Positions 1-64,000 of a DNA stretch of 64,000 bases are shown here, piece by piece (position 1 is the first letter of the stretch; the number at the start of each line of letters is the position of its first letter). The notes beneath the pieces are model-generated. The model ran no database searches. It was not told the origin of the DNA and saw only the letters and a program-made list of their open reading frames with translations. Both the position numbers and the translations under genes were made by a program. The stretch lies in assembly GCA_018715495.1 (NCBI GenBank), contig DVLO01000021.1, positions 32,630-96,629 of the forward strand, in the 5' to 3' direction. The DNA comes from Candidatus Limihabitans stercoravium. GTDB taxonomy: Bacteria > Bacillota > Clostridia > Christensenellales > CAG-314.

Positions 1-1779
1 GACGTAATGTTCTCTAACGCAATGGATGACGCTAAGTTTGTAATGCGTATCGGTAACTGGGAATACCACATCAACAACAAGATAAGCGCCAACGGTACAA
101 TCAACGCATTTATTTATAAAAATGCTTGGGGTGGTCCTGAAGTGGATGTAACCAACAAGCAGATTTCCGAAATGCTGAAAGCACATGTAAGACTTGAACG
201 CACAGGCGACAGCATCCGACTTATAGTCAACGGAATTGTCGTTGGCGAATACAGCGGTGCCGACACATCTACTGTTTTGGAATTCTACGCATTTAACGGC
301 AACGAACAACTTGCCAATTCGACGGTAACAATGTCCGACTTCACATTGGGCGAATACAGTCAACTCGCAATCTACGAAATTTCGGTGGACAACAATGATG
401 TTTCCATCACCGAAGGCAAGACGATGACAATCCTTCCCACAGCAACACTCAACGGACAGCCTTATGAGGATGCACTGTTTACATTCGAGTTGAAAGAAGG
501 TGAAGGAATGGTGACTCTTTCCGACGACGGCACAGTAACTGCAATTGCCGAAGGCGGAGCGTTGGTAGTGGTAAATCTTGTGGACAGCGAAGGAAATGTG
601 ATGAAATCCATTGAAGTACGTTTCACCGTTTATTCAAGACCTACCGAAAATGACATCTTGTCGGTAAACGGCGGTGCAATCTTAAACGATGACGGTTCGG
701 TGACATTCCCCACTGAAAATATCGACACAGACGGCGTGGGTGACGAACAGAACTACTCCAATCAGACTTACAGCGCTAATCTGAAACAAGTTGTCAAGGG
801 TGACTTTACAATTGAATTTACAGTCAGCGGATACAGTGAAAATGCCGATTACCCCAAATTGATGATTTCGTTGGGTGGCAGTCACAATCAGTTTTACGTA
901 GTTTACAATAACATAGGTGAAGAAAACGCAGTTTATCGCATTGAAACATTTACCAATACAATAAACGCAAGCGGATCCTACTGGGAAGCAGGAAGCTGGT
1001 GCAACAGTGCCGACTTCCGCACGGTGGAAGGATTGCAGGACTTCGATCCTCAACAACCTCACACATTCAGGATTGCAGTGGAAGGCGGTTTGTACAGAGT
1101 TTACGTTGATGACGTTGAAATAACTTCAACATTCAATGTTGACGGCACATTGCACAACATTCAGAGAAACCGCAACGATTACTATTCCGAACAACCTGTG
1201 CGCATTTCCACTAAGGGTGTTGCATGTACGGTAAGTGACATTAGTATTACTAGCGGCAGTGTAAGAAACTTCTGGTACATTGCTGACGGCGACATCACAG
1301 ACGTTACTGAAACATCCTTTACCATCACGGCAAACAACATGGGTTGGGGCGGTGAAAACCCAAGCGGTAATCAGATTGTTTACGGTACAGGTATTGCTGC
1401 AAATGCAACGGTGGAATTTGACATTCAGTTCAGCAGAAACATGACGGACGGCAAGTTCATCATCCGTATCGGCGGCAAGGCTGTAATGCTGTGCAGCAAG
1501 ACGGACGGATTCTATCTCAACCTCAACGACATGGGCTCTGACTGGGGCGAAAGCAAGTTCCCCATCGGCGCAACTCTCACTCATGTCAAGATTGAAAGAG
1601 TGGACGGTGACATCAGGATTTACGTCAACGGCAGCGAAACTGCAATTCTTGACACCACAGTAAACACCGAATACACAGGGGACGCAGGCACAGCAAGTGA
1701 CCTTTCCTTCTACGTATTCAACGAAAAGGCTGAAGACGGCGACATCACCGTAACTGTAAGCAACCTTACAGTAGCCTGA
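1..1779 (+). CDS. Secreted/surface protein, 5'-truncated by the window edge; bacterial Ig-like (Big_2-type) domain flanked by repeated jelly-roll (LamG/ConA-like) modules
   Basis: Frame 1 is open from nt 1; the listed ORF 7..1779 is only its first Met. N- and C-terminal segments repeat one pattern (KF.MRIGN...V.LER.GD.IR..VNG). The central segment ISVDNNDVSITEGKTMTI...VTAIAEGGALVVV looks Big_2-like. Same strand and context as the glycan genes downstream. Confidence 0.55.
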   Translation, partial: DVMFSNAMDDAKFVMRIGNWEYHINNKISANGTINAFIYKNAWGGPEVDVTNKQISEMLKAHVRLERTGDSIRLIVNGIVVGEYSGADTSTVLEFYAFNGNEQLANSTVTMSDFTLGEYSQLAIYEISVDNNDVSITEGKTMTILPTATLNGQPYEDALFTFELKEGEGMVTLSDDGTVTAIAEGGALVVVNLVDSEGNVMKSIEVRFTVYSRPTENDILSVNGGAILNDDGSVTFPTENIDTDGVGDEQNYSNQTYSANLKQVVKGDFTIEFTVSGYSENADYPKLMISLGGSHNQFYVVYNNIGEENAVYRIETFTNTINASGSYWEAGSWCNSADFRTVEGLQDFDPQQPHTFRIAVEGGLYRVYVDDVEITSTFNVDGTLHNIQRNRNDYYSEQPVRISTKGVACTVSDISITSGSVRNFWYIADGDITDVTETSFTITANNMGWGGENPSGNQIVYGTGIAANATVEFDIQFSRNMTDGKFIIRIGGKAVMLCSKTDGFYLNLNDMGSDWGESKFPIGATLTHVKIERVDGDIRIYVNGSETAILDTTVNTEYTGDAGTASDLSFYVFNEKAEDGDITVTVSNLTVA

Positions 1780-2064
1780 ACACATTGTACATAGTTACCG
1801 CCATGCGCCCAGCATGGCGGTAATGAAGTAATAAGACATTAAAAAATATATCAATTACATTTCAACAATTGTTCACACGTCCTTCATCAGGACGTCAAGT
1901 TGAACACAACACACAACTGCGGACGAAAAATCGTCGTAATTTTCAAGTTGCGCAATGCATCCGGGCACTGCACAACGCAAGTAAATTGTCAAGAAATTGT
2001 AAGTTTTTACAATGTAAATAAATCAATCCGCTGCTTTTATCGGTGCGGAAAACAAGAGGACATC

Positions 2065-4359
2065 ATGAAAAAAATAATTATTGCATTGCTTTGTATAGTT
2101 TTGTTGGGTACGATGACGGCTTTTGTAGCTTGTCAACCTGCACAACAGCCCACACAGGCTGCCATCCGTCTGCGCAGTGAAGCGCAACAGCAGTTGAAGG
2201 TGGGCGAAACAGTCAACCTTGTTTACTCAGTTGTAGGCAGTAATTCGGAAGTTGTCGCAACATCAAGTAATGAGAATGTCGTAGTGGCGCAGTCGGTATT
2301 TGACTACATCAAGGTGGAAGCCGTAGGTGTAGGTAGTGCCGAAGTCACACTGTCATTGAAAGACAACCCCGAAATTACTGCTAAGGTAGAGTTTACAATT
2401 ACACGTAATTTCTTTATGACGCAAAACGACTACCGCAACGGAAGTCTTGATCTCAACGGTCAGGAAACGGGTAGTGCCGTGTATGTCAAGGACGGACAAG
2501 CCCAATTGCTTGTCGATGCCATGGGCGAGGTGTGGTATTTTTCCGCACACATTGACCACATGGGATTTACCGGCGGTGACAATGGGGGTGCCTGGGGTGT
2601 AGGCTCTTTCTGGGTGGATGCCGTTCATCCCATTGGAGACACCATGTACTGGTACGCATTCCGCAATGCAGGAGACAATGCTGTCAAGTTGTACAACAGC
2701 GGTTGGAGATACGAAGCAGGTCTCAACACTTCCAAGGAATCGCTTGCAAGTGACACGGTAATTGACACAACCAACGGTGTTGACATCACAATCATCAGAG
2801 ACGGTATCAGTCATTACATAATCGTCGACGACGGCACAAACATTGTCAAGGACAGATTCGACGTTCCCTATTTCGAAGGTCAGGAAACCTTCCCCGGAGT
2901 TTTCGGGCAAAACCAAGTACTGACAATCACGAACTACAAGGCAAGTAACAACGCCGAAGAAGTTTACAAGGTACTTGAAACATTCCAGGTTGCCGAAAGC
3001 ATTGAAATCAACGCAGTGGACAACCGCATTGTGGCGGGCAGAACATACAATCTCACAACGAAGGTATTGCCTGAAATCACATTCAACAAGAATGTTACCT
3101 ACACTTTGAAGGAAGATGTTGAGGGCGTTACATTGAGTCCCGACGGTGTGGTAAGTGCAACGGCTGACGCTGTGGGCAAGAGCTTTACGGTAATTGCAAC
3201 AGCACTTTCCGACAGCAGTGTAACGGATGAATTTACATTTACCGTAGTTGCCGATCCCCAAACACAAGAGGAAGTATTTGACAGCGAACTTGTAGTAGGA
3301 AACACTACATTGCAAGACAACACTGTTTCAGCAAACGGAACAACTTACATTCCATTCAATCAACAGTTTGCAGCAGACAGGTGGTATGTCAGCGTAAACA
3401 TCACCAACAACACACCTTTTGCCGACATTGACAAGTCTGTTGTAGGACTCATGGCGTCGGACAACGGTTACATGAACTACTACTTCTTCGCAGTTGCCTA
3501 CAGCAAGGATGTAACCTGTCCTGTAATCTACGGTGCAATGGGTGAAGACAATTCCATCGCCAACGGTGTTGACGGTCCGTTGTCAGGTGCAACCGTCACC
3601 AACATTTCGTTGTTAAAGGACGGCAACGAATTGCTGATTTTTGCAGGAGACAAGATGTACAAGCGTATCATCATGTCGTCAGGAACATTCTTCCCCGTAA
3701 TTTACACGCAGTCGGCAACGGCAACCATCGAAGTTGTTGAGGCTTCTACAGATGACGCAGTAGTGGACAGTAAATTGGACGAACATCCTTTCTTTGTTGG
3801 TTCTTACGTTGACAAACAAGGTGACAGCTACATCATTGCTTCTCATGATTTCGGTGAAGCAGACAACATGAACTGGCCACCCGACAACGACTACATCAAC
3901 GGTCTGAAACTTGCAACTTCACTTAACAGCAACTTTACAGTACAGTTTACAATGTCCGACATCAAGCCTTACGTGCTGGGAAACGGCGACATTGACTCAA
4001 AAATACTTGTATATCTCAAGAGCGAACGTACAACCTGCAGTTTGCAGTTTGTAATCAAGAAAAACGCCTCAACAGGTGGTAAAACAGTGTACAGTTTCGT
4101 TGCAAACCTTGACGACGCAACATGGGAAGAATACCTGCTTCCAAGCGGTATTGACATTTCAAGCGGTAATGTGGACATCAGGATTGTACGAAATGATACC
4201 AACGTTCAGTTGTTTATCAACGGTACGGAGTGTTTCCAAGGCGAAGCATTCATGCAGAACAATGGTGAGTGGAACCAGTCTACTGTAGCAACACCCGGTA
4301 TCGGTACCTTCCGATGCGGAGTGACCATCACCAATCCTACAATTTCACTAAACAACTAA
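2065..4359 (+). CDS. Surface lipoprotein with Big_2-type Ig-like domains and jelly-roll modules
   Basis: Internal ATG at 2065 preceded by AAGAGGA. Signal peptide plus lipobox MKKIIIALLCIVLLGTMTAFVAC. Two Big_2-like segments (LKVGETVNLVY..., IVAGRTYNLTTKVLPE...). The 1900 start in the track is an upstream extension. Confidence 0.7.
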   Translation: MKKIIIALLCIVLLGTMTAFVACQPAQQPTQAAIRLRSEAQQQLKVGETVNLVYSVVGSNSEVVATSSNENVVVAQSVFDYIKVEAVGVGSAEVTLSLKDNPEITAKVEFTITRNFFMTQNDYRNGSLDLNGQETGSAVYVKDGQAQLLVDAMGEVWYFSAHIDHMGFTGGDNGGAWGVGSFWVDAVHPIGDTMYWYAFRNAGDNAVKLYNSGWRYEAGLNTSKESLASDTVIDTTNGVDITIIRDGISHYIIVDDGTNIVKDRFDVPYFEGQETFPGVFGQNQVLTITNYKASNNAEEVYKVLETFQVAESIEINAVDNRIVAGRTYNLTTKVLPEITFNKNVTYTLKEDVEGVTLSPDGVVSATADAVGKSFTVIATALSDSSVTDEFTFTVVADPQTQEEVFDSELVVGNTTLQDNTVSANGTTYIPFNQQFAADRWYVSVNITNNTPFADIDKSVVGLMASDNGYMNYYFFAVAYSKDVTCPVIYGAMGEDNSIANGVDGPLSGATVTNISLLKDGNELLIFAGDKMYKRIIMSSGTFFPVIYTQSATATIEVVEASTDDAVVDSKLDEHPFFVGSYVDKQGDSYIIASHDFGEADNMNWPPDNDYINGLKLATSLNSNFTVQFTMSDIKPYVLGNGDIDSKILVYLKSERTTCSLQFVIKKNASTGGKTVYSFVANLDDATWEEYLLPSGIDISSGNVDIRIVRNDTNVQLFINGTECFQGEAFMQNNGEWNQSTVATPGIGTFRCGVTITNPTISLNN

Positions 4360-4372
4360 TCAGGAGTTACAG

Positions 4373-6100
4373 ATGAAGTATTTATTCAGATTATTCAGTC
4401 TTGTGCTGTGCATTGTGACGGTTGCAACCTCTCTTGTTGCGTGCAACGGAACACCTGAGATTGAGTACACCAAGTACGAACAATCCACAGTGCAGTTCAA
4501 CGCCAACAGCGATGTAAACGACGACAGTTACAACACGCAGTTGTACTACCGCAATGATTTAAATCAGGACATGGGCGATCCCATGATGATTTACGACAAC
4601 GGAGTGTTTTACGCCTACGGCACACGTGGTGTTACTAATTTTCAAGTAATCACAAGTACGGATCTTACCAATTGGACGGCTTCACAGGTGTGTTTTACCC
4701 CTCAACCCGGCAGTTGGGGAACAACCGACTTGTGGGCGCCAGACATTCAGAAAATAGGGGACAAGTGGTACTTGTACTACACAGCAAAGTACGTTGATCC
4801 CGAAACACGAGAGGAAAACTGTCAGATGGGCGTTGCTATCGGTGACAGTCCCATGGGACCATTTGTGCAGTACACGGGGATAAATGCAAACGGCGAAACA
4901 ATCACTCTTGCTGATCCTGCATTTGCTTGGAAGGGACACACAATATTGGATTCACATGTATTCCAGGATGACGACGGACAATTGTACATGTATTTCAGTT
5001 ATGATACAAACACAGCCAAGAAACCACATGAAGAAGATCCGTTGGAAAATCCCGACACAGGCACATCGGAAATTTACGGTGTCAAGATGAAAGACCCCGT
5101 AACCTGGGACTTTTCTACACTGACAAGACTTATCAGCGCAGGCTACAAGAACCTTGACGAAACAACAAGGTCGATCGATTGGGAAACATGGTCGCCCTCT
5201 TTTGCAGGACGTATGGAATGTGTCGAAGGTCCTTACATGATCAAGAGAGACGGAAAGTACTTCCTTACTTACACAGCAAATAGTTACGTTGATACCGAAT
5301 ATGCAGTAGGTTACGCAGTGAGCGATTCTCCCCTTGGCAAGTACGACAAGCCAAACGATACCTATCTTGAAAACATGTTGTTGGGTGTTCCGGGACAGAC
5401 AGGAACCTACATCAATACAAGATATCTTGGTTTCACCACAGGTACAGGACACGCTTCAATCTGCAAGGTAGGCGAACAGTACATGTTTGCGTACCACGCT
5501 CACTACAACAGACACAAGTGGGGCGAACTGGAAGATCAGTACCCTGGAAAGACCGAATGGCGTGCCCTGGGTTACGACTACCTGTTGTTTGACGACAACG
5601 GTAATCCCTACACCAACGGACCTACCTATTCTTTGGTAAATCTTCCCGAAGTTGTCAGCGGTTACACAAATCTTGCAACCAAGGCGACAATCAAGGCGGA
5701 AGGCAAGGACGCTCAGTATCTCAACGATCAGTACACCAACCGTGCATTCAACACTGATGAGATTTGCAAGGAAACTCAGTTCGAAGCAGGTACAAGAAGT
5801 ATTGAAATAGTGTTCGACAGCCCTGTGTACGTCAAGGCAGTCAACGTTTACAATTCCTACGATTACAACAAGAAGACAGACTTCATTTCGCAGATTGATT
5901 TCGGCGAAGGACGTGGAATCGTCAACGTGCTTTTCAACCAACGTTACCTGAATTTCGACACCAAGTGGATATATCCACACTCTGCGTACAACATCGAACT
6001 GGAAGAAATGTTGTACACCGACAGAATTGTAATTACCTTTGAAAGCGACAAAGACTTCGCCTTGGGCGAAATAGAAATCATCGGAAAGGAGAAGATATGA
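4373..6100 (+). CDS. Glycoside hydrolase family 43 lipoprotein (arabinofuranosidase/xylosidase-type) with C-terminal beta-sandwich domain
   Basis: Lipobox LVAC. GH43 hallmarks DLWAPDIQKIGDKWYLYYTA, ILDSHVFQDDDGQLYMYFS, VEGPYMIKRDGKYFLTYTA. RBS CAGGAG. Confidence 0.85.
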   Translation: MKYLFRLFSLVLCIVTVATSLVACNGTPEIEYTKYEQSTVQFNANSDVNDDSYNTQLYYRNDLNQDMGDPMMIYDNGVFYAYGTRGVTNFQVITSTDLTNWTASQVCFTPQPGSWGTTDLWAPDIQKIGDKWYLYYTAKYVDPETREENCQMGVAIGDSPMGPFVQYTGINANGETITLADPAFAWKGHTILDSHVFQDDDGQLYMYFSYDTNTAKKPHEEDPLENPDTGTSEIYGVKMKDPVTWDFSTLTRLISAGYKNLDETTRSIDWETWSPSFAGRMECVEGPYMIKRDGKYFLTYTANSYVDTEYAVGYAVSDSPLGKYDKPNDTYLENMLLGVPGQTGTYINTRYLGFTTGTGHASICKVGEQYMFAYHAHYNRHKWGELEDQYPGKTEWRALGYDYLLFDDNGNPYTNGPTYSLVNLPEVVSGYTNLATKATIKAEGKDAQYLNDQYTNRAFNTDEICKETQFEAGTRSIEIVFDSPVYVKAVNVYNSYDYNKKTDFISQIDFGEGRGIVNVLFNQRYLNFDTKWIYPHSAYNIELEEMLYTDRIVITFESDKDFALGEIEIIGKEKI

Positions 6101-7626
6101 TGAAAAACGCAAAAATGTTTTTTAGAGTGGTTGCCTTGTGTATGGTGCTTGTATTTTCGTTGTCCTTTGCGACAGCGTGTAACCCTTCGGGCAGCGGCAT
6201 GGTCAACGACCTGAAATTCGACGAATACGGCGAAATTATTTTTGACGGTACCGAACTTACAGTGTGGTCGGTAATCGGTGAACCTGACAATGCCTACCTT
6301 GATGTTGTCAACAAACAGTTCAATGACTACTACGCTTCTAACGGATTGTCCGCTAAGATTGTGTCGTTGTCGGTAGGCGACTTCTACACACAACTTGCAA
6401 ATACAATCAACACCGACCCCGAATCGGCGCCCGATGTGGTAATTTACCACAGCGAACGACTGACAGACCTTGCAAATTCCAAGATTATTCTTCCTATGGA
6501 TGAGTATTTCGAGGCTATTCCCAACAATGATTTTTCAACGGACAACTACTACCGGTCGCTGATGCAGGAATGTATGTATGACGGCAAGGTGTACGGTGTT
6601 CCGCTGGATGTTCACGGCGGAATGTGGTACGTTCGTACAGACATTCTTGAAAAGAACGGTCTGGAAATGCCCACTTCATTGTCAGAATTTGTTGAAGTGT
6701 GCAATCAGCTCATCACATTGTACGAAGAAGGACGTCTGTGGCACAGGGCAATGGACAAGACCAATCCTGCTAACTGCAACTGGACTCAGGCTAAAGACCT
6801 TGGCGAACATTTCTACCCCGTGGTAATGAGTGATGAAGGAGGTATCGAAAACGGCTGGATTCCTCAAACGGCAGTGCTGCAAAACGGCGGTAAATTGGTG
6901 GGCGAAAACGGCAGACCTGCCTGGAACACCGACGCACTGGTTGAAGTAATGACAATGTTCCGCAATTGGCAGTCCGGAGAAGGTGACTTTAACGGTACTC
7001 CTTACGCAGGCAAATTCGTAGAAGGTAACGACGACGCTCAGACCGTGTGGTCCAAGTTGTCAAGCGGTGCGGCTGTGTTCAGTTGTGAAGGACCGTGGTT
7101 CGCCGAACAACGTCTTGAAGAATACAACGCAGTGCTTGGAAGTCTTACAGACTCACAGGGCAAGACTTACAGTCCTCTGGGATTACTCAACATGTCCAAG
7201 TTGTACGCACTTGATGAGAACAGTGCAGACGCAAGCAAGATTTACGGAGTAGGACACACATTCTCCATTTCACGTACTGTAACAAGCATGACAAAGGCAG
7301 TGGGTGCTGCGTTGTACGCTCAGTACATGACGGAACACTCCATGGATTACCTGCAAGGCGGACACCTTCCTGCTTACAAGGCAATCTACGAATCGGAAGA
7401 ATTCAAGAGCCAACCTTTCTACCAACAGTATTTACAAGCCTTCGGTTCACCCGAAAACTACGTGACACTGGGCAATACAGCCTACTACACCGAAGTTTAC
7501 GAACAGTTGAAGGGCGTTTACATCGACATCTTTACTGCAAGTAAACTCAATAAGACACCTCAAGAAATTGTAACAGACAGATTCAACACTGCACTTGCAT
7601 TGATTGAAGCGGATGAGGAACTGTAA
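6097..7626 (+). CDS. ABC transporter extracellular sugar-binding lipoprotein (CUT1 family)
   Basis: Start overlaps the GH43 stop (ATGATGA). Lipobox FATAC. Size and position immediately 5' of two MalF/MalG-type permeases. Confidence 0.85.
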   Translation: MMKNAKMFFRVVALCMVLVFSLSFATACNPSGSGMVNDLKFDEYGEIIFDGTELTVWSVIGEPDNAYLDVVNKQFNDYYASNGLSAKIVSLSVGDFYTQLANTINTDPESAPDVVIYHSERLTDLANSKIILPMDEYFEAIPNNDFSTDNYYRSLMQECMYDGKVYGVPLDVHGGMWYVRTDILEKNGLEMPTSLSEFVEVCNQLITLYEEGRLWHRAMDKTNPANCNWTQAKDLGEHFYPVVMSDEGGIENGWIPQTAVLQNGGKLVGENGRPAWNTDALVEVMTMFRNWQSGEGDFNGTPYAGKFVEGNDDAQTVWSKLSSGAAVFSCEGPWFAEQRLEEYNAVLGSLTDSQGKTYSPLGLLNMSKLYALDENSADASKIYGVGHTFSISRTVTSMTKAVGAALYAQYMTEHSMDYLQGGHLPAYKAIYESEEFKSQPFYQQYLQAFGSPENYVTLGNTAYYTEVYEQLKGVYIDIFTASKLNKTPQEIVTDRFNTALALIEADEEL

Positions 7627-7650
7627 ATCGTTCCCTGGTGGAGATAAACA

Positions 7651-8733
7651 ATGAAGAAACTGACTACTATCAGCGATTACGCATTACATACCGAAAAGAA
7701 ACGGGAATTTTTAAAGCGTTACGGCGTGGCGTTTGTGTTTCTTGCGCCCTTCCTGTTTTTCTTCCTGCTGTTTTGCGTCTATCCTCTGTTTTACGGTATC
7801 GTGATGTCGTTGTTCAAGTTCAACATTGCCGATTACACGCAAAACGAATGGCGTGGCTTGAAAAACTTCATCACCTTACTGTTCAGTTACTCCAATACCT
7901 ACTACCAGAACTTCTGGTATTCCATGAAGAACACCCTGTGGTTTGTGGTTATACTTGTTCCCCTTGCAATTGTTGTGCCGTTGGTAATGGCTATACTTGT
8001 CAACGCACAACCTAAGGGTTACAAGATATTCCGTGCAATAATTTACCTTCCGTCTATATTGCCCGTTTCGGCAAGCGGTGTAATTTTCGTTTCGCTGTTC
8101 GGAACCAATTTCGGTTACCTCAACCAGTGGATGGGTACGACAATCGATTGGCTGGGCGGAGTGGAAACGGCTAAACTGGTCATCATCCTGCTGTGTATGT
8201 GGGGTGGATGGGGCGGAAACTTCATCATTCTTTCCGCAGGATTGAAGAACGTCAACAAGTCGCTGTACGAAGCGGCAAGCGTTGACGGTTGTGTGGGCTT
8301 CCGCCGAACGCTTGCGGTGACGTTGCCCGCAATCAAACAACAGTTGGTGTTGTGTATATTTACTACAATTATAGGGTACTTCGGATTGTACGGACAGGTT
8401 TACGTCCTGACCAACGGCGGTCCTAACATTGACGTGAACGGTCAGGCTTACGGTGCGACAATGACAATCATGTGGTATCTGCAAAGCTGTATTCAGGGCG
8501 GCAATTTCAACGTTTACGGCATGGTAAGTGCAATGGGTTTGTTGCTGGGCGCATTTATCGGAATACTCACCGGAATACAGTTGTGGTTGACCCGTGACAA
8601 GAAGAGCGGCACCAAGATTTCCGCTCAATTCAGTCAGTATGTTGCGGAGAAGAAGTTGTCTACGGCAACACAGTCTGCAACGACCGTCACTGTGAATACG
8701 CAGGACGTAACCAAGGAGAAAGACAATGAGTAG
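7651..8733 (+). CDS. Sugar ABC transporter permease (MalF/UgpA-type)
   Basis: Multi-pass membrane protein. EAA-loop region EAASVDGCVGFRRTLAVTLPAIK. RBS GGTGGAG. Confidence 0.9.
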   Translation: MKKLTTISDYALHTEKKREFLKRYGVAFVFLAPFLFFFLLFCVYPLFYGIVMSLFKFNIADYTQNEWRGLKNFITLLFSYSNTYYQNFWYSMKNTLWFVVILVPLAIVVPLVMAILVNAQPKGYKIFRAIIYLPSILPVSASGVIFVSLFGTNFGYLNQWMGTTIDWLGGVETAKLVIILLCMWGGWGGNFIILSAGLKNVNKSLYEAASVDGCVGFRRTLAVTLPAIKQQLVLCIFTTIIGYFGLYGQVYVLTNGGPNIDVNGQAYGATMTIMWYLQSCIQGGNFNVYGMVSAMGLLLGAFIGILTGIQLWLTRDKKSGTKISAQFSQYVAEKKLSTATQSATTVTVNTQDVTKEKDNE

Positions 8734-9712
8734 CACTTTGATTTGGGCAATTGCGGTTGTGGTTGCAATACTGCTTGCACTGGTGGTGTTGGATTGCGTT
8801 GTCATGAGTCTTAAAAAACGTCGCATGATGCCGACAGGCAAACTTGGACAGTATTTTTCAAGAAACTTGTTGAAGTTCAATGCCTTTGTTATTTTGTTTA
8901 TATTCTGTGCGGTGTGGCTTGTCCCGTTGATCGTGGGGGTGTTGGGATCCTTTACATCTCAGTACACCTTCGAAAACGCTCCGGGACAACTCATTCCTCC
9001 CGACGGATTTACCTTTCAGAACTACATAGATTTGTTCACCAAGATAGACATGTCAACCGGCGAAGCCTATCCCATTGCAAGGTGGGTTTTAAACAGTTTC
9101 ATTGTTGCTACCGCTTGTACGCTGTTTGGATTACTGATTGGCGGACTTGCAGCCTACGCATTTGTTTTCTTGCGTTTCAAGTTCCGCAACGTGCTGTTTG
9201 CCTTCCTGCTGTTTACAATGGTAATTCCCGGTGTGGCTACAATGACGCCACAGCTTGCCAACATTTCCAATCTGGGTATGGCAAGGTCGTTGTGGGCATT
9301 GATATTACCTTCACTGGGCGGTGTAGGCGGACTGTATCTCATCAGACAGTTTTTTCTGGGTATTCCTAAGGAACTCATCGAATCGGCACGCATGGACGGA
9401 ATGAGCGATTTCAGTATTTTCAGAAAAATAGTGCTTCCGTTGGGTAAATCGGTGTTTCTGGTGCAGGGACTGTTCACGTTCATGGGTTCGTGGAATGATT
9501 TGCTGTGGCCTCAGATCATACTTGGCACAGCCGACAAATCACTGTGGACATTGCAGGTAGGTATTGCCTACATTTCATCAAGCAAGACGGCAAATACAAT
9601 CGGTCTTGGACTTGCAAGTGCAATAATCAGTGCCATTCCCATGTTGATATTGTACATCATCACTCAAAACAAGATTGTCGAAGGCGTAAGCGGTACAGGT
9701 ATAAAAGCCTGA
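8726..9712 (+). CDS. Sugar ABC transporter permease (MalG/UgpE-type) with an extra N-terminal TM helix
   Basis: EAA loop ESARMDGMSDFSIFRKIVLPLGK. Overlaps the upstream permease by 8 nt. RBS AAGGAGAAAG. Confidence 0.9.
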   Translation: MSSTLIWAIAVVVAILLALVVLDCVVMSLKKRRMMPTGKLGQYFSRNLLKFNAFVILFIFCAVWLVPLIVGVLGSFTSQYTFENAPGQLIPPDGFTFQNYIDLFTKIDMSTGEAYPIARWVLNSFIVATACTLFGLLIGGLAAYAFVFLRFKFRNVLFAFLLFTMVIPGVATMTPQLANISNLGMARSLWALILPSLGGVGGLYLIRQFFLGIPKELIESARMDGMSDFSIFRKIVLPLGKSVFLVQGLFTFMGSWNDLLWPQIILGTADKSLWTLQVGIAYISSSKTANTIGLGLASAIISAIPMLILYIITQNKIVEGVSGTGIKA

Positions 9713-9725
9713 TTCAGGAGAAAAT

Positions 9726-11351
9726 ATGCAAGAAAAAATTACCATTAAACAAGCAAAACAACTGTATAAAGAAAACAACAAGAGAGTTGTAGACAGTACG
9801 GTTGACGGATTCGTTGTGTTAAAAGACATCGGCAAGGTGTACCAGAACAGGGTACAGGCGGTGTTTGATTTCAACCTTTCTATAAATCAGAACGAATTTA
9901 TAGTACTTGTAGGACCGTCCGGTTGCGGCAAATCCACAACTTTGCGAATGATTGCAGGTCTTGAAGACATCACCAAGGGCTATCTGTACATCGACAAGGT
10001 ACTTGCCAACTATCTGGAAAGCAAGGACCGTGACATTGCCATGGTTTTTCAGAACTACGCATTGTATCCCAACCTGACGGTGTACGACAACATCGGGTTC
10101 GGTCTGAAGGCGAAACGTGTCGACAAGGAAACAATCCGTAAGAAGGTGTTCGAAGCGGCGGAAATCCTTGACCTTGGACAGTATCTTGACCGCTACCCCC
10201 GTGAACTGTCGGGCGGTCAGATGCAAAGAGTGGCATTGGGCAGAGCAATCGTAAGAGACTCCAAGTTGTTCTTGCTGGACGAACCTCTTTCCAACCTTGA
10301 CGCTAAGTTGCGTGTACAGATGCGCAGTGAAATAGTAAAACTGCACAAACGTATCAACGCAACGACAATTTACGTAACGCATGACCAGACGGAAGCAATG
10401 ACAATGGCGGATCGTATTGTGGTCATGAACAAGGGCGTAATTCAGCAGATAGGTACTCCCATGGAAATCTACAACAATCCCAACAATGTTTTTGTTGCGA
10501 CATTTGTAGGCAATCCGCCCATGAACGTGTTTAAGGCGAACATTCAAGGAGACGTCATTTCCGACGGCAACAACAGGATTGAACTTCCACAAGGTACAAG
10601 CAGCGGCTACCGTAAATACATTGAAGAAAAACAGCAGTTTTTCAAGCAGTTTGCCAAGACCGGCGCACTGGAAGAACAGCAGTGCATCTTGTCGGAAATT
10701 GACAAAGCGTTGAATTTTATCAGAAAAAAAGACGACCAATACAAGCAAATTGTTCGTGAAGTTGTTGAAAAAATGTTGTCTTTAAAGGAAAGTTTTACTC
10801 ACTTTACCGAAGAAGACGGCAGTCGTGTTCTTTCCGAACTTGACAGTGACAGCACCGAAGGATTACGTCTTGAATTGCAACAGTTGAAAAAGCAGTTGCA
10901 GGAATGTGACCTTACCGTGGAAGGCATACTGAAAAAATACGATTCGGCAGGAATGTTTGTCAACGTGGAAAAAATGCCTGCGGCAGGCAAGACCAAGAAG
11001 AACAAACAAGTCAAAACGCTGACGGAGAAAAACCTTGAAACAATCGACAGGTTTTTTAATGCCTACAGTGCAGATGGGGCAACTTCTGAGGCGTATGTCG
11101 GAATACGTCCCGAAGACATCCATTTTTGCGACACGTTCAACGGAAACAAGAGCAACACTCTTACCGTAGAAGCGAATTTTGTGGAACTGTTGGGCAGCGA
11201 ATATTGTATTTACATCGAACTGTTCGGCACAACTCTCATCATGAAAGCACCGTTGCAAAAGACCGTTCACACAGGTGACAAACTGGACATTTGTTTCGAC
11301 ATGGACAAGTTGAGACTGTTTGACGGAGTAAGCGGTACAAGGGTGAAGTAG
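9726..11351 (+). CDS. Sugar ABC transporter ATP-binding protein (MalK/MsmK/UgpC family) with a large insertion in the C-terminal regulatory domain
   Basis: Walker A GPSGCGKST, signature LSGGQMQRVALGRA, Walker B LFLLDEPLSNLDA, H-loop YVTHDQ. 541 aa versus about 370 aa, which I recall as typical. The insert is E/K/Q-rich. Confidence 0.9.
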   Translation: MQEKITIKQAKQLYKENNKRVVDSTVDGFVVLKDIGKVYQNRVQAVFDFNLSINQNEFIVLVGPSGCGKSTTLRMIAGLEDITKGYLYIDKVLANYLESKDRDIAMVFQNYALYPNLTVYDNIGFGLKAKRVDKETIRKKVFEAAEILDLGQYLDRYPRELSGGQMQRVALGRAIVRDSKLFLLDEPLSNLDAKLRVQMRSEIVKLHKRINATTIYVTHDQTEAMTMADRIVVMNKGVIQQIGTPMEIYNNPNNVFVATFVGNPPMNVFKANIQGDVISDGNNRIELPQGTSSGYRKYIEEKQQFFKQFAKTGALEEQQCILSEIDKALNFIRKKDDQYKQIVREVVEKMLSLKESFTHFTEEDGSRVLSELDSDSTEGLRLELQQLKKQLQECDLTVEGILKKYDSAGMFVNVEKMPAAGKTKKNKQVKTLTEKNLETIDRFFNAYSADGATSEAYVGIRPEDIHFCDTFNGNKSNTLTVEANFVELLGSEYCIYIELFGTTLIMKAPLQKTVHTGDKLDICFDMDKLRLFDGVSGTRVK

Positions 11352-11352
11352 A

Positions 11353-12312
11353 ATGAAGAGTGTAAAATTTGTATTTATTTTGATCATGACAATTATATTT
11401 TCAGGAAGTGTTGCGTTGTCAGGCTGTCAGACCGTTGACAGCTACGGCAATCTGTCCATCACCGACGTGTATGCCTGGATTGACTATCCGTCAACGCAAT
11501 TCAATGCTGTATTTGACAATCCCGACAAGGCAGAACCGCTGACATACAGTTACGACAACACTGCAATTGAAATTGACGAAGAAAACAACACTGTCAAGGC
11601 ATTAAAGACAGGCACTTTCAAGGTGGAAGTGAAGTCGGAGCATTTCAGCACATCGTTTAATGTGTATTGCGAAAGGGTAGACAGGTCCAATGAGGTGTTC
11701 GCCGTCGATTCCGTGTGGTGGAATCGTGTGGACGGCTTTAAGAAAGAGTGGCAGGACAATGGACACGAAGGACGTACCACGTTGTTTATAGGCGATTCCT
11801 TCTTCGATTCGCAGTCTTTCTGGAAGACTTTTTACGACGATTACAGCAGTTTCGACGCCTTGTGCTGGGGTATCGGGTCAACAACTACCTATACTTGGGA
11901 AGTACTTACCGACAGTTTACCTAAAGACTGTGTGGCTAAAAACATCGTAATGCACTGTGGTACAAATACCGTCTACGACGACAGAAGCAGTGCGGAAGAA
12001 ACAATCTCATCATTGCAACGCATGTTTACACTGATGCATGACAGACTTCCCGATACCAAGATTTACTGGTTTACAATCACACATCGTATCTATGACGGCG
12101 CAGATGAACTGTATCCCATTGTGGAAAAAGCTAATCAGGCAATGATTGACTGGGCGCAGGGTAAGGACTGGCTTGTAGTCATTGATTCCAATCCCAACAT
12201 CAAGTATTGGCACATTTTGCCTGACGGAATCCATCCCAACGCCGACGGCTACGGCGTGTTTATGGACATGCTTTCGGCAAGCGACATCGAAATGGCAAGC
12301 GCAATCAATTGA
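11353..12312 (+). CDS. SGNH/GDSL-family hydrolase lipoprotein (probable carbohydrate esterase)
   Basis: Lipobox ALSGC. Block I LFIGDSFFD, block V DGIHPNADGY. N-terminal Ig-like segment (TGTFKVEVKSE). Confidence 0.75.
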   Translation: MKSVKFVFILIMTIIFSGSVALSGCQTVDSYGNLSITDVYAWIDYPSTQFNAVFDNPDKAEPLTYSYDNTAIEIDEENNTVKALKTGTFKVEVKSEHFSTSFNVYCERVDRSNEVFAVDSVWWNRVDGFKKEWQDNGHEGRTTLFIGDSFFDSQSFWKTFYDDYSSFDALCWGIGSTTTYTWEVLTDSLPKDCVAKNIVMHCGTNTVYDDRSSAEETISSLQRMFTLMHDRLPDTKIYWFTITHRIYDGADELYPIVEKANQAMIDWAQGKDWLVVIDSNPNIKYWHILPDGIHPNADGYGVFMDMLSASDIEMASAIN

Positions 12313-12330
12313 ATTCAGGAGATTACTTAA

Positions 12331-14442
12331 ATGATAACCATCAAAGAGGGAGTATTTCACCTGTCGGCAGGCAATTACTCATACGCATTTTACGAAAAGG
12401 ACGGACGTCTTGTACACAGCTACTTTGGCAACAAACTTGACATTTCGGAAGAAAGGCTGGCAACTTCCTTGCTTGCTCTGGGAAGACATGACAACATCGG
12501 CCGTGACTGGGCGCTCAGTGAATACGCACAGTTCGGCAGAGGTGATTTCCGCATTGCGTCGGTGGAAATAACAGGCAACGCATTTGCATCAACGGAATTT
12601 GTACTGTGCGGGTACGAAATTTTAAAAAACAAACCTTCAACAGATTTACCTCAGTTGCGTAACGGCGGTGAGACATTGAAGTTGACTTTGCGTGACAAGA
12701 TTTCACGTCTTCAACTCAATTTGTTTTACACACCTTACGAGGAAGGACTTGTTCGCAGCGCACGGCTTGTAAACAACAGCGGTGAAGATGTCAATGTGTG
12801 TAAATTCATGAGTACGTGCATTGATTTTCCGCAGGGCAAGTACAACACGCTGAATCTCAACGGAAGATGGGGAGCGGAATGTACTCCCTGTATTGACAAG
12901 GTTACAAGCGGTATCAGACAATTCAGTTCTTGCCGTGGCGTTTCCAGCCATCAGCACAACCCGTTTATTGCCGTGACTTCTTCCGACACGTCGGAAGACA
13001 ATGGCGAAGTGGTGGCAATGAATCTCATTTTCAGCGGAAACTTCGTTGCCGAATACGAAAGCGACGAAAAAACTCAATTGCGTGTAAACATCGGCGAAAA
13101 ACTTATGCACGGCGGAATTGTGCTTAAAGACGGAGATGTTTTAAACAGTCCCGAAACGGCAATTGTGTATTCCAATCACGGATTGGGCGAAATGAGCCGA
13201 TTGTTCCACAAATTGTACAGAAAGAATCTTATCAATCCCAAGTTTGCCAATGTTCCACGTCCTGTTGTTGTCAACAGTTGGGAAAGTTTCTATTTCGATT
13301 TCAATGAAGGAAAATTGCTTGATTTTATCGACGGAGCGAAAGGACTGGGCGTTGATACCATTGTTCTTGATGACGGTTGGTTTGGCAAACGTGATGACGA
13401 CACCGGTTCACTGGGGGATTGGTTTATTGACACCAACAAACTTCCCAACGGACTTCAACCTGTCATTGACAGATGCAGGAAAAACGGATTTAAGTTCGGA
13501 ATCTGGTTTGAGCCGGAAGCGGTAAATCCCGACAGTAGGTTGTACCGCAATCATCCCGACTGGGCGTTGCATGTAAAAGACGTCGAAGGCGTAACAATGC
13601 GCAATCAGTACATGCTGGATTTTTCCAATCCCGATGTTGTGGATTACATATTCGACAGCATGAAACTGATATTGGACAAGTACGACATTTCTTACGTCAA
13701 GTGGGATTCCAACCGCCCGCTGTCCGACATTTCCGACGCAAGCAAGTTGTTCGGGTATGTTCGTGGCGTTTACAGACTGTATGAACGTCTGTTGGAAAGA
13801 TATCCCGACTTGTTTATCGAAGGCTGTTCCAGCGGCGGCGGCAGATTCGATGCGGGAATACTGTACTACAGTCCAATGATCTGGACAAGTGACGACACGG
13901 ACGCTTACGAACGTTGCCGCATTCAGTACGGAACTTCCATGTGTTACCCGTTGGAAACGTTGTCTAACCACGTTTCAGCGTGTCCCAATCACCAGACGGG
14001 ACGTTTTACACCCCTTCACACAAGAGGAGCCGTCGCTTCAATGGGCTCTCTTGGATACGAACTGAACGTAGGCCTTCTGTCTGATGATGACAAAAAACAA
14101 ATTGCACACCAAGTGGAAAACTACAGACGTGATCAGCATCTCATCATGAATGGCGACCTGTATCGTCTTGTAAGTCCATTTGAAGACAACGCATTTTGTC
14201 AGATGGTTGTTTCACAAGACAAGAGTAAGGCGTACCTGGTTTTCCTGCGTGCGCTCAACACGCCCAATCTTCCCATTCCACGTGTACGACTCAAGGGGCT
14301 GGATGACAAGGCGCTTTACCGTATTATCGAAAGAAACACAGTTGTCAGCGGTGCGGAACTGATGAACATCGGATTGAACATGCAATTGAAGTGTGAAGAC
14401 TTTTCTGCGGAAATTCTTCACATTGAACGTTGTGACGGCTGA
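12331..14442 (+). CDS. aga: Alpha-galactosidase, glycoside hydrolase family 36
   Basis: GH36 motifs GVDTIVLDDGWFGKRDDDTGSLGDW, FGIWFEPE, YVKWDSNR (nucleophile region), CSSGGGRFD (acid/base region). Confidence 0.9.
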   Translation: MITIKEGVFHLSAGNYSYAFYEKDGRLVHSYFGNKLDISEERLATSLLALGRHDNIGRDWALSEYAQFGRGDFRIASVEITGNAFASTEFVLCGYEILKNKPSTDLPQLRNGGETLKLTLRDKISRLQLNLFYTPYEEGLVRSARLVNNSGEDVNVCKFMSTCIDFPQGKYNTLNLNGRWGAECTPCIDKVTSGIRQFSSCRGVSSHQHNPFIAVTSSDTSEDNGEVVAMNLIFSGNFVAEYESDEKTQLRVNIGEKLMHGGIVLKDGDVLNSPETAIVYSNHGLGEMSRLFHKLYRKNLINPKFANVPRPVVVNSWESFYFDFNEGKLLDFIDGAKGLGVDTIVLDDGWFGKRDDDTGSLGDWFIDTNKLPNGLQPVIDRCRKNGFKFGIWFEPEAVNPDSRLYRNHPDWALHVKDVEGVTMRNQYMLDFSNPDVVDYIFDSMKLILDKYDISYVKWDSNRPLSDISDASKLFGYVRGVYRLYERLLERYPDLFIEGCSSGGGRFDAGILYYSPMIWTSDDTDAYERCRIQYGTSMCYPLETLSNHVSACPNHQTGRFTPLHTRGAVASMGSLGYELNVGLLSDDDKKQIAHQVENYRRDQHLIMNGDLYRLVSPFEDNAFCQMVVSQDKSKAYLVFLRALNTPNLPIPRVRLKGLDDKALYRIIERNTVVSGAELMNIGLNMQLKCEDFSAEILHIERCDG

Positions 14443-14497
14443 TTGTATTTCGAAAAATCTAACAGACATCATCTATAAATATTGATATTCCACCTAA

Positions 14498-14540
14498 ACA
14501 CAGCGGGCTGTCTTGCGACAGTCCGCTGTGTTGCTTTGGA
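14498..14540 (+). terminator. Rho-independent terminator after aga
   Basis: 15-bp stem ACACAGCGGGCTGTC / GACAGTCCGCTGTGT with a TTGC loop, followed by a T-rich tract. Confidence 0.7.
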
Positions 14541-14561
14541 TTTTATTCGGTGTTTTGCACA

Positions 14562-14590
14562 AAATGAAAAAGGACGGCATTGCCGTCCTT
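14562..14590 (-). terminator. Rho-independent terminator after pyk
   Basis: GGACGGC-ATT-GCCGTCC hairpin. The minus-strand reading is followed by TTTTTCATTTT. Confidence 0.7.
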
Positions 14591-14641
14591 CTCCATTGTA
14601 ATAAAAGGGTAATTGGGTATTGAAGAATAGTACGGGTAATA

Positions 14642-16057
14642 CTATTCAACAGTTTGAACTTTGATAAGGTTTGTTCCGACATTCTTGCCAAGAGGAACGC
14701 CTGCGGTGATTACGATGTTGTCACCGGGATTAGCAATTTCCAGTTTCTTAGCAACCTTTTCAGCATGACGGAACATGTCGTCCGTGGCGGTGTACACACG
14801 GCATATACGTGGAATTACACCCCAGCTTACTGACAATTGATGGAACACCCTGTCATCGCTTGTAAAGGCAATGATGGGCGCAGACGGACGGAAACGGCTG
14901 ATCATGCGTGCCGATGTTCCGCTTGCCGTGTAAACTACAATTGCCTTTGCCTTGATGTCAAAGGATGTGCTTACCGTTGCGTGGCTGATTGCGTCGTTGG
15001 TGTCAAGCAGTGTGAAGGGTGAAGATGAATACATTTCGTGGTATTCGATGTTTCTTTCCGCTTCTTCGGCAATACGTCCCATTGTAGCAATGGTGTTGGG
15101 TGGGTTTACACCTACGGCACTTTCTGCCGACAACATTACGCAGCTGCTTCCGTCGTAAACGGCATTTGCAACGTCAACGATTTCGGCACGTGTGGGACGA
15201 AGTTTTGTAATCATGCTTTCCAACATTTCGGTAGCGGTGATTACAAATTTACCCTGCATACGGCTCTTGGTAATGAGCAGTTTCTGTACAGCAGGCAACT
15301 TTTCGTAGGGCAGTTCAACACCAAGGTCACCTCTTGCAACCATGACGCCTTCGGAATACTTGATGATTTCGTCAATATTGTTTACGCCCTGTTGACTTTC
15401 AATCTTAGCGATCAATGAAACGGGGTTTGCCTTCTTGCTTTCAAGGTAGTTACGGATGTCGATCATTGACTGAGCGTCCTGAACGAAACTTGCAGCAACC
15501 ATTTCGGCATTGATCTTGATTGCGAAGTCAAGGTCTCTCTTGTCCACGTCGGACAGGAATGGCATGTTGAGCTTTACATTGGGAACAAACAATCCCTTGC
15601 GGTTGGACAGCACTCCGCTGTTCTGTGCTTCGGCGTAGATGTCGCCGTCACGGATGTCGGTTATCTTGAACACAAGCAATCCGTCGTTCAGAAGCAGTGT
15701 GTCGCCTACTTTAACGTCTTTGTAAAGATCCTTGTAGGTGATGGAAACACGTTCGTTGTTGCCGATGATGTCCTGATTGGTGAAAATCAAGGTCATTCCT
15801 TCAACGACATCAATCTTGCCCTCTTCGAAGGTGCCGATACGCACTTCGGGGCCTTTCAGGTCAACCATGATGGGCAGCGGAATACTCAGTTCTTCACGAA
15901 CTTTCTTTACGTTGTCAACCTTTACCTGATGTTCTTCGTAAGAACCGTGGCTCATGTTGATTCTTGCAACGTTCATTCCTGCAAGCGCCATCGCTTTGAT
16001 TTGTTCGTAAGTAGTGCTGGCAGGGCCGAGAGTACAAACAATTTTTGTTTTTCTCAC
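14642..16057 (-). CDS. pyk: Pyruvate kinase
   Basis: TKIVCTLGPAS, MNVARINMSHG, MVARGDLGVE motifs. The likely start is the internal GTG at 16057, 6 nt after GGAGGA; the track start at 16078 lies inside the RBS. Confidence 0.9.
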   Translation of the reverse strand: MRKTKIVCTLGPASTTYEQIKAMALAGMNVARINMSHGSYEEHQVKVDNVKKVREELSIPLPIMVDLKGPEVRIGTFEEGKIDVVEGMTLIFTNQDIIGNNERVSITYKDLYKDVKVGDTLLLNDGLLVFKITDIRDGDIYAEAQNSGVLSNRKGLFVPNVKLNMPFLSDVDKRDLDFAIKINAEMVAASFVQDAQSMIDIRNYLESKKANPVSLIAKIESQQGVNNIDEIIKYSEGVMVARGDLGVELPYEKLPAVQKLLITKSRMQGKFVITATEMLESMITKLRPTRAEIVDVANAVYDGSSCVMLSAESAVGVNPPNTIATMGRIAEEAERNIEYHEMYSSSPFTLLDTNDAISHATVSTSFDIKAKAIVVYTASGTSARMISRFRPSAPIIAFTSDDRVFHQLSVSWGVIPRICRVYTATDDMFRHAEKVAKKLEIANPGDNIVITAGVPLGKNVGTNLIKVQTVE

Positions 16058-16336
16058 TTTCTTTCCTCCTCGGAACACTGTGTAGGACTTTCGTTTGCGG
16101 TAATTTTTACTTTCTAAAAAAAATCCACAAATTACTCATTATGCATATTATACCCCTTGTTTACAAGTTTTGCAAATGTTTTCTTTACAAACTATTTACT
16201 TTTTTTCTTCAATGTGCAACTTGTAGATAAAGTTATAGCAATTTTTACCCTAAATATATCAAAAACAGAAAAATTTTACAAAAAAGTTTACTTTTAAGCG
16301 GATGCGACGACTCTTTTTTCAAGTTGATTTGTCCTG

Positions 16337-16365
16337 TTGACAAGTGCTTACGGGTGTTTTACAAT
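16337..16365 (+). promoter_or_regulatory. Sigma-70-type promoter for psuK-psuG
   Basis: TTGACA (16337-16342), 17-nt spacer, TACAAT (16360-16365). Confidence 0.6.
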
Positions 16366-16390
16366 ATAGTAAATGCTAAGGACGGTTGAT

Positions 16391-17305
16391 ATGAACTACG
16401 TTTGTGTTATCGGAGGTGCCAATATCGATGTTGTCTGCACGCCGCTGACAACTGTGCGTATGAGGGACAGCAATCCCTGTACCGTCAGGTATTCTTTGGG
16501 CGGTGTTGCACGCAATATTGCGGAAAATCTTGCCCGCCTGGGAGTCAAGGTGGTGTTCATTACCGCACTTGCAGGTGATGCCAATGCCGAAAGGATAGAA
16601 TCCAATGCAGCGTTCCTTGGTATCGACCTGTCGCACTGCGTCAGGGTCAATGACGGTGTGACAAGCACCTACACATGTATAAACGATGAAAAAGGTGACA
16701 TGCTGGTCGCCGCTTCCGACATGAGCATATTAAAACACCTTACCTGTCAGAGACTGGAAGAAAGGCTGGATGTAATCAACGGGGCGCAGTGCGTCGTAAC
16801 AGACACCAACGATGCCGATTGTCTGAGATTTTTGCAGCAGCATGTGACAGTTCCGCTGTTTGTGGACACTGTTTCTGCCAAGAAAACGGAAATTGTCAAA
16901 AATGACATTAAAAACATATTTTGTCTGAAACCCAATCTCATTGAGGCAGAAGTTTTGTCTGGTATTGAGATACGTGACAGTCAATGCTTGCAAAAAGCAG
17001 TGGACGTCATTCGCAGTAAAGGTGTAAATTGGGTGTTTGTTTCGCAGGGGAAGGAAGGCGTGACATACAGTGACGGAGCAACGGGACATGTCGACAGTTT
17101 TCCCGTCAAGGTGGTAAATACGACGGGCGCAGGCGACAGTTTCATGGCGGGTGTGGTGTACGGTTACATCAACGGCATGGACATTTCCCATTGCGCAATG
17201 ATGGGTTGTGCGGCAAGCGCAATCACGGTATCCGACCGTGAAACGGTGTCTGAAAGTATGAGTGTAGAAAAAGTCAACAATATTTTAAAAGGAGAATTGC
17301 AATGA
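16391..17305 (+). CDS. psuK: PfkB-family carbohydrate kinase, probable pseudouridine kinase
   Basis: PfkB motifs (VIGGANIDV; NTTGAGDSFMAG). 4-nt overlap with the pseudouridine-5'-phosphate glycosidase gene. ATG 16391 is preceded by AAGGACGG. Confidence 0.75.
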   Translation: MNYVCVIGGANIDVVCTPLTTVRMRDSNPCTVRYSLGGVARNIAENLARLGVKVVFITALAGDANAERIESNAAFLGIDLSHCVRVNDGVTSTYTCINDEKGDMLVAASDMSILKHLTCQRLEERLDVINGAQCVVTDTNDADCLRFLQQHVTVPLFVDTVSAKKTEIVKNDIKNIFCLKPNLIEAEVLSGIEIRDSQCLQKAVDVIRSKGVNWVFVSQGKEGVTYSDGATGHVDSFPVKVVNTTGAGDSFMAGVVYGYINGMDISHCAMMGCAASAITVSDRETVSESMSVEKVNNILKGELQ

Positions 17306-18216
17306 AACAATTTTTGAAGATATCCAATGAGGTAGCGGAAGCTCTTGCAGCCAACAAACCTGTAGTAGCATTGGAATCTACAATTATTTCCCACGGAATG
17401 CCCTATCCGCAAAATGTCGAAACTGCATTGACTGTGGAAAAAATAATACGTGAACGTGGTGCAATTCCTGCAACGATAGCAATCATCAACGGAATGTTGA
17501 CTGTAGGCTGCAGTGAACAGGAAATAGATTATCTTGGAAGAAAGGGGCTTGAAGTAACCAAGGTTTCACGCAGAGACATTCCCTTCATTGTAGCTAAAAT
17601 GACGGACGGCGCAACAACCGTTGCTGCAACCATGTACATTGCCTCTCTTGCAGGAATCAAGGTTTTTGCAACGGGCGGTATCGGTGGCGTTCACCGTGGC
17701 GCTGAAAAGACAATGGACATTTCCGCCGACCTTGACGAACTTGCACAAACTCCCGTCATGGTAGTGTGTGCAGGTGCTAAATCTATCTTGGACATCGGCT
17801 TGACATTGGAATGTCTTGAAACACGTGGCGTTGCCGTTGTGGGTTACAAGACAGAGGACATGCCTGCTTTCTACACACAGAAGAGCGGTTTCAAGGTGGA
17901 CTACCGTCTTGACTCAGCCGAAGAAATTGCCCGTGCATTCTACTGCAAGAACGCAGTGGGTCTTAAGGGCGGTATACTTGTTGCCAATCCCATTCCCGAT
18001 GAGTATTCAATGGACAGCGACTACATCAACAACAACATCGAAGAGGCAGTAAAGGAAGCGGAAAAACTGGGCATCCACGGCAAGGAAACAACACCCTATT
18101 TATTGGACAAGATACAGAAACTGACGGCAGGACAAAGCCTGGAGTCCAACATTCAATTGGTGTACAACAACGCACGTCTTGCCTCCGACATTGCAATTGA
18201 ACTATCTAAAATGTAA
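17302..18216 (+). CDS. psuG: Pseudouridine-5'-phosphate glycosidase
   Basis: IndA/PsuG-family sequence (VVALESTIISHGMPYPQN..., GGIGGVHRG..., VVCAGAKSILD). Confidence 0.9.
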   Translation: MKQFLKISNEVAEALAANKPVVALESTIISHGMPYPQNVETALTVEKIIRERGAIPATIAIINGMLTVGCSEQEIDYLGRKGLEVTKVSRRDIPFIVAKMTDGATTVAATMYIASLAGIKVFATGGIGGVHRGAEKTMDISADLDELAQTPVMVVCAGAKSILDIGLTLECLETRGVAVVGYKTEDMPAFYTQKSGFKVDYRLDSAEEIARAFYCKNAVGLKGGILVANPIPDEYSMDSDYINNNIEEAVKEAEKLGIHGKETTPYLLDKIQKLTAGQSLESNIQLVYNNARLASDIAIELSKM

Positions 18217-18224
18217 TGTATTTT

Positions 18225-18267
18225 ACACCACGTACCGCTTTTTTACACGTTGCGTGGTGTTTTATTT
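18225..18267 (+). terminator. Possible terminator or attenuating hairpin between psuG and nrdG
   Basis: ACACCACG ... CGTGGTGT 8-bp stem with a 20-nt loop, followed by TTTATTT. Confidence 0.45.
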
Positions 18268-18297
18268 CAAATAAGCAACCTTTTACAGGAGAACACA

Positions 18298-18984
18298 GTG
18301 AAATTCGGCGGATTACAAAAACTTACATTACTTGACTACCCCGGCAAGATGGCGTGTACGGTGTTTACATCGGGATGCAATCTCAGGTGCCCCTTTTGTC
18401 ACAATGCAGGACTGGTAACTCACATTGACGGCGATTTTATCAGTCAACAAGATTTACTGCAATTTCTGTCCACACGTAAAGGAAAGCTCGAAGGCTTGTG
18501 CCTGACAGGTGGCGAACCCTTGCTCAACAAGGACGTTGCACAGTTTCTGGCGGAAGTAAAGCAAATGGGATTTTCCGTCAAACTTGACACCAACGGAACT
18601 AATCCTAACCTTTTAAAACAATTGATTGATGGCAAGTTGGTCGATTACGTTGCAATGGATATAAAGAACAGTCAGGCGAAATACAGTCTTACATGCGGAG
18701 TCAACGTCAACATGGAAGATATCGAAAAATCCGTCCATTTGTTGAAGCTCGGACAGGTGGACTACGAATTCCGCACAACTGTTGTACGTCAACTGCACAC
18801 GGAACAGGACATCGAAGACATTGCCCGTTGGCTTGTAGGTTCTAAAACATGGTATCTGCAGCAGTTCGTAGACAGCGGCGACCTCATCGGTCAAGGCATG
18901 AGCGCATGGGATGAATCCACCATGCACAAGTTTGCCGAAACAGCCAACAAATACCTTCCCACATTTGTCCGTGGAATAGAATAA
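18298..18984 (+). CDS. nrdG: Anaerobic ribonucleoside-triphosphate reductase activating protein (radical SAM)
   Basis: CNLRCPFCHN radical-SAM cluster motif after GGLQKLTLLDYPGK. Likely GTG start at 18298 after AGGAGA. Confidence 0.85.
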   Translation: MKFGGLQKLTLLDYPGKMACTVFTSGCNLRCPFCHNAGLVTHIDGDFISQQDLLQFLSTRKGKLEGLCLTGGEPLLNKDVAQFLAEVKQMGFSVKLDTNGTNPNLLKQLIDGKLVDYVAMDIKNSQAKYSLTCGVNVNMEDIEKSVHLLKLGQVDYEFRTTVVRQLHTEQDIEDIARWLVGSKTWYLQQFVDSGDLIGQGMSAWDESTMHKFAETANKYLPTFVRGIE

Positions 18985-19000
18985 TTGTAGTAGAATTCCA

Positions 19001-19026
19001 ACCGCTGTCATTGACGGCGGTTTTTT
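19001..19026 (+). terminator. Rho-independent terminator after nrdG
   Basis: ACCGCTGTC-ATT-GACGGCGGT hairpin followed by TTTTTT. Confidence 0.7.
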
Positions 19027-19271
19027 GTGCTTTTTGTTCGGACGGAAGCGGACGGCAACATTGTAGTTCAGTTGAACTAGTTATCCTAGGGGAAGTTTTT
19101 ACAGTGATGAAGAAGATACATTCGACTACTTCCCTCTTAATTGGTGTGCAAAGCGGGAATTTTCCACAACACTCAGCGCAAAATTACTGATTGTGGGACA
19201 ACTGACACTCAAAATGCGTTGTAGTGTAAAAGACGTGTTTTGCAATGTGGCAAATATTCGAGGTGTTTACA

Positions 19272-19763
19272 ATGACAAGAACAAGAATTTATTTGATTTG
19301 GGCAATTGTATCGACAGTGTTGTTGGTTGTGGCGTTGATGTTTATCTTGTCCGTGCGACTTGTATTTCAAGACAGAGATAGTTTTCTTTTTAAAGACAGC
19401 ACCTACACCTTTTCGGGCAGTGTCAATTTGACCGATTCCGTTGTGTTGCAGGAGTGTACAGTGCAGTTGTCCGCAACTGATGAATTGCCTTACAAGGCAA
19501 ATGTGTTGCAAAATGCAGTGGACAACGGTTGCTTTTCCTGTCAGGTGACAATGAAGATTGACGGCAAGGAGCACGTTTTTGAACTTGTTGAACTGCGTGG
19601 TGGTCCTACCCCCAAACGTCCCGACTGTTACTTTGTAATGCTTGACATGTCGGACGTGGGACTTGGTCTTGCAACCTGGCAGTTCTATTTCAACGCAAAT
19701 ACACTCTCATTTACCTACTACGGCGACACCCCCACGGGATTTGATTTAAAAATACAACTTTAA
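19272..19763 (+). CDS. Hypothetical N-terminally membrane-anchored protein
   Basis: ATG 19272 after GAGGTG. One N-terminal TM helix (IYLIWAIVSTVLLVVALMFIL). I recognise no family. Confidence 0.5.
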   Translation: MTRTRIYLIWAIVSTVLLVVALMFILSVRLVFQDRDSFLFKDSTYTFSGSVNLTDSVVLQECTVQLSATDELPYKANVLQNAVDNGCFSCQVTMKIDGKEHVFELVELRGGPTPKRPDCYFVMLDMSDVGLGLATWQFYFNANTLSFTYYGDTPTGFDLKIQL

Positions 19764-19896
19764 ATCACGTTTCGTTAACTTTCGTCGTGCTGTAAAGATT
19801 TGTGAATATTGAATTTCTATAAATGTTGTGATATAATAAGATCATTGATATAAACGATTAAGGATTCTACCCATTTTACACAAAGCAAGGATGTTT

Positions 19897-20661
19897 ATGA
19901 ATTTAGATTTTGATCTTTCAGTCGCAACAAACTATCATAGCAACGCTCAGCGTGCAAGAGTACTTACCGAAGATTGGATTGCCAACAATATGTATTGTCC
20001 AAGATGTGGTTCGGTTAGATTGACTCATCTCAAAAATAATCAAAAGGTGGCGGATTTTTGTTGTCCGTCATGCAAAAATGAGTTTGAATTAAAGAGCAAG
20101 TCCGGTAAATTGTCCAGTAAAATGAATGACGGTGCTTATTCGGCAATGATTGAACGAATTACAAGTCTAAACAATCCCGATTTCTTCTTTTTGAGTTACG
20201 ACAAAGAAAAAGCAAGGGTTGTTGACTTGATGTTTGTACCCAAGTATCTGTTTGTTCCACAAGTCATAGAAAAACGTAAAAAACTGTCGGATGATGCACG
20301 TCGTAAAGGCTGGGTAGGTTGCAACATCTTGTTGAACAGCATACCATCACAAGGGCGAATTACCATTGTACACAACGGAAATGTAATTGAGAAAGAAGAT
20401 GTCCTGTCGGCAGTTGCGAAGGCAAGGCCATTACAAGTGCAAGATATTACGAGCCGCGGATGGCTTTTTGATGTGTTGAATTGTGTAAATGCTTTGCCAC
20501 AGGTGTTTTCTTTGTCTGATGTTTACAAATTTACGGAAGTATTGCAGGCTCAACACCCCGATAACAATCACATCGAAGCAAAAATCAGACAGCAGTTGCA
20601 GTTGTTGAGAGACAAAGGCTTTTTGCAGTTTCTGGGAAACGGAATGTATCGCAGGTTGTAA
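19897..20661 (+). CDS. dpnC: DpnI-like type IIM (methyl-directed, Gm6ATC-specific) restriction endonuclease
   Basis: 254 aa from ATG 19897. Collinear by eye with my recollection of S. pneumoniae DpnI: ..ARVLTEDW....YCP.CG......N..VADF.C..C..EFELKSK.G......NDGAY..M..R.....NP.FFFL.Y, then a C-terminal winged-helix part SRGW...LNC......F.L.D.Y.F...L......NNHI.AKIRQQLQ.LRDK....F.G.G.YR.L. Confidence 0.85.
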   Translation: MNLDFDLSVATNYHSNAQRARVLTEDWIANNMYCPRCGSVRLTHLKNNQKVADFCCPSCKNEFELKSKSGKLSSKMNDGAYSAMIERITSLNNPDFFFLSYDKEKARVVDLMFVPKYLFVPQVIEKRKKLSDDARRKGWVGCNILLNSIPSQGRITIVHNGNVIEKEDVLSAVAKARPLQVQDITSRGWLFDVLNCVNALPQVFSLSDVYKFTEVLQAQHPDNNHIEAKIRQQLQLLRDKGFLQFLGNGMYRRL

Positions 20662-20726
20662 TTTGTATTTAAAGGGAAAATAGCAATTCCCATTCAGTAA
20701 TGATGTGCAGTGGTGACAACAAATGG

Positions 20727-20755
20727 GGCAAGTCGGTAAGGCTTGCCTTTTTTTT
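20727..20755 (+). terminator. Rho-independent terminator after the DpnI-like gene
   Basis: GGCAAG-TCGGTAAG-CTTGCC hairpin followed by T8. Confidence 0.75.
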
Positions 20756-20883
20756 GTGGGGTTGGAGGATGGTTTTGTTACGTGGATTGGACAATTGACA
20801 CTAAATTTCAATTGCGGTTTGTCGAGCTTTGATGTGTCGGTGTTGTTGCTTGGTAAATTTCAATTGATTTGTGTTTTACCACA

Positions 20884-20899
20884 ACACAATATGTTGTGT
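20884..20899. promoter_or_regulatory. Distal NrdR-box-like palindrome
   Basis: ACACAATATGTTGTGT versus the NrdR box consensus acaCwAtATaTwGtgt (one mismatch). About 350 bp upstream of the nrdD start. Confidence 0.45.
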
Positions 20900-21107
20900 T
20901 TGGCTGTTTGTGGCAACAGTGAACGGCAAGTTGTACGAAACTGTTTTTTGTTGGCATCTATACATTGTATAATCAAGCGTTTTTAGCCGTAAAAATTCCG
21001 TTGCGTGCCTGTATTTCAGGTTTTTGTTTTTGCAGTTTTTGACACTATACAGCTTTTTTATCGGGTTGAAACAGGGTTTCTATGTCTGTCGGTGTATTAT
21101 GTATGGC

Positions 21108-21165
21108 ATACTACATATTGTGTTTAAACGGGTAAAAATGAAAAATTAAACACAATATATAGTGT
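21108..21165. promoter_or_regulatory. Pair of NrdR boxes upstream of nrdD
   Basis: ATACTACATATTGTGT (21108-21123) and ACACAATATATAGTGT (21150-21165, perfect match to the consensus). Centre-to-centre distance is 42 bp, about 4 helical turns. Confidence 0.75.
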
Positions 21166-21245
21166 TCAACCTATTGACATTTGCCGATGTGGTGTACTAT
21201 AATGTCATTCCGATGAAAGAACACCAAGACAAGGAGAAGGGAAAT

Positions 21246-23621
21246 ATGTTTAACGTCAAAAAACGTGATGGAAAAATTGCCTCATTCGATTTGAGTAAAA
21301 TATCGCACGCAATCACACGTGCATTTGAAGCACAACAGCAACCGTACAACCAGGACATCATTGACATGTTGGCATTGAAGGTAACAGCTGACTTCAGCAA
21401 CAAGATCAAGGACGGTGTTGTTGCCGTTGAAGATATTCAGGACAGCGTTGAAACCGTACTTATTCAGGCAGGATACGTTGATGTTGCCAAGGCATATATT
21501 TTGTACCGCAAGCAGCATGAAAAGGTAAGAAACGTAAACGACACACTTTTAGACTACAAGAAGGTTGTTGACAACTACCTCAACGTAAACGACTGGCGTG
21601 TAAAGGAAAACAGCACGGTTACTTACTCTGTAGGCGGATTGATCCTGTCCAACAGCGGTGCAATCACAGCTAACTACTGGTTGTCCGAAGTATACGATGA
21701 AGAAATTGCCAATGCACACCGCAATGCAGACATTCACCTGCATGACTTGTCCATGCTGACAGGTTACTGCGCAGGCTGGTCTTTGAAGCAACTGATTCAG
21801 GAAGGTCTGGGCGGTATCCCCGGAAAGATTACATCTGCACCTGCTAAGCACCTTGCTACACTGTGCAACCAGATGGTAAACTTCCTTGGAATCATGCAAA
21901 ACGAATGGGCAGGCGCTCAGGCATTCAGCAGCTTTGACACCTACCTTGCACCTTTCGTTAAGGCCGACAACCTTACGTATGATCAGGTAAAGAAGTGCAT
22001 TGAATCCTTTGTATATGGCGTAAACATTCCCAGCCGTTGGGGTACACAGGCACCGTTCAGCAACATCACACTTGACTGGACTGTTCCCGATGACCTTGCC
22101 GAACTCAACGCAATTGTAGGCGGCAAGGAAATGGACTTCAAGTACAAGGATTGCAAGAAGGAAATGGACATGGTCAACAAGGCGTTCATTGAAACAATGA
22201 TCGAAGGTGACGCTCACGGCCGTGGATTCCAGTATCCTATTCCTACCTACTCAATCACCAAGGACTTCGACTGGAGCGAAACGGAAAACAACAAGTTGTT
22301 GTTCGAAATGACAGCTAAGTACGGCACACCCTATTTCAGCAACTACATCAACAGCGACATGAAGCCAAGCGACATCCGCAGTATGTGCTGCCGTCTTCGT
22401 CTTGACCTTCGTGAACTGAGAAAGAAGTCGGGCGGTTTCTTCGGAAGCGGTGAAAGCACAGGTTCGGTAGGCGTTGTAACAATCAACATGCCACGTATTG
22501 CTTACCTTTCCAAGACGGAAGAAGAATTCTACCAACGTCTTGACAAGATGATGGACATTTCCGCACGTTCACTCAAGATCAAGCGTAATGTCATCACACA
22601 GTTGCTTGAAGCAGGATTGTATCCTTACACGCAACGTTACCTTGGAACATTCAAGAACCACTTCTCTACAATCGGTATCATCGGTATGAACGAAGTAGGT
22701 CTGAATGCTAAGTGGCTCAACGCCGACATGACTCACGAAAAGACGCAAAAGTTCACTGCAGAAGTTCTGCGTCACATGTTGAGTAAACTCAGTGACTACC
22801 AGGAAAAGTACGGCGACCTTTACAATCTGGAAGCTACTCCTGCCGAAAGCACAACTTACCGTCTTGCTAAACACGACGTGGAACGTTACCCCGACATCAT
22901 CACAGCAAGCAAGAAGGGCGAAACTCCTTACTACACCAACAGCTCACACCTTCCCGTAAGCTTTACTTCCGATATCTTTGACGCATTGGATATCCAAGAC
23001 AACTTGCAGACATTGTACACATCCGGTACAGTATTCCACGCATTCCTGGGTGAAAGACTTCCCGATTGGAAGGCCGCTCAGAAACTTGTCAAGACAATTG
23101 CCGAAAACTACCGTTTGCCTTACTACACAATGAGTCCTACTTACTCTGTGTGCCGTGATCACGGTTACATCACAGGCGAACACTACACTTGTCCCAAGTG
23201 CGGTGCCAAGACGGAAGTTTACAGCCGTATCACAGGTTACTACCGTCCTGTACAGAACTGGAACGACGGTAAGACTCAGGAATGGAAGGAAAGAAAGGAA
23301 TACGACCTTTCCACAAGCAAGCTGAAGAAGTGTCTGTTCAACCACAAGGAAGAACAGGTCGTTTCGGAAGTCAAGGACGAAAACAGTGGCAAGAAGTTGC
23401 TGTTTGTGGGTAAATCCTGCCCCAACTGCAAGATGGCTGAATTCGTGCTGGACAAGAACCACGTTGAATACACACCCATCGTTGCGGAAGAAAACAAGGA
23501 ACTTGCCGTAAAATACGGTGTATCTTTGACCCCCACATTGATTGTTGCTCACGACAACACATTTGACGTTTACGAAAACGCATCCAACGTCAGAAAGTTT
23601 GTGGAAACTTCCAAGCAGTAA
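21246..23621 (+). CDS. nrdD: Anaerobic ribonucleoside-triphosphate reductase (class III) with ATP-cone and a C-terminal thioredoxin-fold CxxC extension
   Basis: ATG 21246 after AAGGAGAAGG. ATP-cone VKKRDGKIASFDLSKI. Finger-loop SMCCRLRLD. Zn site CRDHGY..YTCPKCG. Glycyl-radical motif SRITGYYRPV. Then ~85 extra aa: KKLLFVGKSCPNCKMAEF...GVSLTPTLIV. Confidence 0.9.
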   Translation: MFNVKKRDGKIASFDLSKISHAITRAFEAQQQPYNQDIIDMLALKVTADFSNKIKDGVVAVEDIQDSVETVLIQAGYVDVAKAYILYRKQHEKVRNVNDTLLDYKKVVDNYLNVNDWRVKENSTVTYSVGGLILSNSGAITANYWLSEVYDEEIANAHRNADIHLHDLSMLTGYCAGWSLKQLIQEGLGGIPGKITSAPAKHLATLCNQMVNFLGIMQNEWAGAQAFSSFDTYLAPFVKADNLTYDQVKKCIESFVYGVNIPSRWGTQAPFSNITLDWTVPDDLAELNAIVGGKEMDFKYKDCKKEMDMVNKAFIETMIEGDAHGRGFQYPIPTYSITKDFDWSETENNKLLFEMTAKYGTPYFSNYINSDMKPSDIRSMCCRLRLDLRELRKKSGGFFGSGESTGSVGVVTINMPRIAYLSKTEEEFYQRLDKMMDISARSLKIKRNVITQLLEAGLYPYTQRYLGTFKNHFSTIGIIGMNEVGLNAKWLNADMTHEKTQKFTAEVLRHMLSKLSDYQEKYGDLYNLEATPAESTTYRLAKHDVERYPDIITASKKGETPYYTNSSHLPVSFTSDIFDALDIQDNLQTLYTSGTVFHAFLGERLPDWKAAQKLVKTIAENYRLPYYTMSPTYSVCRDHGYITGEHYTCPKCGAKTEVYSRITGYYRPVQNWNDGKTQEWKERKEYDLSTSKLKKCLFNHKEEQVVSEVKDENSGKKLLFVGKSCPNCKMAEFVLDKNHVEYTPIVAEENKELAVKYGVSLTPTLIVAHDNTFDVYENASNVRKFVETSKQ

Positions 23622-23631
23622 GGGGTGGCTG

Positions 23632-24537
23632 ATGTACGATTTAGTAGTTGTAGGCGCAGGCACGGCAGGACTGACTGCCGCCCTCTACGCCTTGCGTGCA
23701 GGTAAATCCGTTGCAGTGCTTGAAGGAAATTCCTTCGGCGGACAGATTGCCTACTCACCACGTGTAGAAAATTTCCCTACAATAAAGGAAATTGCAGGTA
23801 GCGAATTTGCCGACAAACTGTTCGACCAGGTGGTGTTTCAGGGTGCTGACGTTGACATGGGCGAAGTGCTTGAAGTCAACAAACTCCCCGACGGTACATT
23901 CGAAGCGGTGACCGAATACGGCAAAACCAATGCACGTGCAGTTGTACTGGCAACAGGAGTAAAACACCGTCATTTAAATACAGAGGCGGAAGCAAGATTG
24001 CTTGGCAAGGGCGTGTTTTACTGTGCGCTGTGTGACGGAGCCTTTTACAAAGATCACGAAATGGCGGTATTGGGTGACGGAAACACGGCATTGCAGTACG
24101 CACTGTACCTGACGGGACTTTCCCCAAAGGTTCATCTCATCACACTGACTGACAAACTGATGGGAGACGGCGGACTTCAACAGAGAATCTTTGCCAACGA
24201 CAAGATTGTGTGGCACAAGAGTGTAAACCTCATCGACATGAAGGGCGAAACGGCACTGGAAGGTGTTGTGCTGACTCACGGCGACGGTAGTGAAGAATTG
24301 TTGCCCGTTGACGCACTGTTTGTCGCAATAGGACAAGTTCCCGACAACAAGAGGTTTTCTAGCCTTGCCGACCTTGACAGTCAGGGATACTTTGCATCGG
24401 GCGAAGACTGCAAGACCAAGACGGAAGGCGTTTTTGTGGCAGGCGATTGCAGGGCTAAGGCAATTCGTCAATTGACCACGGCGGCAGGAGACGGAGCAGT
24501 TGCCGGAACAAATGCGGTAAACTGGTTAAACAAGTAA
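23632..24537 (+). CDS. trxB: Low-Mr thioredoxin-disulfide reductase family flavoprotein
   Basis: ATG 23632. FAD motif VVVGAGTAGLTAALYA. Redox-active CALCDGAFY. NAD(P)H region AVLGDGNTALQYALYL. C-terminal FVAGDC. Confidence 0.85.
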   Translation: MYDLVVVGAGTAGLTAALYALRAGKSVAVLEGNSFGGQIAYSPRVENFPTIKEIAGSEFADKLFDQVVFQGADVDMGEVLEVNKLPDGTFEAVTEYGKTNARAVVLATGVKHRHLNTEAEARLLGKGVFYCALCDGAFYKDHEMAVLGDGNTALQYALYLTGLSPKVHLITLTDKLMGDGGLQQRIFANDKIVWHKSVNLIDMKGETALEGVVLTHGDGSEELLPVDALFVAIGQVPDNKRFSSLADLDSQGYFASGEDCKTKTEGVFVAGDCRAKAIRQLTTAAGDGAVAGTNAVNWLNK

Positions 24538-24552
24538 ATGTAAATAACAATC

Positions 24553-24588
24553 AAACTGTTGCAAGTTTCAATTTGCAACAGTTTTTTT
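24553..24588 (+). terminator. Rho-independent terminator after trxB
   Basis: AAACTGTTGCAA ... TTGCAACAGTTT stem followed by a T-run. Confidence 0.8.
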
Positions 24589-24849
24589 GTGCTGTCTTGT
24601 ACGGCGTCTTGTCACTCAAAGCCGCATTAACAATTTTATCAAATTGATGTAATATAATCGTGTTGTGTTCATGCTGAAACTACACATCGGAAATATTTAC
24701 GGTTTTGACTTTGCACAGTTATGTAAAGAACAGGTAAAGATTGGGTAAATTAGCAAGGGTATTTATTGAAATGCTCATTTTTTAATACTATAATTATCTC
24801 AGACAGACAGTTTGTGATGAACTGTACAATTTATACCAAGGAGGTAATT

Positions 24850-27800
24850 ATGAAAAAGACGGTAGTCATTGCGTCGTTACTTTTGGCTGTTTTTGCCTTG
24901 TCGATGATGCTTGTTGCATGTCAACCTGCTCCCGAACCGGGACCTGATCCTGAACCGGGTGAAAAAACTCTGGTTGACATTGAACTTAGGGTCGTTGACG
25001 GATTTACATACATGCCTACGATGGAAATTTACAGCGGATTGGAATTCCGTGAAAAGTATTCCGACGGAAGTTTCGGCGACTGGTATGGTTTGATAGAATC
25101 GGACATCAAGTCTTATTCTATGGGGGAAAACACTCTGGACGTTGTGGCTTCAATTGCCACGGGTGGAAAAACATTTGAAAAGACCATCAGCGTACCGCTT
25201 GACAATGAAGTACTGACTGTGGCGCAACTTGCCGAAAAAGAAGCAGGCGACAAAGTTTATCTTGTAAAAGGTATGTTCGCAGGCGTGGCGTACACACTGA
25301 GTCGTACGGAATTCCTGATTCTGGACAATGCCAGCGGCAAGATGATGGGCGTAAAGGGTCTGAACGGCGGCGGTGCAATTGCCGATTTCGAAATGGACAT
25401 GAACGGTCTTCAAATCGGTGACGAACTGTGTATTCCTGTCAAGCTCACTGAAGTAACAACCGCTAAACATTCCGACACAAGCAAGATTTATGCGGAATTT
25501 GCAGGCGGAACCCTGATGGAATCGGCAATCATTTCCAAGGGAAACACATTGAATTACCACAAGGAAAATGCAGTGGAAATTTCCAGCCAGGAACAACTTG
25601 TGAAATTTCTCAGTCCTGAAAACAGAGTCAACAATTTCTATAAGGTAGTCAAGTTGCACGGAACAATGCAGTTTATTTACTATTCCGGCGGACAACATTA
25701 CCGTTTCTTCCTTGATCCGTCCATTACTTCTTACGAAAAGCAGAAGATTGACGGAATTTCACCGGTATTCTCTAACATTTCGCAACATTACACAACAGGC
25801 GTAAGCATTGGCGAAATGTTCTTCGACAATGCCGACTACCAGCCTGTCAACTGGGCTGCTCCTGCGTCTGTCATTAAGGACGTTTACGCAGTGTTTATCG
25901 GCGGTAACAGCTACTACCACGAATTCCTGATTCTGAGTGAAGAAGATGTAATGGAAATCACTCCCGAACTGATGTCAACGGAATTTACCGCTCCGCAGAC
26001 AACAGCTTACAACGTGGGCGATGAATTTGTACTTGACGGTGCTAAGATCACCTATACTTACGACTATGCAGACCCCAAGACAGTGGACGTCACCATGGAT
26101 ATGCTTGACCAATCCACACTTCCCAACATGTCGGAAAAGGGCGAATACATTGTAAAGGGCAGTCACGAAGGCTACGAATTCAGTTTTACCGTGACAGTTA
26201 CGGACAAGGTTGTGTCGGGTATTTCTCTTGACGGAACACTTCCCGAAACGGAATTCCACCTGCGTGACGGTTACAAGACGGTATTTGACCAACTGACAGC
26301 AATGGAAATCAAGGTAGATTACAGTTCGGGCGAATCGGACTACCTGCCCATTACCGAAAACATGCTGACAACCTCACAGGAATGGGGATTGGGCGAAAGA
26401 ACAATTACGGTAACCTATCTTGGCAAGACATGTGAAGTAAAGGTTACTGTTGCAAACCTCGGTACAGGCATTGACGAAATCAAGCAAAAGCCCGCAGGCG
26501 AAGAAGTGTTCGACGTTTACGGCGTTGTAATTTCATCTGCATTCATTTCCGGTACTACGGCATCTCCCGCTAGAGGCGAATTGTTGTTAAAGGACAGCAC
26601 AGGAAACGGCGTAATCGGTTTGAAGGGATTGCCAATCAGTTACACAGATAAACTTGCAGGCTTGAATGTCGGCGATGAAATCCTTGTACAGGTAAAGGTT
26701 GTTGTTACAACCACAAACGACAAGACATCCGAATGCGGCAAACTTGCATTGGAAAAAGTAGCCGACAGTGAAGTAATCGTACTGAGCAAGGGCAACGATA
26801 CAATGCTTGACACATCAGACGCTGTGGAAATTTCCAACCAGCAACAACTCAATGAATTCCTTGCAAGCGATGAAGTCCGTATTGAAAATGCTTACAAACT
26901 TGTAAAACTCAGCGCAGGAAGCAAGATTGTCAACTACAATGCAACATCTATTTCTGCTTATATCACATTTGACGGAACAAACGTTACATCATCCAAGGTG
27001 GACGGACTTGCTCCCTACCTTTCGGAAATGAACGAAAAAATGACTCTTGACGAAGGTCAGAGTTACCTTGATCTGCTGTTCGGCGGTCAGGTAGGATTCA
27101 ACAACAGCTTTACCGAACCGAACGTATTGCCTCAGGACGTTTACCTGATGTACATCGGCGGACAGGGTATCTATTATCACCAGTTCATTTTGTTGGGCGA
27201 AGAATATGTATCCGACCAACCGACGGTTGTTGACGTTACCGTAACTCCTCCCACAAAGGCGGACTACACAGTAGGCGAATCACTTCAACTTGACGGATGT
27301 AAGATTGTAGTCAGGTACTACATGGATTATCTCAATCAGGAAATTACAGTTGAACCGTCAATGGTGACAGCGCCAGAAACATTTGAACAGGCAGGAACTC
27401 AGACAATTACAGTCAACTACAACGGAATGCAATTGACTTTTGAAGTCAACGTTACAACCAAGGGTGTAACATCCATTGAACTGGACGGCTCTCTTGCCAA
27501 AACAGAGTATCTGTTGAGTGAAGGTACCCAGGCAGTCATCAATGAACTTACCGCAATGGAACTCAAGGTTACCTACGACGACGAAACATTTGAATTTATC
27601 CCTGTTGACGAAAAGTACATTCAGGCAGGCGAATGGATTGTTGGTGAATGCACATTTGTAATTCAGTACGCAGGAAAGCAGTTGGAAGTAACAGTCACAG
27701 TCAAGGACGAAGTGATGTCCGTAGACAAGTTCCTGCAACAGGAAAGCGGCACTTACAAGTTGACAGGTATCGTTGTTGGTCCTGCAAGTTCGCACGCAGC

Positions 27801-28440
27801 GGCAGAGTTACTCATTAAGGACAAGAATTCAATGAGTATCGTCGGTGTTTACAACACAGGTATTGTAGGCGCTTACAACAATCTTGCACTTGACACTTCC
27901 GTGGTAAATGTAGGCGATGAAGTTATATTTGAAGCAACCGTCAAGGTGGGAACAAGCGGTGTAAACGTTGGCAAGAAATATGCGAACGTCACCAGCAAGG
28001 AAAACTTGTTGCAATCACTTACAGTAGTTTCAAGCGGTAACGAAATAACCTATACTATGAGTGAGGCAAGTGTTACGGAAATTTCCACTCAGCAACAGTT
28101 GGTGGACTTTCTCAACAGTCCCGACAGATTCTATTCCTATGTAAAATTCAGCGGACTGAAGGCAGTGTATGCAGGGTCAAAAGCCAAGGGATTCCGATTG
28201 TTCTTTGAAGGAGTAACCGATCTTACTTCTCAGAAGGTAAACGGTTCCAGCCCCTACCTTTACGAAGTAAACTGCAATTTGTACGTTGAGGGCGGAATTG
28301 CACAGTACTTTACAAATGCGGATTCTACCGATTACCTCAATCCTGCAACTGCCAATACAGACATCTACGCACTGTTCGTTGGCGGAAACAACCACTATCA
28401 CGATTTCATCACACTGGATGCGACATACTTTGTTGCCTGA
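24850..28440 (+). CDS. Giant surface lipoprotein built from three tandem ~417-aa modules (OB/beta-barrel-like, helical and Ig-like segments)
   Basis: ATG 24850 after AGGAGG. Lipobox MLVAC followed by a P/E-rich linker. Equivalent motifs VEISSQEQLVKFL / VEISNQQQLNEFL / TEISTQQQLVDFL start at 25573, 26824 and 28075 (period exactly 1251 nt). Confidence 0.7.
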   Translation: MKKTVVIASLLLAVFALSMMLVACQPAPEPGPDPEPGEKTLVDIELRVVDGFTYMPTMEIYSGLEFREKYSDGSFGDWYGLIESDIKSYSMGENTLDVVASIATGGKTFEKTISVPLDNEVLTVAQLAEKEAGDKVYLVKGMFAGVAYTLSRTEFLILDNASGKMMGVKGLNGGGAIADFEMDMNGLQIGDELCIPVKLTEVTTAKHSDTSKIYAEFAGGTLMESAIISKGNTLNYHKENAVEISSQEQLVKFLSPENRVNNFYKVVKLHGTMQFIYYSGGQHYRFFLDPSITSYEKQKIDGISPVFSNISQHYTTGVSIGEMFFDNADYQPVNWAAPASVIKDVYAVFIGGNSYYHEFLILSEEDVMEITPELMSTEFTAPQTTAYNVGDEFVLDGAKITYTYDYADPKTVDVTMDMLDQSTLPNMSEKGEYIVKGSHEGYEFSFTVTVTDKVVSGISLDGTLPETEFHLRDGYKTVFDQLTAMEIKVDYSSGESDYLPITENMLTTSQEWGLGERTITVTYLGKTCEVKVTVANLGTGIDEIKQKPAGEEVFDVYGVVISSAFISGTTASPARGELLLKDSTGNGVIGLKGLPISYTDKLAGLNVGDEILVQVKVVVTTTNDKTSECGKLALEKVADSEVIVLSKGNDTMLDTSDAVEISNQQQLNEFLASDEVRIENAYKLVKLSAGSKIVNYNATSISAYITFDGTNVTSSKVDGLAPYLSEMNEKMTLDEGQSYLDLLFGGQVGFNNSFTEPNVLPQDVYLMYIGGQGIYYHQFILLGEEYVSDQPTVVDVTVTPPTKADYTVGESLQLDGCKIVVRYYMDYLNQEITVEPSMVTAPETFEQAGTQTITVNYNGMQLTFEVNVTTKGVTSIELDGSLAKTEYLLSEGTQAVINELTAMELKVTYDDETFEFIPVDEKYIQAGEWIVGECTFVIQYAGKQLEVTVTVKDEVMSVDKFLQQESGTYKLTGIVVGPASSHAAAELLIKDKNSMSIVGVYNTGIVGAYNNLALDTSVVNVGDEVIFEATVKVGTSGVNVGKKYANVTSKENLLQSLTVVSSGNEITYTMSEASVTEISTQQQLVDFLNSPDRFYSYVKFSGLKAVYAGSKAKGFRLFFEGVTDLTSQKVNGSSPYLYEVNCNLYVEGGIAQYFTNADSTDYLNPATANTDIYALFVGGNNHYHDFITLDATYFVA

Positions 28441-28454
28441 CGGGAGGATAGAAA

Positions 28455-30080
28455 ATGAAAGTTTACAAATTAGTGCTGGTTTTGTTGCTTGTGGCGGCAT
28501 TGCTCATGGGATGTACTCCCACTGAGCAACAAGACCCTGATCCCAAACCCGATCCGCAACCGACCGAATCCGACAAGCATCTGATTACCGATGCAAGCGG
28601 CAACTACGGCGGCAGTCAGAATGTAGAACTGTACGGAGAGGGTGCGCCATTGAACGGCGAATACGACAATCTTGAAGCAGGGTATTACCTTGCTCCCGAT
28701 TACTACAACATGAAGTCCACCAAGGACAGAACAATCTTCCCTGAGTTTCAGCCTTACCAACAGACAATGGCTGACAGCAGCGGTATTGCATGTGCCTTGA
28801 TGATACTGAACTACTTTGGCGAAGACGTCAAGGAAGAGTACAACGAATTGCAGTTGCTCAATATCTACGAACAGCTCAACAACGAAGTGGTGTACGGAAA
28901 CGGCACTACTAAGACAGGTCTCATCAATCTGTTCAACGAAGTGGGATACACAGCAACAACCGATGAGTATCTTGAACTCAGCAGCGCAACAAACGACAAG
29001 ATTGCCGATTTCAGCGACTGGGTGTGGGGTCATCTTTCCAACGGACGTTTCATCATGGTACGTTTCCAGGACGGCATGGATTTCGGCTGGCACGTAATTG
29101 TCGGTCTTGAAACCTACGGCACAGAGTATCCAAGAGACGACGTGTTGATTCTTGCGGATCCGTTTGACAACCTTGATCACTACCAGGACGGATTCCACAC
29201 GGAAGCACTGGGAAGATTTTACAGATGGTGGATGAATGTTGAAGATTCGGGCGTAACAACAGATGAATTCGATTACATTCTTGTCAACCCCAAGACTCCC
29301 ATACGTATTTCACGTGTTGAGGAAGAACGCAAGCAAGTGCAGACTGTCCCTGAACTGCACCTGTTGCTCAATCCCGACGGCAGTTACGGCGGTTCAACAG
29401 ACCCCGACAAGTACGGTACAATTGACATCAAGAACGGTTCCGTTGACCAACTGACATCAATTTACCACAAGTTCAATGACTACTACAACATGCAAAATAC
29501 CGACACCAGATACATATTGACAGGTTACAGGGCTTTCCAACAGACAATGTCATCTTCCTGCGGTATCTGTTCGATCTTGTCGGTGTTGAACTACTACGGT
29601 GAGGATGTGACTGTGTACAACGAAGTGTACCTGACCGAACTGTACTGCGACGTCAACAACAAGGATACCATCTATAATGTGGGCGTAGGCAGCAGCGGTC
29701 TGAAGAAATTGGTAGCCGAATTAGATTACGAAGCAACGGCAGGTTCATTCTCAAGAGATTCCTACGTTGACAATTCTTCAAGAGAATTTGGCAGTTACGA
29801 AGAATTTTTGCTGTGGGCACAGACCAATCTTGCCAAGGGTACGCCAATGCCCATTTCCTGGAGACCGCACGGCGGACACTGGGAAGTAATCATCGGCATT
29901 GACAACATGGGTACAGATTACATCTACGACGACGTAATCATTCTTGCCGACTCTGCCGACAACTGGGATCACTACCAGGACGGCTACAACACCTTGCCTG
30001 CAACAATGTTTTTCAGACAATGGTACAACGGAAGTTTCAGCTACAACCAACAGTTCTGCGTTTTCGACAGAATCAGCTGA
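28455..30080 (+). CDS. Lipoprotein with two tandem papain-like C39-like (Peptidase_C39_2/BtrH_N-type) domains
   Basis: Lipobox LLMGC plus a P/D-rich linker. Repeated blocks FQPYQQTMADSSGIACALMILNYFGEDV and FQQTMSSSCGICSILSVLNYYGEDV are 780 nt apart. Downstream His blocks are GWHVIVGLE and GGHWEVIIGID. Confidence 0.7.
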   Translation: MKVYKLVLVLLLVAALLMGCTPTEQQDPDPKPDPQPTESDKHLITDASGNYGGSQNVELYGEGAPLNGEYDNLEAGYYLAPDYYNMKSTKDRTIFPEFQPYQQTMADSSGIACALMILNYFGEDVKEEYNELQLLNIYEQLNNEVVYGNGTTKTGLINLFNEVGYTATTDEYLELSSATNDKIADFSDWVWGHLSNGRFIMVRFQDGMDFGWHVIVGLETYGTEYPRDDVLILADPFDNLDHYQDGFHTEALGRFYRWWMNVEDSGVTTDEFDYILVNPKTPIRISRVEEERKQVQTVPELHLLLNPDGSYGGSTDPDKYGTIDIKNGSVDQLTSIYHKFNDYYNMQNTDTRYILTGYRAFQQTMSSSCGICSILSVLNYYGEDVTVYNEVYLTELYCDVNNKDTIYNVGVGSSGLKKLVAELDYEATAGSFSRDSYVDNSSREFGSYEEFLLWAQTNLAKGTPMPISWRPHGGHWEVIIGIDNMGTDYIYDDVIILADSADNWDHYQDGYNTLPATMFFRQWYNGSFSYNQQFCVFDRIS

Positions 30081-30101
30081 CAACTCTACAACAACACAAA
30101 A

Positions 30102-30128
30102 ATCGGGCATCCCCATGCCCGATTTTTT
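30102..30128 (+). terminator. Rho-independent terminator
   Basis: ATCGGGCAT-CCCC-ATGCCCGAT followed by T6. Confidence 0.85.
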
Positions 30129-30249
30129 ATTGCATTTTCTCTATTTTTGTGTCTATTTCTGTAACCAAGTCATGTTTATGGTGTTTTGTGGTTTGCGGTT
30201 CGGGATAAATGTGGTATAATCAGAAAAAAAAGAATCGGTGAAAATTTAT

Positions 30250-31665
30250 ATGCAATTGAAAAGGTTGGAAAGGCGGGAAATCCCGTCACTAAAGAGATTT
30301 TATTCGGTGCAGAACACACGCATCAGCAACTATTCGGCAGGCTTTGCTTTCATGTGGGGAGAGGATCTAAGCACTCATTACGACATTACGAAAGACTGCC
30401 TTGTGCTGTGCGACAGTTACGACGGCGACAAGTACTTCTACTGGCCGTTGTCTGTCGACAACGACATTGACAAGGAATTGAAGGCGCTTGATGAAATAGA
30501 ACAGTATTGTCGTACAAATTACATCCGACTTCGTTTTACATCCGTTCCTTCCGACAGGCTTCATTTGTTGGTGCAGCGATACGGCGCAGACATGTACATC
30601 TCCAACAGCAGACGTTGGCGTGATTATCTTTACAATGCACAAGATTTTGTAAATTACCCCGGCAAGAAGTACAGCGGACAGCGTAACCACGTAAACAAGT
30701 TTTTACGTCAGTATCCACGTTACTCCTTTGAAACTTTCCATGAAGACGATTTGCATGATGTCCTGCGTTTTCTGGGTGATGTGGCAACCGTTCAGGCTAA
30801 AAAAGGCACGATTGCACTGACGGAAATCCGTGGGGTTTCGGAAATCTTGCCCCATTTAGACAGTTTGGGATTGTTCGGGGCAGTTTTGCGTGTGGACGGT
30901 GAAGTTGTCGGCTTTTCTGTGGGTGAAGTGTGCGGGGACACAATGATTGTTCACGTAGAAAAGGCGTTGCGAAGTGTGGACGGCGCTTATCCGATGCTGG
31001 CTCAGCAATTTGCTAAAAAGTACGCAGCAAATGTGCATTACATCAACCGTGAGGATGACGCAGGGGATATAGGCCTGCGTAAATCCAAGATGCAGTATCT
31101 TCCCGTAGCCATTGTGGACAAGTTCACAGTAGAGGTGCGAAACGCAATGCACAATATCGTAAGATATCCGTCAATAAAGACAGCACGACTTAAAATAGGC
31201 AAAATAAAGCAGGAGGACGTAGCAAACTTTGCACGTCTTGCAAGAGACGGATCTCTCAACAAGTACTGGGGATACGACTGGACAACTAAAGCAGGGTGTG
31301 ACAATCCACCAGACAGTTGGTTTTTGAATGACGTGTATCAGGATTTCAAAAACAAGCATGAACTTCCTCTTGCAATTTACTACGACAACACTCTTGCGGG
31401 CGAAGTGGTGTTGCACAACTTCGGCTATCGCAGTGAAGCGGAAATAGGCATGCGTGTACTTCCTGAGTATCAGCACAAGGGAATTGCCCGTGAAGCGTTG
31501 ATTGCGACAATGCAGTATGCTTTTGCACGGCTGAACATTGAAAAGGTGGAAGCAAAGTGTTTCAAGGAAAACACAACATCAGCCTACACGTTAAAGAGCG
31601 CAGGAATGAAACAACTGGGCGAAGACGACACCTATCTGCATTTTTACAAGACGGCAGAAATGTAG
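30250..31665 (+). CDS. Two-domain protein: DUF2156-like (lysyl-PG synthase C-terminal-like acyltransferase fold) fused to a RimJ/RimL-type GNAT acetyltransferase
   Basis: The C-terminal ~170 aa have GNAT features (EIGMRVLPEYQHKGIAREALIATMQYAF..L.IEKVEAKCFKENTTSAYTLKSAGM). The N-terminal ~290 aa resemble DUF2156 by eye (low certainty). Start is ATG 30250 or GTG 30238. Confidence 0.6.
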   Translation: MQLKRLERREIPSLKRFYSVQNTRISNYSAGFAFMWGEDLSTHYDITKDCLVLCDSYDGDKYFYWPLSVDNDIDKELKALDEIEQYCRTNYIRLRFTSVPSDRLHLLVQRYGADMYISNSRRWRDYLYNAQDFVNYPGKKYSGQRNHVNKFLRQYPRYSFETFHEDDLHDVLRFLGDVATVQAKKGTIALTEIRGVSEILPHLDSLGLFGAVLRVDGEVVGFSVGEVCGDTMIVHVEKALRSVDGAYPMLAQQFAKKYAANVHYINREDDAGDIGLRKSKMQYLPVAIVDKFTVEVRNAMHNIVRYPSIKTARLKIGKIKQEDVANFARLARDGSLNKYWGYDWTTKAGCDNPPDSWFLNDVYQDFKNKHELPLAIYYDNTLAGEVVLHNFGYRSEAEIGMRVLPEYQHKGIAREALIATMQYAFARLNIEKVEAKCFKENTTSAYTLKSAGMKQLGEDDTYLHFYKTAEM

Positions 31666-31782
31666 TGAAGTTGACAAGGATTTTCGGTCAGTTTGGCAAG
31701 TCATGTCCGTCGAAATTCCCAAACGTATTGTTTTTAACGTAAAAAAGACAAGGCTGTGTAAACTGACGCAAATAAAAGTTTA

Positions 31783-31817
31783 AACCGCACCGAAAGTAGT
31801 GTTTTCGGTGCGGTTTT
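31783..31817. terminator. Bidirectional terminator between convergent genes
   Basis: AAACCGCACCGAAA ... TTTTCGGTGCGGTTTT. Confidence 0.8.
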
Positions 31818-31909
31818 GTAGTTAAAATAATTTTTTACAACAAACATAACTTTTAAGTCAGTTGATTTGACAAATTTTAGTATGTAATGCGGTTTTTTGC
31901 TTGCAAGAT

Positions 31910-32638
31910 TTACAATTGACCTCCGTCAACGTAAATAAATTCTTCCTCTTCGGACAAGGGTTTTTGCGGTCTGTAAGAGGTGACGTCTACAATGTAATCG
32001 TCGAAAAAATCCGCCTCAACATACACGTCCACAAGGTCACCTGTACGGAAGTACTCCGACGGGGAAGCACGGAATTTTTGTTTGTATTCGTGTCCGTATT
32101 CATCCTTGCAGTAAATGGTGGTAGGGTATTTGCCGTTGATACGCACGTTGCTCATCTGTCTTACTTCGGTGATTGTAGCGGTGATTTTTCTGCCGTTTTC
32201 GGAAAGTCTACGAAGTTTTGCATTAAATCGAATGGCGGTAATTCCCGTGTACAATCCAATGAATGTCACAACCGATCCCATTCCGCCGAAACACAGCAGC
32301 AACACCCAACTCATCTTTCCGAAGACAAATTCGTTGGGATTTTCGGGATTGTAGTAAACCGGTACGACCTGTCCCACCTTCATTGATGACCAGTATTCAT
32401 TGAGTTCGCCACGGTAAGTTACTCCCTCTACTTGAAATTCTACCGTTGCAACATGCCTGAGGTCACGGTCAGTTGTGTAGTAGGAATCGATGTCTACAAT
32501 GATTGCGTCTGTCTTTACTCCGTTTCGTGCCGCATTGTTGTAGGTTACAGCGTAAAATATGGCAACACCTACAAATAGCAATCCAAACAGTGCGAAAAGC
32601 AAAGACCATGCACTTTTTTCTCCTCGTCTTCTAGTCAT
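31910..32638 (-). CDS. DUF3592-type membrane protein (two repeats)
   Basis: ATG 32638 after a G-rich RBS. TM helix followed by a beta-rich segment, twice (GVKTDAIIVDIDSYYT...; ATITEVRQMSNVRINGKYP...). Confidence 0.65.
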   Translation of the reverse strand: MTRRRGEKSAWSLLFALFGLLFVGVAIFYAVTYNNAARNGVKTDAIIVDIDSYYTTDRDLRHVATVEFQVEGVTYRGELNEYWSSMKVGQVVPVYYNPENPNEFVFGKMSWVLLLCFGGMGSVVTFIGLYTGITAIRFNAKLRRLSENGRKITATITEVRQMSNVRINGKYPTTIYCKDEYGHEYKQKFRASPSEYFRTGDLVDVYVEADFFDDYIVDVTSYRPQKPLSEEEEFIYVDGGQL

Positions 32639-32797
32639 GAGTGTTTCCCCCCCTTTAAACGTCTTCATTGTACAACAGCGATGTAACAAATGTCAATACA
32701 AGAAGTTATTGTTTTGTGGCACTTTTAAAGCAAGTATCACAATGCGAATTAGTACAACGTGGTGCGTTTTTAGAACATGTAAGGGTAATTTTAGAAG

Positions 32798-33346
32798 TTA
32801 CTCTAAATAATGGCAGTGGGAAAAATCGTCGCGCTGTGCAAGTTCGTTAAACAACTTGGCTATTGAACTTGCCATGTCCAATGCGTTTTTGTTGTCGGCA
32901 TATATTTCAAACAACTTCAGCAGTCGACTGATTGAATAATCCTGCACTTTGTCTTTAAAAATGGACTTCGCAATTTCTAACGTATTTAAAGTGGGATTGT
33001 CCGGTTGGTGATACAATTGTTTTATTGCTGTAAATTTATCCGTTGCTTCCAATTTGTACACAACCAGAACGTTGTCTTTGACAAAATCTTTTAACTGCAT
33101 TAGTGCAGTGGATATGTCCAACACATTGTTGGTTGTGTTGTGTGCGTTGTTGTTGTGTGTAATTGGACAACACGCAACTGCGAAAAATAAATTGCTCGAT
33201 TGGTCGGCACGAATTGTTTTGTTTGACGTTGTGCGGTTGTCAATTTTTGATGCACCTATTTCAACAACAAGATGTTCGGCTGTCAATTCAATGGGATTGA
33301 AATGTATTGCAATGGGTGTGCGTGTTTCAATTACCGTCAGATGCAT
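32798..33346 (-). CDS. Hypothetical protein, possibly a degenerate DEDD-type exonuclease fold
   Basis: ATG 33346 after AAGGAGA. 182 aa. The order of segments LTVIETRT / VVEIGASKIDN / LVVYKLEATDKF / KNALDMASSIAKLFNEL recalls Exo I-III of DnaQ-like domains, but with most acidic/His positions replaced. Alignment is by eye only. Confidence 0.45.
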   Translation of the reverse strand: MHLTVIETRTPIAIHFNPIELTAEHLVVEIGASKIDNRTTSNKTIRADQSSNLFFAVACCPITHNNNAHNTTNNVLDISTALMQLKDFVKDNVLVVYKLEATDKFTAIKQLYHQPDNPTLNTLEIAKSIFKDKVQDYSISRLLKLFEIYADNKNALDMASSIAKLFNELAQRDDFSHCHYLE

Positions 33347-33586
33347 GATGATCTCCTTGAAATGTCTAAACAGTAAAACAATAAGGTATCTTTTTAAATT
33401 TAACCTGTGTAAAAAATTGCTTGCTGTAACTATATCATTAGAGTTTGCTAATTGTACAACAATCGACATTTAAAAATCAACTAAAACAATACCGTAACAA
33501 AATTTAATGGAAATAATTTTTTCTAAAATCATGATAATGTATACAAATTAGTGGATTTTAAAAATTCAATTTGCTATAATGACGGC

Positions 33587-34279
33587 ATGAGATACTGTAT
33601 ATCCGACATTCATGGTTACTACAATGCCTTTTGCGAATTGATGAACAAGATCAAGTTTGGTCAAAGCGACAAATTGTATGTGCTTGGTGACGCAATAGAC
33701 AAAGGTCCTGACAGCATTCGTCTTGCGCAGTTGTTGTTTTCCTTGCCCAATGTTCAGTACATTGCAGGTAATCACGAGTATGACTTCATCAAGTTTTACA
33801 AAAAACGCATGACGGAAGTTTCAAGCAATTACGATGAAGTGTTGTTTGAGATGCAAGGGTATTTTCCCGATGGCAAGTTGCTTGATTGGGAAACTCTTGA
33901 CAACTTCGAGTATTTGCCCTTTTACATCGATGAGAAAGACTTCATCGGAGTACATGCAGGTGCTTTGTTGAAGGGCGGTAAGGTTTGTCCTCTTGCAAGT
34001 ACACCCAACGAAATTTTTGTTTACGACCGAACATTTAAGGACAGGGATGTTCTGCCAACTGACAGCAAGTGTGTTTTGTTTGGACACACACCCGTCAGAA
34101 ACTTGACGGGAAATGATGAAATGCTGTTGTATCGCAGGAATGGTTTGTTAGGGGGATCAACTTACATCAAGGATTACGCTGAAATCCACATTGATACGGG
34201 TGTGTATTTGAGTGGTACGTTGGGATGTATTTGTTTGGATACATGTCAGTGTTTTTATGTTAAAGGTGTGAAGTTGTAG
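33587..34279 (+). CDS. Calcineurin-like metallophosphoesterase (PPP-family Ser/Thr phosphatase / ApaH-like)
   Basis: ISDIHGYY, LYVLGDAIDKGPDS, GNHEYDF, VLFGHTP motifs. ATG 33587. Confidence 0.8.
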   Translation: MRYCISDIHGYYNAFCELMNKIKFGQSDKLYVLGDAIDKGPDSIRLAQLLFSLPNVQYIAGNHEYDFIKFYKKRMTEVSSNYDEVLFEMQGYFPDGKLLDWETLDNFEYLPFYIDEKDFIGVHAGALLKGGKVCPLASTPNEIFVYDRTFKDRDVLPTDSKCVLFGHTPVRNLTGNDEMLLYRRNGLLGGSTYIKDYAEIHIDTGVYLSGTLGCICLDTCQCFYVKGVKL

Positions 34280-34583
34280 TTTTTGTGTGCGAAAAAAATC
34301 AATGACGTCGGTCAAATTTCGCAATTGCAGACAGTCTTGGGAATGTGCTTTAGAAGGTAAGTTAATTTGTAACAGGAGTGTATTCGTATTGTGTAAATAA
34401 CAAGTTGAAATTGTGGAACAGTGATGTGAAATGCAGTTGCAACAACACATCGAAACACCGAAAAACAGTTGTGGTCGTCGAGTTTAACATGACTGCTTGA
34501 GCGAAAGTTAGTAAACCTTGTAATATTTGCTTTTTAAAATTTGTCTTGAAATAGGGTTTTCGTATCAAACAGTTGATTTACAG

Positions 34584-34614
34584 AAAAAAAACAGCCGTCT
34601 TTTTTGACGGCTGT
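34584..34614 (-). terminator. Rho-independent (bidirectional) terminator after the MDR gene
   Basis: ACAGCCGTC-TTTTTT-GACGGCTGT flanked by A8 / T-rich runs. Confidence 0.8.
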
Positions 34615-34628
34615 TTGTGTTTTTGTGT

Positions 34629-35636
34629 TTAGTCTACAACAATTATTTTGCCTTTGACGGTGAGGTCTTCGCCCTTTACCGATTGCAGTTCTTCCGAAAG
34701 ATTGTCGAATTTCAGTTTGTCGCCTATAAATCCATCTACATTGACGGTGTTTGTTACCATCAGGTTGATTGCACTGGGGAAGTTTCCGTATCCGTTAAAC
34801 ACTCCAAATACTTTGAGGTGCTTTTGCGCAATTTTCTTGATGGACAGCGATGTGTCTTTTTCGCCGTAACCTGCTATGCACACTTCCGCATTGAAGGAGG
34901 CAATGGAATACGCCTGGTCAATGTCGAAGTTGCTGTTAGAAAAGAACACAACTTGCTTGCACATTCTTCCGCCTGTAACTGTCTTTACCTTGTCAAGGAA
35001 GTTTTCTTCATTGAATGCGTAGAAAATTCCCGTCTGAGAAGCAATTTCCAGTAATCCTGTATTTTGCGTGATGAAGATGGGCACAGCCTTGTAGTAACTG
35101 AGCAACTGACACAGTATGATTCCCGCCTTTGTGTTGGCGAAAACTGCAACGTGTTCCCCTCTTTCGAAGTTGAGCGCGTCTGTGATGTTGAGACCCAGCG
35201 CAACGTAGGAAAGGTACAGTGCCTTTTCGTTGGACAACACATCGGGCAGTTTGTGTAGTGTGCTTGAAGGAAGGTCAACGAAGTTCTGCAACAATCCGTC
35301 CGAAGTCTGACCAAGTTCCTGCATCTGCTCACAGTGACTGTAATTTTTGTTGTGACATTCATCACATTTACCGCACGGGACAAATGGTTCTATTGCCACT
35401 CTGTCCATTTTGGTGAGAATGGATCTTTCTTTGTCGAAAACTTCCGACACAACGCCTACTGCGTTCTTTCCCGGAACTATCGGCGCGCCCGTTCCGTGTG
35501 TGTAAATGTCGTAATCGGATGTGCTGTACAGTATCTGTTCGATTTTTACCTTAACATTCTTTTGCGGAGTAAGTTGTGTAGGCTCATCTTCGTGCATTTC
35601 TAATGTTTTAGGCCCTTCCAATCTCCAATACTTCAT
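34629..35636 (-). CDS. Medium-chain dehydrogenase/reductase (zinc-ADH superfamily) with atypical active-site positions
   Basis: ATG 35636 after AAGGAGAG. Structural-zinc motif CGKCDECHNKNYSHC is present. The GHE-equivalent reads PGKNAVG and the GxGxxG region reads ANTKAG. Confidence 0.75.
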   Translation of the reverse strand: MKYWRLEGPKTLEMHEDEPTQLTPQKNVKVKIEQILYSTSDYDIYTHGTGAPIVPGKNAVGVVSEVFDKERSILTKMDRVAIEPFVPCGKCDECHNKNYSHCEQMQELGQTSDGLLQNFVDLPSSTLHKLPDVLSNEKALYLSYVALGLNITDALNFERGEHVAVFANTKAGIILCQLLSYYKAVPIFITQNTGLLEIASQTGIFYAFNEENFLDKVKTVTGGRMCKQVVFFSNSNFDIDQAYSIASFNAEVCIAGYGEKDTSLSIKKIAQKHLKVFGVFNGYGNFPSAINLMVTNTVNVDGFIGDKLKFDNLSEELQSVKGEDLTVKGKIIVVD

Positions 35637-35849
35637 GATCTCTCCTTGTGCAACAGCGGTTGCCTGCACCCTATATGTATTGATATAATATACATCATAT
35701 TGCTGAATTTGTCAATAGTAATAGGGATGACACGTTCTGCGTCCATGTCGGAACTTGCCGTGTAAAGACAGATGTAACCTTGACAGATTTTCAATGGTGA
35801 TATATACTTTACTTGATTTAGGTTAATGTAGAACAAGGAGTTTTTCTTT

Positions 35850-36500
35850 ATGAAGATTCAGTATCTTGGACATTCGTCATTTCGTCTAATCAGCCAGATG
35901 GGCAACAGCGTTGTTACCGATCCTTACAACGGCAGACTTACAGGCTACGACATGCCGCACGTCAATTGCGACATTGTGACGGTAAGTCATCATCACGACG
36001 ACCACAACTACATTGAGGCACTTGGCGGACAGCCTGCCGTATTGGATACACAATGCGAAGGTACTGCTGACGACATCTGCATTAAATCCTACTCAACCTT
36101 TCACGACGACAAAAAGGGGGCTTTGCGTGGTACAAACCTTGTGTTTACCTTCCTGATTGACGGAATCAACATTGCTCACCTTGGAGACATCGGATTGTAT
36201 GACCAGTCTATTGTGGACGCTTTGAAGGGCTGTAATGTTTTGCTTGTTCCCGTTGGCGGCCATTACACAATTGATGCCGTAACTGCCAAGAAATATGTGG
36301 ATGCAATCAATCCCCAGTTGGTAATTCCCATGCATTACGCTGTCCCTCAAGGAACAATAGACATCGGCATGGTGGATGATTTCGTGGATTTGTTCCCGAT
36401 GGGTACTGTTGTTCGTGCGGATACGGATACCATTGAGACGGATTACATCATGGATGACGACAAACAGAAAGTGGTGGTTATGGATCAATACCAGGACTGA
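35850..36500 (+). CDS. MBL-fold metal-dependent hydrolase (UPF0173-like)
   Basis: MKIQYLGHSSF..., VTVSHHHDDHN metal-binding motif. About 216 aa. Confidence 0.85.
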   Translation: MKIQYLGHSSFRLISQMGNSVVTDPYNGRLTGYDMPHVNCDIVTVSHHHDDHNYIEALGGQPAVLDTQCEGTADDICIKSYSTFHDDKKGALRGTNLVFTFLIDGINIAHLGDIGLYDQSIVDALKGCNVLLVPVGGHYTIDAVTAKKYVDAINPQLVIPMHYAVPQGTIDIGMVDDFVDLFPMGTVVRADTDTIETDYIMDDDKQKVVVMDQYQD

Positions 36501-36582
36501 AGTGCTTAGAAGTGGGGTTTGACAGGTTTTAGTGGGGTTTTGCAACAAGTCAAACTTTTTGTAAAAAAAGTCAGAAAATTTC

Positions 36583-36611
36583 TTGACAACCCCACACTTG
36601 TTTGCTATAAT
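36583..36611 (+). promoter_or_regulatory. Sigma-70 promoter of the tRNA cluster
   Basis: TTGACA, 17-nt spacer, TATAAT (perfect consensus). Confidence 0.75.
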
Positions 36612-36670
36612 AACAAAGCTGTTGAATGAATGTTTCGGGTATAGACGTTTGTTTGAGCAAAGTTGAATAT

Positions 36671-36747
36671 GGCGGCGTAGCTTAGTTGGTTATAGCGGCC
36701 GGTTCATACCCGGCAGGTCGTTGGTTCGAGTCCGACCGCCGCTACCA
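36671..36747 (+). tRNA. tRNA with CAT anticodon (elongator Met or lysidine-modified Ile2; not initiator-like)
   Basis: Cloverleaf drawn by hand: acceptor GGCGGCG/CGCCGCT, anticodon arm GCCGG-TTCATAC-CCGGC, T arm GTTGG-TTCGAGT-CCGAC, encoded CCA. It lacks the three G-C pairs of initiator anticodon stems. Confidence 0.85.
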
Positions 36748-36752
36748 CATAC

Positions 36753-36827
36753 GGCTCCTTGGTCAAGCGGTCAAGACATCGCCCTTTCACGGCGGTAACA
36801 CGGGTTCGATTCCCGTAGGAGTCACCA
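36753..36827 (+). tRNA. tRNA-Glu (TTC)
   Basis: GGCTCCTTGGTCAAGCGGTCAAGAC...CTTTCAC... anticodon loop with TTC. T arm CGGGTTCGATTCCCG. Encoded CCA. Confidence 0.9.
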
Positions 36828-36830
36828 TTT

Positions 36831-36906
36831 GGGGAGTTAGCTCAGTTGGGAGAGCATCTGCCTTACAAGCAGGGGGTCACAGGTTCGAGCCCTGTACTCC
36901 CCACCA
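36831..36906 (+). tRNA. tRNA-Val (TAC)
   Basis: Acceptor GGGGAGT/ACTCCCC. Anticodon loop CTTACAA. T arm CACAGGTTCGAGCCCTGT. Encoded CCA. Confidence 0.9.
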
Positions 36907-37176
36907 AATCAAGACAGTGGCATTTAGTGTCGCAACAGAAAAGAAAGCACGACAATGGTCGTGCGTTTTTTTCTTTTCTATTGCTCCTTTTGAGCCACTG
37001 CCTTTTTTCATTATAGAGTACATGAAGTCGAAATGATGTGACGGTACTGCGTACGGCGATTTTTAGTTTTGTAGTCGGTTTTAGTCGTTGCATCCATTTT
37101 ACAAAGTGCCCGTGTGGCAACACTTTGCTATTCCGTCGCAACGGGTTGCTCCTTGCGCCCCCTGTACTCCCCAGCA
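36907..37176 (+). repeat. 270-bp tRNA-Val-linked insert ending in a duplicated tRNA-Val 3' end (att-like direct repeat)
   Basis: CCCTGTACTCCCCA of the tRNA (36891-36904) recurs at 37160-37173. The insert carries its own terminator (36937-36979). It also has blocks shared with the tRNA-Ser-linked repeats: TAGTGTCGCAACAGAAAAGAAAG-hairpin-TTCTATTGCTCC, GAAATGATGTGACG, GTCGCAACGGGTTGCTCCTT. Confidence 0.7.
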
Positions 37177-37178
37177 CA

Positions 37179-37218
37179 AAGGTAGTTGATGTGAAAACGT
37201 CAACTACCTTTATTTTTT
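37179..37218 (+). terminator. Rho-independent terminator directly after the duplicated tRNA-Val 3' end (probable original tRNA-cluster terminator)
   Basis: AAGGTAGTTGA ... TCAACTACCTT stem followed by TATTTTTT. Confidence 0.75.
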
Positions 37219-37635
37219 GCCAACGTGGTTGGCAAATACATCATGGACGAAGTCCGCAACATGCATACGGCGTGTGCTCATCACGAACACAGCATTGTGA
37301 AAAGATTTGTTTGGATGTTAAATTCGATGTTCACATCAACTTTTACATGGTGCTCCTACGGCAGTAGTGGTTACATCATTTAATAGTAAGTGTTGACATG
37401 TACAGCGACAGATTGTCGCTTTTTTACGTGGCACTGTGTGACGGTGACAGGACATTATTGAAATGTCGATTGTATGCTGAATTCATTTTCTCTTTAAAAT
37501 CCGTTTACCCTTTGGGGGAAATGGTGTATAATGTTTCAGACATCGAAAGGGTGTAGTTGTTCTGACTTTTGCATTGAGAAGTTGGACTAAAAACATTTGA
37601 GACAACCGACATCGGCGGTTGGTCGGGGAGGAAAT

Positions 37636-38451
37636 ATGAGCGAATGTACTCATGATTGTTCAAGTTGCAAGGAAGATTGCAATCAACGTAACAAGAGTTT
37701 GCTGGAAAAACCGCACAGCGGCAGCAAGATCAAGCGTGTAATCGGCGTTGTCAGTGGCAAGGGCGGTGTAGGAAAGAGCATGGTTACATCATTGCTTGCC
37801 GTTACTGCAATGAAGAAGGGATTTTCTACCGCAATTCTTGACGCAGATATCACAGGTCCGTCCATTCCCAGAGCATTTGGATTGAAAGACCATGCTATGG
37901 CAACGGAAGAAGGTATTTATCCTGTGGAATCAGCGTGGGGAGCAGCGGTAATGTCTCTCAACTTGTTGATGGAAAACGACACCGATCCGGTGGTTTGGCG
38001 TGGTCCTGTAATTGCAGGAGCGGTCAAGCAGTTCTGGACGGATGTAATCTGGGGCGAAAGAGACATCATGTTCATTGACATGCCACCGGGAACAGGTGAC
38101 GTTCCGTTGACTGTCTTCCAATCAATACCCGTAGACGGCATTGTGATTGTCACATCTCCGCAGGAACTTGTAGGCATGATTGTAGAAAAGGCTGTAAACA
38201 TGGCTCGCCTGATGAACATTCCGGTGCTGGGACTGGTGGAAAACATGAGTTACACCGTTTGTCCTCACTGCGGTGAAAAACTGCACATCTTCGGCAAGAG
38301 TCACGTTGACGAAATTGCTAAAAAGTACGGTATTGCAAACACTGTACAGCTGCCCATTGACAGCAATCTGACACAGGCATGTGACGACGGAATGATTGAA
38401 CACTTCGAATGTGACTGGCTGGACGACTTGTTTGACAAGATTGTCAGATAA
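37636..38451 (+). CDS. Mrp/NBP35-family Fe-S cluster carrier ATPase (ApbC-like)
   Basis: ATG 37636 after GGGGAGG. Cys-rich N-terminus, deviant Walker A GKGGVGKS, C-terminal CPHCG motif. Confidence 0.9.
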   Translation: MSECTHDCSSCKEDCNQRNKSLLEKPHSGSKIKRVIGVVSGKGGVGKSMVTSLLAVTAMKKGFSTAILDADITGPSIPRAFGLKDHAMATEEGIYPVESAWGAAVMSLNLLMENDTDPVVWRGPVIAGAVKQFWTDVIWGERDIMFIDMPPGTGDVPLTVFQSIPVDGIVIVTSPQELVGMIVEKAVNMARLMNIPVLGLVENMSYTVCPHCGEKLHIFGKSHVDEIAKKYGIANTVQLPIDSNLTQACDDGMIEHFECDWLDDLFDKIVR

Positions 38452-38513
38452 TTGCACAACGTGGCTAAAAAAACAAGTGATTTAAATTCAATTAAAAGTA
38501 ATATCAAATACAA

Positions 38514-38568
38514 AAGACGAATTGTCGAAACAAGCGTTTAGCTCAGCCGACAATTCGTCTTTGTTTTG
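38514..38568. terminator. Long hairpin terminator between convergent genes
   Basis: AAGACGAATTGTCG ... CGACAATTCGTCTT (14-bp arms) followed by TGTTTTGTT. Confidence 0.6.
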
Positions 38569-38663
38569 TTGTGCGATTTAGTGTAGATTAATGCAGCGAT
38601 TTAAATGTAAAAATCAACATGTTCTTCACTTTTTTTCTTTGTGGACAGTTTAAACAAGTAATA

Positions 38664-40319
38664 TTAAGTATCTGCCGACATCATCTCAGGTATTGACCGT
38701 TTCATTGTTTTGTAAAGAGCAATACGGCTAAATATCAAGGCAATAAGTATCAATGCCACAACGGTAATTGCAAGAGCGGTGAAGTAGTGCCAGAAGTTCA
38801 GGTTCATTGCAACACTGAAGATCTGCACTGAACGGGAAAAAGCCCTATCTACAACAAACTTGATTGCGTAGGAAAGAACTGCACTCAACGGCACATCCCA
38901 AGGCAGGCTGCGGGCAAATATAATCAGCATTTCAATCAGATACATTCGTGGTAATTGCGATTTTTTAGCACCGATAGCGCACATCATTCCAAGGTAGCGT
39001 CTTCGTATTTCAACGGAGTAGTTTATTGAATTGAACAAGTTGAGTAGTGTTGCCAACAGAATCGAACCGCCGAAGAAGTACAAAAACAGCATTACATATT
39101 GTCCTGTAGTGTAAAGCGTATTGAAATTATTGTAAAGCTGACATGCTCTGTAATACAATGTTTCGTACAGTTCCCTAACAACGCCAATTCTCTTTTCGCA
39201 TGAAGATATAACTTCTGACACATCCAACGATGAAACGAAGTCCTTGCATTGTACAAACAGTATTGCAGGGTTGTATAGTTGCAGGGGACTAGCTGTGCTT
39301 ACACCATACATGCTTGAAAAGTAGACCACAGGCACTGCACAGAAAATCTTTCCGTCACGTAAAGCCTGTTGTTGCATGGCGTCAAATCCTTGTGTGTAGG
39401 TTGCAACAAGTATTTCCCATTCTTCCTGTTGGTGCAATTTCAATACAGGTTGATACGCCGGTTGGGTTTTATCCTGATCGGAGTAGTAGGATTGTCCGGT
39501 AACCCATATGTCGGCGTCATTTGCAAGGTTGTCGTTTAAGGCGTAGTAGTCGTTGGAAATCACTCCCACAACGGTAAAGTCACTAAATATCTTAGCGGAA
39601 ATATCATCCTCTGTATATTGGTATTCATATTCATTGTTCGGGTCGTTGTCGTTGTCTATGACTAGCATAGAGTAGCCCTCATCAGTTGCACTAAGCGAAA
39701 TTTTCTTATTTAAAACATCATTGGGTGTCAGGAAGAAATCTGCCAAAAATTTTTCGGAAATAAGCACTTCACCTTTAGAGTTCTCCGAAAACTCCCTTCC
39801 GCAACTGAGAAAACTCTTGCCTTGTCTTTCAAGATTGCTGCGCACTCCGTCTGTAATAAACTTTGACGATTCATAGGGAGAAATTTTCATTTTCGTAAGG
39901 GGAGATGATGATGCAGCGTTGTATTTGTAGGGATAACTTTTTTCGCCCACATCAAGAAATTTTTTTCCATCTACATCCATATAGGAAAATTCAAGAATCT
40001 CATCTACCGTATCCCCTACAAGACTGTACAGGGTTTGCTTGTCGGTGTGCCCCAGTATCGGCGTGTAGCCTGAGTTCTCTGAATCGACATGTCCGTCAAG
40101 GGGATCGTTTGCGTTGACAACCGAAACTCCGAAACAGTACACGTTTTCGGCATTGTTGATTGTGTTTGTCAAATCCACCGAAAAAGACATTGTGAAAAAC
40201 AACATAGGTATCAGTATGGTGAGAGCGAATGCAAGTCCGCAGACGGTATTGCGTGTGGACTTCTTTCTGTTTTTTATACTTTCTTTTCCAAGATGTATCA
40301 AGTCTTTAAACTTCATCAT
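38664..40319 (-). CDS. ABC transporter permease, FtsX/MacB-type
   Basis: N-terminal TM, large extracytoplasmic domain and a C-terminal 3-TM FtsX-like bundle. 4-nt overlap with the upstream permease gene. Confidence 0.8.
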   Translation of the reverse strand: MMKFKDLIHLGKESIKNRKKSTRNTVCGLAFALTILIPMLFFTMSFSVDLTNTINNAENVYCFGVSVVNANDPLDGHVDSENSGYTPILGHTDKQTLYSLVGDTVDEILEFSYMDVDGKKFLDVGEKSYPYKYNAASSSPLTKMKISPYESSKFITDGVRSNLERQGKSFLSCGREFSENSKGEVLISEKFLADFFLTPNDVLNKKISLSATDEGYSMLVIDNDNDPNNEYEYQYTEDDISAKIFSDFTVVGVISNDYYALNDNLANDADIWVTGQSYYSDQDKTQPAYQPVLKLHQQEEWEILVATYTQGFDAMQQQALRDGKIFCAVPVVYFSSMYGVSTASPLQLYNPAILFVQCKDFVSSLDVSEVISSCEKRIGVVRELYETLYYRACQLYNNFNTLYTTGQYVMLFLYFFGGSILLATLLNLFNSINYSVEIRRRYLGMMCAIGAKKSQLPRMYLIEMLIIFARSLPWDVPLSAVLSYAIKFVVDRAFSRSVQIFSVAMNLNFWHYFTALAITVVALILIALIFSRIALYKTMKRSIPEMMSADT

Positions 40320-41785
40320 TCCACCTCACTGATTGTTGAAATTACGTTCTTTTCCGCAAATGTTTTTACGTTTCTCAAGGTGTCAAGTACCGCAATTGCG
40401 GCAAATATGACTGCGTTAACAATAGGCAACCACCACGGAAATACCATTGTCAGTACAAAGTCCGGCGGTGCCTGGTAGAAAAGACGGCTGAAAATGGAAT
40501 CAATGACGGAAAACATGGGTTGTTGTAATGGCAGTATCATTGCAACACTCAGTGCAACGCCTAAAAGCACATTCAACAGCACTTCCAGTCCCACAATTAT
40601 TTTCAGATCTTTTTGCAGCAGTCCCAACGCTTTTAGCAATCCGAAAAACTTCTTGTTTTTGTCCACTGAAATCAGGATTGTGTTAACAACGCTTCCGACG
40701 CAAAGCAGCAGAATCAGCAGACACAATGCAGAGAACACAGAAAGCAACAGCGTTTTTGAAAACTGTGCCATTTCCATGTAGGATATGTGAGAGGAATAAA
40801 CCCTTGATGTGATTCCCAAAGGTCCGTAAAAAGGAGGTAGCAGTTGGGCAACCTCATCTCTGAAACCTACCATCGTGTTGTATATTTCGTTGTAATTGTA
40901 ATCAGATTGGGGCAAGGAGTAGTCCAAGTAGATATCCATCAGCAATGCCTTGTCCTGGTAGACATCTAAAAAATTTTTGCCAACAATCATTTGGGATTCA
41001 AGATGATTTAAATAGAATGGTTTCTTTACACTTGTAACAAGCGAATCCGCCTTGTATATTCCCTGCACGGTGCAAGTGAGAAGGCGCGCCGTTTCCGGAT
41101 CGGACAGGGATGTGTCCTCGTACAGAGATGCGAAGGTAACAGTGTCGCCTGTTTTAATTTCTGTTCCTTTTTTTTGCAACGATTGAACAAGTTTGTCACT
41201 CAACCATATAAACGGCTTGTCATTGTCCTGTGCATTCCACAGTCTGCCCTCTACCATCTGTTCATTTCCGCCAAAACTGTAGCATGACAGGTCGGCAACC
41301 GTAACATCTCTAAAATCAATTTCATTTATGAAAGAATTGTATGGATGTTCCGAAAGGTACTCTTCCACCGACGTCTGCATTGTTTCGGGAAGATTGTAAT
41401 GTATCCGGAATGTAGGAATGTCAGAAAAGGATTGTAATGAGTATTGGGCTGTGTTGAACAAGATGTACTCTTTCCTGTCGGCGACAGTTGGGTATCGCTG
41501 AAATATCTTGTCAAATTCAATCCTTTCTTCTAATGTGATGGGGACATCCGACACACGGGTTTTTGTTCCGCCGATTGTGAAGTATGCCCCTTCGGATTCA
41601 AGAAGTTTTATCCCGGCATCGGTTATATTGTTTGCGAAGTTAAAGCCGATTGTAAAAACAGACATTATAAGAGTGCTGACTACTGCAACGATGACAATTG
41701 TCAGCAATGTTCGGCTTGTGTTGTGACGGATGTTGTGAAAACAAATTCGTGCAAGGTCACTGCCCTTCATTGAGCTGTTTTTCAC
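40316..41785 (-). CDS. ABC transporter permease, FtsX/MacB-type
   Basis: Same architecture as its neighbour. GTG start at 41785 after GGAGGTG, abutting the ATPase stop. Confidence 0.8.
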   Translation of the reverse strand: MKNSSMKGSDLARICFHNIRHNTSRTLLTIVIVAVVSTLIMSVFTIGFNFANNITDAGIKLLESEGAYFTIGGTKTRVSDVPITLEERIEFDKIFQRYPTVADRKEYILFNTAQYSLQSFSDIPTFRIHYNLPETMQTSVEEYLSEHPYNSFINEIDFRDVTVADLSCYSFGGNEQMVEGRLWNAQDNDKPFIWLSDKLVQSLQKKGTEIKTGDTVTFASLYEDTSLSDPETARLLTCTVQGIYKADSLVTSVKKPFYLNHLESQMIVGKNFLDVYQDKALLMDIYLDYSLPQSDYNYNEIYNTMVGFRDEVAQLLPPFYGPLGITSRVYSSHISYMEMAQFSKTLLLSVFSALCLLILLLCVGSVVNTILISVDKNKKFFGLLKALGLLQKDLKIIVGLEVLLNVLLGVALSVAMILPLQQPMFSVIDSIFSRLFYQAPPDFVLTMVFPWWLPIVNAVIFAAIAVLDTLRNVKTFAEKNVISTISEVE

Positions 41786-41786
41786 T

Positions 41787-42458
41787 TTACACCTCCTGAG
41801 GCTGACATACGCCGTCTTTCATCACAAGTATGACGTCGGCGTTTTTGGCGTCTTCCATGTTGTGAGTGATCAGTACAACGCTCTTGCCTGACTTTACAAT
41901 GTCCTTGAGTAGTGACATTACTTCGGCGCCGTTTTGAGAATCCAGGTTCCCCGTTGGTTCGTCAGCCAGTACAATTTTAGGATCGTGTACCAACGCACGG
42001 GCAATGGAAACACGTTGCTTTTGTCCGCCTGAAAGTTCTGACGCTTTTTTATAAATCTTGTCTTCCAATCCCAATTGTTTTAGAATGGAAATGACCTTTT
42101 CTTCACGTGTTTTTCGTGGTACTCCCGCAATCATCAATGGCATTGCAACGTTGTCCAGCACGGTGAATGTTGGCTCAAGATAGAAAGACTGAAATACAAA
42201 TCCAGTTGTGCGGTTTCGGTATTCCGCCAATTCTGCAGGAGTTAGCGTTGCAAGATTTTTTCCGTCGGCAATTACTTCCCCTGAAGTAGGAACATCCAGT
42301 GCTCCGATCAGATTCATCATTGTTGTTTTACCGCTTCCGCTTTTTCCGATAATGGCAGTAAACTTGCCGTCTTCAATGACAATGTTGACGTTTTTCAGCG
42401 CATGAACGGCCGATTCCCCTTCCCCGTAGATTTTGTCAACATTTTTCAGTTCAATCAT
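41787..42458 (-). CDS. ABC transporter ATP-binding protein (MacB/LolD-like)
   Basis: Walker [10 protein letters not shown], signature [14 protein letters not shown], Walker [12 protein letters not shown]. Confidence 0.9.
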
Positions 42459-42907
42459 ACTCCCTCCTGTACTGACGTTAATGTTTTATTGTAGAAATTG
42501 TAACATATACAAATTCTCAAATCAATATATGTTTGAAAATAGTTAAATTTAATTTAGGATTTTTGTTTTAAACACACAAATTTTCAATGGGGATTTTAAA
42601 TTCAATAAGGAAATGCTAAGGACTGAACTGTGCATTGTTGAGTTGGTACAAATTTATAAAGATAGTAAAACTTAAATAATTGAAATAATTCGAAATGTCA
42701 TTAAACAATACGACAACGCCTTGTGTGAGTCTGATTACAGAAAATGAGTGTATTGAAGTAGCAAAATAATACATGACGTGGCATAAACAGTTTCGGTGTA
42801 CAGATTTATAAACACAAATGGGACATCTTACAATGTCCCATTAAATTATCTGCAGCCTAAGGTCTAAATGTATTACCGCTAAACTGATTTTTTGCATTTC
42901 AATACGA

Positions 42908-43345
42908 TTATTTGTTGTCGTTTGCTGTTGATGTCGCTTGTTTGTTTGTGTCGATGCTGTTGCGAAAAACCACAAACTTGTCGTAGATAAATTCCGTTAC
43001 AAAGTTGATCAGCATTGTGCCGATAAGTACAATGTATTCGTTTACATTAAGTGTTACTACGAAGTAATGCGTCCACAGTGTGGAAAGGGGTGTGAATACA
43101 GCGTAGAAGCATGCCACCTTAAGCATTGCAACTGGCACGTTGTTTGCCGACTGAAAGGTGAATTTTCGGTTGAATGTAAAGTTCCACAGGACGGAAAGCA
43201 CAAGAGCAATAAGATAAGCAATCCAGGAAAGGTTGCCTTTCAACCCGAACACTTCAAGCAGCAGTGTTTCGGAAAGCAGTTGTATTACACCTGCCGAAAT
43301 GGAAAACAATGTGAACTTGATTATGCGTATCAATTCTTTTTTCAT
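42908..43345 (-). CDS. GtrA-family membrane protein
   Basis: About 145 aa with 4 TM helices. The IIKFTLFSISAGVIQ... start and FNRKFTF motif are typical of GtrA-like proteins. Confidence 0.75.
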   Translation of the reverse strand: MKKELIRIIKFTLFSISAGVIQLLSETLLLEVFGLKGNLSWIAYLIALVLSVLWNFTFNRKFTFQSANNVPVAMLKVACFYAVFTPLSTLWTHYFVVTLNVNEYIVLIGTMLINFVTEFIYDKFVVFRNSIDTNKQATSTANDNK

Positions 43346-43729
43346 TGGTGTGTCCTTAAAAAAGATTGGTGTGAATTTGCTTACATTTTACTAGCACCTG
43401 ACAATTATGTCAAACAAGTGAAGTGCAAAAAACCGTTAAATTTCGACATTTTACGACAATCGGGTGATGTGCGTCAAAAATTGCATATTGACACAGGCCA
43501 TCGGGTGTGATACATATATTTTTGTAGCATTGATACGTGGTTTGAATTAAATCAATGATTTGTGTGACGCTAAAAAGCTGTGTAAATGAATGAAAATCGG
43601 TGTGTATCAGGCAAAATTTATAAAATGCAACTGCAAGTTGACAAGCGGTTGACAAATTGAAATGTTTAGTTGGTGGTGCGCAACCGTAGGTTATGGTACA
43701 ATACAGCTATCAATGAAGGGGGTATATGT

Positions 43730-44701
43730 ATGATATTTGCAGACAAACTGATTGAGTTGCGAAAGCGAAACGGCATGTCGCAGGAAGACCTAGCCAACCA
43801 ACTCAATGTTACAAGACAAGCCATTTCCAAGTGGGAAAGCGCTCAGAGTATGCCTGACAGTTCCAACATTGCACAAATGAGTAAGTTGTTCGGTGTGTCG
43901 GAAGACACTTTGTTAAATGATGACAAGGGACTGGACGGCAACGATGACTTCACCACAAGCAAGGTGCTTTCAAAAAATGAGGCAAGTTTGTTTATAAAGC
44001 ACTCACAAAAATCTGCAAGGGTGTACAGTATGGCTGTAATGCTGTTTATAATGGCGTTGGGCATTTATCTTGCAGGAAGAAGTTACTTGTTGTGTAATTA
44101 TTGGGGAACGACAGCTTCTGTATTGGTAGGAACAATTTTGTCTGTTGGTCTTGTTGCGATAGGAGTTCCGATTTGGCTTGCTTGGAGTTTTAAAAATCCC
44201 AATTGTATTTACAATGGAAAAACCTTGAGTGTTGCTCCCGAAAACATTGAATATGTAAAGAGCAAGAGAGAAGATTTTGGTTATATCAGAAAGACTTACA
44301 ACGCAATCGGAATTGTAATGTGTATCTTGTGTGCAATTCCGTTGATAGTTGTCAAGGAACTGGAACCTTTAAGTTTTGAATTTGCATTGGGCATGGTGCT
44401 GATAGTTATTGGCGTTGCGGTAAAGTGTTTAGTATATGCAAGCGTTGCAAACAGGTCTTTTCAAAGGCTGTTTGGCGACGGATGGTATGCACCAAGAGGA
44501 AAAAAGATCAGCAGTGCCATGGCAAAGACTACCGCTATATTCTGGTCGGCAGTACTTGTAACTTACCTTGCGCACCGGCTGTTGTCTGACCATTGGTACA
44601 AAAGTTGGACAATCATTGTCATATGTTCGGCAGGCTACTTGTTGGCATTTTGCATTGTCAATGCCATTGTGGGATTTCTTTACGACAGACGCAATAAATG
44701 A
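43730..44701 (+). CDS. Membrane-anchored XRE-family HTH protein (paralog 1 of 3)
   Basis: ATG 43730 after GAAGGGGG. N-terminal HTH MIFADKLIELRKRNGMSQEDLANQLNVTRQAISKWE, then several TM helices. Confidence 0.8.
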   Translation: MIFADKLIELRKRNGMSQEDLANQLNVTRQAISKWESAQSMPDSSNIAQMSKLFGVSEDTLLNDDKGLDGNDDFTTSKVLSKNEASLFIKHSQKSARVYSMAVMLFIMALGIYLAGRSYLLCNYWGTTASVLVGTILSVGLVAIGVPIWLAWSFKNPNCIYNGKTLSVAPENIEYVKSKREDFGYIRKTYNAIGIVMCILCAIPLIVVKELEPLSFEFALGMVLIVIGVAVKCLVYASVANRSFQRLFGDGWYAPRGKKISSAMAKTTAIFWSAVLVTYLAHRLLSDHWYKSWTIIVICSAGYLLAFCIVNAIVGFLYDRRNK

Positions 44702-44924
44702 TTGTATTTACAAAAGTTTTACACATTGTGACTAAAAAAATGTTCCCGTGCAACTAAAGAGCTGTAAACAAGTCTTTACCTTGCACACATTGTTTACAGA
44801 TGAATGACACACCTTTGAAAATTTGAAATGTTCATTCGCAAAATGCACAATGTCGTAAAACAGCATGAGTTTTGGTAAGTAAACTAGTTCATTGGACACT
44901 AACTGCAATAAAAGGGGGATATAT

Positions 44925-45902
44925 ATGATATTTGCAGACAAATTGATTGAATTGCGTAAAAGACACGGCATGTCGCAGGAAGAACTTGCCGACAGACTCA
45001 ATGTAACAAGACAATCTGTTTCCAAGTGGGAAGGAGCACAAAGTGTACCCGATCTTCAGAAGGTAGTTCAACTCAGTCAACTATTCGAAGTGTCTACCGA
45101 TGTGTTGTTGAAGGATGAACTGACTCTTGGTCAAGCGGAACCTATTGAACAAAATGCTGTTAGTAAAAGGGTGTCGTTATCAGATGCGGAGGCATATATA
45201 AAACATTCCAAAGCAAGTGCAACACGCAGTAGCATTGCCACCGGGCTGTTTACATTTATACTTGAAGTGGTGTTGTTGATGTCCAGTCAGCAAGTAAAGG
45301 AAACAATTGGCGCAACATTGGTTACAGTACTGGGCACTGTGATAATAATAGCATGTATTGTAATCGGAACAGCAATTTCAATCAGCAACAGCTCAAGGAG
45401 CAGACAATTTCTTTACGTAGAAGAGGAGGTATTCAAGTTAGAGGGAGAAGCCATAGAAATTGTGGAAAAACGCATGGCAAAATTCCGCATTCAATTTGTA
45501 ATCAACAATATAATTGGATCTATATTGTGTTTTGCAGGACTCCTTCCGTTTTTGCCACTTAATATATTTACTTCGGAAAATGAAAGCATTGTGTATTTGC
45601 TAATTATAGGCATTGTTTTGGGCGCTTGTATTTTTGTTTACAACGGAGTTAGATGGTCTGCCTTCCGAAAACTGTTGGCTCAGGGAAGAAGTGTAACTAG
45701 TGGAAAACGAATAGGTATTGCCATTGAAAGGGCCGCTGTCATTTATTGGCTGATCACGTTGACAATCTACCTTGTTTGGAGTCTGTCAACACTAAATTGG
45801 GCAATAACTTGGCTTGTGTGGGCTGTTGCGGCGGTGTTGTTTTCTGTTGTGTTGGGCATTGTCGATTCGGCTACTGATAAATTTGACAGTGGTGGGGAAT
45901 GA
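44925..45902 (+). CDS. Membrane-anchored XRE-family HTH protein (paralog 2 of 3)
   Basis: ATG 44925 after AAAGGGGG. HTH MIFADKLIELRKRHGMSQEELADRLNVTRQSVSKWE plus a TM region. Confidence 0.8.
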   Translation: MIFADKLIELRKRHGMSQEELADRLNVTRQSVSKWEGAQSVPDLQKVVQLSQLFEVSTDVLLKDELTLGQAEPIEQNAVSKRVSLSDAEAYIKHSKASATRSSIATGLFTFILEVVLLMSSQQVKETIGATLVTVLGTVIIIACIVIGTAISISNSSRSRQFLYVEEEVFKLEGEAIEIVEKRMAKFRIQFVINNIIGSILCFAGLLPFLPLNIFTSENESIVYLLIIGIVLGACIFVYNGVRWSAFRKLLAQGRSVTSGKRIGIAIERAAVIYWLITLTIYLVWSLSTLNWAITWLVWAVAAVLFSVVLGIVDSATDKFDSGGE

Positions 45903-46638
45903 TAACACCGACTTACAAAGTCAGTAAAAATCTACCAAATAACTAAAGTTTCCGACGTGTTTTTAAAATTTATCGGTATTTTGCGGGCAACAATTTGTTG
46001 CCCGTTTTTATTTGTGTTTAAACAATTTGTTTGTCGAAATTGACACTTAGTTGGCAACACACCTTTGTGCGTTTTTATGTAATGTTACATGCTTTTAAAC
46101 GTTTTTTAACAAGTTGGTTAGGTGTTGTAATTGTTGTATTTTTGTTTGTTTTCAAAACAAAAATGTAAATTCGACAATAGCTATTAGTTGTAAATGAGTG
46201 AACCCGTAGTACTTCTAATAAATTTACACAATGACTGTTTTTACAAAATAAACAAATGTTAATTTTACGTGTAATATTGACTGCACATTTTTTCTTGTGT
46301 ATAATCGAGTTGTCCATGTAACCTTAATTTGTATTGACGGATCAAGGTTCAAAACAAAGCCGTAACAGTTTTTAAGTTAGAACAAATTGTTGTTTGTCAA
46401 TTGTTTACTTTAATAGACAATTTTACAGAGTTTGTTTAATGGTGTTTGATTGAATTGTCGGTAGCTGTTTAACAGGTCTGTTTGGCAGTTTCCAAAATCG
46501 AAAAATGACTAAAAACTGCCTACGTATGCACAATTTACATAAAATGCAACTGTCAGTTGACAAATTGAACAGTTAAATTGGTGGTGTGCAACTGCACTTT
46601 GTGGTACAATACAGGCAACAACGAAGGAGGTTTACTCT

Positions 46639-47622
46639 ATGATATTTGCAGATAAACTCATTGCCTTGCGCAAAAGAAACGGCATGTCGCAGGAGGAACT
46701 GGCAGACAAACTAAATGTTACAAGGCAATCTATATCCAAGTGGGAAGGTGCGCAAAGCGTACCCGATCTTCAGAAGATACTTCAACTCAGTCAGCTGTTC
46801 GGTGTGTCCACCGATGTGTTGCTAAAGGACGAGCTGTCATTGGACGATTGTCCGACAACCGAACCGCAATCCTATTGTAAGAAGGTAACTCTTGAAGAAG
46901 CCAACAAATTTCTCGCTAATTCAAGAGAATTGGCAAGATTGTACAGCATTGCAACTGCATTGTGTATATTTGCGGTTGTGCCGTTGCTGTTCTTCCTTTC
47001 TCCCTTGCTTGTTTCGGTGATGGGCGAATCGACTTCTGTTGCAGTAGGACTCGTCTTGTTGTTTGTGTTTGTTGCATTGGGCGTAGCAATATTCATCTAC
47101 ATCGGTTTTAAGAATCAACCGTACAAATACCTTGAAGATACCATATTCGAGTTGGATTACGGTGTCAGTGGTGTTGTTGAACAACGCAAGCAGGACTACC
47201 GCCCTTGCTACGCACGAAACAATATATTAGGGGCGGTGCTGTGTGTTCTGTCAGTAATTCCCGTAACCGTGGTGGCAATAACGAAATCCGATTACACGAT
47301 GTTTGCACTTTGCGCAATGATAGTAATGGTAATTATTGCAGTCGTATTGTTTGTTTACAGCGGAACACGTTGGTCTGCATTGCAGAAATTACTTGCGGAA
47401 GGCGATTATTCCAAAAACGGAAAGAAGATCAACGGCACATTGGACAAGATTTCCGGAATTTACTGGCCACTTGTACTTGCAATATATCTTGGTTACAGTT
47501 TCATTTCCAACAATTGGGGAAGAAGTTGGATTGTGTGGCCTGTAGCTGCGGTACTGTTTGCCGTGGTGTCAGCCATTGTCGATCTGATTGCAGGAAGATC
47601 CGACAGCGACAACAAAGAGTAA
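46639..47622 (+). CDS. Membrane-anchored XRE-family HTH protein (paralog 3 of 3)
   Basis: RBS GAAGGAGG. HTH MIFADKLIALRKRNGMSQEELADKLNVTRQSISKWE plus a TM region. Followed by the terminator ACGGGCAACAATTGTTGCCCGT-T8 (about 47709-47738). Confidence 0.8.
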   Translation: MIFADKLIALRKRNGMSQEELADKLNVTRQSISKWEGAQSVPDLQKILQLSQLFGVSTDVLLKDELSLDDCPTTEPQSYCKKVTLEEANKFLANSRELARLYSIATALCIFAVVPLLFFLSPLLVSVMGESTSVAVGLVLLFVFVALGVAIFIYIGFKNQPYKYLEDTIFELDYGVSGVVEQRKQDYRPCYARNNILGAVLCVLSVIPVTVVAITKSDYTMFALCAMIVMVIIAVVLFVYSGTRWSALQKLLAEGDYSKNGKKINGTLDKISGIYWPLVLAIYLGYSFISNNWGRSWIVWPVAAVLFAVVSAIVDLIAGRSDSDNKE

Positions 47623-48096
47623 AACATCAGACTTTAAACGTAACTATTTTAAATTACATTGTGATGTAAGTGTACTTCTATTGAATGGTGAAATCCCATT
47701 GGCATTTTACGGGCAACAATTGTTGCCCGTTTTTTTTGTGGTTGTTTCAGCACTGGTTGTCTACGAAGTGGTGTGTTTTGTAAGTTCGGTTACTTGCAGT
47801 TTGTCATTTTTGTTGTATTTGTTATTTCAACAGGTGTGTTTTCACCGTGCAAAAATCAAGATTTACATTTCACATTCTTACAAGTTATAAAATAAATTGA
47901 TAGTTTTACAATCTGAAAATTGCATTTTGTTGTGTTTTGTGGTGAAAAACGCATTAAAACGTGTAATCAAACGACAATTTGTTCTAAATTTGTTTAAATT
48001 TCAGCGGTTTTCGGCTTGTTAATAATGAAACTCGTTCATAAACTGTTTTTATGCCCCTCCAAAAATAAAAATAGGTTCATTTCTGACTTGCTACAA

Positions 48097-48125
48097 TTGA
48101 CTGATAATATTATCTTGTGTATAAT
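48097..48125 (+). promoter_or_regulatory. Sigma-70 promoter (extended -10) of the membrane/redox cluster
   Basis: TTGACT, 17-nt spacer ending in TGTG, TATAAT. Confidence 0.65.
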
Positions 48126-48167
48126 CCAGATTGTTAAGTTATTTTTATGCTTGGGAGGGCATGACAT

Positions 48168-49034
48168 ATGAACAATGAAATATCGTTGCAACAGTTCCCT
48201 AGTAGACCTAGGCTTGAACTGTTCTTCAAGTGGCTGATGTTTACCGCAGCCATTTCGGCAATGGCGTTACTGTCTACCTACTACCCGATCTGGGGTAACA
48301 TTCCGTTGATTGTAATTCCGTCTATACTGACTTTGCTTTTTGCAAAGCCCGTTTTTTTTGAAAAAATCAAGTTGTTTACCTTGGTTACAATGCGCACGCT
48401 CATTGTATTTGCGGTGTTGTTCGATTTCGGACAGATTTACTCCGACATCATCATGATCATGATGATCATCAACATCTTGGAAGCAACCTTGACTGACTTC
48501 AAGCACAAGCAGTACTTCAACTTCGTATCGGGTATATTCTTGGCACTTGGTGTGTTGGCAATGACTCCTGCATGGGGCGCAAATGCCGGCGGTCCGGGAG
48601 CGGGAATGGACTACTACTTTGTAGACGGTTTCAACAAGACGGCTACAATTTGCTGGGTAGTTGCCTACACAATCTGGAACTGGATTTTTGTAACGGGTGA
48701 ATTTTCCGCATCGGTAAGTTTGCTTCACACAGGATTTTTGTCCGCACCGATGTTGCTGTGTCTCATCACAATGCCGTCGGTAGGATTTGCAGGCGGATTC
48801 GGTTTGTGGTATCTGGTTCGTGCCAACACATTGTCCATTGGCGGATACATGCAGATTTGTTGCAAGAACTGGTTTGAAACACAATTTTACAGTCCACGTT
48901 TTGAAAAATTCGTTGCATGGACTCACAAGTGGTACGTTCAGCTGGTGTTGATGATTGTATGTCTTGCACTCATCGGATACACCTTGGTAGGCGGTATCAT
49001 GACAAACGGTCTTGTAAACGGCTGGTTCAACTGA
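48168..49034 (+). CDS. Multi-pass integral membrane protein, unknown function (paralog of 51758..52708)
   Basis: RBS GGGAGGG. At least 8 hydrophobic helices. Shares blocks INILEA / W.VAY.IWN / RA.TL..GG with the downstream membrane protein. Confidence 0.7.
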   Translation: MNNEISLQQFPSRPRLELFFKWLMFTAAISAMALLSTYYPIWGNIPLIVIPSILTLLFAKPVFFEKIKLFTLVTMRTLIVFAVLFDFGQIYSDIIMIMMIINILEATLTDFKHKQYFNFVSGIFLALGVLAMTPAWGANAGGPGAGMDYYFVDGFNKTATICWVVAYTIWNWIFVTGEFSASVSLLHTGFLSAPMLLCLITMPSVGFAGGFGLWYLVRANTLSIGGYMQICCKNWFETQFYSPRFEKFVAWTHKWYVQLVLMIVCLALIGYTLVGGIMTNGLVNGWFN

Positions 49035-49056
49035 TTGAATTAAAGGAGATTAACAA

Positions 49057-50580
49057 ATGAACAAATACGATGTAATCGTAATCGGAGCAGGTAACGGCGG
49101 ATTGGCTGCGGCTTGTTCCCTTGCAAGAGCAGGCAAGAAGGTTGCTGTGTTCGAAAGACACAACATTCCCGGTGGATGCGGTACCAGTTTCAGACGTGGA
49201 AGATTTGAGTTCGAAGTGGCATTGCATCAACTCAGCAGTATGGGAACGCCCGAAAAACCGGGTGAACTTCGCCAATTGTTCAAGAAATACGACATTGAAA
49301 ACAAGATTGACTGGATTGAAATCAAGGAATTGTTCCGTGTCAACTTCCATGACGGCACAGGCGTAAGCCTTCCAGTTGGAAAGGACAAGTGCTTGAAACA
49401 CCTGCAACAAGTGTTCCCCAAGGAAGCGGACAACCTCAGACGTTACTTCGACACAGTGTGGAAATTCTGCGAAGAAGCAAATGCTTTTGCTGCAAAATCC
49501 GCTCAGTCAACAGACGAACCAAGCGCACTGAAAAAGGCGGTCATGAAATCCATGTTCCCCAAACTGTATCCGACATTGGCTAAGTACGGATTGTGTGCAA
49601 CTCAACAGGTAATGGATGAATTCTTCACCGACAAGAAATTGCAACTTGCATTGTCCGCTTACTGGTGTTTCATGGGAATGCCACCTGCAAGATTCCCCTG
49701 GTCGATACTTGCAAAGTGTATGTATATCTACACAGAAGACAAGCCTTTCTACCTGCGTGGAACATCCCAGATGATGAACCAGGCAATTGCGGAAAGTATC
49801 CGTGAATGTGGTGGGGATTTGTTCTTCAACACTGCGGTAAAGCGCATCATCACCAAGGACGGAGTAGCAGTGGGCGTTGAAGACCAATTCGGTAACATCT
49901 ACAATGCAAGCAGGATTGTAAGCAACATCAGTCCCATTGACACCTACACCAAGTTGATGGACACCCCCGAAAGTGCAAATGAATACCTGAAACCCTACAC
50001 CGTAGGTATTTCGGCGTTGACATGTTTCATCGGTCTTGATTGCACTCCCGAAGAAATCGGATTTACAACATCTTTCACATTGAACTACGACAGCCTTGAC
50101 GCCAACGAAGATTTCAAGGACGCCTACAAGTTGTTGCCACATCACGATCCCATTGTCGCAACCTGCTACACAGTAGACGATCCGACAGTATCTCCCAAGG
50201 GTACATCGGTAATCACTGCGGGAACATTGAAGTACTCCACCGAATGGGAAAAACTTACCCCCGAACAGTACTATCAGAAGAAATACGAAGCGGCAAATGT
50301 CATCATCGACAGATTGGAAAAGCAGTATCCCGGTTTCAGAAGTCACATCGAAGAAATGGAAATTGCAACTCCGCTCACTCACATGAGATATCTGCATCAT
50401 CCCGGCGGCGCAATTTACGGTTACGAACAAGATCTCAAATCGTCGGTGTTCTTCTACCCCAACGAAAGCAAGGTGAAAAATCTCGAATTTGCAGGCGGTT
50501 GGGTAAACGTGTGCGGATTCGGTCCGAACTACCTTTTCGCCGACAAACTGGCTCAAAAGATGTTAAAGGAGATGAAATAA
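49057..50580 (+). CDS. FAD-dependent oxidoreductase of the phytoene-desaturase (CrtI)/amine-oxidase superfamily
   Basis: N-terminal dinucleotide fold YDVIVIGAGNGGLAAACSLARAGKKVAVFERHNIPGG. About 500 aa. C-terminal FAGGW. Confidence 0.8.
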   Translation: MNKYDVIVIGAGNGGLAAACSLARAGKKVAVFERHNIPGGCGTSFRRGRFEFEVALHQLSSMGTPEKPGELRQLFKKYDIENKIDWIEIKELFRVNFHDGTGVSLPVGKDKCLKHLQQVFPKEADNLRRYFDTVWKFCEEANAFAAKSAQSTDEPSALKKAVMKSMFPKLYPTLAKYGLCATQQVMDEFFTDKKLQLALSAYWCFMGMPPARFPWSILAKCMYIYTEDKPFYLRGTSQMMNQAIAESIRECGGDLFFNTAVKRIITKDGVAVGVEDQFGNIYNASRIVSNISPIDTYTKLMDTPESANEYLKPYTVGISALTCFIGLDCTPEEIGFTTSFTLNYDSLDANEDFKDAYKLLPHHDPIVATCYTVDDPTVSPKGTSVITAGTLKYSTEWEKLTPEQYYQKKYEAANVIIDRLEKQYPGFRSHIEEMEIATPLTHMRYLHHPGGAIYGYEQDLKSSVFFYPNESKVKNLEFAGGWVNVCGFGPNYLFADKLAQKMLKEMK

Positions 50581-51743
50581 TGGCTAATATAAAGGAAACA
50601 TTGCTTTCTACATTGCGCAACGGCAAGGAAGTGCTTGCCGACATCACATCCACAAGACGCAATGCCAACGACATCACAGTAGAACGTGGCAGGGTAGACA
50701 GCACAATCAATCAACTGCATCCGCACAGACTTGACCTTGTGGTGCAATCAATCGAACCTGCAACCAAGGATGCCAAGGTAATCAGACTGGCATCCGCAAA
50801 CGGATATCTTCCTCCCTTCGAAGCAGGTCAGTACATCAACGTTTACGTTGAAATTGACGGCGTTCTGACATCACGTCCTTACAGTTTGTCAAGTTCGCCC
50901 CGTCAAAGAGCCTACTACGAAATCACAGTTCAGCGTGTCAAGAACGGATTTGTTTCTAACTATCTGTTGGACAACCTGAAGGTGGGCGATCGTCTTTCGG
51001 CAAAGTCTCCTCACGGCGTGTTCCATTACAACCCAGTGTTCCACCAACACAAGATTGTGATGTTGGCAGGCGGTAGCGGTGTTACGCCTTTCCTGTCAAT
51101 GACAAGAGAAATTCTTGAGGCAGGTCTGGACAGAGAAGTTGTGCTGATGTACGGTTTCAGAAGTACAGAGCTTGCAATTGCTCACAATGAATTTGTTGAA
51201 TTTGACAAAAACTACAAGAATTTCACCTACGTACCTGTAATTTCCGAACCACAACAGGGTTGGAAGGGTAAGATAGGTTTCCTTGACAGAAACCTCATCA
51301 AGGAAGTTGTGGGCGACACAGACAACTGCACTTTCTACGTGTGCGGTCCCGAAGTCATGAACGAATTTTGCTTGAAAGAACTTCACGAAATGGGTATTCC
51401 CACTAAACGTATCCGCCGTGAACTGTTCGGCACACGTCAGGACATCTGGAACGAAGCAGGCTGGCCGGAAGGTCTTACAGGCAAGGAAGTGTTCAATCTC
51501 AAGGTGGGCGACATTGTTGTTCCCGCTGTGTCGGGCGAAAGTCTTCTGACAGCTTTGGAACGCAACAAACTGCGTGTAAACGTGTGCTGTCGAAGCGGCG
51601 AATGTTCACTGTGCCGTGTAAAGTTGGTCAGCGGTAAAGTGTTCACCGCACGTGGCGCACTGATGCGTTTTGCCGACGAAAAGTTCGGTTACATTCATTC
51701 GTGCAAGACATTCCCCGTCAGTGACGTGGAAATCATCTTGTAA
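50580..51743 (+). CDS. Ferredoxin-NAD(P)H reductase-type flavoprotein with C-terminal plant-type [2Fe-2S] domain
   Basis: ATG 50580 overlaps the upstream stop (TAATG). FAD motif RPYSLSS. NAD motif MLAGGSGVTPF. Cluster motif CRSGECSLCRV...C. The track start at 50244 is an out-of-context extension inside the previous gene. Confidence 0.85.
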   Translation: MANIKETLLSTLRNGKEVLADITSTRRNANDITVERGRVDSTINQLHPHRLDLVVQSIEPATKDAKVIRLASANGYLPPFEAGQYINVYVEIDGVLTSRPYSLSSSPRQRAYYEITVQRVKNGFVSNYLLDNLKVGDRLSAKSPHGVFHYNPVFHQHKIVMLAGGSGVTPFLSMTREILEAGLDREVVLMYGFRSTELAIAHNEFVEFDKNYKNFTYVPVISEPQQGWKGKIGFLDRNLIKEVVGDTDNCTFYVCGPEVMNEFCLKELHEMGIPTKRIRRELFGTRQDIWNEAGWPEGLTGKEVFNLKVGDIVVPAVSGESLLTALERNKLRVNVCCRSGECSLCRVKLVSGKVFTARGALMRFADEKFGYIHSCKTFPVSDVEIIL

Positions 51744-51757
51744 AGGCAGGTGGAAAA

Positions 51758-52708
51758 ATGAAGGGGTTTTTATTTACAGGGTACACAATTGAAGGCATTG
51801 TAGTTTGGCTGGGCTTGATTGCATTGCTCATCGTACTCAACGAAGTCAGCAGAAAAAACAAATGGACGGCTACTTTCTTCTACGGTTTTCTTCCCATATT
51901 ACTTGGAGTGTTGCTGTTGGCAGGAGTGGTTGACAGTCAATCGTCCAAGTCGTGGTTCGGCGTTGTCAAGACCTATTCGGCATTGGCGGGAGTAATCGGG
52001 TTCATGATCATTCGCTACGTTGACAAGGCAGGAAAATCCAAGTTCGCACAGATTTTCCCTGTTGCAATACTGGCGCTCAACATCATCGAAGCCATCGTCA
52101 AGGAATTTGAAGTTTACTTCACCTACACTGAAGGCGTTGTGGACGAAGCAGGCATATTCATGCTGGGCGGTCCTTGGAACATATTGAACGCTCTTGCAGG
52201 CTTGTTCCTTCTGTTGTCCATGACAGGTTGGATGGGTATCAAGGTTTCCAACAACAAATCCCGTGACATGGTGTGGGCAGACCAACTGTGGTTCTGGATT
52301 GTCGCTTACGACTTGTGGAACATCGCTTACTGCTACAACTGTATTTCCAACCGTGCGATGTACGCAGGTGTGGCAATCATTCTTGCTTGTACAATCTGCG
52401 AAATCTTCTGTCAGAGAGGCGCTTGGCTTCAACACCGTGCACAGACGTTGGCGCTTTTCGGAATGTTCAGTCTTGCATTTGACTACTCCACATGGGGATC
52501 CTTCAAGATTACAGCTAGTTTCGATCACAGAGCATGGTTGTTGTTGAGTATCATTGCGCTTGTTGCCAATGTTGCAGTGTTCGCTTACGAAGTTTATGTA
52601 ATCGTCAAGTACAAGCGCAATCCGTTGAAACAGGAAATGTTCACACACCTCAACAGTTACAAACGCAACCTTGCAGCAAACGGATTGCTGGACGGAAGCG
52701 CATTGTAA
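51758..52708 (+). CDS. Multi-pass integral membrane protein, unknown function (paralog of 48168..49034)
   Basis: Hydrophobic throughout. Shares sequence blocks with 48168..49034. RBS AGGTGGA. Confidence 0.7.
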   Translation: MKGFLFTGYTIEGIVVWLGLIALLIVLNEVSRKNKWTATFFYGFLPILLGVLLLAGVVDSQSSKSWFGVVKTYSALAGVIGFMIIRYVDKAGKSKFAQIFPVAILALNIIEAIVKEFEVYFTYTEGVVDEAGIFMLGGPWNILNALAGLFLLLSMTGWMGIKVSNNKSRDMVWADQLWFWIVAYDLWNIAYCYNCISNRAMYAGVAIILACTICEIFCQRGAWLQHRAQTLALFGMFSLAFDYSTWGSFKITASFDHRAWLLLSIIALVANVAVFAYEVYVIVKYKRNPLKQEMFTHLNSYKRNLAANGLLDGSAL

Positions 52709-52896
52709 TTTCTAAATACGTACTTCAATAGGACAAAATTGCGAAAAAGGTCTTTCGGTTTTCGAAAGACCTTTTTCTCTTGTGCTAATCGATTGTGCAG
52801 TTAATGATTGTTGCGTTTAATGGTGTTTTTAATGAATGCATAACTACCATTTTCTTTCAGATACTATTGTTAAATAGTTAAATACAGGTGAGTTTT

Positions 52897-55284
52897 ATGC
52901 AAAAATATAAAAGATGTTTAAAATTGACATTTTCCGCAGCGGTTGTAACTGTGGTATGCTTACTGATTTGCGGTTGTTTTGCGGCGGACAATCAGCCAAG
53001 AGGTGCGAAAAGCGGTGATGTTGTAATCAACAGCGACAACTTTCCCGACGAAGTTTTTCGCAGTTGGTTGATGTCGTCGGAAAATATAGGCGGTGCAGGT
53101 GTGGACGGCATTCTGACAGCGGATGAAATAAATTCCGTCACCGAAATAGTTGTGGAACGTAACGGCGGTCCTTTCATTACCAGCCTGCAAGGTATAGAAA
53201 ATTTTAAAAATCTAACTACTTTGAGCGTCACTGACAACGGTTTGACATCATTGGATCTCAGACAAAACACTCAACTGCGGTATGTCAACTGCATGTACAA
53301 CCGATTGACAGACCTTTATGTCAGCGGACTTACTGGTCTTGAAACACTGTTTTGTGAGCACAACTATCTTGAAACGCTTGATTTATCGGGTGATGTGTCT
53401 TTAAAAACGTTGTATTCAAGACATAACTTGCTGAAATCTCTTGATTTGTCCGACAACACCGAACTTGTGTTTGTGGAAACTTTCGACAACCTCATTGAGG
53501 AAATTGACGTTTCAATGCTGTCTAAACTGGAATTTCTGCACATTGACCACAACAAACTTACTACTCTTGACATGTCGCACAACTTGGCATTGAAGGGTGG
53601 CGGATTTGTTGCAAGAAACAATGATTTGAGGCAATTGAAACTTCCCGTAATCGAAGGATTTACCATTTACTACGATGACTTTGCCGAACAAGATCCTATC
53701 GAAGGTTACGAAAGACTACAATGGTTTGCCGATTCGTCCTTTATTGAACCGGTCACAACTGACGTTGAGGCACAAGGACAGACATTGTACGGCAAACGTC
53801 TTGCCAACAGATTTACTGTGAATTTCGACGGAAACGGAACAACGGATGTTCCGCAATCGGTAAGCGGTGAATACGGAAGTGAGATTGAAATACCGTCACA
53901 CATTCCTTTAAGACGTGGCTATATTTTTAAAGGGTGGTGCAAGGACAAGATAGGAACATCAGAGTTTTACCAGCCGTCGGAAAGTGTGTTGAACCTTGGC
54001 GGCAAAAGGCTTGACGGTGAAAAAGTCACATTGTTTGCACAATGGAATCCCGTTTCCTACAAGGTACGTTTCGATGGAAGGGAGGGCGTGGGTGCAATGC
54101 CTGAAATGTCGGTGCGTTACGGCCAAAGTTTCAATCTTTCATCCAACGAATTTTCACGGCAAGGCTACGATTTTGTGGGGTGGGCTACATCAATTGGCGG
54201 ACCTGCGATTTATCGTGACGGTCAAACTGTTTCAGACCTTTCCTACACTGATGGCGACACGGTGGTTCTGTACGCAGTGTGGGAGCGTGACGCACAGTCG
54301 GTGCGACAGCCTTACGAACAACAAATTACCAAACTGTACCAAGGCATAGAAAGAAATGACTACCTTTATCAGGATCTGGATTCCATTGACCAACAGTATG
54401 CACTTTCGTTGCAACAACTTGTGCAAGCCAACAAGTCGGAGTCATTGATGAAGAACATCCTTTCCGACACACAACAACACTTTCAATCGGTGTTGACACG
54501 TCAGCAACGTGTCGATGAAATCACCTCACGTTGGCAACAAAACAACATTACGTCATTGCAAATTGTCGGTACTAAACCTCTAAATTTGCAGGACATTGAC
54601 AGTTCGTTGCAGACGGTTAAAAATTCTGTAAATCAATTAAATGCAGATACCCTTTCGAACTATTCCACGCTTACACATCAGCAAAGCCTTTGGGAAGCGG
54701 TGGATATAGCAGTCACTCAGTTGCAATCGGTAAAGCGATCTCTGTTGCAGTTTGTAGATATTGCGGAATGGATTTCAAGTGTTAAACAATCAGCACTTCT
54801 TCCGCTAAGTCAGGTGAAGTCCGACAGCGTTATTCATTACACGGAACTGTCAAATCAGTTGACTGATTTCCCACAACATCAAGCGGACTATGTGCCAACT
54901 GAACTTCAAGACGGTATTCGCCTGAGAATTGCACTTTCGGAAAGCAAACAGCTTTCAATAGAGCAGCTTGCTGAACAGTTTAGCAAATACAACGAAAGCG
55001 ATTATCATCCCGAACAGTGGAGAAAAGTAGTTGAATTGTACAATCAAGGTGTTGAAAATATCGAAAACAGCACAAGCGAAAGTGAAAATGCCAGTATTGT
55101 CTTGCAATCGACTTCAAGCATGGATGAAGTGCCTTTCCAACCACTCATTCCCCCGCAACCGCAGCCACCGGTAGATGAACCCGTAAACAATGCAATTGTC
55201 GTGTGGATTGTTTCGCTGTGTCTGGTTGTTGCTTTCGTGATTGTTGTATTGGTTATCGTACGTAAGTCAAGGCGCAACAGATGA
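52897..55284 (+). CDS. Leucine-rich-repeat surface protein with Listeria-Bacteroides (Flg_new) repeats and a C-terminal membrane anchor
   Basis: Signal peptide. 22-residue LRRs (LT.LD...N..L..L). Repeats RGYIFKGWCKD and QGYDFVGWATS. Q-rich helical region, P-rich linker, TM helix and then RKSRRNR. Confidence 0.8.
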   Translation: MQKYKRCLKLTFSAAVVTVVCLLICGCFAADNQPRGAKSGDVVINSDNFPDEVFRSWLMSSENIGGAGVDGILTADEINSVTEIVVERNGGPFITSLQGIENFKNLTTLSVTDNGLTSLDLRQNTQLRYVNCMYNRLTDLYVSGLTGLETLFCEHNYLETLDLSGDVSLKTLYSRHNLLKSLDLSDNTELVFVETFDNLIEEIDVSMLSKLEFLHIDHNKLTTLDMSHNLALKGGGFVARNNDLRQLKLPVIEGFTIYYDDFAEQDPIEGYERLQWFADSSFIEPVTTDVEAQGQTLYGKRLANRFTVNFDGNGTTDVPQSVSGEYGSEIEIPSHIPLRRGYIFKGWCKDKIGTSEFYQPSESVLNLGGKRLDGEKVTLFAQWNPVSYKVRFDGREGVGAMPEMSVRYGQSFNLSSNEFSRQGYDFVGWATSIGGPAIYRDGQTVSDLSYTDGDTVVLYAVWERDAQSVRQPYEQQITKLYQGIERNDYLYQDLDSIDQQYALSLQQLVQANKSESLMKNILSDTQQHFQSVLTRQQRVDEITSRWQQNNITSLQIVGTKPLNLQDIDSSLQTVKNSVNQLNADTLSNYSTLTHQQSLWEAVDIAVTQLQSVKRSLLQFVDIAEWISSVKQSALLPLSQVKSDSVIHYTELSNQLTDFPQHQADYVPTELQDGIRLRIALSESKQLSIEQLAEQFSKYNESDYHPEQWRKVVELYNQGVENIENSTSESENASIVLQSTSSMDEVPFQPLIPPQPQPPVDEPVNNAIVVWIVSLCLVVAFVIVVLVIVRKSRRNR

Positions 55285-55419
55285 GTGTGTTTTGGGGTGC
55301 TAACTGCTGTTTAAGGCTATTGACACCTCTGTAATTGTGTGCTAATGTGTTGTTGACAAGTGGCGCAGGTTTGCTGACGTGCTGCTTGTCAACAAATCAA
55401 TGTTACAAGGAACAATCAC

Positions 55420-56052
55420 ATGAGCGACTACAACCGAAAACTTACACCGTCCGAACTCAAACGCAAGGAAAAGTTTGAATCGGTATGCACTGACCTTGAG
55501 CAGCAAGGATACATGAAACACGATCTTACAGTAGATGTCGTGACAGCAAGCAAGATGGCACTTGTCGTAATGTTGCCTTTTGTGGCAATTGCCGTTGCGG
55601 TGTATTTTATCGCAGTGGGAAAACAAGGGTTGAATTTTCAATTTGTGGATTTGCTGTGGTTTTTACTAGCAACCGTTGTGAGTGTGGTACTGCATGAACT
55701 GTTACACGGAGTGACTTGGGCAATGTTTTCACGCAGTTTTCGTCCAATTTCCTTTGGAGTGATATGGAGTGCACTTACACCTTATTGTACGTGCAGTAAA
55801 CCTCTAAAAAAGTGGCAGTACATTGTGGGTGCGCTTGTTCCTACAATTGTGTTGGGGGTAGGTTTGACTGTGCTCTCTGTCTTGACAGCGAAAATGTGGA
55901 TTGTATTACTCAATGTCACAATGATCATCGGCGGTGGCGGTGACTTCTACATGGTTTTGAAGATGTTGAAGTGCAAGTTTGACGGCGAAGTCCTTTACTA
56001 CGATCATCCCTACGAATGCGGAGTGGTGGCGTTTGTTAGAAATAAGCAGTAG
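55420..56052 (+). CDS. Membrane zincin-like metallopeptidase (DUF3267-type)
   Basis: HELLHG motif within a 4-5 TM protein. About 210 aa. Confidence 0.65.
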   Translation: MSDYNRKLTPSELKRKEKFESVCTDLEQQGYMKHDLTVDVVTASKMALVVMLPFVAIAVAVYFIAVGKQGLNFQFVDLLWFLLATVVSVVLHELLHGVTWAMFSRSFRPISFGVIWSALTPYCTCSKPLKKWQYIVGALVPTIVLGVGLTVLSVLTAKMWIVLLNVTMIIGGGGDFYMVLKMLKCKFDGEVLYYDHPYECGVVAFVRNKQ

Positions 56053-56143
56053 TTTTGTGACGCAGTAACAACTGTTTATGTACAATCTTGACAGGGAATG
56101 TTCACTGTGCTACATTGATAAAAAATTACCAAGGAGATTTAAT

Positions 56144-56593
56144 ATGTTAGAATTAGGTCAGAAAGCACCTTTGTTTACATTGCCCGATCAGGACGGCAAC
56201 ACATTTTCTTTGCAGGACCACTTGGACAAGAAGATCGTCCTTTACTTCTATCCCAAGGACAACACATCGGGTTGCACCAAGGAAGCGCAACAGTTCAATG
56301 AACTAAAAGAGAAGTTTGATGATAAAGACACAATGATTGTAGGTATCAGTAAGGACAGCGTAGCGTCTCACCGCAGGTTTGCCGACAAGTTCAACCTCAA
56401 TTTTACTCTTCTTGCCGACGTTGACAGACAGGCAATCGAACAGTATGGAGTATGGCAGGAAAAGAAACTGTACGGCAAACCTTACATGGGTGTAGTTCGT
56501 ACAACTTTTGTCATTGACAAGGGAGTAATTGTCAATATCTACAACAATGTAAAGGTGGAAGGTCATGCACAGGAAGTGCTGTGCCAACTGTAA
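56144..56593 (+). CDS. bcp: Thiol peroxidase / peroxiredoxin Bcp
   Basis: ATG 56144 after AAGGAG. APLFTLPDQDGNTFSL and FYPKDNTSGCTKEA (peroxidatic Cys). Confidence 0.9.
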   Translation: MLELGQKAPLFTLPDQDGNTFSLQDHLDKKIVLYFYPKDNTSGCTKEAQQFNELKEKFDDKDTMIVGISKDSVASHRRFADKFNLNFTLLADVDRQAIEQYGVWQEKKLYGKPYMGVVRTTFVIDKGVIVNIYNNVKVEGHAQEVLCQL

Positions 56594-56650
56594 TTCGGAC
56601 TCAACCAGTAAAAAAATTCGGTTACGGTTATGTAAAAGAGTAATTCACAA

Positions 56651-56685
56651 AAAAAAGAGATTGACGTTTTGTCAATCTCTTTTTT
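56651..56685. terminator. Bidirectional terminator
   Basis: AAAAAAGAGATTGAC-GTTT-TGTCAATCTCTTTTTT. Confidence 0.85.
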
Positions 56686-56686
56686 G

Positions 56687-56830
56687 TTAGGAAAGATATG
56701 CTATGTCGCCACCGCAGTCACAAACGTAACTTTGTTTTTCGGCACACGTGGGACAAATTTTTGAACGGCATTTAGTACAAATGCAGTAGTTGTTTTGATC
56801 TATTTTTCCTTTGCATTGCGGACAATCCAT
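56687..56830 (-). CDS. Small Cys-rich zinc-ribbon protein
   Basis: MDCPQCKGK...CTKCRSKICPTCAEK..CDCGG has several CxxC pairs. ATG 56830 after AAAGGAG. Short, so uncertain. Confidence 0.45.
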   Translation of the reverse strand: MDCPQCKGKIDQNNYCICTKCRSKICPTCAEKQSYVCDCGGDIAYLS

Positions 56831-56948
56831 GGCTTTGTTGCTCCTTTTGTAAGATTGCTGTAATTGTTGACGCAAAAATGAAATTCAAAACGTCTCACTT
56901 GTTTTGTTTTACGTTTTTGTGCATGTATAATGTTGTCGGAGGTGTTTT

Positions 56949-57320
56949 ATGACAGTATTCAATGCAGTCTGGCAACAGGACAGACATTTGGTTTTCAAGC
57001 AGTGTGATGTGGTGTTGAATCAGGGCGAAGCGTACAGTTCGGGAGTTTGTATTGCTATGTCGGAGGAATTTAAGGACTTTTGCGTAAAGTTGCTGTTTCG
57101 ACGTTCGGACGGAAAAACGTTGTACACCAAGCCGTTGAAGGTCTTCAAACGTGGCAACAGGTGTTTTGTATGGTATATGTTGGGGGGATGGCTGTTGCAA
57201 CACAGTGGTTCTCTGTTCGTGCAGATTGTTGCAACACGAAATCGCAAGGTGGTCAAGAGTGTTTACAGTTACAATGCGTCGTTGTACGTCAATCCGTCCA
57301 TTGATAGAAAAAGTGCATGA
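56949..57320 (+). CDS. Hypothetical protein
   Basis: Strong RBS GGAGGTG 4 nt before the ATG. Co-directional with dut. I recognise no family. The competing antisense ORF 56895..57203 lacks an RBS. Confidence 0.5.
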   Translation: MTVFNAVWQQDRHLVFKQCDVVLNQGEAYSSGVCIAMSEEFKDFCVKLLFRRSDGKTLYTKPLKVFKRGNRCFVWYMLGGWLLQHSGSLFVQIVATRNRKVVKSVYSYNASLYVNPSIDRKSA

Positions 57321-57392
57321 CGTTGCGGTTTTTGCGTGAAAACCCTTGATTTTTTCACCCGTTGTGGTAACATTGTAGTATAGATTTTTGAG

Positions 57393-57884
57393 GTGCGTAT
57401 GAAGGCAAGATTTTCTAAAGTATCACAACAACAGTATCTCAATGCACGCAATTGTGGCAGTGCTTTGACGGAGTACAATGAAGTCAAGTTGCCCTGTCGT
57501 GCAACAAGATGTTCGGCAGGCTACGACTTTTTTGCGCCATTTGATTTTACGTTGCAGTGTGGACAATCCATTGTAGTGCCTACTGCAATGCGTTGTGTCA
57601 TGCCCGATGACTGGGTGTTGTTGATTTTCCCACGTAGCGGATTGGGATTCAAGTACAGATTGCGTCTTGACAATACAGTAGGTGTGATTGATGCCGATTA
57701 CAGCCTGAGTGACAACGAAGGTCACATCTTTATCAAGTTGACTAACGAAGGTGACAAGACTTTGACGGTGACGAAAGGTACGGCTTTTGCACAAGGGGTA
57801 TTTGTAGTGTACGGAACAACGGAAGATGACAATGTGACAGACGTACGCACGGGCGGATTGGGAAGTACCGACAAGAAACAGTGA
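57393..57884 (+). CDS. dut: dUTP diphosphatase (trimeric dUTPase family)
   Basis: RATRCSAGYDFFAP, FPRSGLGFKY, NTVGVIDADY and C-terminal RTGGLGSTD motifs. Confidence 0.9.
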   Translation: MRMKARFSKVSQQQYLNARNCGSALTEYNEVKLPCRATRCSAGYDFFAPFDFTLQCGQSIVVPTAMRCVMPDDWVLLIFPRSGLGFKYRLRLDNTVGVIDADYSLSDNEGHIFIKLTNEGDKTLTVTKGTAFAQGVFVVYGTTEDDNVTDVRTGGLGSTDKKQ

Positions 57885-57977
57885 TGTGTTTGTCTGGTAG
57901 TGCACGTTTGTTTAGCGTTGACAGTGAAACGGTAAAGTACGTTTTAACAATTTTGTTGCAAAAGTAATCAAATACAA

Positions 57978-58006
57978 TTGACTATTTTTCAATTTTTTGG
58001 TATCAT
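57978..58006 (+). promoter_or_regulatory. Sigma-70 promoter of tRNA-Ser
   Basis: TTGACT, 17-nt spacer, TATCAT. Confidence 0.65.
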
Positions 58007-58026
58007 ATTTGGGCAACAAAATAGAT

Positions 58027-58115
58027 GGAGAGATGGTCGAGCGGTTTAAGGCACACGCTTGGAAAGCGTGCGAGGTTAACAGCCTCCGCAGGTTCAAATC
58101 CTGTTCTCTCCGCCA
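58027..58115 (+). tRNA. tRNA-Ser (GGA), class II with long variable arm
   Basis: GGAGAGATGGTCGAGCGGTTTAAGGC... Anticodon arm CACGC-TTGGAAA-GCGTG. Variable arm GAGGTTAACAGCCTC. T arm GCAGGTTCAAATCCTGT. Discriminator G, encoded CCA. Confidence 0.9.
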
Positions 58116-58124
58116 TGGATGTGG

Positions 58125-58309
58125 CTCGCTTGTAGTCGCAACAAAAAGAAAGACACCAATCGGTGTCTTTTTCTTTTTATTGCTCCGTATTGCTTCGCCA
58201 CATCATGGCTCCGAGAACAGTTGATTGAAATGATGTGACGCTCAAGCAACACGTTGCTTTCGCTAAGCCGTCGCAACAAGTTGCTCCTTACAAATCCTGT
58301 TCTCTCCGC
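58125..58309 (+). repeat. tRNA-Ser-linked repeat unit A, copy 1 (185 bp), ending in the tRNA-Ser 3' end
   Basis: Near-identical to 58398..58582. Contains a terminator hairpin (58141-58178), GAAATGATGTGACG, an AAGCAACACGTTGCTT hairpin and GTCGCAACAAGTTGCTCCTT. The last part, CAAATCCTGTTCTCTCCGCCA, equals tRNA nt 58095-58115. Confidence 0.9.
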
Positions 58310-58326
58310 CAGTGTTAGCACACGGC

Positions 58327-58397
58327 GACTAGGATAAAACTTGGTTGCCGTGTTTTTATTTTGCCTCAACTTATACCTAGCACCCGTACGGCAGTAC
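58327..58397 (+). repeat. Repeat unit B, copy 1
   Basis: ACTAGGATAAAACTTGGTTGCCGTGTTTTTATTTTGCCTCAACTTATACCTAGCACCCGTACGGCAGTAC. A diverged second copy lies at 58651..58720. Contains a GCCGTG-T-run terminator-like hairpin. Confidence 0.75.
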
Positions 58398-58582
58398 CTC
58401 GCTTGTAGTCGCAACAAAAAGAAAGACACCAATCGGTGTCTTTTTCTTTTTATTGCTCCGTATTGCTTCGCCACATCATGGCTCCGAGAACAGTCCGTTG
58501 AAATGATGTGACGCTCAAGCAACACGTTGCTTTCGCTAAGCCGTCGCAACAAGCTGCTCCTTACAAATCCTGTTCTCTCCGC
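58398..58582 (+). repeat. tRNA-Ser-linked repeat unit A, copy 2 (185 bp)
   Basis: Differs from copy 1 at only a few positions by eye (CAGTTGATTG vs CAGTCCGTTG; AAGTTGCT vs AAGCTGCT). Ends with CAAATCCTGTTCTCTCCGC. Repeat period 273 bp. Confidence 0.9.
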
Positions 58583-58650
58583 TCCGATGTTGCACTTTTA
58601 TTTTGTACTTGATTGTAAGTTTCACATGGGCCCCTACGGCAGTAGCGGCT

Positions 58651-58720
58651 ACTAGGGTAAAATCTGGCTGCCGTGTTTTTGTTTTACCTCAATTTATACC
58701 TAATGCCCGTACGGCAGTAC
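58651..58720 (+). repeat. Repeat unit B, copy 2
   Basis: ACTAGGGTAAAATCTGGCTGCCGTGTTTTTGTTTTACCTCAATTTATACCTAATGCCCGTACGGCAGTAC. Confidence 0.75.
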
Positions 58721-58759
58721 TGTAACGGAAAGGGAAGCACAGTAGTGTTTCCCTTTTCC

Positions 58760-58933
58760 ATTTCTTTCGTGGTAGTCGCTTGTCGTTTTTGCTCCTAGAA
58801 CATTCAGTTTAAATTATGTGGCGGTACTGCGTACGGCAACTATTGATTACAATGTATTGCGGACGCAAAACCTAATCCCTGTGGAACAGCGCTATTTCGT
58901 CGCTACGCTCCTTACAAATCCTGTTCTACACGT
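58760..58933 (+). repeat. Degenerate third A-type unit ending in a decayed tRNA-Ser 3' fragment
   Basis: Retains TAGTCGC, TTTTTGCTCC, AATTATGTGGCGGTACTGCGTACGGC (compare GAAATGATGTGACGGTACTGCGTACGGC after tRNA-Val) and GCTCCTTACAAATCCTGTTCT. Confidence 0.6.
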
Positions 58934-59131
58934 CAGTACTAGCGTTCAGCAAACAACGGTAAGAGTTTTTCATAAATCCAGTATGAATTTTATTTGGTGT
59001 AAATTTAATAGCGCTTTGTTGTGATAAAGTTACATTTTGTGTTTTAAATTCAGTGTTGTCTTTAGAATATTTTTAAAATATGAAAATGATGTTAAATTCT
59101 AGGTTGCAAACGGGAAGTTAGCAATCTATTC

Positions 59132-59160
59132 TTGACATTGCTAAAGATTTGTGTTATCAT
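59132..59160 (+). promoter_or_regulatory. Sigma-70 promoter of the retron operon
   Basis: TTGACA (59132-59137), 17-nt spacer, TATCAT (59155-59160). Confidence 0.7.
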
Positions 59161-59166
59161 ACAATT

Positions 59167-59396
59167 AATAACGCATAGGCAGGTTGCACTCTCGCAAGGT
59201 CTGCTTTGCAGATGGACATCTTTTGATGTAGTTTAAGTGGGAATAATAGAGTTTCCACGTGATCCGATAAGCTTCAGTAAAAGCGAGAGGTTTATCGTGT
59301 AGACTTTTGGTATTATAGTTCAAGCCTTAGCATTGACAGCTGAATTGTTATTAGAGTGAATTAAGCGAGAGGCTCCATTCTGGAGACACTAATAAC
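59167..59396 (+). ncRNA. Candidate retron non-coding RNA (msr-msd region); boundaries approximate
   Basis: About 230 nt between the promoter and the first RBS, with no ORF. Hairpins at 59179-59204, 59237-59258, 59265-59297 and 59373-59385. AGCGAGAGG occurs twice (59282, 59364). TTAATAAC (59165) and CTAATAAC (59389) are both complementary to GTTATTAG (59347). Confidence 0.55.
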
Positions 59397-59411
59397 GAGG
59401 AGGTGAAAAAA

Positions 59412-59645
59412 ATGTCAAATGCTAACAAAACAACTGATAGCAACGATGTTGTTTTCAATGTTACAGTTAATGTAAATATTAGCGGTAACGTGATTGTAGG
59501 CAATGGCAACACCATTGTTGAAAATGGATCTCAATCCAATAAATCAATTGAGAAAAAAAGTGCGTTAGGTGAACTATTTAGCAAAGTAGGCAAGGTCATA
59601 GTCAAAATTGTTAGCATAATAACTATGTTTTTGCCGAGAGTGTAA
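59412..59645 (+). CDS. 77-aa protein with an Asn/Val-rich beta-repeat N-terminal half and a C-terminal hydrophobic tail anchor; candidate retron accessory/effector
   Basis: ATG 59412 lies 8 nt after GAGGAGG. Sequence MSNANKTTDSNDVVFNVTVNVNISGNVIVGNGNTIVENG...ALGELFSKVGKVIVKIVSIITMFLPRV. Sits between the leader and the RT on the same strand. Confidence 0.6.
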   Translation: MSNANKTTDSNDVVFNVTVNVNISGNVIVGNGNTIVENGSQSNKSIEKKSALGELFSKVGKVIVKIVSIITMFLPRV

Positions 59646-59674
59646 TACCAAAATGCATTCTAAATATTATCGGC

Positions 59675-60658
59675 GTGAGGTGGCCGTTGACTTATAAATT
59701 GTGTAGATTATATGGACTTAAATCCAAAAAAACTTTACGTGAATGGCTCGGAATCAATGATTCGGGCTTTTTTTGCAGTCAAAATATAGCGAAGAATTAC
59801 CACCCATATATTGGGAGTAAGGACAATAAAATACGTTTAATCGAGGATTCTTCTTTCAAGTTAAAACATGTGCAAAAAAAAATTCTAAAAATGTTGAAGA
59901 AACTTGATTATCCTAAATATTTATTTTCAGGCGTAAAGGGTTTATCGTATATCGACAATGCGAAGCAACATCTGGGAAAATTCTATACATATAAAATAGA
60001 TGTGTCAAAGTTTTTCCCGAATACTAGCAGAAATAAGGTGTATTCATTCTTCAAAGATTTTCTAAATACGTCTCCTGATGTGGCAAAAATACTGACGGAT
60101 TGTACAACGGTAGATTTACGTAACTATAGTAACAGTAAACACTATAACAAGATAATGCGTTTTGTAGCAATAGCGGGGATTAGACAAATTGCACATTTAT
60201 CAACAGGGGCATCAACTAGCATGTTGTTGTCTTTTTGTGTAAATCAATCAATGTTTGAAGAATTGAATGAATTTTGCAAGCAACGAGATTATATTTTTAC
60301 TGTTTATGTTGATGATGTGACAATTTCTTCAACTAAACCTATTACATATAAGGATAGACTCAAAATAATTAGAATAGTGGAAAAGTATGGACATTCTATT
60401 TCTCGAAATAAGATTAAATATTACACTTTAAGTAAAACTAAAAAAATTACGGGAGTAGTAATAAATAAAAACGGAGAGGCACGCACTCCCAATAAACTAT
60501 TAAGCAAGACACACTGTAAGATTCTTAAATTTAAAAGGGGAAATATTGGGGATGCTGAAATTAATTCACTAAAAGGGTGTATTAATGTTGCGTATCAAAT
60601 AGATGGAAAATTTATTCACTTAAAAAAACTTTTAAATTTGAAAGACAATTTAAAGTAA
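59675..60658 (+). CDS. ret: Retron-type reverse transcriptase
   Basis: Motifs in retron order: RLIEDSSFKLKHVQKKIL, IDNAKQH (NAxxH), YKIDVSKFFPN, LSTGASTS, FTVYVDDVTISS (YxDD), GHSISRNKIKYY, KKITGVVINKNG (xTG segment). About 320 aa with no maturase or endonuclease domains. The start codon is uncertain (GTG 59675, or TTG 59687/59699). Confidence 0.85.
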   Translation: MRWPLTYKLCRLYGLKSKKTLREWLGINDSGFFCSQNIAKNYHPYIGSKDNKIRLIEDSSFKLKHVQKKILKMLKKLDYPKYLFSGVKGLSYIDNAKQHLGKFYTYKIDVSKFFPNTSRNKVYSFFKDFLNTSPDVAKILTDCTTVDLRNYSNSKHYNKIMRFVAIAGIRQIAHLSTGASTSMLLSFCVNQSMFEELNEFCKQRDYIFTVYVDDVTISSTKPITYKDRLKIIRIVEKYGHSISRNKIKYYTLSKTKKITGVVINKNGEARTPNKLLSKTHCKILKFKRGNIGDAEINSLKGCINVAYQIDGKFIHLKKLLNLKDNLK

Positions 60659-60760
60659 TAAAACAACCTATTAAATATGATATTTTAGACAATCAACGTG
60701 ATGTGTTGAGTGATATTGTTTAGGTTAGATTACAAAAGTTTTAAGGAATTTCAAGTAAGC

Positions 60761-60792
60761 AAAAAGGTGACCATTGATAGTGTCACCTTTTT
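60761..60792. terminator. Bidirectional terminator between the RT and the XRE gene
   Basis: AAAAAGGTGAC-CATTGATAG-TGTCACCTTTTT. Confidence 0.8.
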
Positions 60793-60804
60793 ACAATTAT
60801 TGAA

Positions 60805-61038
60805 CTAGTCTGTTACTTCGTTGAAGATGGGATCATCGAAAAATTCCTTTAATGACATGTCCATCGTTGATGCGAATTGGTAGACTAAGTCCAACATGAT
60901 TTTCTTTTGTCCGTTGTGCAGTACTTGTGAAACTGTCGATGGGGCAATCCCGCCGTTTTTGGTAAAGTAATTAGCATTTAAATTTTTTTCTTTCATCAAT
61001 TTTTCCAGTCTTATAACAACTGCTTGAAACAATGTCAT
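60805..61038 (-). CDS. XRE-family HTH transcriptional regulator (Cro/CI-like)
   Basis: LEKLMKEKNLNANYFTKNGGIAPSTVSQVLHNGQKKIMLDLVYQFASTMDMSLKEFF. Start is ATG 61038 or GTG 61044. Confidence 0.8.
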   Translation of the reverse strand: MTLFQAVVIRLEKLMKEKNLNANYFTKNGGIAPSTVSQVLHNGQKKIMLDLVYQFASTMDMSLKEFFDDPIFNEVTD

Positions 61039-61051
61039 GTGCACCCTCGTG

Positions 61052-61168
61052 TTCTATGTATAGAATATTTTTTAAGGTAATTATATGCAAGAGTAAACAT
61101 TTTTAACTTCTATGTATAGAAACACTTGCTTAAAACCTGAAACAGTGCTACTATTTCTATATATAGAA
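61052..61168. promoter_or_regulatory. Three copies of a 14-bp palindromic operator in the XRE/SLOG divergent intergenic region
   Basis: TTCTATGTATAGAA at 61052-61065 and 61108-61121; TTCTATATATAGAA at 61155-61168. Half-sites TTCTAT/ATAGAA. Confidence 0.7.
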
Positions 61169-61181
61169 ATATGAGGTTGTC

Positions 61182-61652
61182 ATGAAAACGGCATTTATCG
61201 GGCACAGACTTGTTTTGCAAAATGACATCTATACTAAACTGTATAAAATTACAGAACAGTATATTAGGAATGGATGTGAATATTTTACGTTGGGCACTCA
61301 CGGTGAATTTGATGAAATTGCATTGAGGGTGTTGAGAAACTTAAAAGACAAATACAATTTAACAATAGAGGTTGTGTTGACAAGTTTGCATAAATTAAAA
61401 CCGCTTGTAAGTGTAGACGAAGTTTGGGGTACGGAAAATTACTTTAAATATGGGGATGTAAATACAATCATTTACGATATTGAAGAAAAACATTACAAAC
61501 AAAGAATAATATCCAGCAATAGACAAATGCTGGATACTTGCGATTCGGTTATATGCTATGTCGATACTGACAGAAAGAAAAGTGGAGCAAATAAAGCACT
61601 TGGTTATGCAAAGAAAAAGGGTTTGAAAATTACCAATATTTATAGCAAGTAA
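61182..61652 (+). CDS. SLOG-superfamily protein of the DUF1273 / YpsA-YoqJ type
   Basis: MKTAFIGHR..., TLGTHGEFDEIALRVLRNLKDKYNLTIEVVL, and C-terminal RQMLDTCDSVICYVDTDRKKSGANKALGYAKKKGLKI. Pattern matches my recollection of B. subtilis YpsA. Confidence 0.65.
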   Translation: MKTAFIGHRLVLQNDIYTKLYKITEQYIRNGCEYFTLGTHGEFDEIALRVLRNLKDKYNLTIEVVLTSLHKLKPLVSVDEVWGTENYFKYGDVNTIIYDIEEKHYKQRIISSNRQMLDTCDSVICYVDTDRKKSGANKALGYAKKKGLKITNIYSK

Positions 61653-61749
61653 TTAGGTCAATTAATTTAATTGAATGTATTTGAAGATTGATATTGTAGA
61701 AATGTCAGATTGCTTTAAAATATTATTTGCTTGTAAAGTGTTTGCTACA

Positions 61750-61778
61750 TTGACAATTTTTTAAAATTAATGTATAGT
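61750..61778 (+). promoter_or_regulatory. Sigma-70 promoter of sRNA copy 1
   Basis: TTGACA, 17-nt spacer, TATAGT. Confidence 0.7.
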
Positions 61779-61784
61779 GATTGT

Positions 61785-61929
61785 GCCCTGGTGTGTTCGA
61801 AGAACCAAAGTTGTGGCAAGATTGCGTACAACCGAGCGAAGTAGTTAATAGGGCTGAAATTGATTCACCGTAGAGTGATGGGCTGTGAGGCTTCGCAACC
61901 GTCTGTACTTTTTGTGCAGGCGGTTTTTT
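61785..61929 (+). ncRNA. Unclassified structured small RNA, copy 1 (~145 nt, promoter to terminator)
   Basis: Begins about 7 nt after the -10 element. Ends in the CCGTCTGTAC-TTTT-TGTGCAGGCGG hairpin plus T6. Internal stems GTTGT..ACAAC and GCGAAG..CTTCGC. No credible ORF. Confidence 0.6.
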
Positions 61930-62007
61930 ATTGCCTTTTGTTTCGTGCCGTCTGCACAATCCACGCAGCCGATACAAGATATCTTGTAGGATTTTTCTTT
62001 TTCTGCA

Positions 62008-62036
62008 TTGACAACCCTTCTGAATTATTGTATATT
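62008..62036 (+). promoter_or_regulatory. Sigma-70 promoter of sRNA copy 2
   Basis: TTGACA, 17-nt spacer, TATATT. Confidence 0.7.
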
Positions 62037-62042
62037 GATTGT

Positions 62043-62190
62043 GCCTCGGTGGGTAATCTATAACCAAAGTTGCGGCAGGGATTGCGTGCAACCGAGCGAA
62101 GTAGTGGATGAGGCTGAAATTGATTCACCGTAGAGTGATGGGCTGTGAGGCTTCGCAACCGTCTGTACTTTTTGTACAGGCGGTTTTTTT
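62043..62190 (+). ncRNA. Unclassified structured small RNA, copy 2 (~148 nt)
   Basis: The 3' ~95 nt are almost identical to copy 1. The 5' half has diverged but keeps its pairing (GTTGC..GCAAC replaces GTTGT..ACAAC). Terminator GTACAGGCGG plus T7. Confidence 0.6.
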
Positions 62191-62256
62191 GCAAAGTTGG
62201 CGTATGCACGCACGCCGTTGCACGGTTGAGTGTAAGGTAAACAGCCCGAAACGCCG

Positions 62257-62973
62257 TTACTCTATGTGAAGGTACAGTTCCACAAGTTTTCCGGAAATTT
62301 TGGCGTCTTTCAGCACCTTTTCCGTTATCGTTTCCCCCTTTTTAATCATTGTTTCCCCCTGAAAGTTCACTATCGTTTTGTCCACTCTTTTGTGAAGCAA
62401 AAAATCAAAGTTGCCGTATCTTCGCCTTACGGTTCTGTTTGAAATTGCAACATTTTGCGTTGACGGTGCAACGTTTTTTGTAACCGTCAACTGTTGCGGT
62501 GTCTGTTGCTCTTTTTCGACTTTCTGCTTTTGCGTGGCAACAACCTGCTTTTTCCACAAACTTTTCACCGACGGCGTTTTAATTACTATCGCATCCTTTC
62601 CCACGCTTAAAACAACCCCTGCGGTAAAAATTCTTTCCCCCGAGTAAATGCGTGTAAGAGCAAGAGAATTTGAAAAATCGGCGTCTGTCAGATTACCGCA
62701 AAAATTGCCTGCCGTGTCAAAAATTTGTTTACCCGTGTGCAACTTCCCGAAACGTTTTGTCTTCAATTCTTCGGAAATGCCCGCAGGCTGTTCCACAACG
62801 GAAACAACTTGTATTTGTGCGGCTTTTTTCTTTCTTTGCAGGTGTATTTTCACCTTCGCCATTTCGCCTATGTCCGCCACACATGTGCGCAGTGCGTTGT
62901 CGAAAAAAACGTCAGGCACAACTGTTCCCCCTGCAGTGCAGTCAAACAGGCGCAGTTCCGTCAGTTTTATCAT
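62257..62973 (-). CDS. Hypothetical protein (238 aa)
   Basis: ATG 62973 lies 4-5 nt after GGAGG. The longer 314-aa ORF in the track (to 63201) runs through the promoter/RBS of the divergent SPFH gene. I recognise no family with confidence. Confidence 0.55.
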   Translation of the reverse strand: MIKLTELRLFDCTAGGTVVPDVFFDNALRTCVADIGEMAKVKIHLQRKKKAAQIQVVSVVEQPAGISEELKTKRFGKLHTGKQIFDTAGNFCGNLTDADFSNSLALTRIYSGERIFTAGVVLSVGKDAIVIKTPSVKSLWKKQVVATQKQKVEKEQQTPQQLTVTKNVAPSTQNVAISNRTVRRRYGNFDFLLHKRVDKTIVNFQGETMIKKGETITEKVLKDAKISGKLVELYLHIE

Positions 62974-63087
62974 ATCTTCCTCCAAGCAATAAATTTTTGA
63001 AAGATTATTCCCAAAAATGCGTTTATAGTGTATAATATGTAAAACAACTGTGTTTTTTACAAAAAAAACAGGTAAAGGAGATAAAAT

Positions 63088-64000
63088 ATGGGTTGGTTCA
63101 AATCGCAAATGTGGAAAGTGTTGGAGTGGAAGGACGAAAGTCAGGACACAATGGTGCATCGCTTCGACATGCAAGGCAAAGAAATAATGAGCGGTTCGCA
63201 ATTAACCGTCAGAGAGTCGCAGGCAGGCGTGTTTGTGCATCAGGGCAAAATCGCCGACGTTTTCGGTCCCGGTCAGCACAAACTTACAACACGCAACCTG
63301 CCCATTCTTTCGGCAATAGGCAGTATCTGGTATCAGGGGGAAAGCCGTTTCAAAGCGGAGTTGTACTTTGTCAACACCAAGCAGTTTGTGGACTGCAAGT
63401 GGGGCACCAACAATCCCATCACCATGCGTGACAAGGAATTCGGTGCCGTGCGTGTGCGTGCTTTCGGCAATTACTCTTTCAGAGTCAACGACCCTGCGGA
63501 ATTTTTGCGGGAAGTGTTTGGCACCAACGGCAAATTCGGCGTGCAGGACATCGAAAGCAATCTCAAAAGCATTCTTGTTTCGCAAATGAGCGACACCATT
63601 GCCGAAAGCGGCATTTCCGCTTTGGACATGGCAATGAACTACCAGGAATTCGGCAACATGATACGTGACAACGCCCAAGCCAAATTTGACGCCATAGGTT
63701 TGGAACTGACGGACTTCAACATCATCAACATCAGTTTGCCCGAAGCGGTGGAAAAGGCAATAGACGAACGTGCAAGTTTGGGAATACTTGCCGACCAGAT
63801 GGGCACCTACACGCAAAAGAAGGCGGCGGACGCTCTCGGCGATGCGGCGAAAAACCCCGGTTCTATGGGTACTTTCATGGGTATCGGTTTGGGAGCGCAG
63901 GCAGGCGGTATTTTGGGGACGGCATTCGGCAGTGCGCAAAATGCCCAAAACAAGCCCAAGGACAGTAAATTCTGCCCCGAATGCGGTGCCAAAATCAGCG
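63088..64000 (+). CDS. ydjI: SPFH/band-7-like protein of the YdjI (virion-core-protein-like) type with C-terminal zinc ribbon; 3'-truncated by the window edge
   Basis: Translated by hand: ATG 63088 after AAAGGAG, open to nt 64000. MGWFKSQMWKVLEWKDESQDTMVHRFDMQGKEIMSGSQLTVRESQAGVFVHQGKIADVFGPGQHKLTTRNLPIL...KFCPECGAKIS is collinear with my recollection of B. subtilis YdjI. Not in the ORF track because it has no stop codon. Confidence 0.8.
   Translation, partial: MGWFKSQMWKVLEWKDESQDTMVHRFDMQGKEIMSGSQLTVRESQAGVFVHQGKIADVFGPGQHKLTTRNLPILSAIGSIWYQGESRFKAELYFVNTKQFVDCKWGTNNPITMRDKEFGAVRVRAFGNYSFRVNDPAEFLREVFGTNGKFGVQDIESNLKSILVSQMSDTIAESGISALDMAMNYQEFGNMIRDNAQAKFDAIGLELTDFNIINISLPEAVEKAIDERASLGILADQMGTYTQKKAADALGDAAKNPGSMGTFMGIGLGAQAGGILGTAFGSAQNAQNKPKDSKFCPECGAKIS

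Follow-up and report, generated by a model that had tools for sequence, protein, structure and literature searches.

The DNA analysed here (the window) is a stretch of 64,000 nt from Candidatus Limihabitans stercoravium (GCA_018715495.1, contig DVLO01000021.1, 32,630-96,629 of the forward strand). It contains an operon in which a strong promoter is followed by a ~245-nt structured leader, a 77-aa ORF, whose product we call the small protein (SP), a ~325-aa retron reverse transcriptase (RT) and a bidirectional terminator. Its genes and signals, numbered from the first letter of the window, are the following:

59132..59160, forward strand: sigma-70-type promoter (TTGACA at 59132-59137, 17-nt spacer with TG, TATCAT at 59155-59160)
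59398..59403, forward strand: Shine-Dalgarno sequence (SD) of SP, AGGAGG, read from the sequence
59412..59645, forward strand: SP, predicted toxic effector, 77 aa, starting with ATG
59675..60658, forward strand: retron RT, Type VI clade, 327 aa from GTG 59675 or 323 aa from TTG 59687
60761..60792, bidirectional: intrinsic terminator, AAAAAGGTGAC, 10-nt spacer, GTCACCTTTTT

The two ORFs, the consensus promoter (TTGACA-17-TATCAT) and the near-perfect RBS before the small ORF had all been called in the original prediction, and each of them stands. The promoter matches the consensus at 11 of 12 positions and carries a TG extension, and its TTGACA aligns at the equal place in all four homologous loci that reach that far (L086, L088, L089 and L001). 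Block conservation among the aligned homologous loci starts just 3' of the -10, and transcription probably starts near 59167. In almost every related locus an AGGAGG hexamer stands ahead of the small ORF. The terminator, a perfect 11-nt inverted repeat between A and T runs, closes both the retron operon and a convergent HTH gene; it is absent from the consensus-scan list because its loop is longer than 8 nt.

An NCBI MAG protein of Candidatus Limihabitans stercoravium matches the RT at 100% identity, and the start of the RT is probably TTG 59687, which gives 323 aa as in that identical protein and is preceded by a conserved GAGGTG. Its best PADLOC model is RT_VI (1.1e-69, 233 bits), the next model reaching 111 bits; RT_II-A scores 106 bits and RT_V 73.5 bits, while RT_IV falls outside the 25 best models, that is, below 59 bits. 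On RT_VI, canonical Type VI RTs that bear an HTH score 276-287 bits and other HTH-less relatives 224-273 bits. The best PADLOC, NCBIfam and PDB matches are retron RTs throughout, including 15 of 15 PDB sequence matches, and a fold search with the AlphaFold2 (AF2) model (pLDDT 93.4) returned retron RTs as its top 18 entries (TM 0.61-0.78). The earlier assignment to the retrons is thus confirmed over group II intron, DGR, Abi or DRT enzymes, as is the description of a ~320-aa protein devoid of maturase or endonuclease domains (323-327 aa, with RVT_1 as the only Pfam match). The motif set on which that assignment was built falls on invariant or near-invariant columns among 22 homologues (N95, H99, D109, F113, G178, S182, Y211, D213, D214, T259 and G260), the catalytic YVDD and all other RT motifs being intact. 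By HMM scores and an unrooted NJ tree, the RT belongs to the Type VI clade. The RT clades follow the SP families, which has also been reported for Type VI. An insertion of 25-28 aa (~aa 146-173 in the window RT) is clade-specific, as seen in six aligned loci representing five SP families.

The leader and the SP gene together have the features of a hybrid RNA. The elements that we could delineate, all on the forward strand, are listed here:

59167..59411, forward strand: predicted 5' non-coding part of the hybrid RNA, comprising an msr-msd-like arm and the riboregulator, from conservation, folding and compensatory changes
59168..59176, forward strand: 5' arm of long-range helix H1, ATAACGCAT, pairing with 59560-59568 inside the SP coding sequence
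59189..59195, forward strand: anti-repeat CTCTCGC, complementary to both direct-repeat copies
59237..59258, forward strand: variable hairpin, differing in sequence and length between loci, a stem-loop being predicted in the window
59264..59270, forward strand: IR1-like element, 7 bp formed in the window
59281..59290, forward strand: direct repeat copy 1, AAGCGAGAGG, an exact 10-nt repeat in the msd-like arm
59327..59425, forward strand: riboregulator hairpin around the SD and start codon of SP (-28.1 kcal/mol, z = -3.65, 0 of 200 shuffles as good)
59363..59372, forward strand: direct repeat copy 2, AAGCGAGAGG, in the riboregulator interior
59560..59568, forward strand: 3' arm of helix H1, GTGCGTTAG, in the invariant KKSALGEL codons of SP
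59667..59673, forward strand: IR2-like arm TTATCGG, in the SP-RT spacer

The leader (59167..59411) is conserved at the nucleotide level above intergenic expectation across 11 loci. It had been described as hairpin-rich, and it does fold beyond chance: z against shuffles is -5.6 for 59160-59680, -3.7 for 59167-59300 and -3.7 for 59325-59427, with 0 shuffles as good in each case. Base pairs with a compensatory change number 21, where shuffles give 9.1 +/- 2.1 and slid controls 2-6, the structures being scored on the same alignments from which they were derived and the changes within the window's own SP family coming mainly from one divergent sub-lineage (L093/L001). For H1, 98% of cells are paired, and the L093/L001 lineage shows compensatory changes at three of the nine pairs; in 11 loci, pairing of helices H7-H9 is 97.7-100%; the equivalent anti-SD/SD stem covaries in SP family A (CG:8/UA:8 and UA:8/CG:7); and helix 13, which lies inside the coding sequence, has compensatory pairs at five of eight positions. 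L087, L090 and L093/L001 retain the pairing of 59264..59270 and show some compensatory changes in it, so that this element is moderately supported. A scan of 56000-64000 with Rfam at E<=1 returned a tRNA and chance matches only, none of them in the leader.

The direct repeats are a recurrent property of these upstream regions. Both copies switch jointly to TGCAAGGGGG in L093/L001, and the longest word shared between the two search zones measures at least 8 nt in 71 of 86 distinct upstream regions (shuffled mean ~6.6). Relative to the start of SP, the usual positions of the copies in the loci listed are about -125 and -52, and the repeat word varies with the SP family. In 64 of the 86 regions a complementary stretch of 6 nt or more lies 5' of the repeats (a raw count from a longest-match screen, with no shuffle baseline), and this anti-repeat changes along with the repeat sequence between loci. 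In the RNAalifold structure the partner of the anti-repeat at 59189..59195 is repeat 1, and this helix (helix 3) includes one compensatory pair. The columns of the variable hairpin are the least conserved of the leader alignment, and we infer that this hairpin is a candidate core of the reverse-transcription template (msd).

The anti-repeat has competing predicted partners, namely repeat 1, repeat 2 or 59635-59645; as an a1/a2-like pair, we rejected the MFE helix between 59184-59194 and the SP stop region (59635-59645), which is not kept in L090, L093 and L001 and in place of which RNAalifold favours the anti-repeat/repeat 1 and 59168-59176/59560-59568 pairings.

Type VI retrons have been shown to use as toxin a small protein whose gene lies inside the ncRNA transcript (bioRxiv 10.1101/2025.10.22.683967; 10.64898/2026.04.27.721009). 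Such SPs measure ~55-80 aa, have a hydrophobic C-terminal core and lie between the ncRNA and the RT, the named SP clusters being mutually unrelated in sequence. In the window SP the N-terminal half is rich in N, V, I and G, and the C-terminus is a cationic amphipathic helix. The hydropathy of SP peaks at a KD of 1.67 over 19 residues, a borderline segment with a hydrophobic moment of 0.59; the closest relatives reach 1.18-1.29, under the usual TM range, and sister SP families have an unmistakable TM helix (KD 3.2). The protein had been called tail-anchored, which is too strong for an amphipathic helix of this kind, and the beta-repeat head that it was credited with was not reproduced: the N-terminal half has a beta-prone look, and AlphaFold2, run with 19 close homologues, left it unstructured (pLDDT ~45; 52 for the whole protein) and modelled only a helix at 51-72. 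SP has no match in Pfam, NCBIfam or PADLOC, and its 31 database homologues carry neither a Pfam domain nor a name. In the 10 closest loci its identity is 55-87%. The dN/dS of SP is 0.20-0.39, which indicates purifying selection. Comparison of family profiles gave a 76% probability for C against B (E 2e-5), but only 4% for C against A, and a common origin of all SP families is therefore not demonstrated.

Could the small ORF be translated and yet not encode a toxin? Its product might serve as a leader peptide, a regulatory peptide or an accessory factor, in which case the RT or its cDNA would act via a host target or an unlinked effector. Such a role would agree with the sequence of SP, which has no detectable similarity to published SP clusters and is unlike the experimentally tested SPs, and with its borderline hydrophobic segment and unpredictable structure. 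We nevertheless consider it unlikely, given that the position, size, strong SD, RNA embedding and hydrophobic/amphipathic C-terminus of SP match those of tested SP toxins, that the sister families have a clear TM helix, that SP is under purifying selection and that the RT has no other conserved neighbour.

The SP-RT layout without an HTH is common to 87 related loci with a readable upstream region, mostly from Clostridia and Bacilli. It spans different species and metagenome samples, plus 8 viral contigs. A scan of JGI metagenomes with a single RT yielded only three distant loci, and the close relatives were collected individually. In the 87 HTH-less loci that allowed a small ORF to be called, this ORF sits at the SP position and measures 59-93 aa, and in most loci it lies 18-66 nt 5' of the RT. 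These loci have intact ORFs, a strong SD and conserved RNA elements. SP is the sole conserved neighbour of the RT, other recurrent ORFs being frames that overlap SP or the leader. Conservation of the small ORF and leader together with the RT had been proposed as a check, and it was seen in every related locus with the upstream region present.

The Type VI HTH, by which the type is defined, is a Cro/C1-type protein of 91-110 aa (cluster 2_1, HTH_VI), encoded immediately upstream of the RT or overlapping it in ~78% of entries (Mestre et al. 2020). In the window the space between SP and RT is 29 nt to GTG 59675, or 41 nt to the likelier TTG 59687, and holds no HTH gene. The PADLOC HTH_VI model, whose matches to canonical HTHs reach 4e-35 and 4e-26, found nothing at the locus. 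A further HMM, derived from canonical Type VI HTHs, found none in any HTH-less locus and, across the 64-kb window, nothing above generic-HTH level and no HTH_VI-like ORF. Judged from these sequences, the absence of the HTH is a lineage-wide trait and not a local accident. Our search of the literature on HTH-less or Firmicutes Type VI retrons found nothing specific.

Just downstream of the operon are two genes that went unmentioned when SP was originally described as the sole partner of the RT, a description that is right within the operon:

60805..61044, reverse strand: Cro/C1 HTH, 79 aa, Pfam HTH_26 1.5e-4, convergent, 147 nt past the RT stop
61182..61652: weak SLOG/NDT-like gene, 156 aa, YpsA SLOG 5.4e-5 and Nuc_deoxyrib_tr 0.006, both Pfam matches under the curated cut-offs

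These two genes are divergently paired and share an intergenic region with three palindromic operators. The first of them raises the question of whether this is a Type VI retron with the usual three components, its HTH having moved and the 79-aa protein serving as repressor or antitoxin in trans. Its type and its closeness to the RT would fit, and so would a 31%-identical HTH located 2.6 kb from the RT in L089. However, it lacks the HTH_VI match of its canonical counterparts and reaches just 13 bits on the canonical-HTH HMM, and we rejected it as a relocated HTH_VI; its divergent pairing with a partner of its own around the three operators fits an independent module; nine of the 10 closest loci do not have it; and around the other 78 genome-collection loci no recurring HTH cluster was seen. 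A moved HTH is thus very unlikely.

That the 156-aa SLOG/nucleoside-deoxyribosyltransferase-like protein is the effector of a Type II-like retron is highly improbable: in spite of its weak Pfam matches and a 30%-identical protein near the RT in L089, it has no PADLOC retron-effector match, RT_II-A gives the RT 106 bits where RT_VI gives 233, the bidirectional terminator and the convergent gene stand between it and the RT, leaving it outside the operon, and it is absent from the other close loci. The original statement that the operon contains no classical effector holds, and none is a conserved neighbour in related loci either. We give equally little credence to a decaying, non-functional Type VI remnant left after HTH loss, which the setting of the locus might suggest (an islet without integrase, among degenerate tRNA-Ser att-like repeats), against the intact HTH-less layout in the related loci and viral contigs, the intact YVDD and other RT motifs and the purifying selection on SP.

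The locus is, in our view, probably a two-gene Type VI-family retron that naturally lacks the Type VI HTH. The original suggestion of an undescribed retron subtype or effector survives in part, since the RT is of Type VI (RT_VI 1.1e-69) and the concept of a small-protein toxin is known, but the HTH-less layout differs.

Features of the hybrid RNAs of the two characterised Type VI retrons are present at the locus, namely a sequestered RBS and AUG, direct repeats and a long-range inverted repeat. In Retron-Vpa2 the HTH represses reverse transcription, mutation of the HTH is toxic (Zhang et al., bioRxiv 10.1101/2025.10.22.683967) and the toxin is released by msDNA-dependent translational derepression (10.1101/2025.10.22.683967). 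The window locus shares with Retron-Vpa2 ('Large' lineage) the order of promoter, structured ncRNA, small hydrophobic-tailed protein and RT, the RT being of the RT_VI family in both; an SP lying inside a structured hybrid RNA (hyRNA), with RBS and AUG in stem-loops; short conserved direct repeats, one in an msd-like arm and one in a riboregulator; and long-range inverted repeats between the 5' arm and the transcript's 3' part. It differs from Vpa2, which has an HTH between SP and RT, an SP of 55 aa and a repeat of 7 nt, in having no HTH, an SP of 77 aa with an N/V/I/G-rich N-terminal half, a repeat of 10 nt, the 25-28-aa insertion in the RT and a Gram-positive gut anaerobe as host.

Retron-Sen3 has been described as a constitutive HTH-SP toxin-antitoxin pair under post-translational control, in which loss of the HTH is not tolerated (Garcia-Rodriguez et al., 10.64898/2026.04.27.721009). 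Common to Retron-Sen3 (cl2075 lineage) and the window are an ncRNA located within ~280 nt of where SP starts, in which an internal stem-loop varies and the RBS is sequestered, IR1-IR2-type pairing flanking SP (here 59264..59270 and 59667..59673), RNA-structural covariation within the SP coding sequence, an SP of ~77-79 aa whose C-terminus is an amphipathic helix (hydrophobic moment ~0.6) and an RT phylogeny that follows the SP cluster. The variable hairpin of the window is analogous both to the msd stem of Vpa2 and to the variable SL3 of Sen3. In contrast, the antitoxin protein that is indispensable in Sen3 (the HTH) is not encoded here, and whereas an all-helical fold is predicted for Sen3 SPs, the window SP has an N-terminal half that looks beta-prone and is unstructured in AF2.

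By homology and by analogy with Vpa2, the locus could work as follows. The single promoter would give a ~500-nt hybrid RNA whose 5' third is msr-msd-like and whose remainder encodes SP, the RT being cotranscribed downstream. At rest SP would remain untranslated because its SD and AUG are buried in the conserved hairpin, as structure and covariation suggest, while the RT, by homology with other retron RTs, would copy a template in the leader into a short single-stranded DNA. Upon phage infection this DNA may accumulate, and the DNA copy of repeat 1 could anneal to repeat 2 in the riboregulator; alternatively, once the template is removed, the anti-repeat upstream could become available for pairing with repeat 2. 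In both cases the hairpin would open and SP could be made, and its amphipathic/hydrophobic C-terminal helix would then damage the cell, resulting in abortive infection. Because there is no HTH, restraint of both RT and SP would have to rest on RNA structure alone, to which the RT, perhaps via its clade-specific insertion, might speculatively add. Since neither characterised Type VI retron can do without the HTH, it is uncertain whether the mechanism of one or the other carries over directly. We put forward as a tentative possibility that the Clostridia/Bacilli SP-RT lineage is a self-contained retron in which an RNA-only switch (anti-repeat, repeat 1 and repeat 2) replaces the HTH, with a possible contribution of the RT insertion, and in which the N/V/I/G-rich 'VVxNIxGNNNxV' head of its SPs may define a new effector family.

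The Vpa2 and Sen3 studies (2025-2026) differ on the mechanism of Type VI retrons and find the HTH indispensable in both. A large natural lineage that has the RT, the hybrid RNA, the repeats and SP without the HTH makes it testable whether an RNA switch suffices for silencing and firing the toxin. If it does, this would be the simplest natural retron defence unit, and a natural experiment separating RNA-level from protein-level control in Type VI immunity. Should automated annotation of defence systems ask for both RT_VI and HTH_VI before calling Type VI, such loci would be missed and the abundance of Type VI in gut Firmicutes would be underestimated. A ~1.6 kb two-gene operon with a predicted RNA-gated toxin also offers an attractive minimal chassis for engineering retrons in Gram-positive hosts.

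Two further systems resemble the locus in part. According to the literature Types IV, V and VI share RT clade 3, with Type IV as the sister RT clade. Type IV retrons (e.g. Retron-Eco6/Ec48, an RT plus a two-TM membrane effector) share with the window a membrane-type effector without enzymatic domain, but the window RT scores below 59 bits on RT_IV against 233 on RT_VI, and its 77-aa partner has at most one hydrophobic helix and is encoded upstream of the RT, inside the RNA. The second comparison is mechanistic and implies no homology. In type I toxin-antitoxin systems and engineered toehold riboregulators an RNA structure over the SD and AUG blocks translation, which a complementary nucleic acid or refolding releases. 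Like these, the locus would have a small hydrophobic/amphipathic toxin gated by RNA structure; unlike in type I toxin-antitoxin systems, the proposed trigger is reverse-transcribed DNA that a dedicated RT makes in cis, and not an antisense RNA.

The retron operon consists of two genes, encoding a 77-aa small protein (SP) and, next downstream, the reverse transcriptase (RT). Its main features, the two ORFs being taken from the ORF list and the sequence, are:

59132-59160, plus strand: promoter, TTGACA-17-TATCAT, 11/12 consensus positions, with a TG extension
59412..59645, plus strand: SP ORF, 77 aa, ATG start, AGGAGG at 59398-59403
59675..60658, plus strand: RT ORF
60761-60792, bidirectional: terminator, a perfect 11-nt inverted repeat with A and T runs at its flanks, ending the operon and also serving the convergent gene

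The promoter of the original prediction holds, and its TTGACA is aligned at the same position in all homologous loci whose sequence extends that far (4/4). So does the structured leader followed by a small ORF with a strong ribosome-binding site, region 59160-59680 folding far better than shuffled sequences (z = -5.6). The most likely start of the RT is TTG 59687, because its identical NCBI counterpart, from a MAG of Candidatus Limihabitans stercoravium (class Clostridia), is 323 aa long and this codon follows a conserved GAGGTG.

The retron-RT motifs claimed for this protein are real and fall on invariant columns of the homologue alignment. A PADLOC run returned a retron RT, with RT_VI as the best model (1.1e-69, 233 bits) followed by RT_III-A (111 bits) and, lower, RT_V (73.5 bits); RT_IV was absent from the top 25 models. 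Pfam gave RVT_1 alone and NCBIfam gave retron families alone, every NCBIfam match lying under its curated cut-off. Searching the PDB with a profile of 22 RT homologues retrieved retron RTs only, and the 18 best fold matches of the AlphaFold2 model (pLDDT 93.4) were all retron RTs, with group II intron, DGR and DRT enzymes ranking lower. The window RT belongs to the Type VI retron clade.

Type VI was defined by a Cro/C1 HTH protein (cluster 2_1), with small auxiliary proteins in some members (Mestre et al. 2020). Two preprints show that SP is the toxin of these retrons (bioRxiv 10.1101/2025.10.22.683967; 10.64898/2026.04.27.721009), and therefore the small hydrophobic-tailed partner of the window RT, which had been put forward as a candidate undescribed effector, represents an effector principle already established for Type VI, not a new one. 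Retron-Vpa2 has its msr-msd and SP coding sequence joined in a single 'hybrid RNA', with stem-loops holding the SP RBS and AUG. Its HTH keeps reverse transcription repressed, and msDNA induced by phage relieves the repression of SP translation; the mediators proposed for this are short conserved direct repeats, of which one copy lies in the msd and the other in the riboregulator (bioRxiv 10.1101/2025.10.22.683967). Retron-Sen3 makes SP constitutively, with the HTH neutralising it; its ncRNA contains an internal stem-loop that is variable, sequesters the RBS and pairs IR1 with IR2 around SP, and there is covariation within the SP coding sequence (bioRxiv 10.64898/2026.04.27.721009). Losing the HTH makes Vpa2 toxic and is not tolerated by Sen3. 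Both retrons have this protein, whereas the window operon does not.

The SP-RT spacer, 29 nt to GTG and 41 nt to TTG, leaves no room for an HTH gene. The PADLOC HTH_VI model, which matches the HTHs of canonical (HTH-bearing) relatives at 4e-35 and 4e-26, has no match at the window locus. An HMM built from three canonical HTHs found matches in the five canonical loci only and none in any HTH-less locus; over the whole 64-kb window it gave generic-level matches only (18 and 13 bits). Relatives with or without the HTH all have RT_VI as their top PADLOC model, and SP-HTH-RT or HTH-RT layouts are confined to loci with about 30-35% RT identity (Sphingomonas, a JGI metagenome, a Ligilactobacillus plasmid). 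Deep-branching relatives can also be HTH-less, as in a Salmonella-associated contig, an Enterococcus plasmid and locus L081. The first of these (L094, OR850936.1, 'Salmonella phage S.Kent 1-2-1' contig, 1504-2721) encodes a proteobacterial RT_VI-type RT (263 bits) with a highly basic 75-aa SP directly upstream and the HTH absent; HTH-less SP-RT units are therefore not confined to Firmicutes.

The RT itself carries an additional segment:

60110-60193 (RT aa ~146-173), plus strand: RT insertion, 25-28 aa between the 'LTxxTT' segment and the 'xTGxxxS' motif

This insertion is common to 6/6 aligned Firmicutes HTH-less RTs, drawn from five SP families, and is missing in 3/3 aligned HTH-bearing Type VI RTs as well as in L081 and L094; the RT of another relative, L095, has a short insert at the site. 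AlphaFold2 models it at high confidence as strand-helix-helix-strand. It could be a functional substitute for the HTH.

Relatives were taken from a scan of one genome per GTDB species, which returned 228, of which the best 80 were kept. Among these 80, 77/78 Firmicutes-type loci, with RT identities of 36-49%, carry an ORF of 59-79 aa with a strong SD that ends 18-66 nt ahead of the RT; the other, L072, has no small-ORF candidate upstream of its RT. A 76-78-aa SP is present in 9/9 individually fetched closer relatives (58-73% RT identity), a tenth locus being truncated at the RT, and their flanking genes vary (helicase, Eco57I-type enzyme, ABC transporter, methylase, integrases). When all neighbouring ORFs were clustered, the small ORF was the only conserved neighbour, the remaining recurrent clusters being frames overlapping SP or the conserved leader. 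Small ORF and leader are thus conserved with the RT, and no classical effector emerges as the conserved neighbour.

Across the closer loci SP identity is 55-87% and dN/dS 0.20-0.39; its 31 database homologues are unnamed and have no domain. RT clades follow SP sequence families in an NJ tree, and the Type VI literature likewise reports RT phylogeny tracking SP cluster (bioRxiv 10.64898/2026.04.27.721009). Homology between families B and C is probable (hhalign 76%, E 2e-5); between C and A hhalign could not demonstrate it. The window SP had been described as tail-anchored, which is not established, because its C-terminal helix is cationic and amphipathic (KD maximum 1.67, hydrophobic moment 0.59) and hydrophobicity is lower in its nearest relatives; a true TM segment (KD 3.2) occurs in family A. 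As for the proposed 'beta-repeat head', the N-terminal half ('VVxNVxVNxNISGNVxVGNGNTIV') does look beta-prone, but AlphaFold2 does not model it.

Some relatives have further genes after the RT. In the two closest (73% RT identity; L084, 3980-5329, and L085, 3425-4774) the RT stop is overlapped by a 64-aa ORF, and next comes a 336-aa protein that matches nothing in Pfam; these may be an extra lineage-specific partner. In L089 (3110-4791) the gene directly after the RT encodes an RNase III-like protein that has a Dicer-dimerisation-like match and two regions of dsRBD type, and the next one a Thg1-like (tRNA-His guanylyltransferase family) protein, an unusual pair beside a retron.

From the leader to the SP-RT spacer we located the following RNA elements:

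59168-59176 with 59560-59568 (inside the SP coding sequence), plus strand: long-range helix, 3/9 pairs compensatory
59189-59195, plus strand: anti-repeat CTCTCGC, complementary to both repeat copies
59264-59270 with 59667-59673 (past the SP stop), plus strand: IR1-IR2-like pair, with weaker support than the other elements
59281 and 59363, plus strand: 10-nt direct repeat AAGCGAGAGG, copy 2 within the riboregulator
59327-59425, plus strand: riboregulator hairpin burying SD and AUG (-28.1 kcal/mol, z = -3.65)

These are hallmarks published for the Type VI hybrid RNA: the sequestered SD and AUG and the direct repeat with copy 2 in the riboregulator resemble Retron-Vpa2, and the sequestered RBS, the less well supported IR1-IR2-like pair and covariation in the SP coding sequence resemble Retron-Sen3. 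Scored with RNAalifold on an 11-locus alignment (A2), 21 of 121 predicted pairs were compensatory, compared with 9.1 +/- 2.1 after column shuffling and 2-6 for slid controls; helix 13, inside the SP coding sequence, has 5/8. In a separate alignment of 20 family-A loci, 44/79 pairs showed compensatory change, including the anti-SD/SD stem and a long-range helix reaching just past the SP stop.

A word of at least 8 nt is shared between the two search zones in 71 of 86 distinct upstream regions (longest shared word in shuffles about 6.6 on average). In the listed loci the copies mostly fall around -125 and -52 relative to the SP start. Its sequence varies by SP family (TGGGAAGTC, GTGCAGGAG, ATATGGGGCA and others), and in one lineage of relatives (L093/L001) both copies are altered in concert to TGCAAGGGGG. 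Complementary segments of 6 nt or more occur upstream of the repeats in 64/86 regions, a count without a shuffled control. Overlapping repeat 1, the 15-mer AGCGAGAGGTTTATC at 59282-59296 is identical to nt 13-27 of a 170-nt Ec86 (Retron-Eco1, Type II-A) msr-msd query, itself found at 100% identity in 48 E. coli genomes. These nucleotides presumably include the branching-G context, and the match may reflect the priming G (G59283), or it may be chance; SP families other than that of the window carry different repeats here.

Taken at the level of sequence comparison, these data show one operon with a Type VI-clade retron RT whose catalytic motifs are intact, a conserved SP under selection within a conserved structured RNA, a predicted sequestration of the SP SD and AUG, repeat and anti-repeat elements that appear to co-evolve, and the lack of the HTH throughout the lineage. 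If it works as its homologues Vpa2 and Sen3 do, the RT would copy part of the leader into ssDNA; once built up on infection, this DNA would open the riboregulator, whether through annealing to repeat 2 or through release of the anti-repeat, and SP would then be made, its C-terminal helix killing or arresting the cell. More speculatively, the restraint that the HTH provides elsewhere may here fall to RNA structure together with the RT insertion.

The suggestion of an undescribed retron subtype stands in part: the locus belongs to the Type VI RT/SP/hybrid-RNA family, yet it fails the original defining feature, the HTH. It is therefore classed as a Type VI-like retron of two genes that lacks the HTH, widespread among Clostridia and Bacilli of the gut, of which we found no description in the literature searched. 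Its interest would rise if RNA-only control were demonstrated.

The operon lies in a low-GC islet (~59000-62000; 31-36% GC vs 43-47% in the flanks) adjoining tRNA-Ser(gga) at 58027-58115 and beginning right past the last of three partial tRNA copies:

58283, 58556 and 58907: degenerate copies of the tRNA-Ser(gga) 3' end, following the tRNA

This pattern is typical of integrated islands; the islet contains no integrase. Eight relatives sit on IMG/VR viral contigs. A 185-nt tandem duplication (58125-58309 / 58398-58582) also lies beside the tRNA and, together with the 3'-end copies, looks like the scars of repeated integration. At the right-hand edge of the islet there is a 110-nt direct repeat (61820-61929 and 62080-62189, 95% identical).

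Downstream of the retron lies a divergent gene pair with a shared intergenic region of 137 bp:

60805..61044, minus strand: Cro/C1 HTH gene, 79 aa, convergent with the retron operon
61052, 61108 and 61155: three palindromes, TTCTAT(G/A)TATAGAA, between the divergent genes
61182..61652, plus strand: weak YpsA-SLOG / nucleoside-deoxyribosyltransferase-like gene, 156 aa

The pair is missing from the close loci other than L089, where a pair with about 30% identity lies 2.6 kb from the RT, and no such recurrent cluster was seen among more distant loci. We treat it as a module independent of the retron, and it may be a toxin-antitoxin or defence module moving in the same islands.
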